Positions 1 to 40,894 of a stretch of 40,894 bases of DNA are shown in pieces. The stretch comes from Candidatus Zixiibacteriota bacterium. Its GTDB lineage: Bacteria; Zixibacteria; MSB-5A5; CAIYYT01. Under the pieces are notes generated by a model. It worked only from the letters and a program-made list of their open reading frames with translations. It was not told the DNA's origin and made no database searches. Each line of letters begins with the position of its first letter. Position 1 is the stretch's first letter. The translations under genes were made by a program, and so were the position numbers. Where the stretch lies: the NCBI GenBank assembly GCA_040235515.1, contig JBECKX010000016.1, positions 1-40,894 on the forward strand, in the 5' to 3' direction.

Positions 1-130
1 TTGCGACGCTGAGCACTATATTGTTCGCAGACACTCATGAGCGATTCATCGGACAAACCTGGCAGTAGTCGCCTGCGACTGCTTGCTGAAATCTTACCAG
101 AAAAACGAATTTCCCCAGCGGGCCGACGGC

Positions 131-1423
131 ATGTGGGTTGAAGTTGTCGTCATTGCTCTGCTATTGATCCTGAATGCGTTCCTGGCGGCGATTCGGGTCG
201 CGGTAGCGCGGGTCAGGCGGAGTCAACTCAAGGAGCTGGCGGAGTCGAACGCACGCGCCCGCACCATTCTCCAATGGCTGGACAACCGCGAAGATCACCT
301 GGCCACCCTGCAATTCTGGATCACCCTCACCGGCACCGCGGCGGCGGTTGTTGCGGGAGTCAAGCTGACTCCGCACCTGATTCCGGTTGTTACGGAGTGG
401 GGTGTGGGGCCGAAATGGCAGATACCGCTGGCGCTGCTGTTGGTCATAGTAGCGATGACGGCGCTCTACCTCGTTATCTGTGGCCTGGTACCGAGGAAGA
501 TCGCGAACTCGCGTGCCCTGCCGATCAGCCTGGCTACGGCGGGTGTTGCCGGGGCAGCCACGAAGCTCGGGTGGATACCGACCAAGTTGCTGGCCGGAAT
601 TGCGGCGATTATCGCCCTGCCGTTTCGGAACCACAACGGCAACGGTAATGGGGAAACCGATGAGGAGGAGATCGATGTCGTCTATCACGAGGGCAAGTTG
701 CACGATGATCTGGATGACACCGAGCGTGACCTGATCGCCAGCGTTATCGAGTTCAGCGACAAGACGATCAGGCAGACAATGACCCCGCGCACTGACGTAG
801 TCGGGATCGACTTCAAGATGAGTCAGGATGCCATCCTGCGAAAAATCAGCGAGGAGGGCTATTCGCGATTTCCGGTTTATGAGGGGGACCTCGACCATAT
901 CAAGGGTGTAATGCATACGCGGGACGTTATCAATATGCTGGTGCATTCGAACCTGATCATCCTCGACGACCTGGTGCGGCCGGTGAAGTTCGTGCCCGAC
1001 TCGAAACTGATTTCTTCACTCATGCAGGAATTCCAGAACGAACAACAGCATCTGGCGATCGTGCTCGACGAATTCGGGGGCACGGCGGGATTGATCACGA
1101 TGGAGGATATCCTCGAGGAGATCGTGGGAGAGATCAGGGATGAACACGATGTTGAGGTCGACCCGTTCATTCTGCTGACCGACAACCTCTGCCGCGTAGA
1201 GGCAAGTTATCCGGTCGAGGAATTCCAGAAGAAGTTCCATGTCAAGCTGAACGATGAGAGTAATGCGGACACGGTTGCGGGGTACGTGGTCAACTCAACG
1301 GGCAGGCTGCCGCAGCAGGGAGAGAAGGTCGTGATCGGAGGATTGGAGTTTCATATCACACAGGTGGATGGACCTCGTATCGAGCGAATCAGGGTCAAGA
1401 AGCTGCCGGAGAAATCTGAGTAG
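131..1423 (+). CDS. Hemolysin/CNNM (HlyC/CorC) family membrane protein: DUF21 + CBS pair + CorC_HlyC domain
   Basis: Hydrophobic N-terminal helices, then CBS motifs (MTPRTDVV, YSRFPVY, AIVLDEFGGTAGLITMEDILEEIVGEIRDEHD) and a C-terminal TVAGYV...GRLP...GEKV. ATG 131 preferred to TTG 83. Confidence 0.9.
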   Translation: MWVEVVVIALLLILNAFLAAIRVAVARVRRSQLKELAESNARARTILQWLDNREDHLATLQFWITLTGTAAAVVAGVKLTPHLIPVVTEWGVGPKWQIPLALLLVIVAMTALYLVICGLVPRKIANSRALPISLATAGVAGAATKLGWIPTKLLAGIAAIIALPFRNHNGNGNGETDEEEIDVVYHEGKLHDDLDDTERDLIASVIEFSDKTIRQTMTPRTDVVGIDFKMSQDAILRKISEEGYSRFPVYEGDLDHIKGVMHTRDVINMLVHSNLIILDDLVRPVKFVPDSKLISSLMQEFQNEQQHLAIVLDEFGGTAGLITMEDILEEIVGEIRDEHDVEVDPFILLTDNLCRVEASYPVEEFQKKFHVKLNDESNADTVAGYVVNSTGRLPQQGEKVVIGGLEFHITQVDGPRIERIRVKKLPEKSE

Positions 1424-1813
1424 AGGCGCAAAAGGCGGAGCGACGCAGAGTTATAAACGTACAGAAACACCCCCCAGCGAGATAAATTCGCTGCAGCGAC
1501 ACAATTTTGTCGGCATTTCTCAAGAGCAGGCTGGGGCGCTTCGGGCAGGCTGAATGAGCGCATGATGGCTGTGCAGCAATCCAGGTACAGGGTTCAAGCA
1601 GCCAACTGTGACGATCAGCCTGAACCGTGGATGGATAAGGCTTCAACTATCGCTCGTTGGCACTCACCCGTTAGGTGGGCTATCGGAGTTTTCCACCACT
1701 GGTTCATGGAAACAGAAGAGCCGACTGCGTACTGCAATCGGCTCTCTCATTTGAGTCATGTTCGCCCCGAAACTGGTTTCGGTTGAATCGCGAACTCAGT
1801 CTATCGAACAGGT

Positions 1814-3220
1814 CTATAGATCGACCAGTTCGTACTCGACCACCGGAGCGATCTGGTTGAGAGATTCGCGAATCGCATCCGCCTGCCCGACGACTACGAT
1901 CAAGAATCGTTCCGGATGAATATAGTCTTCGGCAGCCTTCCTGGCGGCATCCGTTGTCACCGCGGCGACGTTCTTCAGATAATCGGTCAGGTAGTTCTGG
2001 TCGAGCCCATAGAGTTCGACCGTTTCCATCTGATCGGTTACCTGGCGCGGCGTTTCGAAGATCCTCGGGAAGTAGCCTTCATAGAAGGAGATTGTCTCCG
2101 AGAGTTCCTCTTGCGTCACGCCTTCGCTGCGCAGTTTCTTGATCTGCTCGATTGCAGCGATGATTGCCTTTGCGGTGGAATCAGTGTTGGTGAAAGTCGT
2201 GACCGTGAACTCACCCGGATAGCGATTGTAAGTGAACTGCGAACGAATGTCGTAGGTAAGCCCGCGGTCTTCGCGAACTTCCGACATCAGCCGCGACACG
2301 AAGCCACCGCCGCCGAGGATGTAGTTCATGACCCGGATGCTGAAGAGATCAGGATTGTAACGATCGACACCGAGGTGACCGATCTTGATCGACGACTGGG
2401 TGGCGTCCGGTTTGTTGATCAGCACGATGCTCATACCGTCGCGCATCGGCGGTGACGGGAAATCGTGGCCCGGAATCTCACCCTTCTTCCAACCACCGAA
2501 TTTCTTGCTGACCTTATCGAAGATCTCCTTAGGTTTCACGTCGCCGGCAACGAAGAGCACGGAGTTGTTCGGGACATAGTTAACCTGCCAGAAATTCTTC
2601 AGATCATCCACAGTGATTTCGGAGACTGATTCGATCGTCCCACCCTGCGGCTTGCCGTAGGGGTGCTTGCCGAAGAGGTGGAGAGCGTACTGCTCATTGA
2701 CGATGGCGTTAGGATCATCCTTCTGCGCCATCAGCCCGGCGATCAACTGCTTGCGCTGACGCTCGACCTCTTCTTCCGGAAAGGTCGGGTTGAGCACGAC
2801 GTCGGAGAGAAGATCGAGACCGACATCGAAGTGTTTCGTCAACACCGATGAACGGACGTAGGAGGCGTCGAGGTCTGACCCGGCGCCGAGAGTCCCGCCG
2901 ACATAGTCAATAGCCGCAGAGACATCATTGGCGCTGCGAGTTGTCGTACCGCGTCGCAGGAGGTCGGCGGTCAGCGAGGCCAGACCGGCTTTATCGGCCG
3001 GGTCCATCGCAGAACCACTCTTAACCATGAGTGAGATCGAGATGACCGGTTGCTCGTGATTCTCGATCGTGACGATTTTGAGTCCATTGTCGAGCACTTT
3101 GGTATTGATGGGGGGCAGCACGATCTGCTCGGCCGCCATAACCACTCCACCTGCAAGAAGAATCAATGCGAGGATTGAGGTGAGAGTGCAGCGCATGATA
3201 TTAGTCGTGAACCTGCTCAT
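1814..3220 (-). CDS. M16 (pitrilysin-like) peptidase, non-catalytic subunit, secreted
   Basis: Signal peptide and LDNGL; GLASLTADLL replaces HXXEH; ILGGGGFVSRL and the REDRGLTY R/Y motif. Its start overlaps the stop of the upstream catalytic subunit. Confidence 0.9.
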   Translation of the reverse strand: MSRFTTNIMRCTLTSILALILLAGGVVMAAEQIVLPPINTKVLDNGLKIVTIENHEQPVISISLMVKSGSAMDPADKAGLASLTADLLRRGTTTRSANDVSAAIDYVGGTLGAGSDLDASYVRSSVLTKHFDVGLDLLSDVVLNPTFPEEEVERQRKQLIAGLMAQKDDPNAIVNEQYALHLFGKHPYGKPQGGTIESVSEITVDDLKNFWQVNYVPNNSVLFVAGDVKPKEIFDKVSKKFGGWKKGEIPGHDFPSPPMRDGMSIVLINKPDATQSSIKIGHLGVDRYNPDLFSIRVMNYILGGGGFVSRLMSEVREDRGLTYDIRSQFTYNRYPGEFTVTTFTNTDSTAKAIIAAIEQIKKLRSEGVTQEELSETISFYEGYFPRIFETPRQVTDQMETVELYGLDQNYLTDYLKNVAAVTTDAARKAAEDYIHPERFLIVVVGQADAIRESLNQIAPVVEYELVDL

Positions 3221-4569
3221 TAGTTACCCTCCTGGAGACCCATCATCGGTGGCGCCTGCTGTTCCTGGATCACGGTGATGACCGTGCGCTTCATCGGATC
3301 AAGATACTTCCTGGCCACACGCATGACATCCTCGGCCGTGACCGCGGCGTATTTTTCTGCCTCGGTGAAAACGATGTTGTAGTCTCCGAGGATTGTCTCG
3401 GCGTAGCCGAGCTGGCTTCCCTTCTGTTCGAGTGACTGCGCACCCATATAGAACTCTGCCTCGAGCTGGTTCTTGGCCTTTTGCAGTTCATCAGGCGTGA
3501 CCGGCTCATTCTTGAGCTTCTCTATCTCCTCGTAGAGAGACTTCTCTCCATCGGCAGTGGTCTGTCCCGGCTGCATGGCGGCGTAGGCATAGAAGATACC
3601 CGCCTGCTCGTTCGGGCCGTACTCGCCACCGGCGAAGAGGGCGATTTGCTCATTGTAGACGAGGCGCTGATAGGCTCGGCTTGACTCGCCGCCGGAGAGG
3701 ATGCGAGCCAGCACCTGCAGCGGGTAGCTGTCATCGCTACCGGCGGGAGGAGCATGATAGCCGGCGATAAAGATCGGGAGTTGCGAGACTTTGTGGAAGT
3801 CGATGCGGCGCTCACCCTTCTGCTCAGGCTCATTCCAGATCGGGCGAGGCATGTCGGTATTCGCCGGAATGGCGCCGAAATGCTTGTCGATGGTTTTGAC
3901 AACATCATCGAACTTAACGTCGCCGCAGATAACCATCACCGCGTTGGCGGGATTGTAGTAGGTATCGAAGTAATGCTGACAATCCTCTACCGTGATCTCC
4001 TCGATATCCTTGCGCCAACCGATCGGCAGCCACTGGTAGGGATGGGCCAGATACATGTTGGCATTGAGTTGAATCAGGATATCGCCAAAGGGGCTGTTTT
4101 CGTAGCGCCAGCCGCGTTCCTCGAGGACCACCTGACGTTCGGACGCGAGGTTCTCGGGATTGATCTTGAGGTGCTGCATGCGGTCAGCCTCCAGCTCCGC
4201 GATCATATCGAGTTTGTCCTTGCCGATGTCCTGATGGTATACCGTCATATCGGCGGTCGTGTAGGCATTGGACAATCCGCCATTTTTCTGAATCAGGCGG
4301 GTGAACTCCTTCGGCGCCAGTTTGTCGGTGCCCATGAACATCATGTGCTCGAAAAGGTGCGAGACTCCGGTGATTCCGGGGCGCTCGTTCTTCGAACCGA
4401 CGTGGTACCAGATCTGCATGTTGATTGCAGGAGTGGAATGGTCTTCGAGAACCAGCAGTCTCATGCCGTTATCGAGGACATGTTTCTTGACCGGCCATTT
4501 CTCGGCTGCCATCAGTGAAGATGACAGGAGGAACAGCATGGTCATCAAGATGAGCGTACGTTTCATCAT
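3220..4569 (-). CDS. M16 zinc peptidase, catalytic subunit, secreted
   Basis: Signal peptide, WYHVGSKNE, inverted zinc motif HLFEHMMF, NAYT and VVLEER; GGAGG RBS upstream. Confidence 0.93.
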   Translation of the reverse strand: MMKRTLILMTMLFLLSSSLMAAEKWPVKKHVLDNGMRLLVLEDHSTPAINMQIWYHVGSKNERPGITGVSHLFEHMMFMGTDKLAPKEFTRLIQKNGGLSNAYTTADMTVYHQDIGKDKLDMIAELEADRMQHLKINPENLASERQVVLEERGWRYENSPFGDILIQLNANMYLAHPYQWLPIGWRKDIEEITVEDCQHYFDTYYNPANAVMVICGDVKFDDVVKTIDKHFGAIPANTDMPRPIWNEPEQKGERRIDFHKVSQLPIFIAGYHAPPAGSDDSYPLQVLARILSGGESSRAYQRLVYNEQIALFAGGEYGPNEQAGIFYAYAAMQPGQTTADGEKSLYEEIEKLKNEPVTPDELQKAKNQLEAEFYMGAQSLEQKGSQLGYAETILGDYNIVFTEAEKYAAVTAEDVMRVARKYLDPMKRTVITVIQEQQAPPMMGLQEGN

Positions 4570-4749
4570 ACCTCCAATTGCTCAGTAAACAGTACTATGC
4601 GAAGAGACAATTCTCAAGCGTCAGAACTTCTAAAGTGTCGTTGTAAAGTATTACGGCGCAAACGCTCTCCTGAGGTGATAGATAAGCGAGAGTTGCGAAA
4701 AGAGTCCAGCAAAATCGGTAAAATAAGAATCCCGGAACAAGTGAACCGA

Positions 4750-7224
4750 CTACTGGATTTCGATGTCGTAAGGACTGCGTGTCCAGATGTTGAGCCCGGT
4801 CAGGGGTTCTACGAGGTCTTTGAGGGTTGATGCAAGGGAAGAGCTGCGATCTCCGTCGATCAATTCGCTGATTCCGGGAATCGGGAAATTGAGGATACGC
4901 GGCAGCAGCCGACGTTCCGGAATTTGTATCACCTCAAAGTCTTCACCAATGTTTGCTTCAACACGCGCCAGTTCCACGGCATCGAGGATGCTGCCATAGG
5001 AATCAGCCAGTCCGGCGTTCAACGCGCCTTTCCCCCCCCAGGTACGCCCGGCGGCGAGCGCGTAGACGGAGTCGGGTGAGAGATTGCGTCCGTCGGCTAC
5101 GACCGATACGAAGCGGTTATACATGTCGGTTATCTGGCGCTGGAGGATCTGGCGTTCATCAGGAGAGAATCCGGAGTTCCAGGAAGCGATGTTGGAGTGC
5201 TCTCCCCGCTTGATCACTTCGGTATTCATACCGAGTTTTCGGTAGAAGCCGGAAAGGTCGGCTTTACCGCCGAACACCCCTATCGACCCGGTGATCGACG
5301 TGGGCTGGAGCATGATCTCGTTGGCCGCCGCGGAGATGTAGTAGCCACCAGAAGCACAGACGTCTGACATCGACACGATCACCGGCTTCTCCGCGCGCGC
5401 CTCTTTGGCTTCCGCCCAGATCACATCACCGGCGATGGCATCCCCACCGGGAGTATTCATCCGCAGCACGATAGCTTTTACCGCCGGATCCTTGCGGGCC
5501 TGGCGGATGGCGGAGCTGATGGTTGACGCACCTGCGGTTTGGCCGTCGAGGAAGTTGCTGCCCGAAGCGCCCCGCGTGATGCCGCCCGCCACGGAAACGA
5601 TGGCAATTTTGGGGGCTTCCCCGAAGCGCTCGCGATGCCGCGGAGCATCATGGTAGGATGCGAGCGAGACTACCCCACAGCGCTCACCGAAGAGATCCGG
5701 GATTTTTTTCTCCCACTCGTAGGGATAAAATCGGCCATCCACCAGTTGGAGGCTCTCCGCCTGCACTGAAGTGAAAGGGCCCTGGTCGATCAAATCGCGG
5801 ATGTGATCGGGTGTCATGCCGCGCCCCTCCGCGATGGCGCCGACAAACTCGTCGAAAAGGTCATCGAGGATGCGGTTGATATCCTCGCGGTGTTCTTCGG
5901 TGAAGGTGGTATCGGTGTAGCTGTTCGTGTAGGTCTTGTAGGGACCGGTGCGCTCGACCTGTGGATCGATATTGAGCATGTCGAGCGTATTGCCGTAGAA
6001 GGTGACCTCTGCCCTGATCCCGCTGAGGTTGAGGGCATCGACGGGAAGCATGTGGATTTCATCCGCTACAGAGGCGAGGTAGTAAGCGCCGTTGCCTGAG
6101 AAGGAACCAAGATAGGCGACCACTTTCTTGCCTGCAGCGCGGAACTTTGCGCAGAGATCACGGAAATCCTTCAGGCGTGCCCAGCCGATGCGGGGATTGT
6201 TGATGGTGAGCAGCAGGCCTTTGATTTCAGGGTCGTGGAGGGCAAGCTCCATCCGCTTGAGTCGTTCGTAGACTGTCTCGCTGGATTTGCGCAGAAGAAA
6301 AGTCGTGGTGCGCTGTTCAGGTATCGTGCCCGACATATCGATATGCAGCACGCGGCTGCCGCGCGGGATGATCTGTTCGCGCTCCGCGACCGAATAGCCG
6401 GCGTAGATTGTGCTGCGGGTGTAACTGGCGTCGTTGTCGAAGAAGCCCTCACCGCCGGAGAATGACTTTTCGAACTGGAATTCGAGTCCGACGCCAAATG
6501 TCCCCATGTTATCGAAGCCGGCATAGGCTCGCAGTCCCTCCTTCACTTTGCCGTACGCGGAGAGTCTCCAGCTACCATCACGCAGGCGCTGGCCAGAATA
6601 GAAGGAGTAGTCACCTCCGAATGTGAGCCAGTCATCGAGGGGGCGTACTGCAATGGAGCCGGTATAGCCGACGGCGGTTTCTTCGCCAAAGAACTCATGC
6701 TTGTTGATGTTTGTCGCATGCAGCGAGATGGCGCCGTATTGATTCAGATAATAGAGGAGCGATGCGTTCCACGAGTGCGATTTATCGAGCACCTGCCAGT
6801 CGGTTTTGTAGTAGGTGTAGGAGATGCCACCATAGACGTTCTTCATCAGGCGGGATGAGACGACGAAATCGTAGCGGGAAACGCCATTGGGAACATCGAG
6901 GCCGAGCCGCTGATAGCCGAAGCCGATCCGACCGGCGGAGATGCTGAAGGCGTTGTCACCCGAGAAGTCTCCTTCGGCGAACGAATGATATCCGCGGATT
7001 TCGAGCGACTGATTAACATAGAGCGCGGCAGGATTGCGGAAGATGGCGTCTGCGCCGGTGATTCCTGCGGCGGGAATATCATTGAGGGGGAGCGAGAGTC
7101 GGAGTGGAATCTCGTCCGCAACGATGGTAAGAGTCGGTGTGATAATCAGGATAGCCAGCAGCAGAACCGTTGCTACTGCTGACCCGGTGGCTTGTCTTGT
7201 GTCTGGTCTCAGCGAGCGTCTCAT
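4750..7224 (-). CDS. sppA: Signal peptide peptidase SppA (S49, tandem-domain type) with an extra N-terminal beta-strand-rich domain
   Basis: AYYLASVADEI, GPYK, LRMNTPGG, SMSDVCASGGYYIS, ITGSIGV and GRTWGG...GLAD. The N-terminal ~280 aa contain DAIFRNPAAL and alternating aromatic strands. Confidence 0.88.
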   Translation of the reverse strand: MRRSLRPDTRQATGSAVATVLLLAILIITPTLTIVADEIPLRLSLPLNDIPAAGITGADAIFRNPAALYVNQSLEIRGYHSFAEGDFSGDNAFSISAGRIGFGYQRLGLDVPNGVSRYDFVVSSRLMKNVYGGISYTYYKTDWQVLDKSHSWNASLLYYLNQYGAISLHATNINKHEFFGEETAVGYTGSIAVRPLDDWLTFGGDYSFYSGQRLRDGSWRLSAYGKVKEGLRAYAGFDNMGTFGVGLEFQFEKSFSGGEGFFDNDASYTRSTIYAGYSVAEREQIIPRGSRVLHIDMSGTIPEQRTTTFLLRKSSETVYERLKRMELALHDPEIKGLLLTINNPRIGWARLKDFRDLCAKFRAAGKKVVAYLGSFSGNGAYYLASVADEIHMLPVDALNLSGIRAEVTFYGNTLDMLNIDPQVERTGPYKTYTNSYTDTTFTEEHREDINRILDDLFDEFVGAIAEGRGMTPDHIRDLIDQGPFTSVQAESLQLVDGRFYPYEWEKKIPDLFGERCGVVSLASYHDAPRHRERFGEAPKIAIVSVAGGITRGASGSNFLDGQTAGASTISSAIRQARKDPAVKAIVLRMNTPGGDAIAGDVIWAEAKEARAEKPVIVSMSDVCASGGYYISAAANEIMLQPTSITGSIGVFGGKADLSGFYRKLGMNTEVIKRGEHSNIASWNSGFSPDERQILQRQITDMYNRFVSVVADGRNLSPDSVYALAAGRTWGGKGALNAGLADSYGSILDAVELARVEANIGEDFEVIQIPERRLLPRILNFPIPGISELIDGDRSSSLASTLKDLVEPLTGLNIWTRSPYDIEIQ

Positions 7225-7292
7225 AGAACCCGTATCGATTCACTCAGTCGTGGCAGTGTGATTGGCAAACCTGTTACGGCGCGGGGCTATCG

Positions 7293-8492
7293 TCAACTGC
7301 CGGAACTGGAGGAGCCGTTCCTGGAGTGGGAGTCGAGTTCGATCGTGCCGACACCCTTCATCTCGATATTGATCGAGTTTTGCAGGGCTCCGATACCGCC
7401 GCGCAACAGAGTACGGGTAACTCTTTCTACTCTGATTGGCAAGTTATTCGTGTAAATTCGTCCGCTCTCGTCAACCTCAAGGCTGAGGGCCGCGGAAATA
7501 TTGACCGGCAGGTAGACCTTGCTGTGGTTGTTTTCGTTGCGCACCAGCAGGTCGCCATTCAATTCATCGGCAGTAATCGTAATTGGTGAGTTGGCGGTGC
7601 TGAGGATCGAGCGCCCCGGTTCGAAGCTAATGCCGTCGGCGTCGATTTCGGCAAACTCGGTGCGGGCATCGATTTCCCCGCGAACATCGATCAGAATGAT
7701 GCGACCGTTGTCGTTGCGGAGTCGAATCGTTCCCAACTGGCTATCGACCGATTCAAGCTGGATCGGGCGGTTGGCCGTGGTCACGCGGGTCGGACCGGTG
7801 CAGTTGCGCACCAGTACTGCGGCGTTCTCACAATCGATGTTGATCTTGTTGCGGATCCCGCTGACGGAGACATCGCCGAAATTGCTAGCGACATCGACAA
7901 CCGCATACTCGCCATCAATGCGGATGTTGTAGGAAGATGTCCGAACGAAGATCTTCAGCCGCTCGTAGCGAGGCGTAACGACTTCAACATCAACCGCTGC
8001 GGAGAAGTCGGTGCCACTCCAGGGTGGCGCGGAACGGGTTTCGCACGAGATCGAATACTCATTCTCGAGTTGCTCGAATTGCAGCTGGATATATTTGTCG
8101 AACTCCCGTGCCTGGTCCAGCGAGTTAGCTTTAAAGCGCTTGCGGTAATGGATCTCGGTATGCTCGACATCGCCGACATAAACCGAAAGCAACCCGTGCA
8201 GGTAAGATGATGCGGTGATCGAGAGGTTTTCGATGCCTCTGAGGTCGACTGTCTTGACGATTTCGTCGCTGGAATAACCGCGATTGCCGTCATGCTTGAT
8301 TTCCTCAGCCGCGACCTTGATCGAGTGCAACAGGAGCGCACAGAGCAAGATGGTAAGCAGAGGTTTTAGATGTATGACCCGAGATATTGGCATAATTTCT
8401 CTTGGTTCGAGATTCTTCCCGCTAAAAGGTTGAGTACGAGATTTCAACCGGTTTGTTCGATCGTATTTGGACTTGCCGCATATCAGCCTCAT
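7293..8492 (-). CDS. Secreted DUF4097/adhesin-like beta-strand repeat protein
   Basis: Signal-like segment LLTILLCALLLHSIKVAA and repeated motifs (SNFGDVSV, NDNGRIIL, TANSPITI). Start is either 8492 (ATGA-coupled) or 8393. Confidence 0.6.
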   Translation of the reverse strand: MRLICGKSKYDRTNRLKSRTQPFSGKNLEPREIMPISRVIHLKPLLTILLCALLLHSIKVAAEEIKHDGNRGYSSDEIVKTVDLRGIENLSITASSYLHGLLSVYVGDVEHTEIHYRKRFKANSLDQAREFDKYIQLQFEQLENEYSISCETRSAPPWSGTDFSAAVDVEVVTPRYERLKIFVRTSSYNIRIDGEYAVVDVASNFGDVSVSGIRNKINIDCENAAVLVRNCTGPTRVTTANRPIQLESVDSQLGTIRLRNDNGRIILIDVRGEIDARTEFAEIDADGISFEPGRSILSTANSPITITADELNGDLLVRNENNHSKVYLPVNISAALSLEVDESGRIYTNNLPIRVERVTRTLLRGGIGALQNSINIEMKGVGTIELDSHSRNGSSSSGS

Positions 8493-8526
8493 ATCAGCCT
8501 CATATCAGCTTCATATCAGCTTCATA
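8479..8526. repeat. 11-bp tandem repeat (CATATCAGCYT)x4 + CATA
   Basis: Read directly: catatcagcct catatcagcct catatcagctt catatcagctt cata. It spans the trmH stop and the next start. Confidence 0.95.
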
Positions 8527-9305
8527 CGAGCAGCGACGTCATAGGTCGCGATTGCGGCTGCAGCGGCCACATTGAACGATTCCACCTCCGGCGCGCCGCG
8601 CAACCGAAAGAATGTATCACAGGCCCCTCGCACGGTGCCGCTCAAGCCGTCGGCTTCGGATCCGAACGCCAGGCAGATTGAGCCTGAGGCTGTCTCCAGT
8701 TGATCGAGCGGCAACTGGCTGCGGGCATCGCTACCAGCTAAAGCTACATTATTTGACTGGAGTTGACCAAAGAAAGTTTCCAGAGTGGAGATTCTGATAA
8801 CTGGCTGGGTGAAGAGGGTTCCGGCGGTGGCACGAATGACTTTAGGGTTGAGGATGTCGGCGCAGCCGGGCGAAAGCGCGAGAATATCAACCCTGCAGGC
8901 AGCAGCGGTACGGATGATTGTGCCGACATTGCCGGGATCGCTGACCCCATCCAGCAGAAGAATCAACCTGGCGGAAGGCCAGCGGGAGTCGGCGGAAGGG
9001 AGTTGCGACTCGGCAGCAACAGCCATAATCCCTTGCGCAACAACTGCTTCTGACAGAGCCCGGAATCGCTTCCGGTCAGCTTCAAATAGATGCAGGTTTC
9101 TGCCGGATAGATTTCTTACGAATTCCTCGCCCGGCTGGGTCAGGTCTTGCGGCGAGATAACGACAAACTCCGGTTCGACCCCCGCCTGCAGCATTGTACC
9201 GACGCCGCGCATCCCCTCGACGAGGAGATAGCGGTTTTTCTTTCTGCCCTGAGGCGAATGCAGTTGTCGGATCAGCTTCTCGCGTGAGCTGGAGAGTTGT
9301 TGCAT
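8511..9305 (-). CDS. TrmH/SpoU family RNA 2'-O-methyltransferase
   Basis: LLDGVSDPGNVGTIIRTA, FGSEADGLS and ESFNVAAAAAI SPOUT motifs; N-terminal LVEG substrate-binding segment. Confidence 0.92.
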   Translation of the reverse strand: MQQLSSSREKLIRQLHSPQGRKKNRYLLVEGMRGVGTMLQAGVEPEFVVISPQDLTQPGEEFVRNLSGRNLHLFEADRKRFRALSEAVVAQGIMAVAAESQLPSADSRWPSARLILLLDGVSDPGNVGTIIRTAAACRVDILALSPGCADILNPKVIRATAGTLFTQPVIRISTLETFFGQLQSNNVALAGSDARSQLPLDQLETASGSICLAFGSEADGLSGTVRGACDTFFRLRGAPEVESFNVAAAAAIATYDVAARMKLI

Positions 9306-9312
9306 GGTGGTG

Positions 9313-9341
9313 ATGATAGCGCACGTTGTCGGCTACGTCAA
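9313..9341 (-). promoter_or_regulatory. Sigma70-type promoter for trmH (TTGACG-17-TATCAT)
   Basis: Minus strand reads ttgacg tagccgacaacgtgcgc tatcat, ending 7 nt before the ATG at 9305. Confidence 0.65.
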
Positions 9342-9352
9342 ACGATTTGACC

Positions 9353-9382
9353 TTGCCGAGAGTGGTTGGGACGGCTTACCTT
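9353..9382 (+). promoter_or_regulatory. Possible sigma70-type promoter for the patatin gene (TTGCCG-18-TACCTT)
   Basis: Hexamers at 9353-9358 and 9377-9382, 8 nt before ATG 9391. Confidence 0.4.
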
Positions 9383-9390
9383 AGGCGATT

Positions 9391-12030
9391 ATGATGGTGA
9401 AAATCCGACAGATGTGGCTGCTGTGTGTCCTCCTGCTGTTGATGGCGGGCGGGTCATCCGCAGAAGAGGTAAGCGGAAGTTTCCGGCTCGACCTGAATGA
9501 TCTGCGGCCACAGGCAATCAGGCGTGAGATGAACCGAACCGATGAGTCGTTTCAGGTCGGGATTGCGCTGTCGGGTGGAGGCGCCAGGGGCTTTGCGCAT
9601 GTTGGAGTGCTGCAGGCGCTCGAAGAACTGGGTGTCGATCTGGATGTTGTTGCGGGCACCAGCATGGGAGGGATTATCGGTGGTCTCTACGCGGCGGGGA
9701 TGAGCCCGGCTGAGATTCGTCAGGTTGCCAACGACGTCGATTGGTCCAGTTTCTTCTCGAACAAGCCACGCCGTCGCACGCAGTTGTTCACGCGACGGGC
9801 TGAGATTGAAGGCGCACTGCTGTCGGTACGCTTTGACGGATATTATCCTCAGATTCCAACAGCCCTGAGTACGGGTCAGAAGCTGGTCAACCTGCTGAGT
9901 GATCTGACGCAAACCTCCGGCTACTTTTCCGGGGGCGATTTCGCCAACCTCCCGCGCCGGCTCGTGATCGTGGCGACCGACCTGGTTTCGGGGGAGCGAA
10001 TCCTCTTCACCGAGGGTTCCCTGGTTGAAGCGATTCGCGCTACCATGGGAGTCCCGCTGGCGTTTACGCCGCTGGAGCGTGATGGCCAACTGCTGATGGA
10101 TGGTGGACTGTTGGAACCGATTCCGACACGCGCTGCCCGGGAGATGGGGGCCGATTTCATCATCGCGGTGAACACGACTTCCGACCTGCTGGCGGCTGAC
10201 GAGATCAGTGATCCGGTTGATATCGCTAATCAGACCACCACCATACTTTCTTCGGAAGTGCGCTCGAAGCTCCTTGCCATGTCCGATTTCGTCATCACCC
10301 CCCCGCTTGAGAACCTGAAGGCGACCGACTTCCGGGACCATGGAATCGCCTACGAGATAGGCTACGAGACGACGATGGCGCAAGCGGAGGAGTTGCTTGC
10401 CAGGCTACGGACGAGTCGCAGTGGCGGCGGGAAGTTTAAGATCGAGGGAGTGGACCTGCGCTGCCACAGCGATGAGAGCCACGGCGACTGTACGACGTTG
10501 CTCGATGCGATGTCGGCCTCGATGATTGACGTCGAAACTGACCGCTCCCGCGTAAGGGAACAGGTTCAGGAGCTGTTCCAGAGCGGCCGATTCTTATCCT
10601 TGAGTTATCAACTGACGCACGCAAGTGGGTCGGTGCTAGGAATTGATGCGGTACCGTTTCCGAAGATTGTGCGCGCGGAGCTGGAGGGGACAAAGGTTTT
10701 CGACAGTTCGGAGATACTCGCGGAGAGCGGCGCATTTCAGACGCCGGTCGCCGGAGTTGCCGATTTGTTGAGGCAGTATGATTCTATCCTGCGGCTGTAC
10801 CGCGACCGAGGTTATGACCTGGCGCGGGTAGACAGCGCGTACTACCGGTCAGAGGATTCCACACTGGTGATGAGCATTGCCGAGGGTCGGATATCAGGAA
10901 TCAGTGTGGAAGGAGCGAAGAAGACGCGCGATTGGGTCGTGACCAGTTACTTCCCGCTCAAGGCAGGCGATTTCTACAGCAAACCGAGAGCGATTCGCGG
11001 AGTGCAGGAGATTTTCAGCTCAGGGTTGTATGACAATGTGAACCTGCGGCTCGATGAGCGGGATGGTGGAGTCTGGATTACGATCATCGTGAAAGAAGCG
11101 AAGTTCACGTACGCCAGATTGGGGGCCCGCTATCATGAGGAGTTCCATCCCGAGTCATTCGTAAAAATCGGCTACGCCAACCTGTTCGGCACGGGGCATG
11201 AGCTGTCGGCTTACTCGAGATTCTCTGAGCAACGGAAGCTTTACCGGTTGCAGTTGCGGGCAGACAGAATCTTCCGCACATTCGTGACCTACAAAGTGCA
11301 GGGATATTATGCCAACAACAAGATAGGGCTCTACGACGGGGACGATCGCATCGGTCACAGAACCGATAAGCACTGGGGGGGACGCGTGGGTGTGGGACAG
11401 CAATTGTGGCGGTTGGGGTTGTTCGAAGTAACCGGTCGCTGGGAGCAGGTACGATTTACGCCACCCGGTGCGGAGGATCCGATCGAGCGGCGGGTGGTAT
11501 CGCTGATCGGCAGTCTCCACTACGACACGAAGGATCGCTTCACGTTTGCGCGGACAGGTTCGGTGCTTGAGGCCAGTGCAGAGGTTGCCAGCGATGTACT
11601 GGGTGGTGATGAGGTCTTTCGCAAATTCGAGGGCTCGCTGGAGCAGTTCTCCACGGTGGGACACAAACTAACTTTCCATCCCCGGGTTGCGATTGGTCTC
11701 TCGCAGGATGGTCTTCCGCTTTATGACAAGTTCTACCTCGGCGGTACGCGAACGTTCTTCGGCTACCGGACCGACCAGCTTGTGGGGGACAAGTACTTCC
11801 TTACCAACCTGGCGCTGCGGATCGGGCCGATCTTCAGTTTCTACCTCACCGGCCGCTACGATTTCGGGGAAGTCTTCGGGCGCTTCGAGGAGGTACGTTT
11901 CAAGGACTTGCGTCATGCCTGGGGAATGGAGCTTGCGCTTGATACACCGCTGGGCCCCTTCTCGATTGCCTACGGTCGGGCTGAGGCAAGCCTGGACAAC
12001 ATCTATCTCAACCTCGGCTACGATTTTTAG
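9391..12030 (+). CDS. Patatin-like phospholipase fused to POTRA domains and an Omp85/BamA-type barrel (PlpD-like, type Vd)
   Basis: Signal peptide; LSGGGARG, GTSMG and DGG patatin motifs; POTRA-like segments (YRDRGY, ISVEGAKKTR...SGLYDNV); ANLFGTG, FYLGG...FFGY, DTPLGP and terminal LNLGYDF. Confidence 0.9.
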   Translation: MMVKIRQMWLLCVLLLLMAGGSSAEEVSGSFRLDLNDLRPQAIRREMNRTDESFQVGIALSGGGARGFAHVGVLQALEELGVDLDVVAGTSMGGIIGGLYAAGMSPAEIRQVANDVDWSSFFSNKPRRRTQLFTRRAEIEGALLSVRFDGYYPQIPTALSTGQKLVNLLSDLTQTSGYFSGGDFANLPRRLVIVATDLVSGERILFTEGSLVEAIRATMGVPLAFTPLERDGQLLMDGGLLEPIPTRAAREMGADFIIAVNTTSDLLAADEISDPVDIANQTTTILSSEVRSKLLAMSDFVITPPLENLKATDFRDHGIAYEIGYETTMAQAEELLARLRTSRSGGGKFKIEGVDLRCHSDESHGDCTTLLDAMSASMIDVETDRSRVREQVQELFQSGRFLSLSYQLTHASGSVLGIDAVPFPKIVRAELEGTKVFDSSEILAESGAFQTPVAGVADLLRQYDSILRLYRDRGYDLARVDSAYYRSEDSTLVMSIAEGRISGISVEGAKKTRDWVVTSYFPLKAGDFYSKPRAIRGVQEIFSSGLYDNVNLRLDERDGGVWITIIVKEAKFTYARLGARYHEEFHPESFVKIGYANLFGTGHELSAYSRFSEQRKLYRLQLRADRIFRTFVTYKVQGYYANNKIGLYDGDDRIGHRTDKHWGGRVGVGQQLWRLGLFEVTGRWEQVRFTPPGAEDPIERRVVSLIGSLHYDTKDRFTFARTGSVLEASAEVASDVLGGDEVFRKFEGSLEQFSTVGHKLTFHPRVAIGLSQDGLPLYDKFYLGGTRTFFGYRTDQLVGDKYFLTNLALRIGPIFSFYLTGRYDFGEVFGRFEEVRFKDLRHAWGMELALDTPLGPFSIAYGRAEASLDNIYLNLGYDF

Positions 12031-12159
12031 CCTCCCTCTGCCGCGATCGGGCTAAGCGCAGGGCCAAATCGCAGTTTTACGTATCGCGCCTCTCTGCGTC
12101 TTTCTTATATCCGAGTTAACCGACATTGAAACTTGTTTCACGATTCCAGGGTAGGTTGT

Positions 12160-12699
12160 ATGGCAGTTAGTGAAGGCTTTCTCGAGTATGTGATGGAGAG
12201 ACTGGAGCGATTGGGAACGGTTACTGCTCGAAAAATGTTTGGTGGAGTAGGGTTGTACTTTGAGGGGACATTCTTTGCGCTCATCGATGACGATGTTCTC
12301 TATTTCAAGGTAGATGAGCAAAACGAGTTGGAGTACCGGCGTGCCGGAATGGAGCCATTTCGCCCGTTCGGAGCGGATTCCTACTCGATGAAGTATTACG
12401 CGCTGCCGGAGAATGTGCTCGACGACGACGGCGAGTTGCATTCCTGGGCGCAGGGGGCGATTGCGGCGGCGAAGCGGAAAGGCCGAAGACGCGGAAGCAC
12501 GGGGGGAGATCGGAAATCAACCGGCAAGGCTGTGAGGCAACCCACAGCGCTGACAACCAGGAAGAAGGAACCGAATGAGAAGCCACGCAAACCGAAAGGC
12601 CGACCGGAAGGCAAACCACAAAGCAAGCAACGGGGCAAGCCAACCGGCGGAAGGCGCAAAAGCAGCGGTGGTAAGCACAGAACAGGCGCAGCGGAGTGA
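12160..12699 (+). CDS. TfoX/Sxy N-terminal domain protein with a long Lys/Arg/Gly-rich tail
   Basis: RKMFGGVGLY...FALI.DDVLYFKVD...F.PF...MKYY.LP TfoX_N signature, followed by ~70 aa of basic low-complexity sequence. Confidence 0.85.
   Translation: MAVSEGFLEYVMERLERLGTVTARKMFGGVGLYFEGTFFALIDDDVLYFKVDEQNELEYRRAGMEPFRPFGADSYSMKYYALPENVLDDDGELHSWAQGAIAAAKRKGRRRGSTGGDRKSTGKAVRQPTALTTRKKEPNEKPRKPKGRPEGKPQSKQRGKPTGGRRKSSGGKHRTGAAE
12587..12646 (+). repeat. Degenerate 12-bp tandem repeat x5 (GCAARC-like start) in the TfoX tail
   Basis: gcaaaccgaaag gccgaccggaag gcaaaccacaaa gcaagcaacggg gcaagccaaccg; encodes RKPK/GRPE/GKPQ/SKQR/GKPT. Confidence 0.6.
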
Positions 12700-13153
12700 C
12701 TGGATATCCCGCATCCGCAAACTGCCTGAACTACTGAACAACGCCGTCAGCGGACTCAACGACGAGCAGCTCAACACGCCCTATGGCGAGGGGAAGTGGA
12801 CGATTCTGCAGTTGGTACATCACCTGGCGGATTCACACATGAATGGGTTTGTTCGGATGAAGCTGGTGCTTACCGAGAACAAGCCAACGCTGAAGACCTA
12901 CGAACAGGATGCCTGGGCGCGCACGCGTGAGGCGGAGTACTATCCCCTGCTCTCTTCGCTGCATATCATCAATGGCCTGCATGAGCGCTGGTGCAGCCTG
13001 CTGGAGTCGCTGCCGCAAAGTGCGTGGGAACGGAAGGCGATTCATGCCGAGTGGGGGGAAGTCACACTCGAACAGTTACTGCAGAACTACGCTGAACATG
13101 GCGAACTGCATCTGCGGCGTATTCTGGAACTACGCGAAGCGCGGGGTTGGTGA
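12668..13153 (+). CDS. YfiT/BstA family (DinB superfamily) bacillithiol transferase-like metalloprotein
   Basis: LNDEQLNTPYGEGKWTILQLVHHLADSHMN, KLVLTENKPTLKTYEQDAW and YAEHGELHL. Start is uncertain (GTG 12668 or ATG 12575) and overlaps the TfoX tail. Confidence 0.85.
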   Translation: MVSTEQAQRSDWISRIRKLPELLNNAVSGLNDEQLNTPYGEGKWTILQLVHHLADSHMNGFVRMKLVLTENKPTLKTYEQDAWARTREAEYYPLLSSLHIINGLHERWCSLLESLPQSAWERKAIHAEWGEVTLEQLLQNYAEHGELHLRRILELREARGW

Positions 13154-13161
13154 GTAAATGA

Positions 13162-13196
13162 CTCCACCGGACCGGTCAGCAGCCGATCCGGTGGAG
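13162..13196. terminator. Hairpin between convergent genes (likely bidirectional terminator)
   Basis: ctccaccgga...tccggtggag is a perfect 10-bp stem; no long U-tract. Confidence 0.55.
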
Positions 13197-13224
13197 AATA
13201 CCAGGGTAAGACCTGTGCGCCCGG

Positions 13225-14415
13225 TTAGATACCGATGATAAAGCCGGTTGAGAGGCGAGTCTCCTCGGTCTCCAGATCGTAACGAATTTCTCCAACCAGC
13301 CTCAGATTGGTTCGCAGCATGTGACCGACATGACCGGCGACGCTGCGATACTTGAGATCGGTTTGATCCGACTCGACCCAGTTGAAGAGCCCGGCGGCGT
13401 ACCAGCGTGAACGGTCCCCTTCGGGCCAGTAGATCAGTTCAGCGAATCCACCTCGCGTTTCCAGTTTGATATCGTCGTTCTCTCCGGCGACGGTGAACTC
13501 GGGGTTGTCGTCGCGACGCTCGATGAATTGCAGATTGAGCGTGACTTTCTCCAGCGCAATGGTGGCATCGGGGCCGATGAACCACACTTCATTGGTGTTA
13601 GGTTCACCCTCCTTGCCGTAGTAGCCGAAGCCGCCGAGGCGGAGGTACTCACCGACATCCTGTGAAATGCGCCCCACGAAGCATTTGTATTTATCATCAT
13701 CGTAGACACGGAATGATCCAGCTTCCGACAGACCGTTGCCGTTGACGATCTCGACAATGACATCAGTCCCCGATTCGAAACCATAGGTCAGCATGATTCC
13801 GCGATCGTAGGCCAGGTTGATCTGTGACGAGCCGGGCCGAACGGTGTAGATGTGATAATCCTCCAGCGGCAGGCGCAACTCTCGCTTGAAGAGCGGGTCG
13901 GAGACCTGGAACTGGCCGACATAGAGATCGAGTTCGCTGTTGAAGAGATCATTGAACATCAGGAAGGCGTCCTCGACGCCGGCCACCTCACCCCGTTCAT
14001 TCATGTAGAAATAGAAGTAGTAGGCGAGGTTGGTCGTCAACGAGCCGCCGGAAAGCAGCTTCACCAGATAAGGTGAGGTGAAGTCGATGTCCTGTTCGGT
14101 TTCGCTGTTGTACTGAAGGTGGCCTTCGAGACGAACCGCGATCGGAAAGTCACGAATGAGCGAGAGGTTGCGGTCACCGGTATCGACGAAGTAACGCGGA
14201 GCATCCTTATCTTTCAGTACAAAGCCATTCCCGGCAAATTCATCACCATAATCCTTGAGTGAAGGAAATGGTGCGTGGCAGGTCGTGCAGGACATGTTGT
14301 ACTTGCGCGCGAAGGCGGGAATGGCGTAGAGATCATCGTTCAGGAAGAGTGTAAATGCCGTGGCGAGGATGAAGGTCAAAGTCGTGAGCACGATAGCAGT
14401 ATAGAGTTTTCGCAT
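13225..14415 (-). CDS. Cyc2-like fused monoheme cytochrome c / outer-membrane beta-barrel porin
   Basis: Signal peptide, then AIPAFARKYNMSCTTCHAPFPSLKDYGDEFAGNGF, matching the Cyc2 AxPxFAR[K/Q][Y/T]xxxCxxCHxxxPxL motif. The remainder is porin-like amphipathic strands (YFYFY, LYVGQF, RLGGFGYYG). Confidence 0.8.
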   Translation of the reverse strand: MRKLYTAIVLTTLTFILATAFTLFLNDDLYAIPAFARKYNMSCTTCHAPFPSLKDYGDEFAGNGFVLKDKDAPRYFVDTGDRNLSLIRDFPIAVRLEGHLQYNSETEQDIDFTSPYLVKLLSGGSLTTNLAYYFYFYMNERGEVAGVEDAFLMFNDLFNSELDLYVGQFQVSDPLFKRELRLPLEDYHIYTVRPGSSQINLAYDRGIMLTYGFESGTDVIVEIVNGNGLSEAGSFRVYDDDKYKCFVGRISQDVGEYLRLGGFGYYGKEGEPNTNEVWFIGPDATIALEKVTLNLQFIERRDDNPEFTVAGENDDIKLETRGGFAELIYWPEGDRSRWYAAGLFNWVESDQTDLKYRSVAGHVGHMLRTNLRLVGEIRYDLETEETRLSTGFIIGI

Positions 14416-14428
14416 TTTGTCCACCTCT

Positions 14429-15817
14429 CTACGGTAGCACTTCGACCGAAGTCGAATGGGTATTCACGACGATGATTTCGGCTTCCTCAGCCGGAACTTC
14501 CAGAAAGTCGGCGACAGGTTTCACCAACTTCTGGTAGTTAAGAGTGGCGGCAATCTTCATCGGTCCCGGAGCGGCATCAACGGGAACTGTAAAGGTGAAG
14601 GTCTCAAGTTTGGTCTCGCGCGGCCCGATCCGGTAATCAACACCCAGGGTTTTGGTGTTCCATTGCTGGATCGTCATGCGACCCTGCGGATCGAAGTATG
14701 GCATCCGGAAGATACGATCGCCGACCGGCACACCGTCACGCTGCACCCCTGCAAAGGAATCATCGCCGAGCGCGATGCCCATATCCTGATAAGCAAGCAC
14801 ATCAGCGGCGATGGTGTACTCCTCCCCTTCGAAGCCCTTCTTGTCCACAGGTATGTGGTACTTGTTGCCCTTCGAATCGGTGGCTTCGACATGGAGCCAG
14901 ACGATGCGGTCCTCAACTGAGCCTGTCGGGAATTTGTGCCCCGTCTTCTGATTGAAAAGCGCCACGGTCAGCTTGACCGGCTCGCCCGGAACGACTTCCC
15001 TGATATCGGGGTGGATTCGCAGCTCGATTGTGCCGCGGACTTTGCCCGGATCGTGGGCACCGTGAAACAGATGCTGGCGGACATCGGGGTAGGAATTGCC
15101 CATCGAAGCGCTCACTCCGGGTGCATAGGTCATGTGACAATCGTGGCAGACGACGCCCTCGGCTGCATAGGGGCCTTCCTTCCATTCCAGATGGGTTGAT
15201 TTCACCCAGGCGCCGTACGGTGATTTTTCGTTGTGACAGGTTCCGCAGAATTCTGCGGTGCCGAGGAACTCCGACTTCGCCATATTGTGGGCAGGAGAAT
15301 CTCCTTCGGCTCGCGGGCCATACTTGAGATCGCCCGGCTCGGATATCCAGTTGAAGTTGAACGGCGTATCCCCCTCGAAGCCGGTAATGACGTGGCAGAC
15401 TTCGCACGACACACTCTCGTTGGCGCGGCTTCCTTCCGCCGGGTGAGGCGGTGGGACATCGCCTGCGAGAAACGACAGTGGTGCATGACAGCCGTTGCAG
15501 CCGGCTTTGACGCCGGCGACCATCTCGTCTTTTTCTGCGTGTGGGACTGCGAGTTTGAAGTACTCGATTTCATCCCAGTGGTGCGTGTAGGCCTGTGACA
15601 TCATTGCCTGCTGCCACTGCCGATAGATATCGGTATGGCAGGATGTGCCGCAGAAATCGGGAGTTTCGTATTCATCGTATTGCCTTGTGCCCAGCGCTTC
15701 CTCGCCCGCTTTGGTTTCTGCATTCAAAGCAGCGTTTGCAAACAGGAGCGCGACAAGCGCCAAGCCGACAACAGCAATCCTTGCCAGGCTTCTCGAGGTT
15801 CGGTGATTCCAGTGCAT
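14429..15817 (-). CDS. Periplasmic multiheme cytochrome c (4 CxxCH + 1 CxxxCH; c554-like family) with a C-terminal beta-rich domain
   Basis: Signal peptide; CGTSCH, CNGCH, CEVCH, CGTCH, CHDCH; HLFHG and GHKFPTG motifs. Confidence 0.88.
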   Translation of the reverse strand: MHWNHRTSRSLARIAVVGLALVALLFANAALNAETKAGEEALGTRQYDEYETPDFCGTSCHTDIYRQWQQAMMSQAYTHHWDEIEYFKLAVPHAEKDEMVAGVKAGCNGCHAPLSFLAGDVPPPHPAEGSRANESVSCEVCHVITGFEGDTPFNFNWISEPGDLKYGPRAEGDSPAHNMAKSEFLGTAEFCGTCHNEKSPYGAWVKSTHLEWKEGPYAAEGVVCHDCHMTYAPGVSASMGNSYPDVRQHLFHGAHDPGKVRGTIELRIHPDIREVVPGEPVKLTVALFNQKTGHKFPTGSVEDRIVWLHVEATDSKGNKYHIPVDKKGFEGEEYTIAADVLAYQDMGIALGDDSFAGVQRDGVPVGDRIFRMPYFDPQGRMTIQQWNTKTLGVDYRIGPRETKLETFTFTVPVDAAPGPMKIAATLNYQKLVKPVADFLEVPAEEAEIIVVNTHSTSVEVLP

Positions 15818-15971
15818 TCCAGATCTCCTTTCAGAACGGGTGGATTGATCCGCTCCAATGCGTAACTCTGTTCAACGCCCGGTAGTCCGCACTTTGTCAC
15901 TAAATGTCGATTTTCTACTCTTTTGTCAAGTTAATGTGCGCTCAAAGGTCGGGTTGCCGGCTGAAATCCAG

Positions 15972-16841
15972 CTAGGCAGCTTTCGGCTTGCGGCGTTCGG
16001 TCGCGATGAGAACGCCGGTGAGGATAAGGAATCCACCGGCAATGAATGTGAGCGAGAGGGTTTCTCCGAGGATGATGTAGCCGAGCGCGAACGCGACGAG
16101 CGGCTCGAGGAAGGTCATCAGTGACAGGGCAACTGCACCCACGCGTTTGAGGAGGTAGTACCAACCCATGAAGGCGAGGCCGGTACCGAAGATTGCGAGA
16201 TAGAGGATCGAAGTGACGCCCGCAGTGTTGAGTTCGAGGTTGAGGAAATCCTCGGTTGCCAGCATAATCGGGATGAGCAGCAGGAGGCCAGGAGGAATCT
16301 GGATAACCGAGAGGTGTGCGGGATGGATGTCGTCGAGGTCACGTTTGATTTTGACGGTTGCCCATGAACATGACGCCGAACTGAGGACCAGTGAGCACAT
16401 GCCGAGGAAGGAACCATGGAGGTCGAGGTCGGCTGAAAACAATACGATCACTCCGAAGAATCCGATCAACTGGCCGGTGATGATGCGGCGGGTGAGGCGC
16501 TCGTTGGTGTCCATGAAGTGCGCGAAGAGTCCGGTGAAGAATGGCATGGTCGCGAAGATTACGGCGGCCAGCGCGGAGGGTATCGATTGTTGACCGAAAT
16601 AGATGAAGGCGAAGTTGAAGCCATACATGAAGAGGCCGGCCAGGAAGATGTCCTTCCAGATACCTGGCCGTGACGGGGCCCTGAAGCGCCAGATGCGAAA
16701 GAGGATTCCGAGTACGATCAGGGCGATGATGAAGCGGAGCACGGCGCTGGTGAAAGGAGGCATATTGTTGATGCCGATCTTGATGGCGATCCAGGTGGAT
16801 CCGAACATCAGCAACGTGACTATGTAGATGACGATCAACAT
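15972..16841 (-). CDS. EamA/DMT family transporter
   Basis: About 10 TM helices in two repeats; GSTWIAIK...PPF...LRF, YLAIFGT and LEPLVA...GE. Confidence 0.9.
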   Translation of the reverse strand: MLIVIYIVTLLMFGSTWIAIKIGINNMPPFTSAVLRFIIALIVLGILFRIWRFRAPSRPGIWKDIFLAGLFMYGFNFAFIYFGQQSIPSALAAVIFATMPFFTGLFAHFMDTNERLTRRIITGQLIGFFGVIVLFSADLDLHGSFLGMCSLVLSSASCSWATVKIKRDLDDIHPAHLSVIQIPPGLLLLIPIMLATEDFLNLELNTAGVTSILYLAIFGTGLAFMGWYYLLKRVGAVALSLMTFLEPLVAFALGYIILGETLSLTFIAGGFLILTGVLIATERRKPKAA

Positions 16842-16913
16842 TGGTGGTTGCGCTGCAGGCTGGGCGTGGTGGTGGCGTCGCTGCGCTCTCGTTGCAGTTG
16901 CAGGCTGAGCGGA

Positions 16914-19424
16914 CTAGAACTGCCCCGAAAGCATCGCCAGTGCAGTTTGGTCTCCCGGGTTACACTCAAGATAGCTGCGCGAGATATCGATAGCTTTTTG
17001 CCTCAGACCATTCTGTAGATAGAGGGTGAGAAGCGTGTGATAGGTCACAGGAACGACGGGGTTTAACTCAAAGGCGCGCTCCGCCATCTCGATAGCTTCG
17101 CCGGGTCGCTGCAGGTACTGGAGCGAGAGCGCTTTGTACTGGTAGTAGAAGATGTTGTCATCGTTGTTCTCCAGCAGCTTGTCCAGATAGGTCAGATAGT
17201 CGGTGACGAGGGAATCGGCCTGCGCGGGAGAGTAGCCCTCGAAGTTGGCTTTACGGGTGTAGCTCTGCCAGAACTCGGGATACTGTTCGATCAGCTTATT
17301 GGTGAGCGCCAGGGCACGGGTGGTATCCCCTTCTCTGGCGAGGTGATCGGCGAATTCGATACCCATCTGAACGCCGGCCACGATCAGTGTTGTAGCGACG
17401 CGCTCGCGGTAGCTTTCGGGGTTATCAAGGTTGCGCGCCTGGTAGACGTTCATGTAGAGGTCGTAGGTTACATCCTTGTAGTATTTCTGATCGGTGCGCT
17501 GCTGCGATAGCTCGACGAGCATTCCGCGATAGACTTTATGCCCGGTCAGGTCATAACGAATGCCGGGGGGGACACCATTAGCGAAGAGCAACGGGTACTC
17601 CCAGTTATTGGCCTCGATGATATTTTCCACCATCTGGTCGGCGACCGATACCAGGCGCCCGGTGCTCTGGTCCTGGAACGCCATCAACTGGTGGCGACGA
17701 CCTCCCATGAAGCGATCGGTGTAGGGTTCGAGCGGCCGTGGATTCGTGGGGCTGTCCCACTGCAACTGGGCATCGGAAAAGCTGATTGGCACACCGAGCT
17801 CATGCTTTAACTGCAGTTGATACCAGTCTGTTTGTATCAGGGAGAGGTTGGCGATTTTGACATCGTTGCGAACCTTGTAGACCTCCTGCAGGCACCAAAG
17901 GGGGAAGGTGTCGTTGTCGCCGTTGGTGAAGAGGATGGCATCCTGCGGACACGACATCAGGTAGTTGTAGGCGTAGTCATACGGAAGATAGTTATCGGAA
18001 CGATCGTTGCCGGCGAAGTTGGCAGAAAGCGCAATCGCGGGAAAAACCAGCGTCAGCAGTCCCAGCCCGATAGCGGTACCCTTGCTCAGACTCTGTTTGC
18101 CGAGTTCAAAGAGCCACTGAAAGAGGGCATAGAGACCCAGGCCGATACAGAGAGCGAAGGTGATAAATCCGGGCGTAAAGAAATAGTCTCGATCTCGAAC
18201 TTCCAGCTTGTCGAGCCCGGTGAGCGGATCCATCAGGGAGCCGTCGGAGAAATTCATGTAGAGGACGAGTGCTATCGTTCCGAGGAAGAGCACACCCAGG
18301 AAGTAGACGCCGATGATCAATCTATAGCGGATTAGTCGATAGAGTCCAAGCACGACCAGGAGTGCGGGAATCAGGAACCAGGCGCCGCCCATGCCATACT
18401 GGTCGAGCAGAAAGCCGCCGAATCCGATGCGGGGAAAATCACCGAGCTGGTGCACCCAGGTGGCGCGGCGGTGAAACATCTTGGAGAACATCGACTGCTG
18501 ACCATACTGTTTGCGCTCGATGTAGGATGCGAAGCGCTCCCAGTTATCGGGATTATTCTGGTTGATCGTGGGCTTCTCAGCGGCTCTGATCGGGACGTAG
18601 GCGTGCGGAGTATAGCCGACGATTGCGGCAGAGGCGATCAGCAGAGCGAGGAGCCATTCGCGTCGTCGCTGTGTCAGATAGAAGAAGAGCGAGACGGCAA
18701 ACCAGATTCCCACGATGGTGAAGAAGAGGCCGACACCAACTGTAATACTGAAGAGCGCAACGCCGGAGAGCCAGAAGCGCGGATCTTTGCGAAGCTTTTC
18801 ATCGGCGAGGATGGCAAATCCGAAGATTGCCGGGATCACCAGGAATGAGGTCATGTGAACGGCAACCGACAGCACGCCGAGATATGAGATTATCATGAAG
18901 TAGCGCGGAGCGGTGTTTTGTTCGCGGGTCTCGTACCAGCGCAGCGAGAGCCAGATCAGGGCGAAGTAGAATACCATTGCCAGCGCGTAAACTTCGGCCT
19001 CCACCGAATTGGACCAGTTGGTTCTGCTGAACGCGAAAAGGAGGGCTCCGGAGAAGGCACAGAAGTAGCCGAGCCAGCGACGGGCCGGGCTCTCGGCGTG
19101 GCCGGGAAAAAATGAAATCAGCTTGTAAAGGACGAAGTACCCCAGAGTAGCTGCGCCCGCGCTGCTGAGGACCGACAGCAGGTTTATGCGATGGGAGATG
19201 TCCGAGACCAGCGGAATCAGCGAAAAAATCCGCCCGATCAGCAGGAATAATGGATTGCCGGGAGGATGAGCCACCCCCAGGGTGTAGGAGCAGGCGATGT
19301 ACTCGCCGCAATCCCAGAGCGAGAGGGTTTGCTGGACTGTCATCAAGTAAACGATTACGGAGACGAGGTAGGTTGCTATCGCGAAGCCGTAATAAGCGTA
19401 ACCATCTGTCTTAATTTGAAACAT
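16914..19424 (-). CDS. DUF2723 (TMEM260-like, GT-C fold) membrane glycosyltransferase with C-terminal TPR
   Basis: WDCGEYIA...LGVAHPPGNP, WSNSVEAEVY, YIERKQYG, RDRDYFF and LFTNGDNDTFPLW.LQEV; helical TPR-like tail. Confidence 0.88.
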   Translation of the reverse strand: MFQIKTDGYAYYGFAIATYLVSVIVYLMTVQQTLSLWDCGEYIACSYTLGVAHPPGNPLFLLIGRIFSLIPLVSDISHRINLLSVLSSAGAATLGYFVLYKLISFFPGHAESPARRWLGYFCAFSGALLFAFSRTNWSNSVEAEVYALAMVFYFALIWLSLRWYETREQNTAPRYFMIISYLGVLSVAVHMTSFLVIPAIFGFAILADEKLRKDPRFWLSGVALFSITVGVGLFFTIVGIWFAVSLFFYLTQRRREWLLALLIASAAIVGYTPHAYVPIRAAEKPTINQNNPDNWERFASYIERKQYGQQSMFSKMFHRRATWVHQLGDFPRIGFGGFLLDQYGMGGAWFLIPALLVVLGLYRLIRYRLIIGVYFLGVLFLGTIALVLYMNFSDGSLMDPLTGLDKLEVRDRDYFFTPGFITFALCIGLGLYALFQWLFELGKQSLSKGTAIGLGLLTLVFPAIALSANFAGNDRSDNYLPYDYAYNYLMSCPQDAILFTNGDNDTFPLWCLQEVYKVRNDVKIANLSLIQTDWYQLQLKHELGVPISFSDAQLQWDSPTNPRPLEPYTDRFMGGRRHQLMAFQDQSTGRLVSVADQMVENIIEANNWEYPLLFANGVPPGIRYDLTGHKVYRGMLVELSQQRTDQKYYKDVTYDLYMNVYQARNLDNPESYRERVATTLIVAGVQMGIEFADHLAREGDTTRALALTNKLIEQYPEFWQSYTRKANFEGYSPAQADSLVTDYLTYLDKLLENNDDNIFYYQYKALSLQYLQRPGEAIEMAERAFELNPVVPVTYHTLLTLYLQNGLRQKAIDISRSYLECNPGDQTALAMLSGQF

Positions 19425-19529
19425 GTTCCCGTCCGACCAGAGCTGCCAGGGTACCGAGATCTGTTACCACCATCCGTGGGACCGATTGACCTGAGTACCG
19501 AGCAAAAAACTTCAATAGTTATTGGACAC

Positions 19530-19556
19530 TAAGTATCCCTGATTTTCAGCCGATCA
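19530..19556 (+). promoter_or_regulatory. Sigma28 (FliA/WhiG)-like promoter TAAG-N15-GCCGATCA
   Basis: Matches TAAA-N15-GCCGATAA with two mismatches and correct spacing, upstream of the 80-aa ORF. Confidence 0.45.
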
Positions 19557-19603
19557 ATATACAGAATTCGAGAAGCTAAACAATTCATTTACGAGAGGCT
19601 ACA

Positions 19604-19846
19604 ATGCTTACGTGGTGTGCGATCCTGTTTATGCTCGGAGTAGTGGCATTTCTCGATACGATCTTCAACTACGGAAACATCTTCCGCCAGATCAATGCCG
19701 TGATGTTCATGTTGCTTTCTCTTGGTTTGCTCGTACGCACGACGACCAAGATGAAGAATCGCCGCATCGAGAACTATCTGGCTCGTATCGACGAACTGGA
19801 AAAAGAGCTCTACGCCGAGAAGAAGAAGCCGCGAGTCGGCGCATAG
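19604..19846 (+). CDS. Small membrane protein (2 TM + coiled-coil/basic tail), hypothetical
   Basis: GAGAGG RBS; two hydrophobic helices; fills the gap between divergent and convergent neighbours. Confidence 0.75.
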   Translation: MLTWCAILFMLGVVAFLDTIFNYGNIFRQINAVMFMLLSLGLLVRTTTKMKNRRIENYLARIDELEKELYAEKKKPRVGA

Positions 19847-19855
19847 TCTTGCTGT

Positions 19856-19889
19856 CTGACGCTCTCACGGCAGGGGGAGTGAGCGTCAG
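19856..19889. terminator. Hairpin at a convergent gene junction
   Basis: ctgacgctc...gagcgtcag 9-bp stem overlapping the TPR gene stop. Confidence 0.45.
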
Positions 19890-21766
19890 GATTTAGAGTC
19901 TTCGGGGCTGGTGCAAAGGAATCGCTCCACGCGGTTCAGTTTGCGCCTGACGCTGTCGGCGTTCAGGCTCTTCGGGTGTTCGAGCAACACTTTCTCGTAG
20001 ACTTCCCTCGCCCTGGCACAATCCCTGATCTGATTCGAGTAAATATCGCCTTCCAATTCGAGTGCAATGGGAGTGTAAAAGCTCTCCGGGTTGGAGGTAA
20101 CGAGTGCATCATACTCGGCGAGGGCTGCCTCGTATTGTTCACGCTGTTGCTGCAGTTGTCCTGCTTCGAGGTGAGCCAATTCCCTTAACATATCGGTACC
20201 GGTCGTCTTGAGACCCGCAAGCTTCTGCAGGGCTATCTCATAATCGAATTGCTTTTCGGCCAGCAGCGCGGCGGAGTATACCTGCAGGGTAGCCTGGTCC
20301 ATTCCCTCGTGCTCAGTGATCAACATCAAGCGACGCAGGGCATCGTTGACATAGACACTCTTGGGAAAAGCATTCATCATGGCTGAATAACCTTGTTTGG
20401 CGGCTTCGAAATTTCCGAGCAGGAACTGGAGTTCAGCCTTCTTGAATGCCAGTTCTTCCTGAGTTTCAACCGGGAGGCGTTTGAGATCGATGGCGCCATA
20501 AATCGAATCTGCTGTCTCGGGCTGCTTCATCGCAAGTCTGCAGTCAGCCATCACGACAAGGCCCTGATTGGCGACCGGCATATTGCTGAAACGCTTGTAG
20601 AGGTCAGTAAGGGTGACGATAGCGCTATCCGGTTGATGCAATCCTTCGAACTGCGTGTACGCTAAGGCATACAGTCCGGCGGCGACGGCGCGGCTATCGG
20701 GGGATGTCGCGATGATTCGTCCGTAGATGTCAGCGGCTTGCTGGTAACGGTGTTCCTGGTAGTGAGACTCCGCGAGAATAATCTGCGACTGTGTGACATA
20801 GGGCGACTGTGGAAGTGATTCTATTCGTGTACAGGCACGTTCGACCAGGTCGTGAGCACCGTGGTCGCGCGCCATTTCGGCGAAATGCAGGAGGTCTTTG
20901 CCGTCGCGTGAGCCGAGCGAGTCAACCGTGAGGAAGCGCTGGTAGGCTTGCTCGAGACTGCCCTGTTCGACCAGATAGGTGCCGTAGAGACGCTGTGCGA
21001 GCACATCGGCGGGGTGACCGGCGACAATCTTGCTGAGGGCGCCACCGAGTCCGGTATCGAACTCCTCGTCGGCGTCAAGTTCAATCAGGTGATTGATACG
21101 GCCCTCTGCGTAGCGCTCCTGTGTGGAGTCCAGGAGGACCATGCTGAAGTATTCCGTAGCTGCGTCACCGTAATTGCGCATGATTTCGTAGAGCTGAGCG
21201 AGTTTGCGATTGAAGAGATAGCCGTTCTTTCTCGTCTCGCGGGTGGAAGTCAGAAACTTGACCGCGTCGGAATAGTAGCCGCCGCTCATGTAGGTATTGG
21301 CGATCTTTTCGAAGATATCAAGGTTGTCGGATTGAAGCTGCAACGCCTTCGCCAGCAACTGGTCCGCAGCTTCCTTGTCGCCCTGGCGCAGTTTGATTCC
21401 GGCGATTTCGAGATAAAGGTCCTGGCGTTGCTGCACGCCGGGGGCGGTTGCGATCTGACGTTCGAGAAGTGCGACGGCGGAATCGGCCATCTTGGCGCAG
21501 ACATAGGCGTTCTTGAGACTATTGACGACGCGCGCGTAGTTCGGATACTGTTCATAGAGCGGGCGGAGCAGCTTAACGGCGTCCTCGCACTTGCCGGAGT
21601 AAGTCAGCGACTCGGCTGTGGAGAGTCGCCCCAGTTCCAGTTGCGTTTGCGCTGAACTGCCAGCGACCAGGAGCACGACAAGAGACAGCGCCGCCACCAG
21701 GGACGGCACTATCCTCACTCTTGTCGTGGAATTTTGTGTATTGAGGTATGAGAAACGGATTGTCAT
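19886..21766 (-). CDS. Secreted tetratricopeptide repeat protein
   Basis: Signal-like N-terminus; many TPR units (A...Y...YP/FP patterns); ATGA overlap with the upstream gene. Confidence 0.85.
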   Translation of the reverse strand: MTIRFSYLNTQNSTTRVRIVPSLVAALSLVVLLVAGSSAQTQLELGRLSTAESLTYSGKCEDAVKLLRPLYEQYPNYARVVNSLKNAYVCAKMADSAVALLERQIATAPGVQQRQDLYLEIAGIKLRQGDKEAADQLLAKALQLQSDNLDIFEKIANTYMSGGYYSDAVKFLTSTRETRKNGYLFNRKLAQLYEIMRNYGDAATEYFSMVLLDSTQERYAEGRINHLIELDADEEFDTGLGGALSKIVAGHPADVLAQRLYGTYLVEQGSLEQAYQRFLTVDSLGSRDGKDLLHFAEMARDHGAHDLVERACTRIESLPQSPYVTQSQIILAESHYQEHRYQQAADIYGRIIATSPDSRAVAAGLYALAYTQFEGLHQPDSAIVTLTDLYKRFSNMPVANQGLVVMADCRLAMKQPETADSIYGAIDLKRLPVETQEELAFKKAELQFLLGNFEAAKQGYSAMMNAFPKSVYVNDALRRLMLITEHEGMDQATLQVYSAALLAEKQFDYEIALQKLAGLKTTGTDMLRELAHLEAGQLQQQREQYEAALAEYDALVTSNPESFYTPIALELEGDIYSNQIRDCARAREVYEKVLLEHPKSLNADSVRRKLNRVERFLCTSPEDSKS

Positions 21767-24700
21767 TTCGATTGGCCGCTACCCGACTGCGAGGTGGCAT
21801 TAGCGGCTCCGTTGCCATTATTGACGGAGCGGAAGTATTCCTTGATCAGTTCCTCATATTCAGCCGGATAACCTTCATTCATATATTTTTGAAGTCGATC
21901 CTGGTAGCTTTGACGCGTACCGGTCTCGAACTGCAATGGCGGTGGTGAATTGCGGAAGATATCCTCCGCGGTTTGCGCACGACGCTCTTCTGAGTAGTCC
22001 TGTCGTTCGAGCGAACGCTGGAAATCGAGCATACGCGAGTTGATCTTGTACTGGCGTTCGTAGGTATGTTCGCCGACGTTGCCTGACTCGAAGTCCTCGA
22101 TCACTTTTTCCATTTCCTTGCCGATCGCATCGAGGCGACCGAGGATCTCGCTGCGATTACCCTGTTCGCGTTCGAGCTGAGCCATGCTCTTGCGGATGGC
22201 ATCCTGTTCGGCGGCGAGTCGACCGAGGTCACCCTGTTTCGGACTCCCCTGCCCCGGATTGTTGCACATCGATTGAGTCTTATTGTTGAGCTGTTGCTGC
22301 TGCTTCTGCATCTTGTTCATCTGCTGGAAGAGGTTCTGGTTCTCGCAACTGCCCTTATTGCACATTTTCTGCGACTGCATCGACTGCATCAACTGATTGG
22401 CTGCCTGATTAAGGCTATACATGGCATCCTTCTGCGAGCGCTGCGCCTGCAGGCTGTTGCGGCGCATGAGTGCTTCGGTGGACTGATCCATAAAGCCTCG
22501 GGCTTCCTTCATCAACTCATTCACCTGCTCGCGGAAGAACGGTGATTCCTTACCGATCTCTTCGAGGCGTTCCTGGAGGGCGTCCATGGTTTTCTGTATC
22601 GCCTGCTGAGACGCTGCCACCTGCTGAAGCTGCGGGGAGTTGGGTTGGGTCTTCTCCGATTCCGAGTAGACGTCTTCCTGCTTCTCCGAGACATAGAGCA
22701 CTTCGTTTGCGGCTTCGCGCATCTTCTCGGCGGAGAGCTGATTCATGTTGCCGCTGAAGTTGTTCTTCGTCTGCTCCATCATCTCCTGCATCTTCTTGAG
22801 ATCTTCAAGAGCCTGCTCGCCCGATTTACCTGCTTGCTGCTTCTGCTGCTGCTGGAGTTGCTGGGCCATCTGCTGCATTTTCTGACCCGCCTGCGACTTC
22901 TTCGCGGTATCCATGAAGTCATTGGCGTCTTTGTTTTTCTCCATGCCGATCTCGGCCAGCAGGTCCTTCAACTCCTCAGCTTCCTTCTGGAGCTTCTCGA
23001 AGGCTTCCTGGTTGCGCTGTTCCTGCGGGGCGACATCGGGGAGTTGTTCCTCCGAAGCGGCTTCGGTCTGCTTATTGACTGCATCCTGCTTCTCGATCAG
23101 GTCGGCCAGCTGGCGCATGATCGATTCCATTTTCTGTTGCGCCCGCATCAGTTTCAGGAGTGCTTCGGTTCGTTCAAGTTTCTTCAGCAAGTCTTCCTGC
23201 GACATTTGCATCTGCTCAGCGGCTTTCTGCATCTCCTCAGGAGACATATTCTTCATCGCCTCCTGCAGTTTCTTCATCGCTTCCTTCATTTCATCGGTGG
23301 CGACTTCATCGAACAGTTTCTTGATCTCCTGCAGTTTCTGCAGGATTTCGAGAGAGGTCATATCGTTCTTGCGCAGTTGCTCCTGCATATTGCTCATGCG
23401 CTCGGAGATTTTTTCCATCTGGTCGAAGAGCTGTTGCTGGGTCTCCATCGCCTTCTGCATTTCCTGGGTCTTTTCCCAATCCATCTCGGAGTGGGTCAGC
23501 ATTTGCTCCTGCAACTTCTGGGTCTTTTCGAGTAACTCCTCCTGTGTGCGGCGCAGTTGTTCGACGTCGGAGATCTGCGCATCGCCCTCTTCTTCCAGGT
23601 AGGCGAACTGCTCGTCGAGCGACGGGAAGCGCGCCTGGAGAATCTGCGAAAGTCCGCGCTTGGGTCCGGAGATATCGTCGTTGTCGAAGACTTCAAAGAA
23701 ATACTCTACCATGCCGCCCGGCTCCAGACCGATGTCGGAGAGATCCCAGGCATAGCGAACCTCGATGCTGCGGCCGGCGCCCTTGTCGAACTGCACAGGC
23801 TGTTTGCGCTCGAATTTTTCACCGTAGGGTGAGTAGACGCGATAGATCAGGTTGAGATCGGAGAAACCGAAGTCATCGAATAGTTTCACCGCCATATTGA
23901 TGCGCATCTCGTCGCCCAGTTCCACCGGTACGCCGGGGTAGTAGAGGTCAGCCTCGGGATAGAGGTCGGCGATGGCGCCGATGGTGTATTCGATCGGGCT
24001 CGGATTCTTGTTGCCGATCTTGTCCTCGACTTCGATGAAGTAGGTGCCATCCTCGGTGACTTTGATCTCGCCGAGCAGGCGGTGCTGGCGAATTTCGAGC
24101 TGGGCCGATTCCTGATTGCCGAAGACCAACCTGGCGTTTTCGACCGGCTTGTTGACCGCGGCTTCGATGCTGACACGAGTGCCTTTGATCGCGGCGATGT
24201 TACCGTCGTTCTCGTCCACCACCAGTGGCTGCAGTCCAGTGTACTTCGGATAATTGTAGGTCAGCTTCAAGCCGATGATGCGCGGTTTGTCGACGGCTTC
24301 GACCGCATAAGTTTCAGACTGAAGTTCACCGGCTGATACCCAGTATTCGAATGAGCGCCGCACTTCGCGGAAATCATACTTGAGGCTGACTGAATCGACG
24401 GAGCCGGATTCCCCTGCTGTTCCCGCCGACTTGTACTTACCCTGACGTTTCAACTCCTCGGAGAGCACCGGGCCATCCTGATAGCGCCAGTGGAGGATGG
24501 CGTCCTCGGGCAGATCCTTGCCCAATAATGTAGCTTCGATGGTCAGCGGTTCATATTTGGCAATCTCGGTATCCTTAGGCTGGACATCGAGAGCGTAGGT
24601 CAATTTGCGTTCGATCTCAACCGAGGGGTGGCTGAAGAGATAGAATGATTCGTTGAAGGCTCCGGGAAAGATGAATGCCATCAGGATAACGAGCACGCCC

Positions 24701-25185
24701 GCGACGCCGAGGAAGCGGAGGGCTCTGAAGAGAGGGCTGTGATTGACCGACTTTTTGAAATCGTAACCTTCGCACATTTCGCCGGATTGCCGCATCAGCG
24801 CCTGGATCATATCGGTGGAGTAACCTTCGCTGTTCTGCAGCAGGTTGCGTTCGAGCTGAAGTGAGGCGATCAGCCGATCCTGAAGGTCGGGATAGGTGGA
24901 TTCAACTTTGATCGCGAGGGCATCGGGGGATGGTTGCTTGAAGAAGCGATAGATTATGTAATAGCCGACGAGACCGACGAGAATCAACGCTGAGACCGCC
25001 AGGTAGATCGTGCGGGCGGTTGAGTTGAGATAGAGCATGCTGTTGAGCAGAAACGCCATCAAGAAAAGCGCGAGAGCGGCTGCGGCTACGATAGAAAGGC
25101 CGCGCCCGACTTCGCTCAGAAGCATAAACCGCTTAAGGCTGCGGAGTCGCGCCGTAATTGATTTCAACATTAGATCAGTATTCAT
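21763..25185 (-). CDS. DUF4175-like membrane-anchored long coiled-coil protein
   Basis: N-terminal TMs, P.LQDRL..SLQL, YPKYTG, DDFGF, VFDNDDISGPK; Q/E/M-rich coiled coils; C-terminal YP.EY..LIKEYF. Confidence 0.75.
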   Translation of the reverse strand: MNTDLMLKSITARLRSLKRFMLLSEVGRGLSIVAAAALALFLMAFLLNSMLYLNSTARTIYLAVSALILVGLVGYYIIYRFFKQPSPDALAIKVESTYPDLQDRLIASLQLERNLLQNSEGYSTDMIQALMRQSGEMCEGYDFKKSVNHSPLFRALRFLGVAGVLVILMAFIFPGAFNESFYLFSHPSVEIERKLTYALDVQPKDTEIAKYEPLTIEATLLGKDLPEDAILHWRYQDGPVLSEELKRQGKYKSAGTAGESGSVDSVSLKYDFREVRRSFEYWVSAGELQSETYAVEAVDKPRIIGLKLTYNYPKYTGLQPLVVDENDGNIAAIKGTRVSIEAAVNKPVENARLVFGNQESAQLEIRQHRLLGEIKVTEDGTYFIEVEDKIGNKNPSPIEYTIGAIADLYPEADLYYPGVPVELGDEMRINMAVKLFDDFGFSDLNLIYRVYSPYGEKFERKQPVQFDKGAGRSIEVRYAWDLSDIGLEPGGMVEYFFEVFDNDDISGPKRGLSQILQARFPSLDEQFAYLEEEGDAQISDVEQLRRTQEELLEKTQKLQEQMLTHSEMDWEKTQEMQKAMETQQQLFDQMEKISERMSNMQEQLRKNDMTSLEILQKLQEIKKLFDEVATDEMKEAMKKLQEAMKNMSPEEMQKAAEQMQMSQEDLLKKLERTEALLKLMRAQQKMESIMRQLADLIEKQDAVNKQTEAASEEQLPDVAPQEQRNQEAFEKLQKEAEELKDLLAEIGMEKNKDANDFMDTAKKSQAGQKMQQMAQQLQQQQKQQAGKSGEQALEDLKKMQEMMEQTKNNFSGNMNQLSAEKMREAANEVLYVSEKQEDVYSESEKTQPNSPQLQQVAASQQAIQKTMDALQERLEEIGKESPFFREQVNELMKEARGFMDQSTEALMRRNSLQAQRSQKDAMYSLNQAANQLMQSMQSQKMCNKGSCENQNLFQQMNKMQKQQQQLNNKTQSMCNNPGQGSPKQGDLGRLAAEQDAIRKSMAQLEREQGNRSEILGRLDAIGKEMEKVIEDFESGNVGEHTYERQYKINSRMLDFQRSLERQDYSEERRAQTAEDIFRNSPPPLQFETGTRQSYQDRLQKYMNEGYPAEYEELIKEYFRSVNNGNGAANATSQSGSGQSK

Positions 25186-25200
25186 GTCAGGCCTTTACCT

Positions 25201-25260
25201 TTCGATATCTGCTTCACGATGCCAGTTCGATATGCGGGTTCGATATCCTGGTTCGATATG
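25201..25260. repeat. Four copies of TTCGATAT (three at 13-bp period)
   Basis: TTCGATAT at 25201, 25226, 25239 and 25252, just upstream of the DUF4175 start. Confidence 0.8.
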
Positions 25261-25415
25261 TATTAAGGTCCAACGAAGTCGCTGTCATGTTTTCGCTGTC
25301 GCGTTATAGTCAGGTTCAGTTTGTCAAGTTCGTGTTCCGGCGGACCCGGTCGGTTGCGTCACTGCATGCGGACCAATCTGAATTGGACCACTTACGGATT
25401 TGGATTATTCGAGTC

Positions 25416-26114
25416 CTAATTAAGTAATGCCCAAACGAGCACGTTTGTTCCCATCTTCAGCGCCGCCTGGCGTTTTGCCTCCGGGTCGTTGTGGACGCGG
25501 GGATCCTCCCACCCGTCACCGATATCTGACTCGTAAACAAAAACTACCGCGAGTCTGTCCCCGACGAACCAGCCGAAGAGCTGCGGGGGTTTCTTGTCGT
25601 GCTCGTGGATCTTCGGCAGACCTTTCGGAAACTGGTAGTAGCAATTGAAGATCCCGTGCGAGAACGGCAACTCTCGCGGCTCCTGCTCCGGGAATAGCTT
25701 CTTCATCTCCCGCATAAAGGCGCTGCGCATGCCGTAAGAATCATTCGCCAGCAGAAAGCCGCCGGCTTCAAGGTACGAGCGCAGCCGGTCAAGATCTTCG
25801 GCGCGAAAGTTGACGTTGCCATGCCCCGTCATGAAGAGAAACGGATAACTGAAGAGCCGATTGTCGCTCAGTTCGATCCGGACCTCTTCGGGGTTGACCG
25901 GGATCGAAGTATTCTCCGCCACGAAGCCGGCCAGGTTGGGGATCGCCGAGGAACCCCAGTACCAATCGCCTCCACCCGGATATTTCAACCGAGCGATCGA
26001 GACGTTGTCGATCTTAACACTACTCTGAATATCGGATGACGACTCAGCCGCAACCAGTAACTCAGGCAGCAAAAAGAGCGAGACGATTATGGAGAGGATT
26101 AGTAAATTCTTCAT
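25416..26114 (-). CDS. DUF4159 domain protein, secreted
   Basis: IARLKY.GGGDWY, YPFLFMTGHG, YL..GGFL, GLPKIHEHD, D.GDGWED...H.DP and AL.MG.N. Confidence 0.88.
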   Translation of the reverse strand: MKNLLILSIIVSLFLLPELLVAAESSSDIQSSVKIDNVSIARLKYPGGGDWYWGSSAIPNLAGFVAENTSIPVNPEEVRIELSDNRLFSYPFLFMTGHGNVNFRAEDLDRLRSYLEAGGFLLANDSYGMRSAFMREMKKLFPEQEPRELPFSHGIFNCYYQFPKGLPKIHEHDKKPPQLFGWFVGDRLAVVFVYESDIGDGWEDPRVHNDPEAKRQAALKMGTNVLVWALLN

Positions 26115-26180
26115 GATTCAATGCTTATACGACCGGGCGGTGGTATTGGTTCGTTAGATATCGGCCGTAACCGACTTATT

Positions 26181-26193
26181 TATCAAGAAATTA
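26181..26193 (+). promoter_or_regulatory. IHF-consensus site (WATCAANNNNTTR) in the divergent promoter region
   Basis: TATCAAGAAATTA, embedded in a CGTAA...TTACG imperfect palindrome (26166-26195). Confidence 0.35.
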
Positions 26194-26267
26194 CGTCATT
26201 TCCACCGGATGTCAAGCTGATCGCGAGGGAGCGTCGCGACGAGGGCTCACCCGGGACCATTTTGGTG

Positions 26268-26295
26268 TTGACTTGAGGGGGCACGGGGGTATCTT
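26268..26295 (+). promoter_or_regulatory. Sigma70 promoter of the metal-resistance operon (TTGACT-16-TATCTT)
   Basis: Hexamers at 26268-26273 and 26290-26295, immediately followed by the operator. Confidence 0.6.
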
Positions 26296-26301
26296 CAGGA
26301 C

Positions 26302-26329
26302 AAACACATGAATAACTGTTCAGATGTTT
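26302..26329. promoter_or_regulatory. SmtB/ZiaR/CadC-type operator (imperfect inverted repeat)
   Basis: AAACACATGAATAACTGTTCAGATGTTT has the TGAA-N6-TTCA core of ArsR/SmtB boxes and lies over the predicted +1. Confidence 0.85.
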
Positions 26330-26357
26330 ATGACAAAAGTGAAAGTGATTTGGGTGA

Positions 26358-26711
26358 ATGAAGGAATCTGATGTTTGTCAGGTGCGTTTCAGCGATCAGG
26401 CGAAGGTTGATCTGCTGTTGAAACGGCAGAAGGATAATCGCACGATGGCGGCGCTGGCGGAGATATTCCGGGTATTGGGGGACCCGACCCGGCTACGGAT
26501 CTGCATGTTCCTGTCGCAGGCTGAGTTATGCGTATGCGACCTGGCGGCGATCCTGGGAGTCTCGGAGTCAGCGGTGTCGCACCAGTTGCGGGTCTTGCGC
26601 GGACAGCGCCTGGTAAAGTATCGTCGCGAGGGGAAGATGGCTTTCTACTCGCTTGATGACGACCACGTGCAGGCTTTGATCGCACAGGGGCTGGAGCACG
26701 TAGAGGAGTAA
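26358..26711 (+). CDS. ArsR/SmtB family metal-sensing repressor (SmtB/CadC/ZiaR-like)
   Basis: F..LGDPTRL.I, ELCVCDL (alpha3), SAVSHQLRVLR, and alpha5 site LDDDHV...EHVEE. Confidence 0.95.
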   Translation: MKESDVCQVRFSDQAKVDLLLKRQKDNRTMAALAEIFRVLGDPTRLRICMFLSQAELCVCDLAAILGVSESAVSHQLRVLRGQRLVKYRREGKMAFYSLDDDHVQALIAQGLEHVEE

Positions 26712-26723
26712 AGGCGGGAGCTG

Positions 26724-28787
26724 ATGGCTATTGCTCGAGTGGAAGCCAGGACGACGCGGATCGACTGCCCCAACTGCGCCAGGACTGCGGAGTCGGAGAT
26801 CAGGAAGCTGCGGGGGGTTGCGGAAGCGCGTGTTGACCTGCTGAAGAGCCGGGTGATCTACAGCTACGACAGCGACATCACCACCGATGGCAGATTGCGC
26901 TCCGAGATGGAGCGGCTGGGACATTTCCGGTTCGTGGATGACAAGGCAGCTGATGCAGCGGCACTTCCCTTTTCACGCGCCCTGCTCTGGTCGTTGATCA
27001 GTTCGATCGTTATTGCCGGGCTGGGCTTGATGCTACTCACGCTGTATGGTTCGAGCGAGATCAGCGCTGGATTGTTCTATCTGGCGATCGGGGTTGGCGG
27101 CTGGGATATCGTCCGGCGCGCTTTTGCCTCGCTGCGCAATCTGCGGCTCGACATGAATGCGCTGATGGCAATTGCGATTGTGGGGGCAATCGCGATTGGC
27201 GATCTGTTCGAGGCGTTGTCGGTGGTTATCCTGTTCGACCTGGCGAATCTGCTGGAATCGTTTTCTCTGTGGAAGCTTTCCCGCAATCTGACCGACCTGC
27301 AGGAGTTCACGAGTGAGGCCGCCCTGCTCAAGCAGGGAGAGAAGACGATCAGGGTATCTCCGGAGAGCCTCCAAAGCGGTGATATCGTGGTGGTGAGAGA
27401 GGGAATGCGGGTTCCGGCTGATGGGGAGATCGTCAGCGGGTCATCGTCAGTTGATATGTCATCGCTGACGGGGGAACCGCAGCCGGTGGCTGTGAACGTC
27501 GGGGCTGAGCTGTTTGCAGGCAGCATGAATCTGGATGGTTACCTGGAGATCAGGGTCACGTCGACCCTGGCTGAGTCGCGGATCAGCCAGATCATGAGCC
27601 TGGTCGAGGAGGCATCGGGGCGCAAGGCGAAGGTCGAGCGGCTGGTTGATCGTTTCGCGCAGGTTTACACGCCTGTCGTGGTAGCGCTGGCGGTGCTGGT
27701 CGCGGTGGTGCCGCCGCTCTTAGCGGGGGGAAGCTTCGTGGATTGGTTCTATAAGGCGCTGGTATTTCTGGTTATCTCCTGCCCGTGCGCGCTGGTGATT
27801 TCGACTCCGGTAGCTGTTACGACCGCACTGGCTGCGGGTTCGCGGTTGCGGGCGATCATCAGGGGCGGTGATGTGATTGAGCGACTGGCGCGGGTTCGCA
27901 CGGTTGCTTTCGACAAGACCGGAACGCTGACTTCGGGAAGGATGCAACTCAGAGAGATTGAACTTCATTCTGAGTTAACCCGCGCGGAAGCGATAGCGAT
28001 CGCCGCCGGATTAGAGAGCGTGTCGAACCATCCGGTTGCAGCGGCGGTCATGAGGTCAGCACGCAGCGAGCGTATCACTCCACAGCAGATTGTGGAGCAG
28101 AGATCGCTGCCGGGGGTTGGGGTGACAGGAACGCTTGCGGGACGGAAGTACGCTTTCGGCGGGGTTCAACTCCTGTCGGGTCACGACTTGCAGCGAGATG
28201 GAGAGGGAGCGACCTCATTCTTGATGCAAGAAGAGAAGCTGGTGGCGGTTTTCCGATTCATGGAGGAGATCAGGCCTGAGGCTGAAGCCACCGTGGCGAA
28301 GTTGCGGACTCTCGGTTTGCATGCTGTGGGAATGATATCGGGCGATCGGCGAGAGAATGTCGAGAAGTTGAGCGAGCGGCTGGGCTTGGACTTCGCGTAT
28401 GCCGAACAACTACCTGATGACAAATTCCGAACGGTGAGTGGATTGGGGGAGAATGTAGCGATGGTGGGAGATGGTATCAATGACGTCGTTGCGCTCTCCG
28501 GCTCCGACCTCTCGGTCTCGATCGGCAAGTTCGGCGGCGACATTCCTGCACGGCACGCTGACATCGTGTTGTACGGGGACAGCATTGCAGAGCTGCCGGA
28601 GCTGCTGAAACTGGGGCGGCGCACGCTTTCCCTGATCAAGGGGAATATCGCTTTCGCCTTCGGAGTAAAGCTGCTTTTCCTGGCGCTGGCGGCGTTGGGC
28701 TATGCCAACATCTGGATGGCGGTGGTAGCGGATATGGGGGCATCGCTGGCGGTAATTTTCAATAGCTTGCGGCTGTTGCGGAGATAG
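26724..28787 (+). CDS. cadA: Heavy-metal P1B-type ATPase (Zn/Cd/Pb, ZntA/CadA-like)
   Basis: N-terminal DCPNC HMA domain, TGE, SCPCAL, DKTGT, HP and GDGIND; K in TM (FGVKL) and AD.G typical of P1B-2. Confidence 0.9.
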   Translation: MAIARVEARTTRIDCPNCARTAESEIRKLRGVAEARVDLLKSRVIYSYDSDITTDGRLRSEMERLGHFRFVDDKAADAAALPFSRALLWSLISSIVIAGLGLMLLTLYGSSEISAGLFYLAIGVGGWDIVRRAFASLRNLRLDMNALMAIAIVGAIAIGDLFEALSVVILFDLANLLESFSLWKLSRNLTDLQEFTSEAALLKQGEKTIRVSPESLQSGDIVVVREGMRVPADGEIVSGSSSVDMSSLTGEPQPVAVNVGAELFAGSMNLDGYLEIRVTSTLAESRISQIMSLVEEASGRKAKVERLVDRFAQVYTPVVVALAVLVAVVPPLLAGGSFVDWFYKALVFLVISCPCALVISTPVAVTTALAAGSRLRAIIRGGDVIERLARVRTVAFDKTGTLTSGRMQLREIELHSELTRAEAIAIAAGLESVSNHPVAAAVMRSARSERITPQQIVEQRSLPGVGVTGTLAGRKYAFGGVQLLSGHDLQRDGEGATSFLMQEEKLVAVFRFMEEIRPEAEATVAKLRTLGLHAVGMISGDRRENVEKLSERLGLDFAYAEQLPDDKFRTVSGLGENVAMVGDGINDVVALSGSDLSVSIGKFGGDIPARHADIVLYGDSIAELPELLKLGRRTLSLIKGNIAFAFGVKLLFLALAALGYANIWMAVVADMGASLAVIFNSLRLLRR

Positions 28788-28915
28788 TTATTGCGGTGGC
28801 TCAATCTGCGACGTGGAAGAGTGAACCTTCGGAGGTAAGACCATTCGTCCAAGGAGAATAGCCTCACGACAGTCGGAATACCCACCCAGTCGCCGGGATT
28901 CAGAATGCTAAGAAG

Positions 28916-28952
28916 TGCGCGAAGCAGAGTTAACTGCTCCGCGCATTTATTC
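28916..28952 (+). terminator. Rho-independent terminator-like hairpin
   Basis: tgcgcgaagcag-agttaa-ctgctccgcgca followed by tttatt, between convergent genes. Confidence 0.55.
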
Positions 28953-28996
28953 AATACCCATTCTACTATGGATGTTCGGCTGTGTCGGAGAATCGA

Positions 28997-31231
28997 CTAG
29001 GGGCAGCCGGCGCAGGGTGCGGGACCACCACCAAAGATGAAATTGACAATATGGACGGCATCAGAGATCGAGACCGCCCCACTGCAGTCGGCATCTGCTG
29101 CCTCGAGCGGTACCGGTGCGGGGCCGCCGCCGAAGATGAAGTTGACGATGAAGACGGCGTCAGAGATCGAGACTGCATCACTGCCGTCAGCGTCGCCACA
29201 GAGGTAGGCTTTGCTGGTATAGAACCTGCTGGCCGCCGAGAAGCCGGAGCTGTTGTTCGCAGCATCGGTAGCATCCACTCGGAAGTAGAACTCGGTTCCA
29301 TCCTCAAGGGTGTCGGCGGCGAAGATATTGCCGGCCAGGCCGGCGGTATCGATTTCCAGCATGGTGAAGGCAGCGTCGCGAGCAACCTGTAGATGATAGT
29401 TTACGGGAGCAGCCTTGGCGACCGCAGTCCACTCGAAGATGGTAGCGCCGAAGTCAACCGTATCGTCTGCCAGCGGCGCGATCAGGAATGGGACATTGGG
29501 CGCCTGGCTGTCGATCGTGAGCAGGCGGCTCGGTTCGGCGAGCGCGGTGGTATCGCCGTTGGTATTGACGCCAAACACGCGCCAATGCCAGTCACCATCG
29601 GGGAGGGTCGCCCCGAATTGGTGAGAAGTGGTTGTAAGCGCGGTGGCTTCATAGTCGATGGACTCGAACGCGGGATCGTCATCGACCTGTACCGTGTAGG
29701 TAAGCGCGGCGACTTGAGTGCCGGGAAATGGCGCCAGGTCGGCAGCGCTGGGGCCGCTCTTGGTCCATGAGAAAATTGGCGAATCGTCGTTAGTGTAGGT
29801 GGAATCGAGCGGCGCAATATACCGGGGTGCACCCAGACCGATCGTGAGTCGTGCGGTATAGCTATCTTGATTGGAGTTGCGGATATCGGTCCAGATCACC
29901 TGCACCTGATCCTCGTGAACCGACAAGCCGGTATACTCCCCTATCAACCCGGCGGTTGGCGCGAGGGGGGCTTTGCCCGGATCCGCAGGCGGCAGCGGGA
30001 AATCGTAAGTCGCGTAAAAGTCATCATCGAAGCGCTTCTTCGCAAACGTGGGATCGGAGGAGACCTCTGAGATACGGCGACTGGGCAGCCAGGTAGCTCC
30101 GGCATCGAAGGAATGACTCATGTAGAGGTCATACTCGAGATTGGTGGGACTGAGGCGTCGGTCGAACCAGATCGCGGTGAGAATGCCATCTTCGTTCACC
30201 TGCAGCCAGGGATGAAACTGATCTGCGCCATTGCCGATGGGGTCGTCGTGGATTCGCACGGGCGCCGACCAGCTGGCTCCACCATCGGTGGAACGACGAC
30301 ATTCGAGGTCGAGCTCTGAACCGGCGAATAAATTGGCGTTGAGGATGTAGATATTTCCATCATAGATTCCGCCGGTGATGTCTGCATCCATTGCGGGGAA
30401 CGCAAAGGTCGCAATACCGCCATTGATCACGGCTGATGTGATGCCAACCGGAGTGAGGGTTTGGTCGACGCCCCAGGTGACACCGCCGTCGGTGGATTTG
30501 TCATACTTGATTGTGGCGTCGTTGAAGGCAACCCAGGCGCAGTAGACGGTACCGTCGGAGCCGACCGTGACGGTGGGCCACTGCACGCCGCTAACGTCGG
30601 AGACCATTACAGGCCCGGCAAAGACATCGCCGACAATGCTGTGCACCATCATGATATCGACGGTAGTTCCGAAGCGTGCCCAGGGGATATAGATACGATC
30701 GTTGAAGGGTCCACCGGTGCGATCGACGGTCATCCATTGTTTGTCTTCGAAGATCGCCGGCAGGCCGATATCGACGGCTGCGGAGGGTGTGGTCCAGGTC
30801 AGTCCACCATCAGTGCTGCGGGTGACATAGAGTCCGTTGAAGCCGGTGGCGTTCATGAAGGTCAGACCGCAGACGAGGATATCTCCGGTGGAGGTATATG
30901 ACATGACGGGGTCAGAGACGCGATCGTAAGGAAAGATTGACATCAGGGAATCGACCCAGGTTTGTCCGCCATCGAAGGTGTTGCCAATTCCAACCTGGCG
31001 AAAGCCCAGCCGGAAGTCGCGCCAGACGCCGACAACGTTGTCGGGATCATTCGGATTGATTACGCACGCCTGCTCGTTTTGCAGCTGCGTGGTGGCATCG
31101 GTGTTGATCTTGATGTTCTCACCTTCCGCGAGCAGCGATGTGCTGAAAAGCAGCAGCGATGCGGCTGTTAATAGTATGAGGAGCAGTAGTGGATATGGTT
31201 TGCCGGAGTGGACGATAGCGACAACGCGCAT
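28997..31231 (-). CDS. Secreted BNR/Asp-box (sialidase-like beta-propeller) protein with Fn3-like domains and a C-terminal dockerin-like domain
   Basis: Asp boxes TFDGGQTW, STDGGLTW, STDGGVTW, STDGGASW and SFDAGATW; DKQW and GEY.G; Fn3-like WHWRV/FYFRV; duplicated DADxSxxVSISDAVxIVNFIFGGGPAP. GGAGGT RBS before ATG 31231. Confidence 0.8.
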   Translation of the reverse strand: MRVVAIVHSGKPYPLLLLILLTAASLLLFSTSLLAEGENIKINTDATTQLQNEQACVINPNDPDNVVGVWRDFRLGFRQVGIGNTFDGGQTWVDSLMSIFPYDRVSDPVMSYTSTGDILVCGLTFMNATGFNGLYVTRSTDGGLTWTTPSAAVDIGLPAIFEDKQWMTVDRTGGPFNDRIYIPWARFGTTVDIMMVHSIVGDVFAGPVMVSDVSGVQWPTVTVGSDGTVYCAWVAFNDATIKYDKSTDGGVTWGVDQTLTPVGITSAVINGGIATFAFPAMDADITGGIYDGNIYILNANLFAGSELDLECRRSTDGGASWSAPVRIHDDPIGNGADQFHPWLQVNEDGILTAIWFDRRLSPTNLEYDLYMSHSFDAGATWLPSRRISEVSSDPTFAKKRFDDDFYATYDFPLPPADPGKAPLAPTAGLIGEYTGLSVHEDQVQVIWTDIRNSNQDSYTARLTIGLGAPRYIAPLDSTYTNDDSPIFSWTKSGPSAADLAPFPGTQVAALTYTVQVDDDPAFESIDYEATALTTTSHQFGATLPDGDWHWRVFGVNTNGDTTALAEPSRLLTIDSQAPNVPFLIAPLADDTVDFGATIFEWTAVAKAAPVNYHLQVARDAAFTMLEIDTAGLAGNIFAADTLEDGTEFYFRVDATDAANNSSGFSAASRFYTSKAYLCGDADGSDAVSISDAVFIVNFIFGGGPAPVPLEAADADCSGAVSISDAVHIVNFIFGGGPAPCAGCP

Positions 31232-31555
31232 GGGTACCTCCCGAATGTGCAAGTATGGTTGTGGTGACTAGAATATAGCACGAGACGCCGTTTCTTCAAG
31301 TGCTACTTACTATAGGACGTTCATTCAGGGGGAGTGTTGCATCACTGGCGAGCGGGCAGCCAGATTTTCACGCGAATGGCAGTAGTGGTGAGGTCGCGCA
31401 GCTGCGAGTCATGCGGGACTGGATATGCTTGTCCGAATTTGACTTGCGGAATGTAAGGATATCAGGTAGTTTCCCAAATCAAATCAGCAAAGCAGTAGAT
31501 AACGCGCAGTAGCGGGTTTATATCAGCAACCTAAAAGAGCATCTGAGGCGTAGCT

Positions 31556-32953
31556 ATGGAATTCATGCAACCGATGAAGAGTGTGATCGATTTTCTGTCG
31601 AGCCTGATCTGGTCGAAACCGGAGGTATTTCCGGCGATGGTGGCACTGCTCGTCGGCACGGGTCTGTTTATGACCTTCCGGCTGGGATTTCCGCAGTTTC
31701 GCTACCTGTGGCACTCGATTCAGATAACTCGCGGCAAGTATGATGATCCACGGGACGCCGGAGACATTACCCATTTCCAGGCGCTCTCGGCGGCGCTCTC
31801 AGCCACGGTTGGGATAGGCAATATCGCTGGGGTTGCGACTGCGATCCACTATGGCGGTCCGGGGGCGTTGTTCTGGATGTGGGTGACGGGCCTGCTGGGG
31901 ACATCACTGAAGTATGCCGAGTGCACCCTATCGATGAAGTATCGCAAGATTAACGCGGATGGTTCGGCGTCGGGTGGGCCGATGTACTACATGGAGAAGG
32001 CGCTGGGCTGGAAGCCGCTGGCGGTGCTGTTCGCCATCGGTGGAGTGCTGGCATCCTTCGGTACAGGCAACGCGATACAGGCGTTCACGGTTGCCGATCA
32101 GTTCAATTCAGATTTTGGAATCTCACCCTATGTGACCGGCATCGTGGTAGCGGTGGTAGTCGGTGCGGTGATCATCGGCGGCATCAAGCGTATCGGCCGC
32201 GTGACGATGATCCTCTCCCCGGCGATGGCGACTTTATACTTCATCGCCGGAATGATCATCATCCTGATGAACATCGACAAGCTGCCGAGCACTTTCGCGA
32301 TGATTTTCAAGGATGCGTTTTCGACATCCGGCGCGGTGGGGGGATTTGCAGGTTCGGCGTTTATCCATACGATGATCTGGGGGGTCAAGCGCGGGTTGTT
32401 CTCGAATGAGGCGGGTCAGGGTTCCGCCCCGATTGCCCATGCGGCGGCAAAGACCAAGGAGCCGGTGCGAGAAGGTACGGTTGCGATGATGGGACCTTAC
32501 ATCGATACGATCGTGATCTGTACGATTACCGGTCTTTGCATCCTGCTGACCGACGCCTGGACCGCGACCGTTAACGGCGAGGCGCTGAATGCTTCACCCA
32601 TGACGGCATACGCTTTCGATCAGGGGTTGAGTTTCTTAGGGGGAGCCGGCAAGTACATTGTCACATTCGCAGTGTTGTTGTTCGGGACTTCAACGATGAT
32701 TACCTGGTCGTATTACGGTGACCGCTCGGCGGAGTACCTCTTCGGCAGAAATGTCATACAGGCATACCGGTACGTTTTCTGCCTCGTGCTGTTTCTCGGG
32801 GCGATCACCCGACTGGAGGTCGTTTGGGGATTCGGCGATATCGCGCTGGGTGTGATGGCGATACCGAATCTGATCGCGATTATTGCGCTCTCGAACAAGT
32901 TCAAGGCGCTGCAGGACGACTATTACTCGCGTGAACACAAGATGCTGAAGTAG
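31556..32953 (+). CDS. Alanine/glycine:cation symporter (AGCS/AlsT family)
   Basis: FQAL...LSATVGIGNIAGVATAI..GGPGALFWMW, GGPMYY, RGLFSNEAGQGSAPIAHAAA and DTIVICT. Confidence 0.95.
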   Translation: MEFMQPMKSVIDFLSSLIWSKPEVFPAMVALLVGTGLFMTFRLGFPQFRYLWHSIQITRGKYDDPRDAGDITHFQALSAALSATVGIGNIAGVATAIHYGGPGALFWMWVTGLLGTSLKYAECTLSMKYRKINADGSASGGPMYYMEKALGWKPLAVLFAIGGVLASFGTGNAIQAFTVADQFNSDFGISPYVTGIVVAVVVGAVIIGGIKRIGRVTMILSPAMATLYFIAGMIIILMNIDKLPSTFAMIFKDAFSTSGAVGGFAGSAFIHTMIWGVKRGLFSNEAGQGSAPIAHAAAKTKEPVREGTVAMMGPYIDTIVICTITGLCILLTDAWTATVNGEALNASPMTAYAFDQGLSFLGGAGKYIVTFAVLLFGTSTMITWSYYGDRSAEYLFGRNVIQAYRYVFCLVLFLGAITRLEVVWGFGDIALGVMAIPNLIAIIALSNKFKALQDDYYSREHKMLK

Positions 32954-33045
32954 CCGCAGCGGGCGGGACTGAGGCACGCTCAGAACCGGCCGGAACCGGG
33001 TAGCTGCAGTGAATACAAAGGGGAGAGATGATTCCACTATGATGC

Positions 33046-33074
33046 TTGACATCTTGCTCCACTACCGTTAATTT
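33046..33074 (+). promoter_or_regulatory. Sigma70 promoter TTGACA-17-TAATTT
   Basis: Perfect -35, 17-bp spacer, about 36 nt upstream of ATG 33111. Confidence 0.6.
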
Positions 33075-33110
33075 GATCACATACAGGTAATTCAAAACGA
33101 GGTTAAGGCG

Positions 33111-34760
33111 ATGATGGGGTTTCAAGCCTTCGATAAACGCTTGCTGGCGGGAGTTGTTGCCGTCGTGCTGGCGAGCGTCACTGCGTTTTCCCAGCAGAGC
33201 ACAACAGGTCCGGAACCTCCGAAGGGAATCGATCGGGGGCTGCGCCCGCCCGACCGCACTCAGCGTGTGATTCCCGACGTTCCACGCTATTTCTGGCATC
33301 ATGGCTGTGGGCCGACCGCCGCCGGGATGGTGATCGGATTCTGGGATGCGAACGGATATCCCGACTTGATTGAGGGGGACGCTTCCACGTTTACGTTCGA
33401 AGTGTCGCAGGCGATTGCCACTGACAACATTGGAACGTGCGACTCAACCGGTCTTGACCATTACGGCGATTATGCGTGCCCCTTCGATGCCGCACCGGGT
33501 CCAATCCAACCGGACTGTTCAGAGACGGGGGGGACTCATGCGAACAATTGCCTGGCTGATTTCATGTATACTTCCCGCAGCGCCTTCTACAACTACTACG
33601 GCTGGAGCTGGTTCAGCGATGATGGACGAGCGCTACGCGATTATGTGCTTTACAAGCTGCCTGATGCGAATCCGGTCGTGGAAACGATCGAGTACAATGA
33701 CTTCAGCTGGGAGGAATTCAAGGCGGAAATCGACGCGCGCCGCCCGCTGATCCTGCTGGTTGACACGGGGAACGACGGGATAACGGATCATTTCGTTACG
33801 GCGATCGGCTATGACGACGTCAAGCAGGAGTACGCCTGCCTCGACACCTGGGATAGCAACGTTCATTGGTATGAGTGGCATCGGATCCGCCAGAATGATC
33901 CCTGGGGTATTTATGGCGTGACAACGCTGGCGCTCGATGTGGTTTGCAGCGATGCGGATGGTGACGGGCTCGGCGATCCCGGCGTGCCGGGCAATACCTG
34001 CGCAACCGACAACTGCCCGGGTGTCTTCAACCCGAATCAGGATGACATCGATGGAGACGGTTTGGGGGACCTGTGTGATCCCGACATGGATGGGGATGGC
34101 ATCGACAACGAATTCGACAACTGCCCGACCGTGGCAACCGCAGACCAGACCGACAGTGATGCTGATGGCGTGGGTGACCCGTGCGACAATTGTGTGGGGA
34201 CTCAGAATCCGCTGCAGCGTGATCAAAATGAGGATGGGATCGGCGATATGTGTGACGGCAATGTGTGGATCTACCCATTTCCGCACAATATCCCGGAGGC
34301 TTATCTCAACACGGAATTCGAGTTCCAGTTCGAGGGAGTGGGTGGCTCGCCGCCGTATGTCTGGTCGCAGTATGGCGGTGACCTGCCGTACGGCCTTGCG
34401 CTCGACTCTCAGAGCGGAATGATCTACGGTTCGGCGACCTGGAAAGCGACCTACTATTTCACGATCAAGCTGGAGGATTCATCCGATCCGCCGATATCGT
34501 GCCTGGTTGATTTCACGATTGTTGTGGTTGATCCGCCAGATCCGCAACCGGGGTGTGGCGATGCGGATGGCAGCCTGAGTATCTCCGTCGGTGATGCGGT
34601 TTTCCTGATCAACTACATCTTTGGTGGTGGAGCGGCGCCCGATCCGATTTCGCTCGGGGATGCCGATTGCAGCGGCGCCATTTCAATCGGTGATGCCGTT
34701 TACCTGATCGCTTACATTTTCGGCGGCGGCCCGGCACCCTGCGCAAGCTGCCCGGAGTGA
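33111..34760 (+). CDS. Secreted papain-like (C39/C10-like) cysteine peptidase domain + thrombospondin type-3 repeats + Ig-like domain + dockerin-like tail
   Basis: Signal peptide; GCGPTAAGM, DHFVTAIGYD, CLDTW; DNCP...NP.Q.D.DGDG.GD.CD repeats; GGSPPY.W...G.LP.GL.LD..SG.I.G; CGDADGS...DAVFLINYIFGGG duplicated. Confidence 0.8.
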   Translation: MMGFQAFDKRLLAGVVAVVLASVTAFSQQSTTGPEPPKGIDRGLRPPDRTQRVIPDVPRYFWHHGCGPTAAGMVIGFWDANGYPDLIEGDASTFTFEVSQAIATDNIGTCDSTGLDHYGDYACPFDAAPGPIQPDCSETGGTHANNCLADFMYTSRSAFYNYYGWSWFSDDGRALRDYVLYKLPDANPVVETIEYNDFSWEEFKAEIDARRPLILLVDTGNDGITDHFVTAIGYDDVKQEYACLDTWDSNVHWYEWHRIRQNDPWGIYGVTTLALDVVCSDADGDGLGDPGVPGNTCATDNCPGVFNPNQDDIDGDGLGDLCDPDMDGDGIDNEFDNCPTVATADQTDSDADGVGDPCDNCVGTQNPLQRDQNEDGIGDMCDGNVWIYPFPHNIPEAYLNTEFEFQFEGVGGSPPYVWSQYGGDLPYGLALDSQSGMIYGSATWKATYYFTIKLEDSSDPPISCLVDFTIVVVDPPDPQPGCGDADGSLSISVGDAVFLINYIFGGGAAPDPISLGDADCSGAISIGDAVYLIAYIFGGGPAPCASCPE

Positions 34761-34771
34761 AGGATCAGCTG

Positions 34772-35503
34772 TCAGTCGGTTTCCTGTTTGCTGATTTCCG
34801 TGGAGCGTGGATAGATAACGATTTCGGGGATTTGAACATGACGTGGTGAATCGGCGACTTCTCCGATCATGCGGGCGACGTCGGCGGTTTCGATCATCTG
34901 CCAGCGTTTCGGTTCAGCGCCGCCGATCAGTTCACCTGCCGAGTTCATGTTGTGCGGAAAGATCGAGGTGACTCTGATCTTGTGCGGCTTCAATTCTAGC
35001 CGAAGCGAATCAGCCAGCCCGCGCAGAGCGAACTTCGAGGCGGAGTAGCCGCTCAATTCCGCCAGCCCCTGCTTTCCGCCGATCGAATTGATGAAGATAA
35101 CCTGTCCTTCAGATTTTTTGAGCAAGTCCAGGGCATGCTTGGTTACCAGGAATGCGCCTTTACAGTTGACGCTCATGATGCGATCCCAATCGGTGTCGCT
35201 GAATTCGGAGATTCCACCCATCAGGAAGATTCCGGCATTGTTGACAAGGAGATCAAGGCGGCCGAACTGCCGGGCACAGACGCGCGCGATTTCTTCGGCG
35301 GTACCGGGCATGGTGATATCACCCGAGACGTAGCGCACCTCCGGCTTGTCGGTCAGTTCGCGGCGTACTTTCTGGGTGAGTTCGTGTTCCAGACCGACGA
35401 GCAACAGGGAAAAACCGCGGGCCTGCAGTTCCTTGGCGATGGCGAGCCCGAGGCCACGTGATCCCCCTGTGATTACAGCGACTCTTTCTGTGCCGTCATT
35501 CAT
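34772..35503 (-). CDS. Short-chain dehydrogenase/reductase
   Basis: TGGSRGLG, LVNNAG, NS and YSASK. Confidence 0.92.
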   Translation of the reverse strand: MNDGTERVAVITGGSRGLGLAIAKELQARGFSLLLVGLEHELTQKVRRELTDKPEVRYVSGDITMPGTAEEIARVCARQFGRLDLLVNNAGIFLMGGISEFSDTDWDRIMSVNCKGAFLVTKHALDLLKKSEGQVIFINSIGGKQGLAELSGYSASKFALRGLADSLRLELKPHKIRVTSIFPHNMNSAGELIGGAEPKRWQMIETADVARMIGEVADSPRHVQIPEIVIYPRSTEISKQETD

Positions 35504-35560
35504 AGCTGACTCCTTCCCGCTTCAGATGACACCGGCTGGCCGGTTCTCCACGACGCCCGG

Positions 35561-35977
35561 TCAGGCATCTTTGCGACTGACCTCGAACCGGTTATTCTCG
35601 GACTCCCAAAGAGTGACTTTATCGAGCAGTCCCCTACCAATCTCATTGTCGAGGATTTCAAATATTCTCGCGGCGAAGGTCTCGGTGGTCGGAATCAGGC
35701 CGCGCATGAATTCAACATCGACGTTCAGGTTTTTGTGATCCACCTTATCGACGATTGAGCGATTGATGATCTGTTTGAGTTCGCTGAGGTTGATGATCAT
35801 ACCGGTTTGTGGATCGGGTTCGCCGGCGACGGTCACTTCCAGAATGAAGTTATGACCGTGACCATTGGGATTCGAACAGAGACCGAAGACTTCGAGGTTT
35901 TTCTGATCGGAGAATTCAGGATTGTAGAGCCGGTGACCTGCGCAGAAGTGGACGCGCTTGGTAATGGCAATCTTCAA
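35561..35977 (-). CDS. 6-pyruvoyl-tetrahydropterin synthase family (QueD/PTPS), type II-like motif
   Basis: F.AGHRL, N..VFG.CSNPNGHGHN, TGM, VDHKNLN, PTTE and LWE..N. TTG start with GAGG RBS. Confidence 0.92.
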   Translation of the reverse strand: MKIAITKRVHFCAGHRLYNPEFSDQKNLEVFGLCSNPNGHGHNFILEVTVAGEPDPQTGMIINLSELKQIINRSIVDKVDHKNLNVDVEFMRGLIPTTETFAARIFEILDNEIGRGLLDKVTLWESENNRFEVSRKDA

Positions 35978-36053
35978 GGCCGATTCCTCTCTTGATGTTC
36001 AGTGAAAATTCACCGACAACTGATTTGCGTGTGAATACGATCGAGCGGGTAAT

Positions 36054-36788
36054 TTAGCGCGAAAGGGGTACTCCTGCAAGAATGATATTCTCGCCGGTGA
36101 GTGGTGCCGACTCGGGCGAGGCGAGATAGACGACGTGGCGGGCGGCATCTTCGATCGTCAGCGGTGCCCTGGCATCGGCGCCGACCGCGTAGCGGAACAT
36201 ATCGGTATCGACCCCGGCGAAGGAGACTTGATTGACACGGATCGAGTCTTGAGCGAGTTCGAGCGCGAGGATTTCGGTGAGGCCCCAGATGCTGTATTTG
36301 CTGATGTTGTAAGCGCCGAGGCCCTTGAATTTGGGAACGCCGACGCAGCCGGAGAGTGAGGAGATATTGACGATCGTCCCGGAGTTCCGTTTCAGATACG
36401 GGATTGCCAGCTGGCACAATTGCAGCGGCGCGATCACGTTTACCTGCATCATCAGCTCGAAGTCAGGCAGCGGGTAGTCAGCCATCTGGTTCTTGATCAG
36501 GATCGCGGCATTGTTCACCAGACAATCGATCGCGAGATTCCGGTCGGCGATGCTGCGGAAGAAATGGTCGATCGATTCACGCTCGGAGAGGTCGACGGTA
36601 GCGGAGAAGACGTTTGCGCCGGATTCACGGCACGCGGAAGCGGTTGTGGCGAGTGCATCGCCGTTGCGGGCGCAGATGATCAGATCAGCGCCTCGGGCGG
36701 CGAATTCCCTGGCGATCTGGGCACCGATCCCGCGACTGGCGCCGGTTACGAGTGCGGTTTTTCCCGCGAGTGGGTTGCTGACAGTCAT
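36054..36788 (-). CDS. Short-chain dehydrogenase/reductase
   Basis: TGASRGIG, LVNNAA, NISS and YNISK; GGAGGTG RBS before ATG 36788. Confidence 0.92.
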   Translation of the reverse strand: MTVSNPLAGKTALVTGASRGIGAQIAREFAARGADLIICARNGDALATTASACRESGANVFSATVDLSERESIDHFFRSIADRNLAIDCLVNNAAILIKNQMADYPLPDFELMMQVNVIAPLQLCQLAIPYLKRNSGTIVNISSLSGCVGVPKFKGLGAYNISKYSIWGLTEILALELAQDSIRVNQVSFAGVDTDMFRYAVGADARAPLTIEDAARHVVYLASPESAPLTGENIILAGVPLSR

Positions 36789-37203
36789 ACTGGCTTCACC
36801 TCCGCAGCGTGACAGGTGTTCAGATAAGAGCACTGCTCTACGCAGAATAGTTTCTAGTTCTTACGAAACAAGCTAAAGCGATGCGGGTTATCTGACGTAG
36901 ATTCTTTCTAGTTGTACTGGATTCGGCGCGGTTCGTGCGCGAATCGTCCGCATTTACAGCGCGAACCGACAATGAATATCAATTACGGCTATTGACAGGC
37001 AAGGGCAAAGATGATTACTTCAGCCGACCGGAGTGAATTGTAAGAGAATTCCACGTTAGCGCGAATTCAACGCTGCTCGCGGCGCCTGCATAGAGAGCAT
37101 TCGAACGCGCCCTCCGCCTGACGACATCGCAGTAGGATTTAGTACCAGAAGATTCACACCGAATGAGTAGAAGATATTATTTCAGAGCCAGAGGATAGAT
37201 TCT

Positions 37204-38184
37204 ATGCCTGTTTATGAGACAATTCTTGATGCGATCGGCAACACGCCGATGGTGAAGCTCCGGCGAATGGTGCCGGAGGGTTGTGCGGATATCTACGCGA
37301 AGCTCGAGTTCCTGAACCCCGGTGGATCGATCAAGGACCGGATGGCGCGCTACATCATAGAGGATGCGGAGCGTTCCGGCAAGATGGCGGCGGGAACGAT
37401 CGTCGAGAACACGTCGGGCAATACCGGTGTGGGCGTGGCGATGACTGCCGCGGTGAAGGGCTACAAGGCGACATTCACGATTCCCGACAAGATGTCTGAT
37501 GAGAAGATCAATCTGCTGAAGGCGTATGGTGCCAAGGTTGTGGTGACCAAGACCAACGTTCCGGCTGACAGCCCCGAATCGTATTACGAGACGGCGAAGC
37601 GGATTCACAAGGAGACGCCGGGATCGTTCTACCTGAACCAGTACCACAACAAGAAGAATATCGAGGCTCACTATAACCTGACCGGTCCTGAAATCTGGAA
37701 GGATATGGATGGCAAGATTGACTACTTCGTTGCGGGAATCGGTACCGGCGGGACCCTGTCGGGTGCGGGACGTTTCCTGAAGGAACAGGATCCGAAGATC
37801 AAGATAATTGCGATCGACCCGGAGGGCTCCGTGTTTTACGACTACTTCAAGACCGGAAAGCCGGGAAAGCCTGAGCCGTACAAGGTCGAGGGTATCGGTG
37901 AGGATATGGTAGTACAGGCGATGGACTTTTCGATCGTGGATGAGATGTATCAAGTCACCGACCGCGAGTGTTTCCTGACGGCGCGGGAGTTGACCACCAA
38001 GGAGGGGATGTTCGCCGGTGGATCATCGGGGGCAGCGGTCTGGGGTGCACTGAAAGTCGCCAGGGAGATCGGGCCGGGCAAGCGCGTGGTAGCTGTGCTT
38101 CCCGACAGCGGGACACGCTATCTTTCGAAGATTTTCTCCGATGCGTGGATGCACGAGCATGGTTTCCTCGAAGAGCGGGGCTGA
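37204..38184 (+). CDS. PLP-dependent cystathionine beta-synthase / cysteine synthase family protein
   Basis: IGNTP, KLEFLNPGGSIKDR, ENTSGNTG, GIGTGGT, YKVEGIG and PDSG.RYLSKIFSD.W (CBS-like). Confidence 0.92.
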   Translation: MPVYETILDAIGNTPMVKLRRMVPEGCADIYAKLEFLNPGGSIKDRMARYIIEDAERSGKMAAGTIVENTSGNTGVGVAMTAAVKGYKATFTIPDKMSDEKINLLKAYGAKVVVTKTNVPADSPESYYETAKRIHKETPGSFYLNQYHNKKNIEAHYNLTGPEIWKDMDGKIDYFVAGIGTGGTLSGAGRFLKEQDPKIKIIAIDPEGSVFYDYFKTGKPGKPEPYKVEGIGEDMVVQAMDFSIVDEMYQVTDRECFLTARELTTKEGMFAGGSSGAAVWGALKVAREIGPGKRVVAVLPDSGTRYLSKIFSDAWMHEHGFLEERG

Positions 38185-38279
38185 TCAGGAATTGGAGATT
38201 GGCGCGGCAACGCGCCGCATTATGAGATTGGATTTCATTGACTCGCCGAAGAGGCAATCAGGAGTATTGGAGTACTAGA

Positions 38280-39473
38280 GTGAAGAACTACGATCCGAAG
38301 CAGCACAAGTTCGAGACGAACGCCATTCATGCCGGGCAGGCACCCGATCCGACGACAGGCGCCATCACATTTCCGATTTACCAGACCTCCACATACGTTC
38401 AGGAGGGAATCGGCGGGCACAAGGGGTTTGAGTACTCCCGCACGGCGAATCCGACCCGCAAGGCGCTGGAGGATTGCCTGGCTGCGCTCGAGGGTGGCGA
38501 GCACGGGCTTTGTTTCGCCTCCGGCATGGCGGCCATAGCGACCGCTATGATGTTACTGAAGGCGGGCGACCATGTGGTTTGTTCCGATGACCTGTATGGC
38601 GGAACGCCGAGGCTCTTCAACCAGATCTTCGCGAACTTCGGAATCGAGTACTCCTACGTTGATGCGACCCAGACGAGTGAGATCGAGGAAGCGATAACAG
38701 AAAAGACCAGGATGGTGTGGGTGGAGACTCCGACCAATCCGTTGCTCAAGGTGGTGGAACTGCGGGCGGTGTCGACATTGACGAAGCGTCACAACCTGAT
38801 CCTGGTGGTGGACAACACATTCGCGACCCCCTACCTGCAGCGTCCGCTCGACCTCGGTGCGGATATCGTCGTACATTCGATGACCAAGTACCTCGGCGGT
38901 CATGCTGATACGGTTGGCGGGGCGATTGTCACCTCGAATCCGATGTTCTACGAGCGGCTGAAGTTCTCGCAGAATTCCGCCGGTGCGATACTGGGACCGT
39001 TTGACGCGTGGTTGACGTTACGTGGCGTAAAAACCCTGGCGGTCAGGATGGAGCGTTGTTGCGACAACGCCGAGAATCTGGCCCGCTACCTTGCCGATCA
39101 TCCGAAGGTTACCAAAGTCATTTATCCGGGTTTGGAATCACATCCCCAGCATGAGATTTCGGCCAGGCAAATGCGTCGAAGTGGTGGAATGATCAGCATC
39201 GAGCTGGTGGGAGGCGAGGAATCGGCGCGCAAGATGCTGGCCGGGATACCGTTGTTCGCGGTAGCGGAATCGCTCGGTGGGGTTGAGTCGCTGATCCAGC
39301 ACCCGGCACAGATGACGCATGCCTCGGTGCCGAAGGAACGCCGTCAGGCGATCGGCATCACGGATGGACTGGTGCGGCTGTCGCTGGGGATTGAGGCGTA
39401 CGAGGATATCAAAGCGGCGATTGATGCCGGTCTGGCGCTGGTCGAGGCACCGCGTGAGGCGGTTCGGAAATAA
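38280..39473 (+). CDS. Cystathionine gamma-lyase/synthase (Cys/Met metabolism PLP enzyme)
   Basis: IYQTSTY, YSRTANPT, FASGMAA, ETPTNP, VDNTF, HSMTKYLGGH and AESLGGVESL; GTG start with GGAG RBS. Confidence 0.95.
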   Translation: MKNYDPKQHKFETNAIHAGQAPDPTTGAITFPIYQTSTYVQEGIGGHKGFEYSRTANPTRKALEDCLAALEGGEHGLCFASGMAAIATAMMLLKAGDHVVCSDDLYGGTPRLFNQIFANFGIEYSYVDATQTSEIEEAITEKTRMVWVETPTNPLLKVVELRAVSTLTKRHNLILVVDNTFATPYLQRPLDLGADIVVHSMTKYLGGHADTVGGAIVTSNPMFYERLKFSQNSAGAILGPFDAWLTLRGVKTLAVRMERCCDNAENLARYLADHPKVTKVIYPGLESHPQHEISARQMRRSGGMISIELVGGEESARKMLAGIPLFAVAESLGGVESLIQHPAQMTHASVPKERRQAIGITDGLVRLSLGIEAYEDIKAAIDAGLALVEAPREAVRK

Positions 39474-39597
39474 GTGCGCCGGTGCGAAGAAAAGTGACTC
39501 TGATCGTGAATCGAAGTGCGGGTTTGGCAATCTAACAGTTACCGCAAATCGAATTGCTTTACGATCCGGATCGCCGGGCAGCTTGAAAGGACAGATA

Positions 39598-40011
39598 ATG
39601 TACACGACACCATACACTGTGGGTATCGAACTCGAGATGGGGCTTGATGAGGCAAGGGGAATCATCGAGGCTGAGTTGAAGGAGGCCGGGTTCGGGGTTC
39701 TGACTGAGATTGATGTCAGGAAGACGATGCGGGAGAAGCTGGATGTGGAGTTTCGACCGTATGTGATCCTGGGCGCCTGCAACCCGCAGATTGCGCATCA
39801 GGCATTTCAGGAGGAGCTTGAGATTGGCGCACTACTTCCCTGCAATGTGATCCTCTATCAGAATGAGCGGGGCGGGACGAATGTGGCGATCATGGATCCG
39901 ATGGCGGCGTTGGGGCTGACCCGCAACAGCGGGTTGACCTCAAAGGCTGAGCAGGTCAAGCAGATGTTGGTGGGAACCCTGGAACGGGTTCAGAGCAAGG
40001 TGGCTCAGTAA
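39598..40011 (+). CDS. DUF302 domain protein
   Basis: GFGVLTEIDV..T...KL, Y.ILGACNP and IG.LLPCNV; AAAGGA RBS before ATG 39598. Confidence 0.9.
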   Translation: MYTTPYTVGIELEMGLDEARGIIEAELKEAGFGVLTEIDVRKTMREKLDVEFRPYVILGACNPQIAHQAFQEELEIGALLPCNVILYQNERGGTNVAIMDPMAALGLTRNSGLTSKAEQVKQMLVGTLERVQSKVAQ

Positions 40012-40059
40012 ACGGGTGTAGTTTACCGGGTTCGTATCCCAGAATAGCTAGCTTTTGAG

Positions 40060-40095
40060 GGCCGTAGCGTTAGACGCTGCGGCCTTTCTTGTTTC
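40060..40095 (+). terminator. Rho-independent terminator
   Basis: ggccgtagcgt-tag-acgctgcggcc followed by tttcttgttt. Confidence 0.8.
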
Positions 40096-40159
40096 AGGCT
40101 CGGATGGTGATTGTGCGGCATTTGGCATTGCTGCGTGCTTTGAACACGCGACTGGAGCA

Positions 40160-40186
40160 TCAAAGTTTGGTCAAATCTGCCGATTA
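40160..40186 (+). promoter_or_regulatory. Sigma28-like promoter TCAA-N15-GCCGATTA
   Basis: tcaa agtttggtcaaatct gccgatta, upstream of ATG 40258. Confidence 0.45.
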
Positions 40187-40257
40187 CAGGAGTAGAGAAC
40201 GTTGGGCAGAGATTGTAACTGTTGTCGAATCGATTGAGGCAGGTTAGTTCATTTTCT

Positions 40258-40894
40258 ATGAATGCTCTTGGCTTAGGTTGGTTACCTGCGCCTGTGAGAT
40301 CGCAAGTTAAGACGAGACTGAAAAGGCTGGCTGCAATTGTGCCTCCACGTTTGCGCTACAGCCGTGAGTTTTGGGAAACGTACGCTTTCTTGCAGGAATC
40401 ACAGGAGTGGGCAGGAGAACGTCTGGCTGAGTATCAGCTGGTGATGCTGCGCAGTCTGCTTCAACATGCGCAGGCCAATGTCCCCTACTACAGATCGCTG
40501 TTCAACGAGCACGGTATCAACCCGAGCGAGATAGCATCACTCGATGAATTCCGGAGAATTCCAACGCTCGACAAAAGTGTCGTGAGGAGCCATGCTTCCG
40601 AGTTTGTGGCGGAGAGTATCGGCCCGTCACGGAGGAAACTGGTCAGGACTTCGGGCACCAGCGGGCGCGCGCTGGCCATCTGGGAGGAGAAGTCGGTGGA
40701 TGAGCGGGAATGGGCTTTCATCTGCCATCAATGGTCACGGGTTGGGTATCAGCCGGGGGTGTATCGTGCGGAATTGCGTGCCAGCTTCGAATCGAAGCGT
40801 GGTTACCAGTGGGACAACTGGAACCGGGTCTTGCGGCTGCCACCAGATATTCATCGCACGCGGGAGATCGTCGGCTGGCTGGAGGATTCTGCGT
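40258..40894 (+). CDS. Phenylacetate-CoA ligase family / CapK-like adenylate-forming protein (3'-truncated by the window edge)
   Basis: My translation (absent from the ORF track): MNALGLG...FLQESQEW...YQL..LR.LL.HA..NVPYYR.LF...IPTLDK...RTSGTSG, open to the end of the window. Confidence 0.85.
   Translation, partial: MNALGLGWLPAPVRSQVKTRLKRLAAIVPPRLRYSREFWETYAFLQESQEWAGERLAEYQLVMLRSLLQHAQANVPYYRSLFNEHGINPSEIASLDEFRRIPTLDKSVVRSHASEFVAESIGPSRRKLVRTSGTSGRALAIWEEKSVDEREWAFICHQWSRVGYQPGVYRAELRASFESKRGYQWDNWNRVLRLPPDIHRTREIVGWLEDSA

What the first reader, a model, noticed from the sequence alone, without database searches (positions are those of the whole stretch)
13225..15817. Two-gene operon: five-heme periplasmic cytochrome + Cyc2-like cytochrome-porin, a candidate minimal outer-membrane electron conduit
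Seen: a signal-peptide protein with five heme motifs ends at 14429, 13 nt (containing an AGAGG RBS) before a ~396-aa gene. That gene's mature N-terminus is IPAFARKYNMSCTTCHAPFPSL, followed by a porin-like barrel. A hairpin closes the unit and an AT-rich promoter-like region precedes it. Known: this motif defines Cyc2/Cyt572 fused cytochrome-porins, which act as Fe(II) oxidases in iron oxidizers, with the diheme Cyc1 as partner in Acidithiobacillus. Inference: here a c554-like pentaheme protein is the dedicated partner, an architecture distinct from both MtrAB/MtoAB and Cyc2-Cyc1, in a lineage probably not known as a classical iron oxidizer. Electron direction and substrate are unknown.
Basis: partly seen in the sequence, partly recalled or inferred. 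Interest (0 to 1): 0.85.

Follow-up and report, generated by a model that had tools for sequence, protein, structure and literature searches.

The report
Pentaheme enzyme with accessory Cyc2-type porin
These two genes encode a five-heme protein and a heme-carrying outer-membrane pore of the type usually read as an iron-oxidation marker; they sit side by side in well over a hundred genomes and metagenome contigs, and the five-heme protein is likely the working enzyme, predicted to dump surplus respiratory electrons on a small substrate rather than to harvest them from iron.

Summary
Observation confirmed: a 462-aa pentaheme gene (four CxxCH, one Cx3CH) lies 13 nt before a 396-aa Cyc2-motif gene that models as a 16-stranded porin. 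The pair is strictly conserved (78 of 80 genome loci; 73 of 80 metagenome loci; all others contig-cut), with no third partner. Interpretation revised. The pentaheme is not c554-like: it has the fold of T. tepidum c552 (Z 30) and is related to the polysulfide reductase MccSep/ExtKL, but lacks its catalytic Sec and Cys, and carries an invariant Lys/His/acidic set there. It is the better conserved partner (76% vs 60%) and stands alone in 8 genomes, while the intact porin never does. Twelve of 19 close relatives' loci carry a Rex (NADH-sensing) operator (not the window's copy), and 0 of 22 Aminicenantes-type hosts show a strong heme-copper oxidase match. Best reading: a periplasmic redox enzyme acting as electron sink, with the Cyc2-type porin as accessory channel and heme relay. 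Binding, direction and substrate are untested. Pentaheme-porin pairs have precedent (ExtI-ExtKL, PtdAB); a heme-bearing Cyc2 partner in a two-gene unit was not found in ten literature searches.

The parts
15899..15930 (-). Likely promoter core (TTGACA at 15929..15924, weak -10); no Rex operator in this copy
   Evidence: Shared almost letter for letter with G001; not listed by the consensus scan; best Rex score 0.1 bits
14429..15817 (-). Pentaheme cytochrome c gene (462 aa): signal peptide, helical five-heme domain, C-terminal Ig-like domain; c552/ExtKL/PtdA family
   Evidence: model pLDDT 96.8; 5ZE8 Z 30.2, rmsd 3.3, 344 aligned; TM 0.65/0.72
15635..15652 (-). Heme-1 motif of Cx3CH type (C56-H61)
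   Evidence: 120 of 120; CxxCH in 5 of 10 stand-alone or contig-end copies
15569..15583 (-). H79-H80-W81-D82-E83; D82 aligns with the anion-binding R83 of MccSep
   Evidence: Profile alignment; H79, D82, E83 in 81 of 81 paired and 8 of 8 stand-alone proteins
15200..15205 (-). V205-K206, at the place of the heme-2 Cys ligand of MccSep (C239/C240); K206 is the likely distal residue
   Evidence: K206 in 120 of 120, 81 of 81 and 8 of 8
15101..15103 (-). M239, enriched in porin-paired copies; candidate contact or sixth ligand for the porin heme (speculative)
   Evidence: 79 of 81 paired vs 3 of 8 stand-alone
14909..14920 (-). S300-V-E302-D303; Ser at the selenocysteine position of MccSep
   Evidence: S300 in 120 of 120
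14424..14428 (-). AGAGG ribosome-binding site in the 13-nt gap
13225..14415 (-). Cyc2-type fused cytochrome-porin gene (396 aa)
14257..14325 (-). Cyc2 signature AxPxFAR[K/Q][Y/T]...CxxCH...PxL
   Evidence: motif as defined in 10.1101/228056; strict motif in 78 of 80 paired porins, one-residue variants with CxxCH in the other two
13231..14139 (-). Predicted 16-stranded beta-barrel, general-porin/OprP fold
13162..13196 (.). GC-rich hairpin between this unit and the convergent yfiT gene; likely terminator or RNA-protecting stem
   Evidence: z -4.5; yfiT by NF009807 over cut-off

Best explanation
The unit is a conserved two-gene pair in which the pentaheme is likely a periplasmic redox enzyme, predicted to act as an electron sink, and the Cyc2-type porin is likely its accessory outer-membrane channel and one-heme relay. 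Proposed working: when the cell is over-reduced, electrons pass from the quinol pool through a membrane multiheme complex to the pentaheme chain (inferred) and reach heme 2, which has Lys206 or an open site in place of MccSep's Cys (inferred from alignment). The pocket there has His79, Asp82, Glu83, Ser300, Glu302 and Asp303 where MccSep has Arg83 and Sec325, so the substrate is most likely a small cation or metal complex such as soluble Fe(III) or Mn(III) (inferred). The porin admits it, or lets the porin heme reduce it inside the barrel (inferred). Shown: gene pair, motifs, conservation, one-way dependence, Rex-type operators in relatives. Predicted: both folds. Untested: binding, potentials, direction, substrate. 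Rough odds by step: pentaheme is the core 0.8; electron sink 0.6; metal-cation substrate about even given those.
For: Pairing: 78 of 80 best genome loci, the other two with 62 and 203 nt upstream; reverse test 73 of 80 metagenome loci, 7 contig-cut, none with another gene; no third neighbour in more than 19 of 80 loci apart from antisense shadow frames. One-way dependence: of 201 genomes of the phylum, 54 have the pentaheme, 45 the porin, 44 of these adjacent, the 45th a C-terminal relic; 8 intact stand-alone pentaheme genes, among them G001, which has the same flanking genes and no porin. Conservation: mean identity 76% vs 60%; 200 of 429 vs 103 of 365 positions at least 95% conserved in 126 non-redundant pairs. 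Pocket residues are kept in 8 of 8 stand-alone copies, so they are not docking residues. Family: MccSep is a heme-2 enzyme (PMC13510729); cable-bacteria members were classed as potentially catalytic (PMC11976967). Direction: a TGTGAW4-6TCAC palindrome lies 33-58 nt before the estimated start in 12 of 19 relatives' loci, against 3 of 846 AT-matched control windows under a similar test; it matches the Rex site TTGTGAAW4TTCACAA (PMC2883068 abstract); rex is in 59 of 61 genomes; in G000 a matrix from these sites finds boxes before rex itself, cydA and five multiheme clusters. Of 22 Aminicenantes-type hosts none has a strong COX1-family match, 14 have none at all, and 7 have neither that nor a bd oxidase.
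Against: The window's own copy and G001 have no Rex box; none in 13 Aminicenantes-type or 19 low-GC loci, 1 in 68 metagenome loci, 4 in 20 other genome loci; the carriers are kin. In G000 a Rex box also precedes the ACIII-type cluster on the contig with the strongest COX1 match, so Rex control does not mean anoxic. All 18 close relatives with the pair have a strong heme-copper oxidase match, against 28 of the 43 others with any match. Met73 replaces a His that is conserved in MccSep, c552 and 60 of 72 distant homologs; His/Met hemes usually have higher potential (general knowledge), which would suit electron uptake. Completeness of the Aminicenantes-type MAGs was not given. Residue equivalences come from a profile alignment at about 22% identity; the register at C239 may be off by one and no coordinates could be inspected. 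A His/acidic pocket would bind Fe(II) as well as Fe(III). Characterised Cyc2 proteins oxidize Fe(II).
Confidence: 0.4

Rival explanations
1. The pentaheme is an enzyme for a non-metal small substrate (hydroxylamine, NO, or a sulfur, selenium or nitrogen species) and the porin is its substrate channel, as proposed for ExtI with MccSep; the porin heme is a gate or sensor.
For: Same fold family as MccSep; ExtI is an OprP-like porin in the same cluster and was proposed as a selenite channel; our barrel matches anion porins Omp32 and OprP best and keeps 16 basic as well as 18 acidic positions; Lys at a catalytic heme is known from nitrite and tetrathionate reductases (general knowledge); stand-alone copies exist.
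Against: Sec, Cys239 and Arg83 equivalents are absent, and U325C, U325A and C239H variants of MccSep lose most activity, so polysulfide chemistry is unlikely; an acidic pocket disfavours anions; the porin keeps CxxCH in 80 of 80 loci, which a plain channel would not need.
Confidence: 0.25
2. One reading: an inward electron conduit. The Cyc2 heme oxidizes Fe(II) and the pentaheme carries electrons to ACIII/oxidase in facultatively aerobic heterotrophs.
For: Full Cyc2 signature and fold; 18 of 18 paired close relatives have a strong oxidase match; His-to-Met change at position 73; an acidic pocket could bind Fe(II).
Against: Kept at 76-81% identity in Aminicenantes-type hosts without a strong oxidase match; Rex operators would switch it on when NADH is already high; the pentaheme persists without the porin; cluster-3 Cyc2 function is called uncertain by its describers and also occurs in iron reducers.
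Confidence: 0.2
3. An outward conduit with no catalytic site in the pentaheme: it is a wire that charges the Cyc2 heme, which reduces humic quinones or soluble metals in the barrel.
For: Rex operators and hosts without strong oxidases; four hemes of this family overlay archaeal nanowire hemes; paired-specific residues M239, T292, P277, G43.
Against: A wire would not need an invariant pocket retained in stand-alone copies, nor higher conservation than its porin.
Confidence: 0.15

Closest known systems
MccSep/ExtKL with porin ExtI (Geobacter sulfurreducens extHIJKLMNOPQS)
   Same: Periplasmic pentaheme with Ig-like C-terminal domain (profile E 2e-20; NF040886 E 4e-15); OprP-like porin in the same cluster.
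   Different: No Sec or Cys ligand; Arg83 replaced by Asp; 55 bits against a cut-off of 250; ExtI has no heme motif; ten-gene cluster versus two genes.
PtdA-PtdB of the ptdABCDEFG operon, and T. tepidum pentaheme cytochrome c552 (PDB 5ZE8)
   Same: Pentaheme with C-terminal beta-sandwich directly followed by a porin gene; function unknown; c552 is the best structural match, Z 30.2.
   Different: About 22% identity to c552; c552 has Cys where ours has Lys206 and His where ours has Met73; PtdB is described as a porin with no heme named (its sequence was not seen); ptdC-G are absent here.
Cyc2 / Cyt572 fused cytochrome-porins
   Same: N-terminal signature, single CxxCH, predicted 16-stranded OprP-like barrel, 396 aa.
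   Different: Strictly tied to a pentaheme of the c552/ExtKL family rather than Cyc1 or rusticyanin; hosts are heterotrophs, some without strong oxidase; Rex operators in part of the range; cluster not assigned.
MtrAB/MtoAB porin-cytochrome conduits
   Same: Porin gene plus periplasmic multiheme cytochrome gene.
   Different: A 16-strand barrel cannot hold a multiheme wire as the 26-28-strand MtrB does; no PF11854 match in G000.

Membership tests
Cyc2-like cytochrome-porin | AxPxFAR[Q/K][T/Y] motif, CxxCH, downstream PxL | tested here: met
   definition from passages of 10.1101/228056
Cyc2-like cytochrome-porin | Signal peptide, at least 375 aa, 16-stranded OprP/OprO-like barrel | tested here: met
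   396 aa; 16 strands in the model; OprP Z 23.6; length rule from PMC7005843. Signal peptide judged by eye.
Cyc2-like cytochrome-porin | Placement in cluster 1, 2 or 3 by FeGenie HMM or tree | not testable with these tools
   HMMs and reference alignment not held; supplements of PMC7029218 do not list these taxa. Cluster 3 is likely.
Cyc2-like cytochrome-porin | Fe(II) oxidase activity | not testable with these tools
   Needs biochemistry
MccSep/ExtKL polysulfide reductase | Five heme motifs plus Ig-like domain | tested here: met
   first motif is Cx3CH
MccSep/ExtKL polysulfide reductase | Sec or Cys at position 325 | tested here: not met
   Ser300 in 120 of 120
MccSep/ExtKL polysulfide reductase | Cys distal ligand of heme 2 | tested here: not met
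   No Cys outside the heme motifs
MccSep/ExtKL polysulfide reductase | NF040886 over cut-off | tested here: not met
   55 of 250 bits
PHC superfamily (c552, ExtKL, Gsu2801, PtdA) | Pentaheme domain plus Ig-like domain with the c552 fold | tested here: met
   Profile E 2.7e-44; Z 30.2; Foldseek E 2.4e-20
ptdABCDEFG operon | ptdC-G downstream of the pentaheme-porin pair | tested here: not met
   No shared third gene or multiheme neighbour in 80 loci
Cytochrome c554 (Nitrosomonas type) | Tetraheme protein of about 211 aa without Ig domain | tested here: not met
   Only a local match, E 7e-7 over about 110 positions
Rex regulon | Operator before the unit and a rex gene | tested here: inconclusive
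   Met in 12 of 19 relatives' loci, not in the window's copy; rex present; binding untested

The most novel reading that the evidence does not exclude
A widespread, unrecognised respiratory metal reductase: the pentaheme holds a new heme-plus-His/carboxylate metal site built on the scaffold of the selenoenzyme MccSep, docks on the Cyc2 heme through Met239 to make a six-heme chain, and runs Cyc2 backwards under NADH control. Many 'Cyc2 iron oxidizers' called in sediment and groundwater Zixibacteria, Ignavibacteria and Aminicenantes would then be reducers.
Probability: 0.2. Interest if true: 0.88.

Novelty: new variant of a known kind. Interest (0 to 1): 0.62.

Why it matters
Cyc2 is the most used genomic marker for iron oxidation, and the role of its divergent homologs in organisms not known to oxidize iron is openly uncertain. 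This finding gives one large clade (44 of 201 sampled genomes of the host phylum, plus other phyla) a fixed partner, candidate active-site residues, a regulatory handle and a cultured carrier (Rosettibacter primus, L100), which makes the question testable. It also defines a highly conserved Sec-free branch of the newly characterised MccSep fold.

Tried and rejected
An inter-protein covariation script timed out with no output. No RNA holder was listed. A 964-aa apparent fusion (P0241, 1 hit among 4491 longer candidates) is read as a frameshift artefact: out-of-frame junk joins a truncated pentaheme to the porin's own signal peptide. Whether stand-alone or paired is ancestral is unresolved: FastTree put stand-alone copies basal, but the IQ-TREE quick tree on 45 rows (31 of the 81 paired) left the base open with 4 changes. 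True MccSep was not found in 201 genomes of the phylum, but nothing rang in the controls either. FNR and Fur boxes were not enriched (5 and 3 of 118, against 4.2 and 1.3 shuffled); a CRP-type reading of the palindrome was set aside because the inner bases and the box before rex fit Rex. No MtrB or NarG match in G000; its two large Mo proteins score best as formate dehydrogenase. 'Eubacteriales/Clostridiales' labels on paired loci were not taken as monoderm hosts: they share flanking genes with Aminicenantes loci and mix with them in the tree. MccSep did not appear in the fold searches, probably because it postdates that library. The c552 paper is not held. The ESM Atlas gave only unnamed or generic clusters. 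Supplements of the ptd preprint and the figshare Cyc2 trees could not be seen; they may show that PtdB carries a heme or that this clade was already placed.

Full report
Observation. The two ORFs, the 13-nt gap with AGAGG and the Cyc2 N-terminus are as described. The first of the five heme motifs is Cx3CH, and the protein has no Cys outside the motifs. The porin part models as 16 strands and matches Omp32 and OprP at Z 23.6, the fold predicted for Cyc2. The closing hairpin is real but lacks a U-tail. Flanks are an EamA transporter gene and a convergent yfiT gene. Nearest named homologs are Zixibacteria.

What the pentaheme is. It scores 55 bits on the ExtKL model (cut-off 250). A profile of 134 homologs finds T. 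tepidum c552 (E 2.7e-44) and MccSep (E 2.2e-20) first. The model (pLDDT 96.8) overlays c552 at Z 30.2, the next hit being 10.7. MccSep is a polysulfide reductase whose heme 2 has a Cys ligand, with Sec325 and Arg83 in the pocket (PMC13510729). In the profile alignment these map to V205/K206, S300 and D82, and a His shared by MccSep and c552 maps to M73. K206, S300, M73 and H79 are in 120 of 120 close sequences. So this is a member of the wider pentaheme family and not an MccSep. That MccSep's His74 is a heme ligand is my inference from the alignment.

Pairing. The 80 best of 567 porin matches in species-representative genomes have the pentaheme directly upstream in 78; the other two are cut by contig ends. 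The 80 best of 541 pentaheme matches in metagenomes have the porin downstream in 73, and 7 are cut. These are the closest matches only: distant Cyc2-like genes (about 25%) and distant pentahemes (24-29%) in relatives were unpaired within 1.5 kb. Record titles span Zixibacteria, Ignavibacteria (with the cultured Rosettibacter primus), Aminicenantes, Bacteroidetes and Glassbacteria; labels on some MAGs look unreliable. No third gene is shared.

Dependence. Among 201 genomes of the phylum, 54 have the pentaheme and 45 the porin; 44 are adjacent and the 45th is a 115-aa relic. Of the 10 genomes with pentaheme only, 7 have an intact gene followed by something else, 1 has a broken gene and 2 end at a contig edge; one paired genome has a second, stand-alone copy. 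Pocket residues are kept in all 8 stand-alone proteins, while M239 (79 of 81 vs 3 of 8) and T292 (80 of 81 vs 0 of 8) track pairing. The pentaheme is the better conserved partner. This fits an enzyme with an optional porin better than a carrier serving an oxidase.

Direction. A palindrome upstream of the pentaheme gene was found in 25 of 158 loci before merging duplicates, against 3 of 846 control windows. After merging, it is in 12 of 19 relatives' loci (this group includes the window's own locus and one broken gene, both without it), 4 of 20 other genome loci, 1 of 68 metagenome loci, 1 of 10 stand-alone or contig-end loci, 0 of 13 Aminicenantes-type and 0 of 19 low-GC loci. A matrix from 13 such sites gives 42 hits in G000; of the top 30, 29 are intergenic and include rex itself, cydA and multiheme clusters. 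Rex releases genes at high NADH/NAD+ (search listing, and general knowledge), which suits an electron sink. Limits: kin share the box, the window's copy lacks it, and the ACIII-type cluster has one too. For host respiration I searched 50 of the 80 genomes: none of 22 Aminicenantes-type hosts has a COX1 match below 1e-100, 7 have matches near 1e-53, 1 a fragment, 14 none; 14 of the 22 have a bd oxidase and 7 have neither; completeness unknown. Against this, all 18 paired close relatives have a strong match. G000 itself has three COX1-family genes, two NrfD, a heme-lyase gene and many multiheme proteins.

Mechanism. I commit to a periplasmic reductase for a small, likely cationic substrate, with the porin as channel and heme relay (0.4). 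Rivals: a non-metal substrate enzyme with a channel (0.25), Fe(II) oxidation (0.2), a pure outward wire (0.15). Binding between the proteins was not tested.

Known and new. Pentaheme-porin neighbours are described for ExtI-ExtKL, where ExtI has no heme, and for PtdA-PtdB in a seven-gene operon. Cyc2 calls in Zixibacteria, Ignavibacteriales and Aminicenantes are published. Ten searches gave no description of this pair, its pocket or its Rex box; only listed papers were opened and most subscription journals are not held.

What was read. PMC13510729: parts 1-4 of 8 of the text. PMC11976967: passages and section 14. Passages only: PMC5877670, 10.1101/228056, PMC8478452, PMC11492766, PMC13741234, PMC5566968, 10.1101/2023.11.21.568154, 10.1101/2025.11.18.688581, PMC7029218 (with a supplement search), 10.1101/2022.05.06.490989, PMC6344600, PMC13064019, PMC7005843. 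PMC2883068: start of abstract in a listing. The c552 paper: nothing but its PDB title and citations. Names such as ACIII, rplS, trmD, rimM, citrate synthase and the FNR, CRP and Fur patterns are by recall or by eye, not from a call.

Verdict. A real, widespread, new variant of the pentaheme-porin theme that questions the iron-oxidase reading of one Cyc2 clade; interest 0.62.

Noticed in passing
G000 genome-wide (C108:13600, C83:2752, C197:22134, C52:12504, C94:19636, C129:21647, C158:9929, C142:14613, C53:30657): A Rex regulon can be outlined: boxes before rex, cydA, five multiheme clusters, an ACIII-type cluster, an ABC gene near a heme-assembly match, and by eye citrate synthase, glutamine synthetase and glutamate dehydrogenase.
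   Followed up: partly
G000:C129:20276-32993, C158:10657-15414, C52:8779-12488: Large multiheme clusters (up to 26, 17, 16 and 11 CxxCH) with no MtrB-family match in the genome; possible other conduits.
   Followed up: no
L019, L020, L222: C-terminal relics of this porin in three genomes that lack the pentaheme match, suggesting repeated decay of the unit.
   Followed up: partly
L021-L026: More distant Cyc2-like genes (about 25% identity) in relatives, with no pentaheme of this family within 1.5 kb.
   Followed up: no
L214, L219, L220, L221, L223: Stand-alone pentahemes that have CxxCH instead of Cx3CH at heme 1 and have lost M239.
   Followed up: partly
L217 (G213): A broken pentaheme gene beside genes for another multiheme cytochrome and a NapC/NirT-like protein, as judged by eye.
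   Followed up: no
window 15893-15899 and 15922-15928: Two TTTGTCA direct repeats 29 nt apart in the promoter region; the second copy is not kept in G001.
   Followed up: no
window 9391-12030: Patatin-POTRA-Omp85 fusion of PlpD type; ordinary.
   Followed up: no
window 7293-8492: 399-aa signal-peptide protein with no Pfam match.
   Followed up: no
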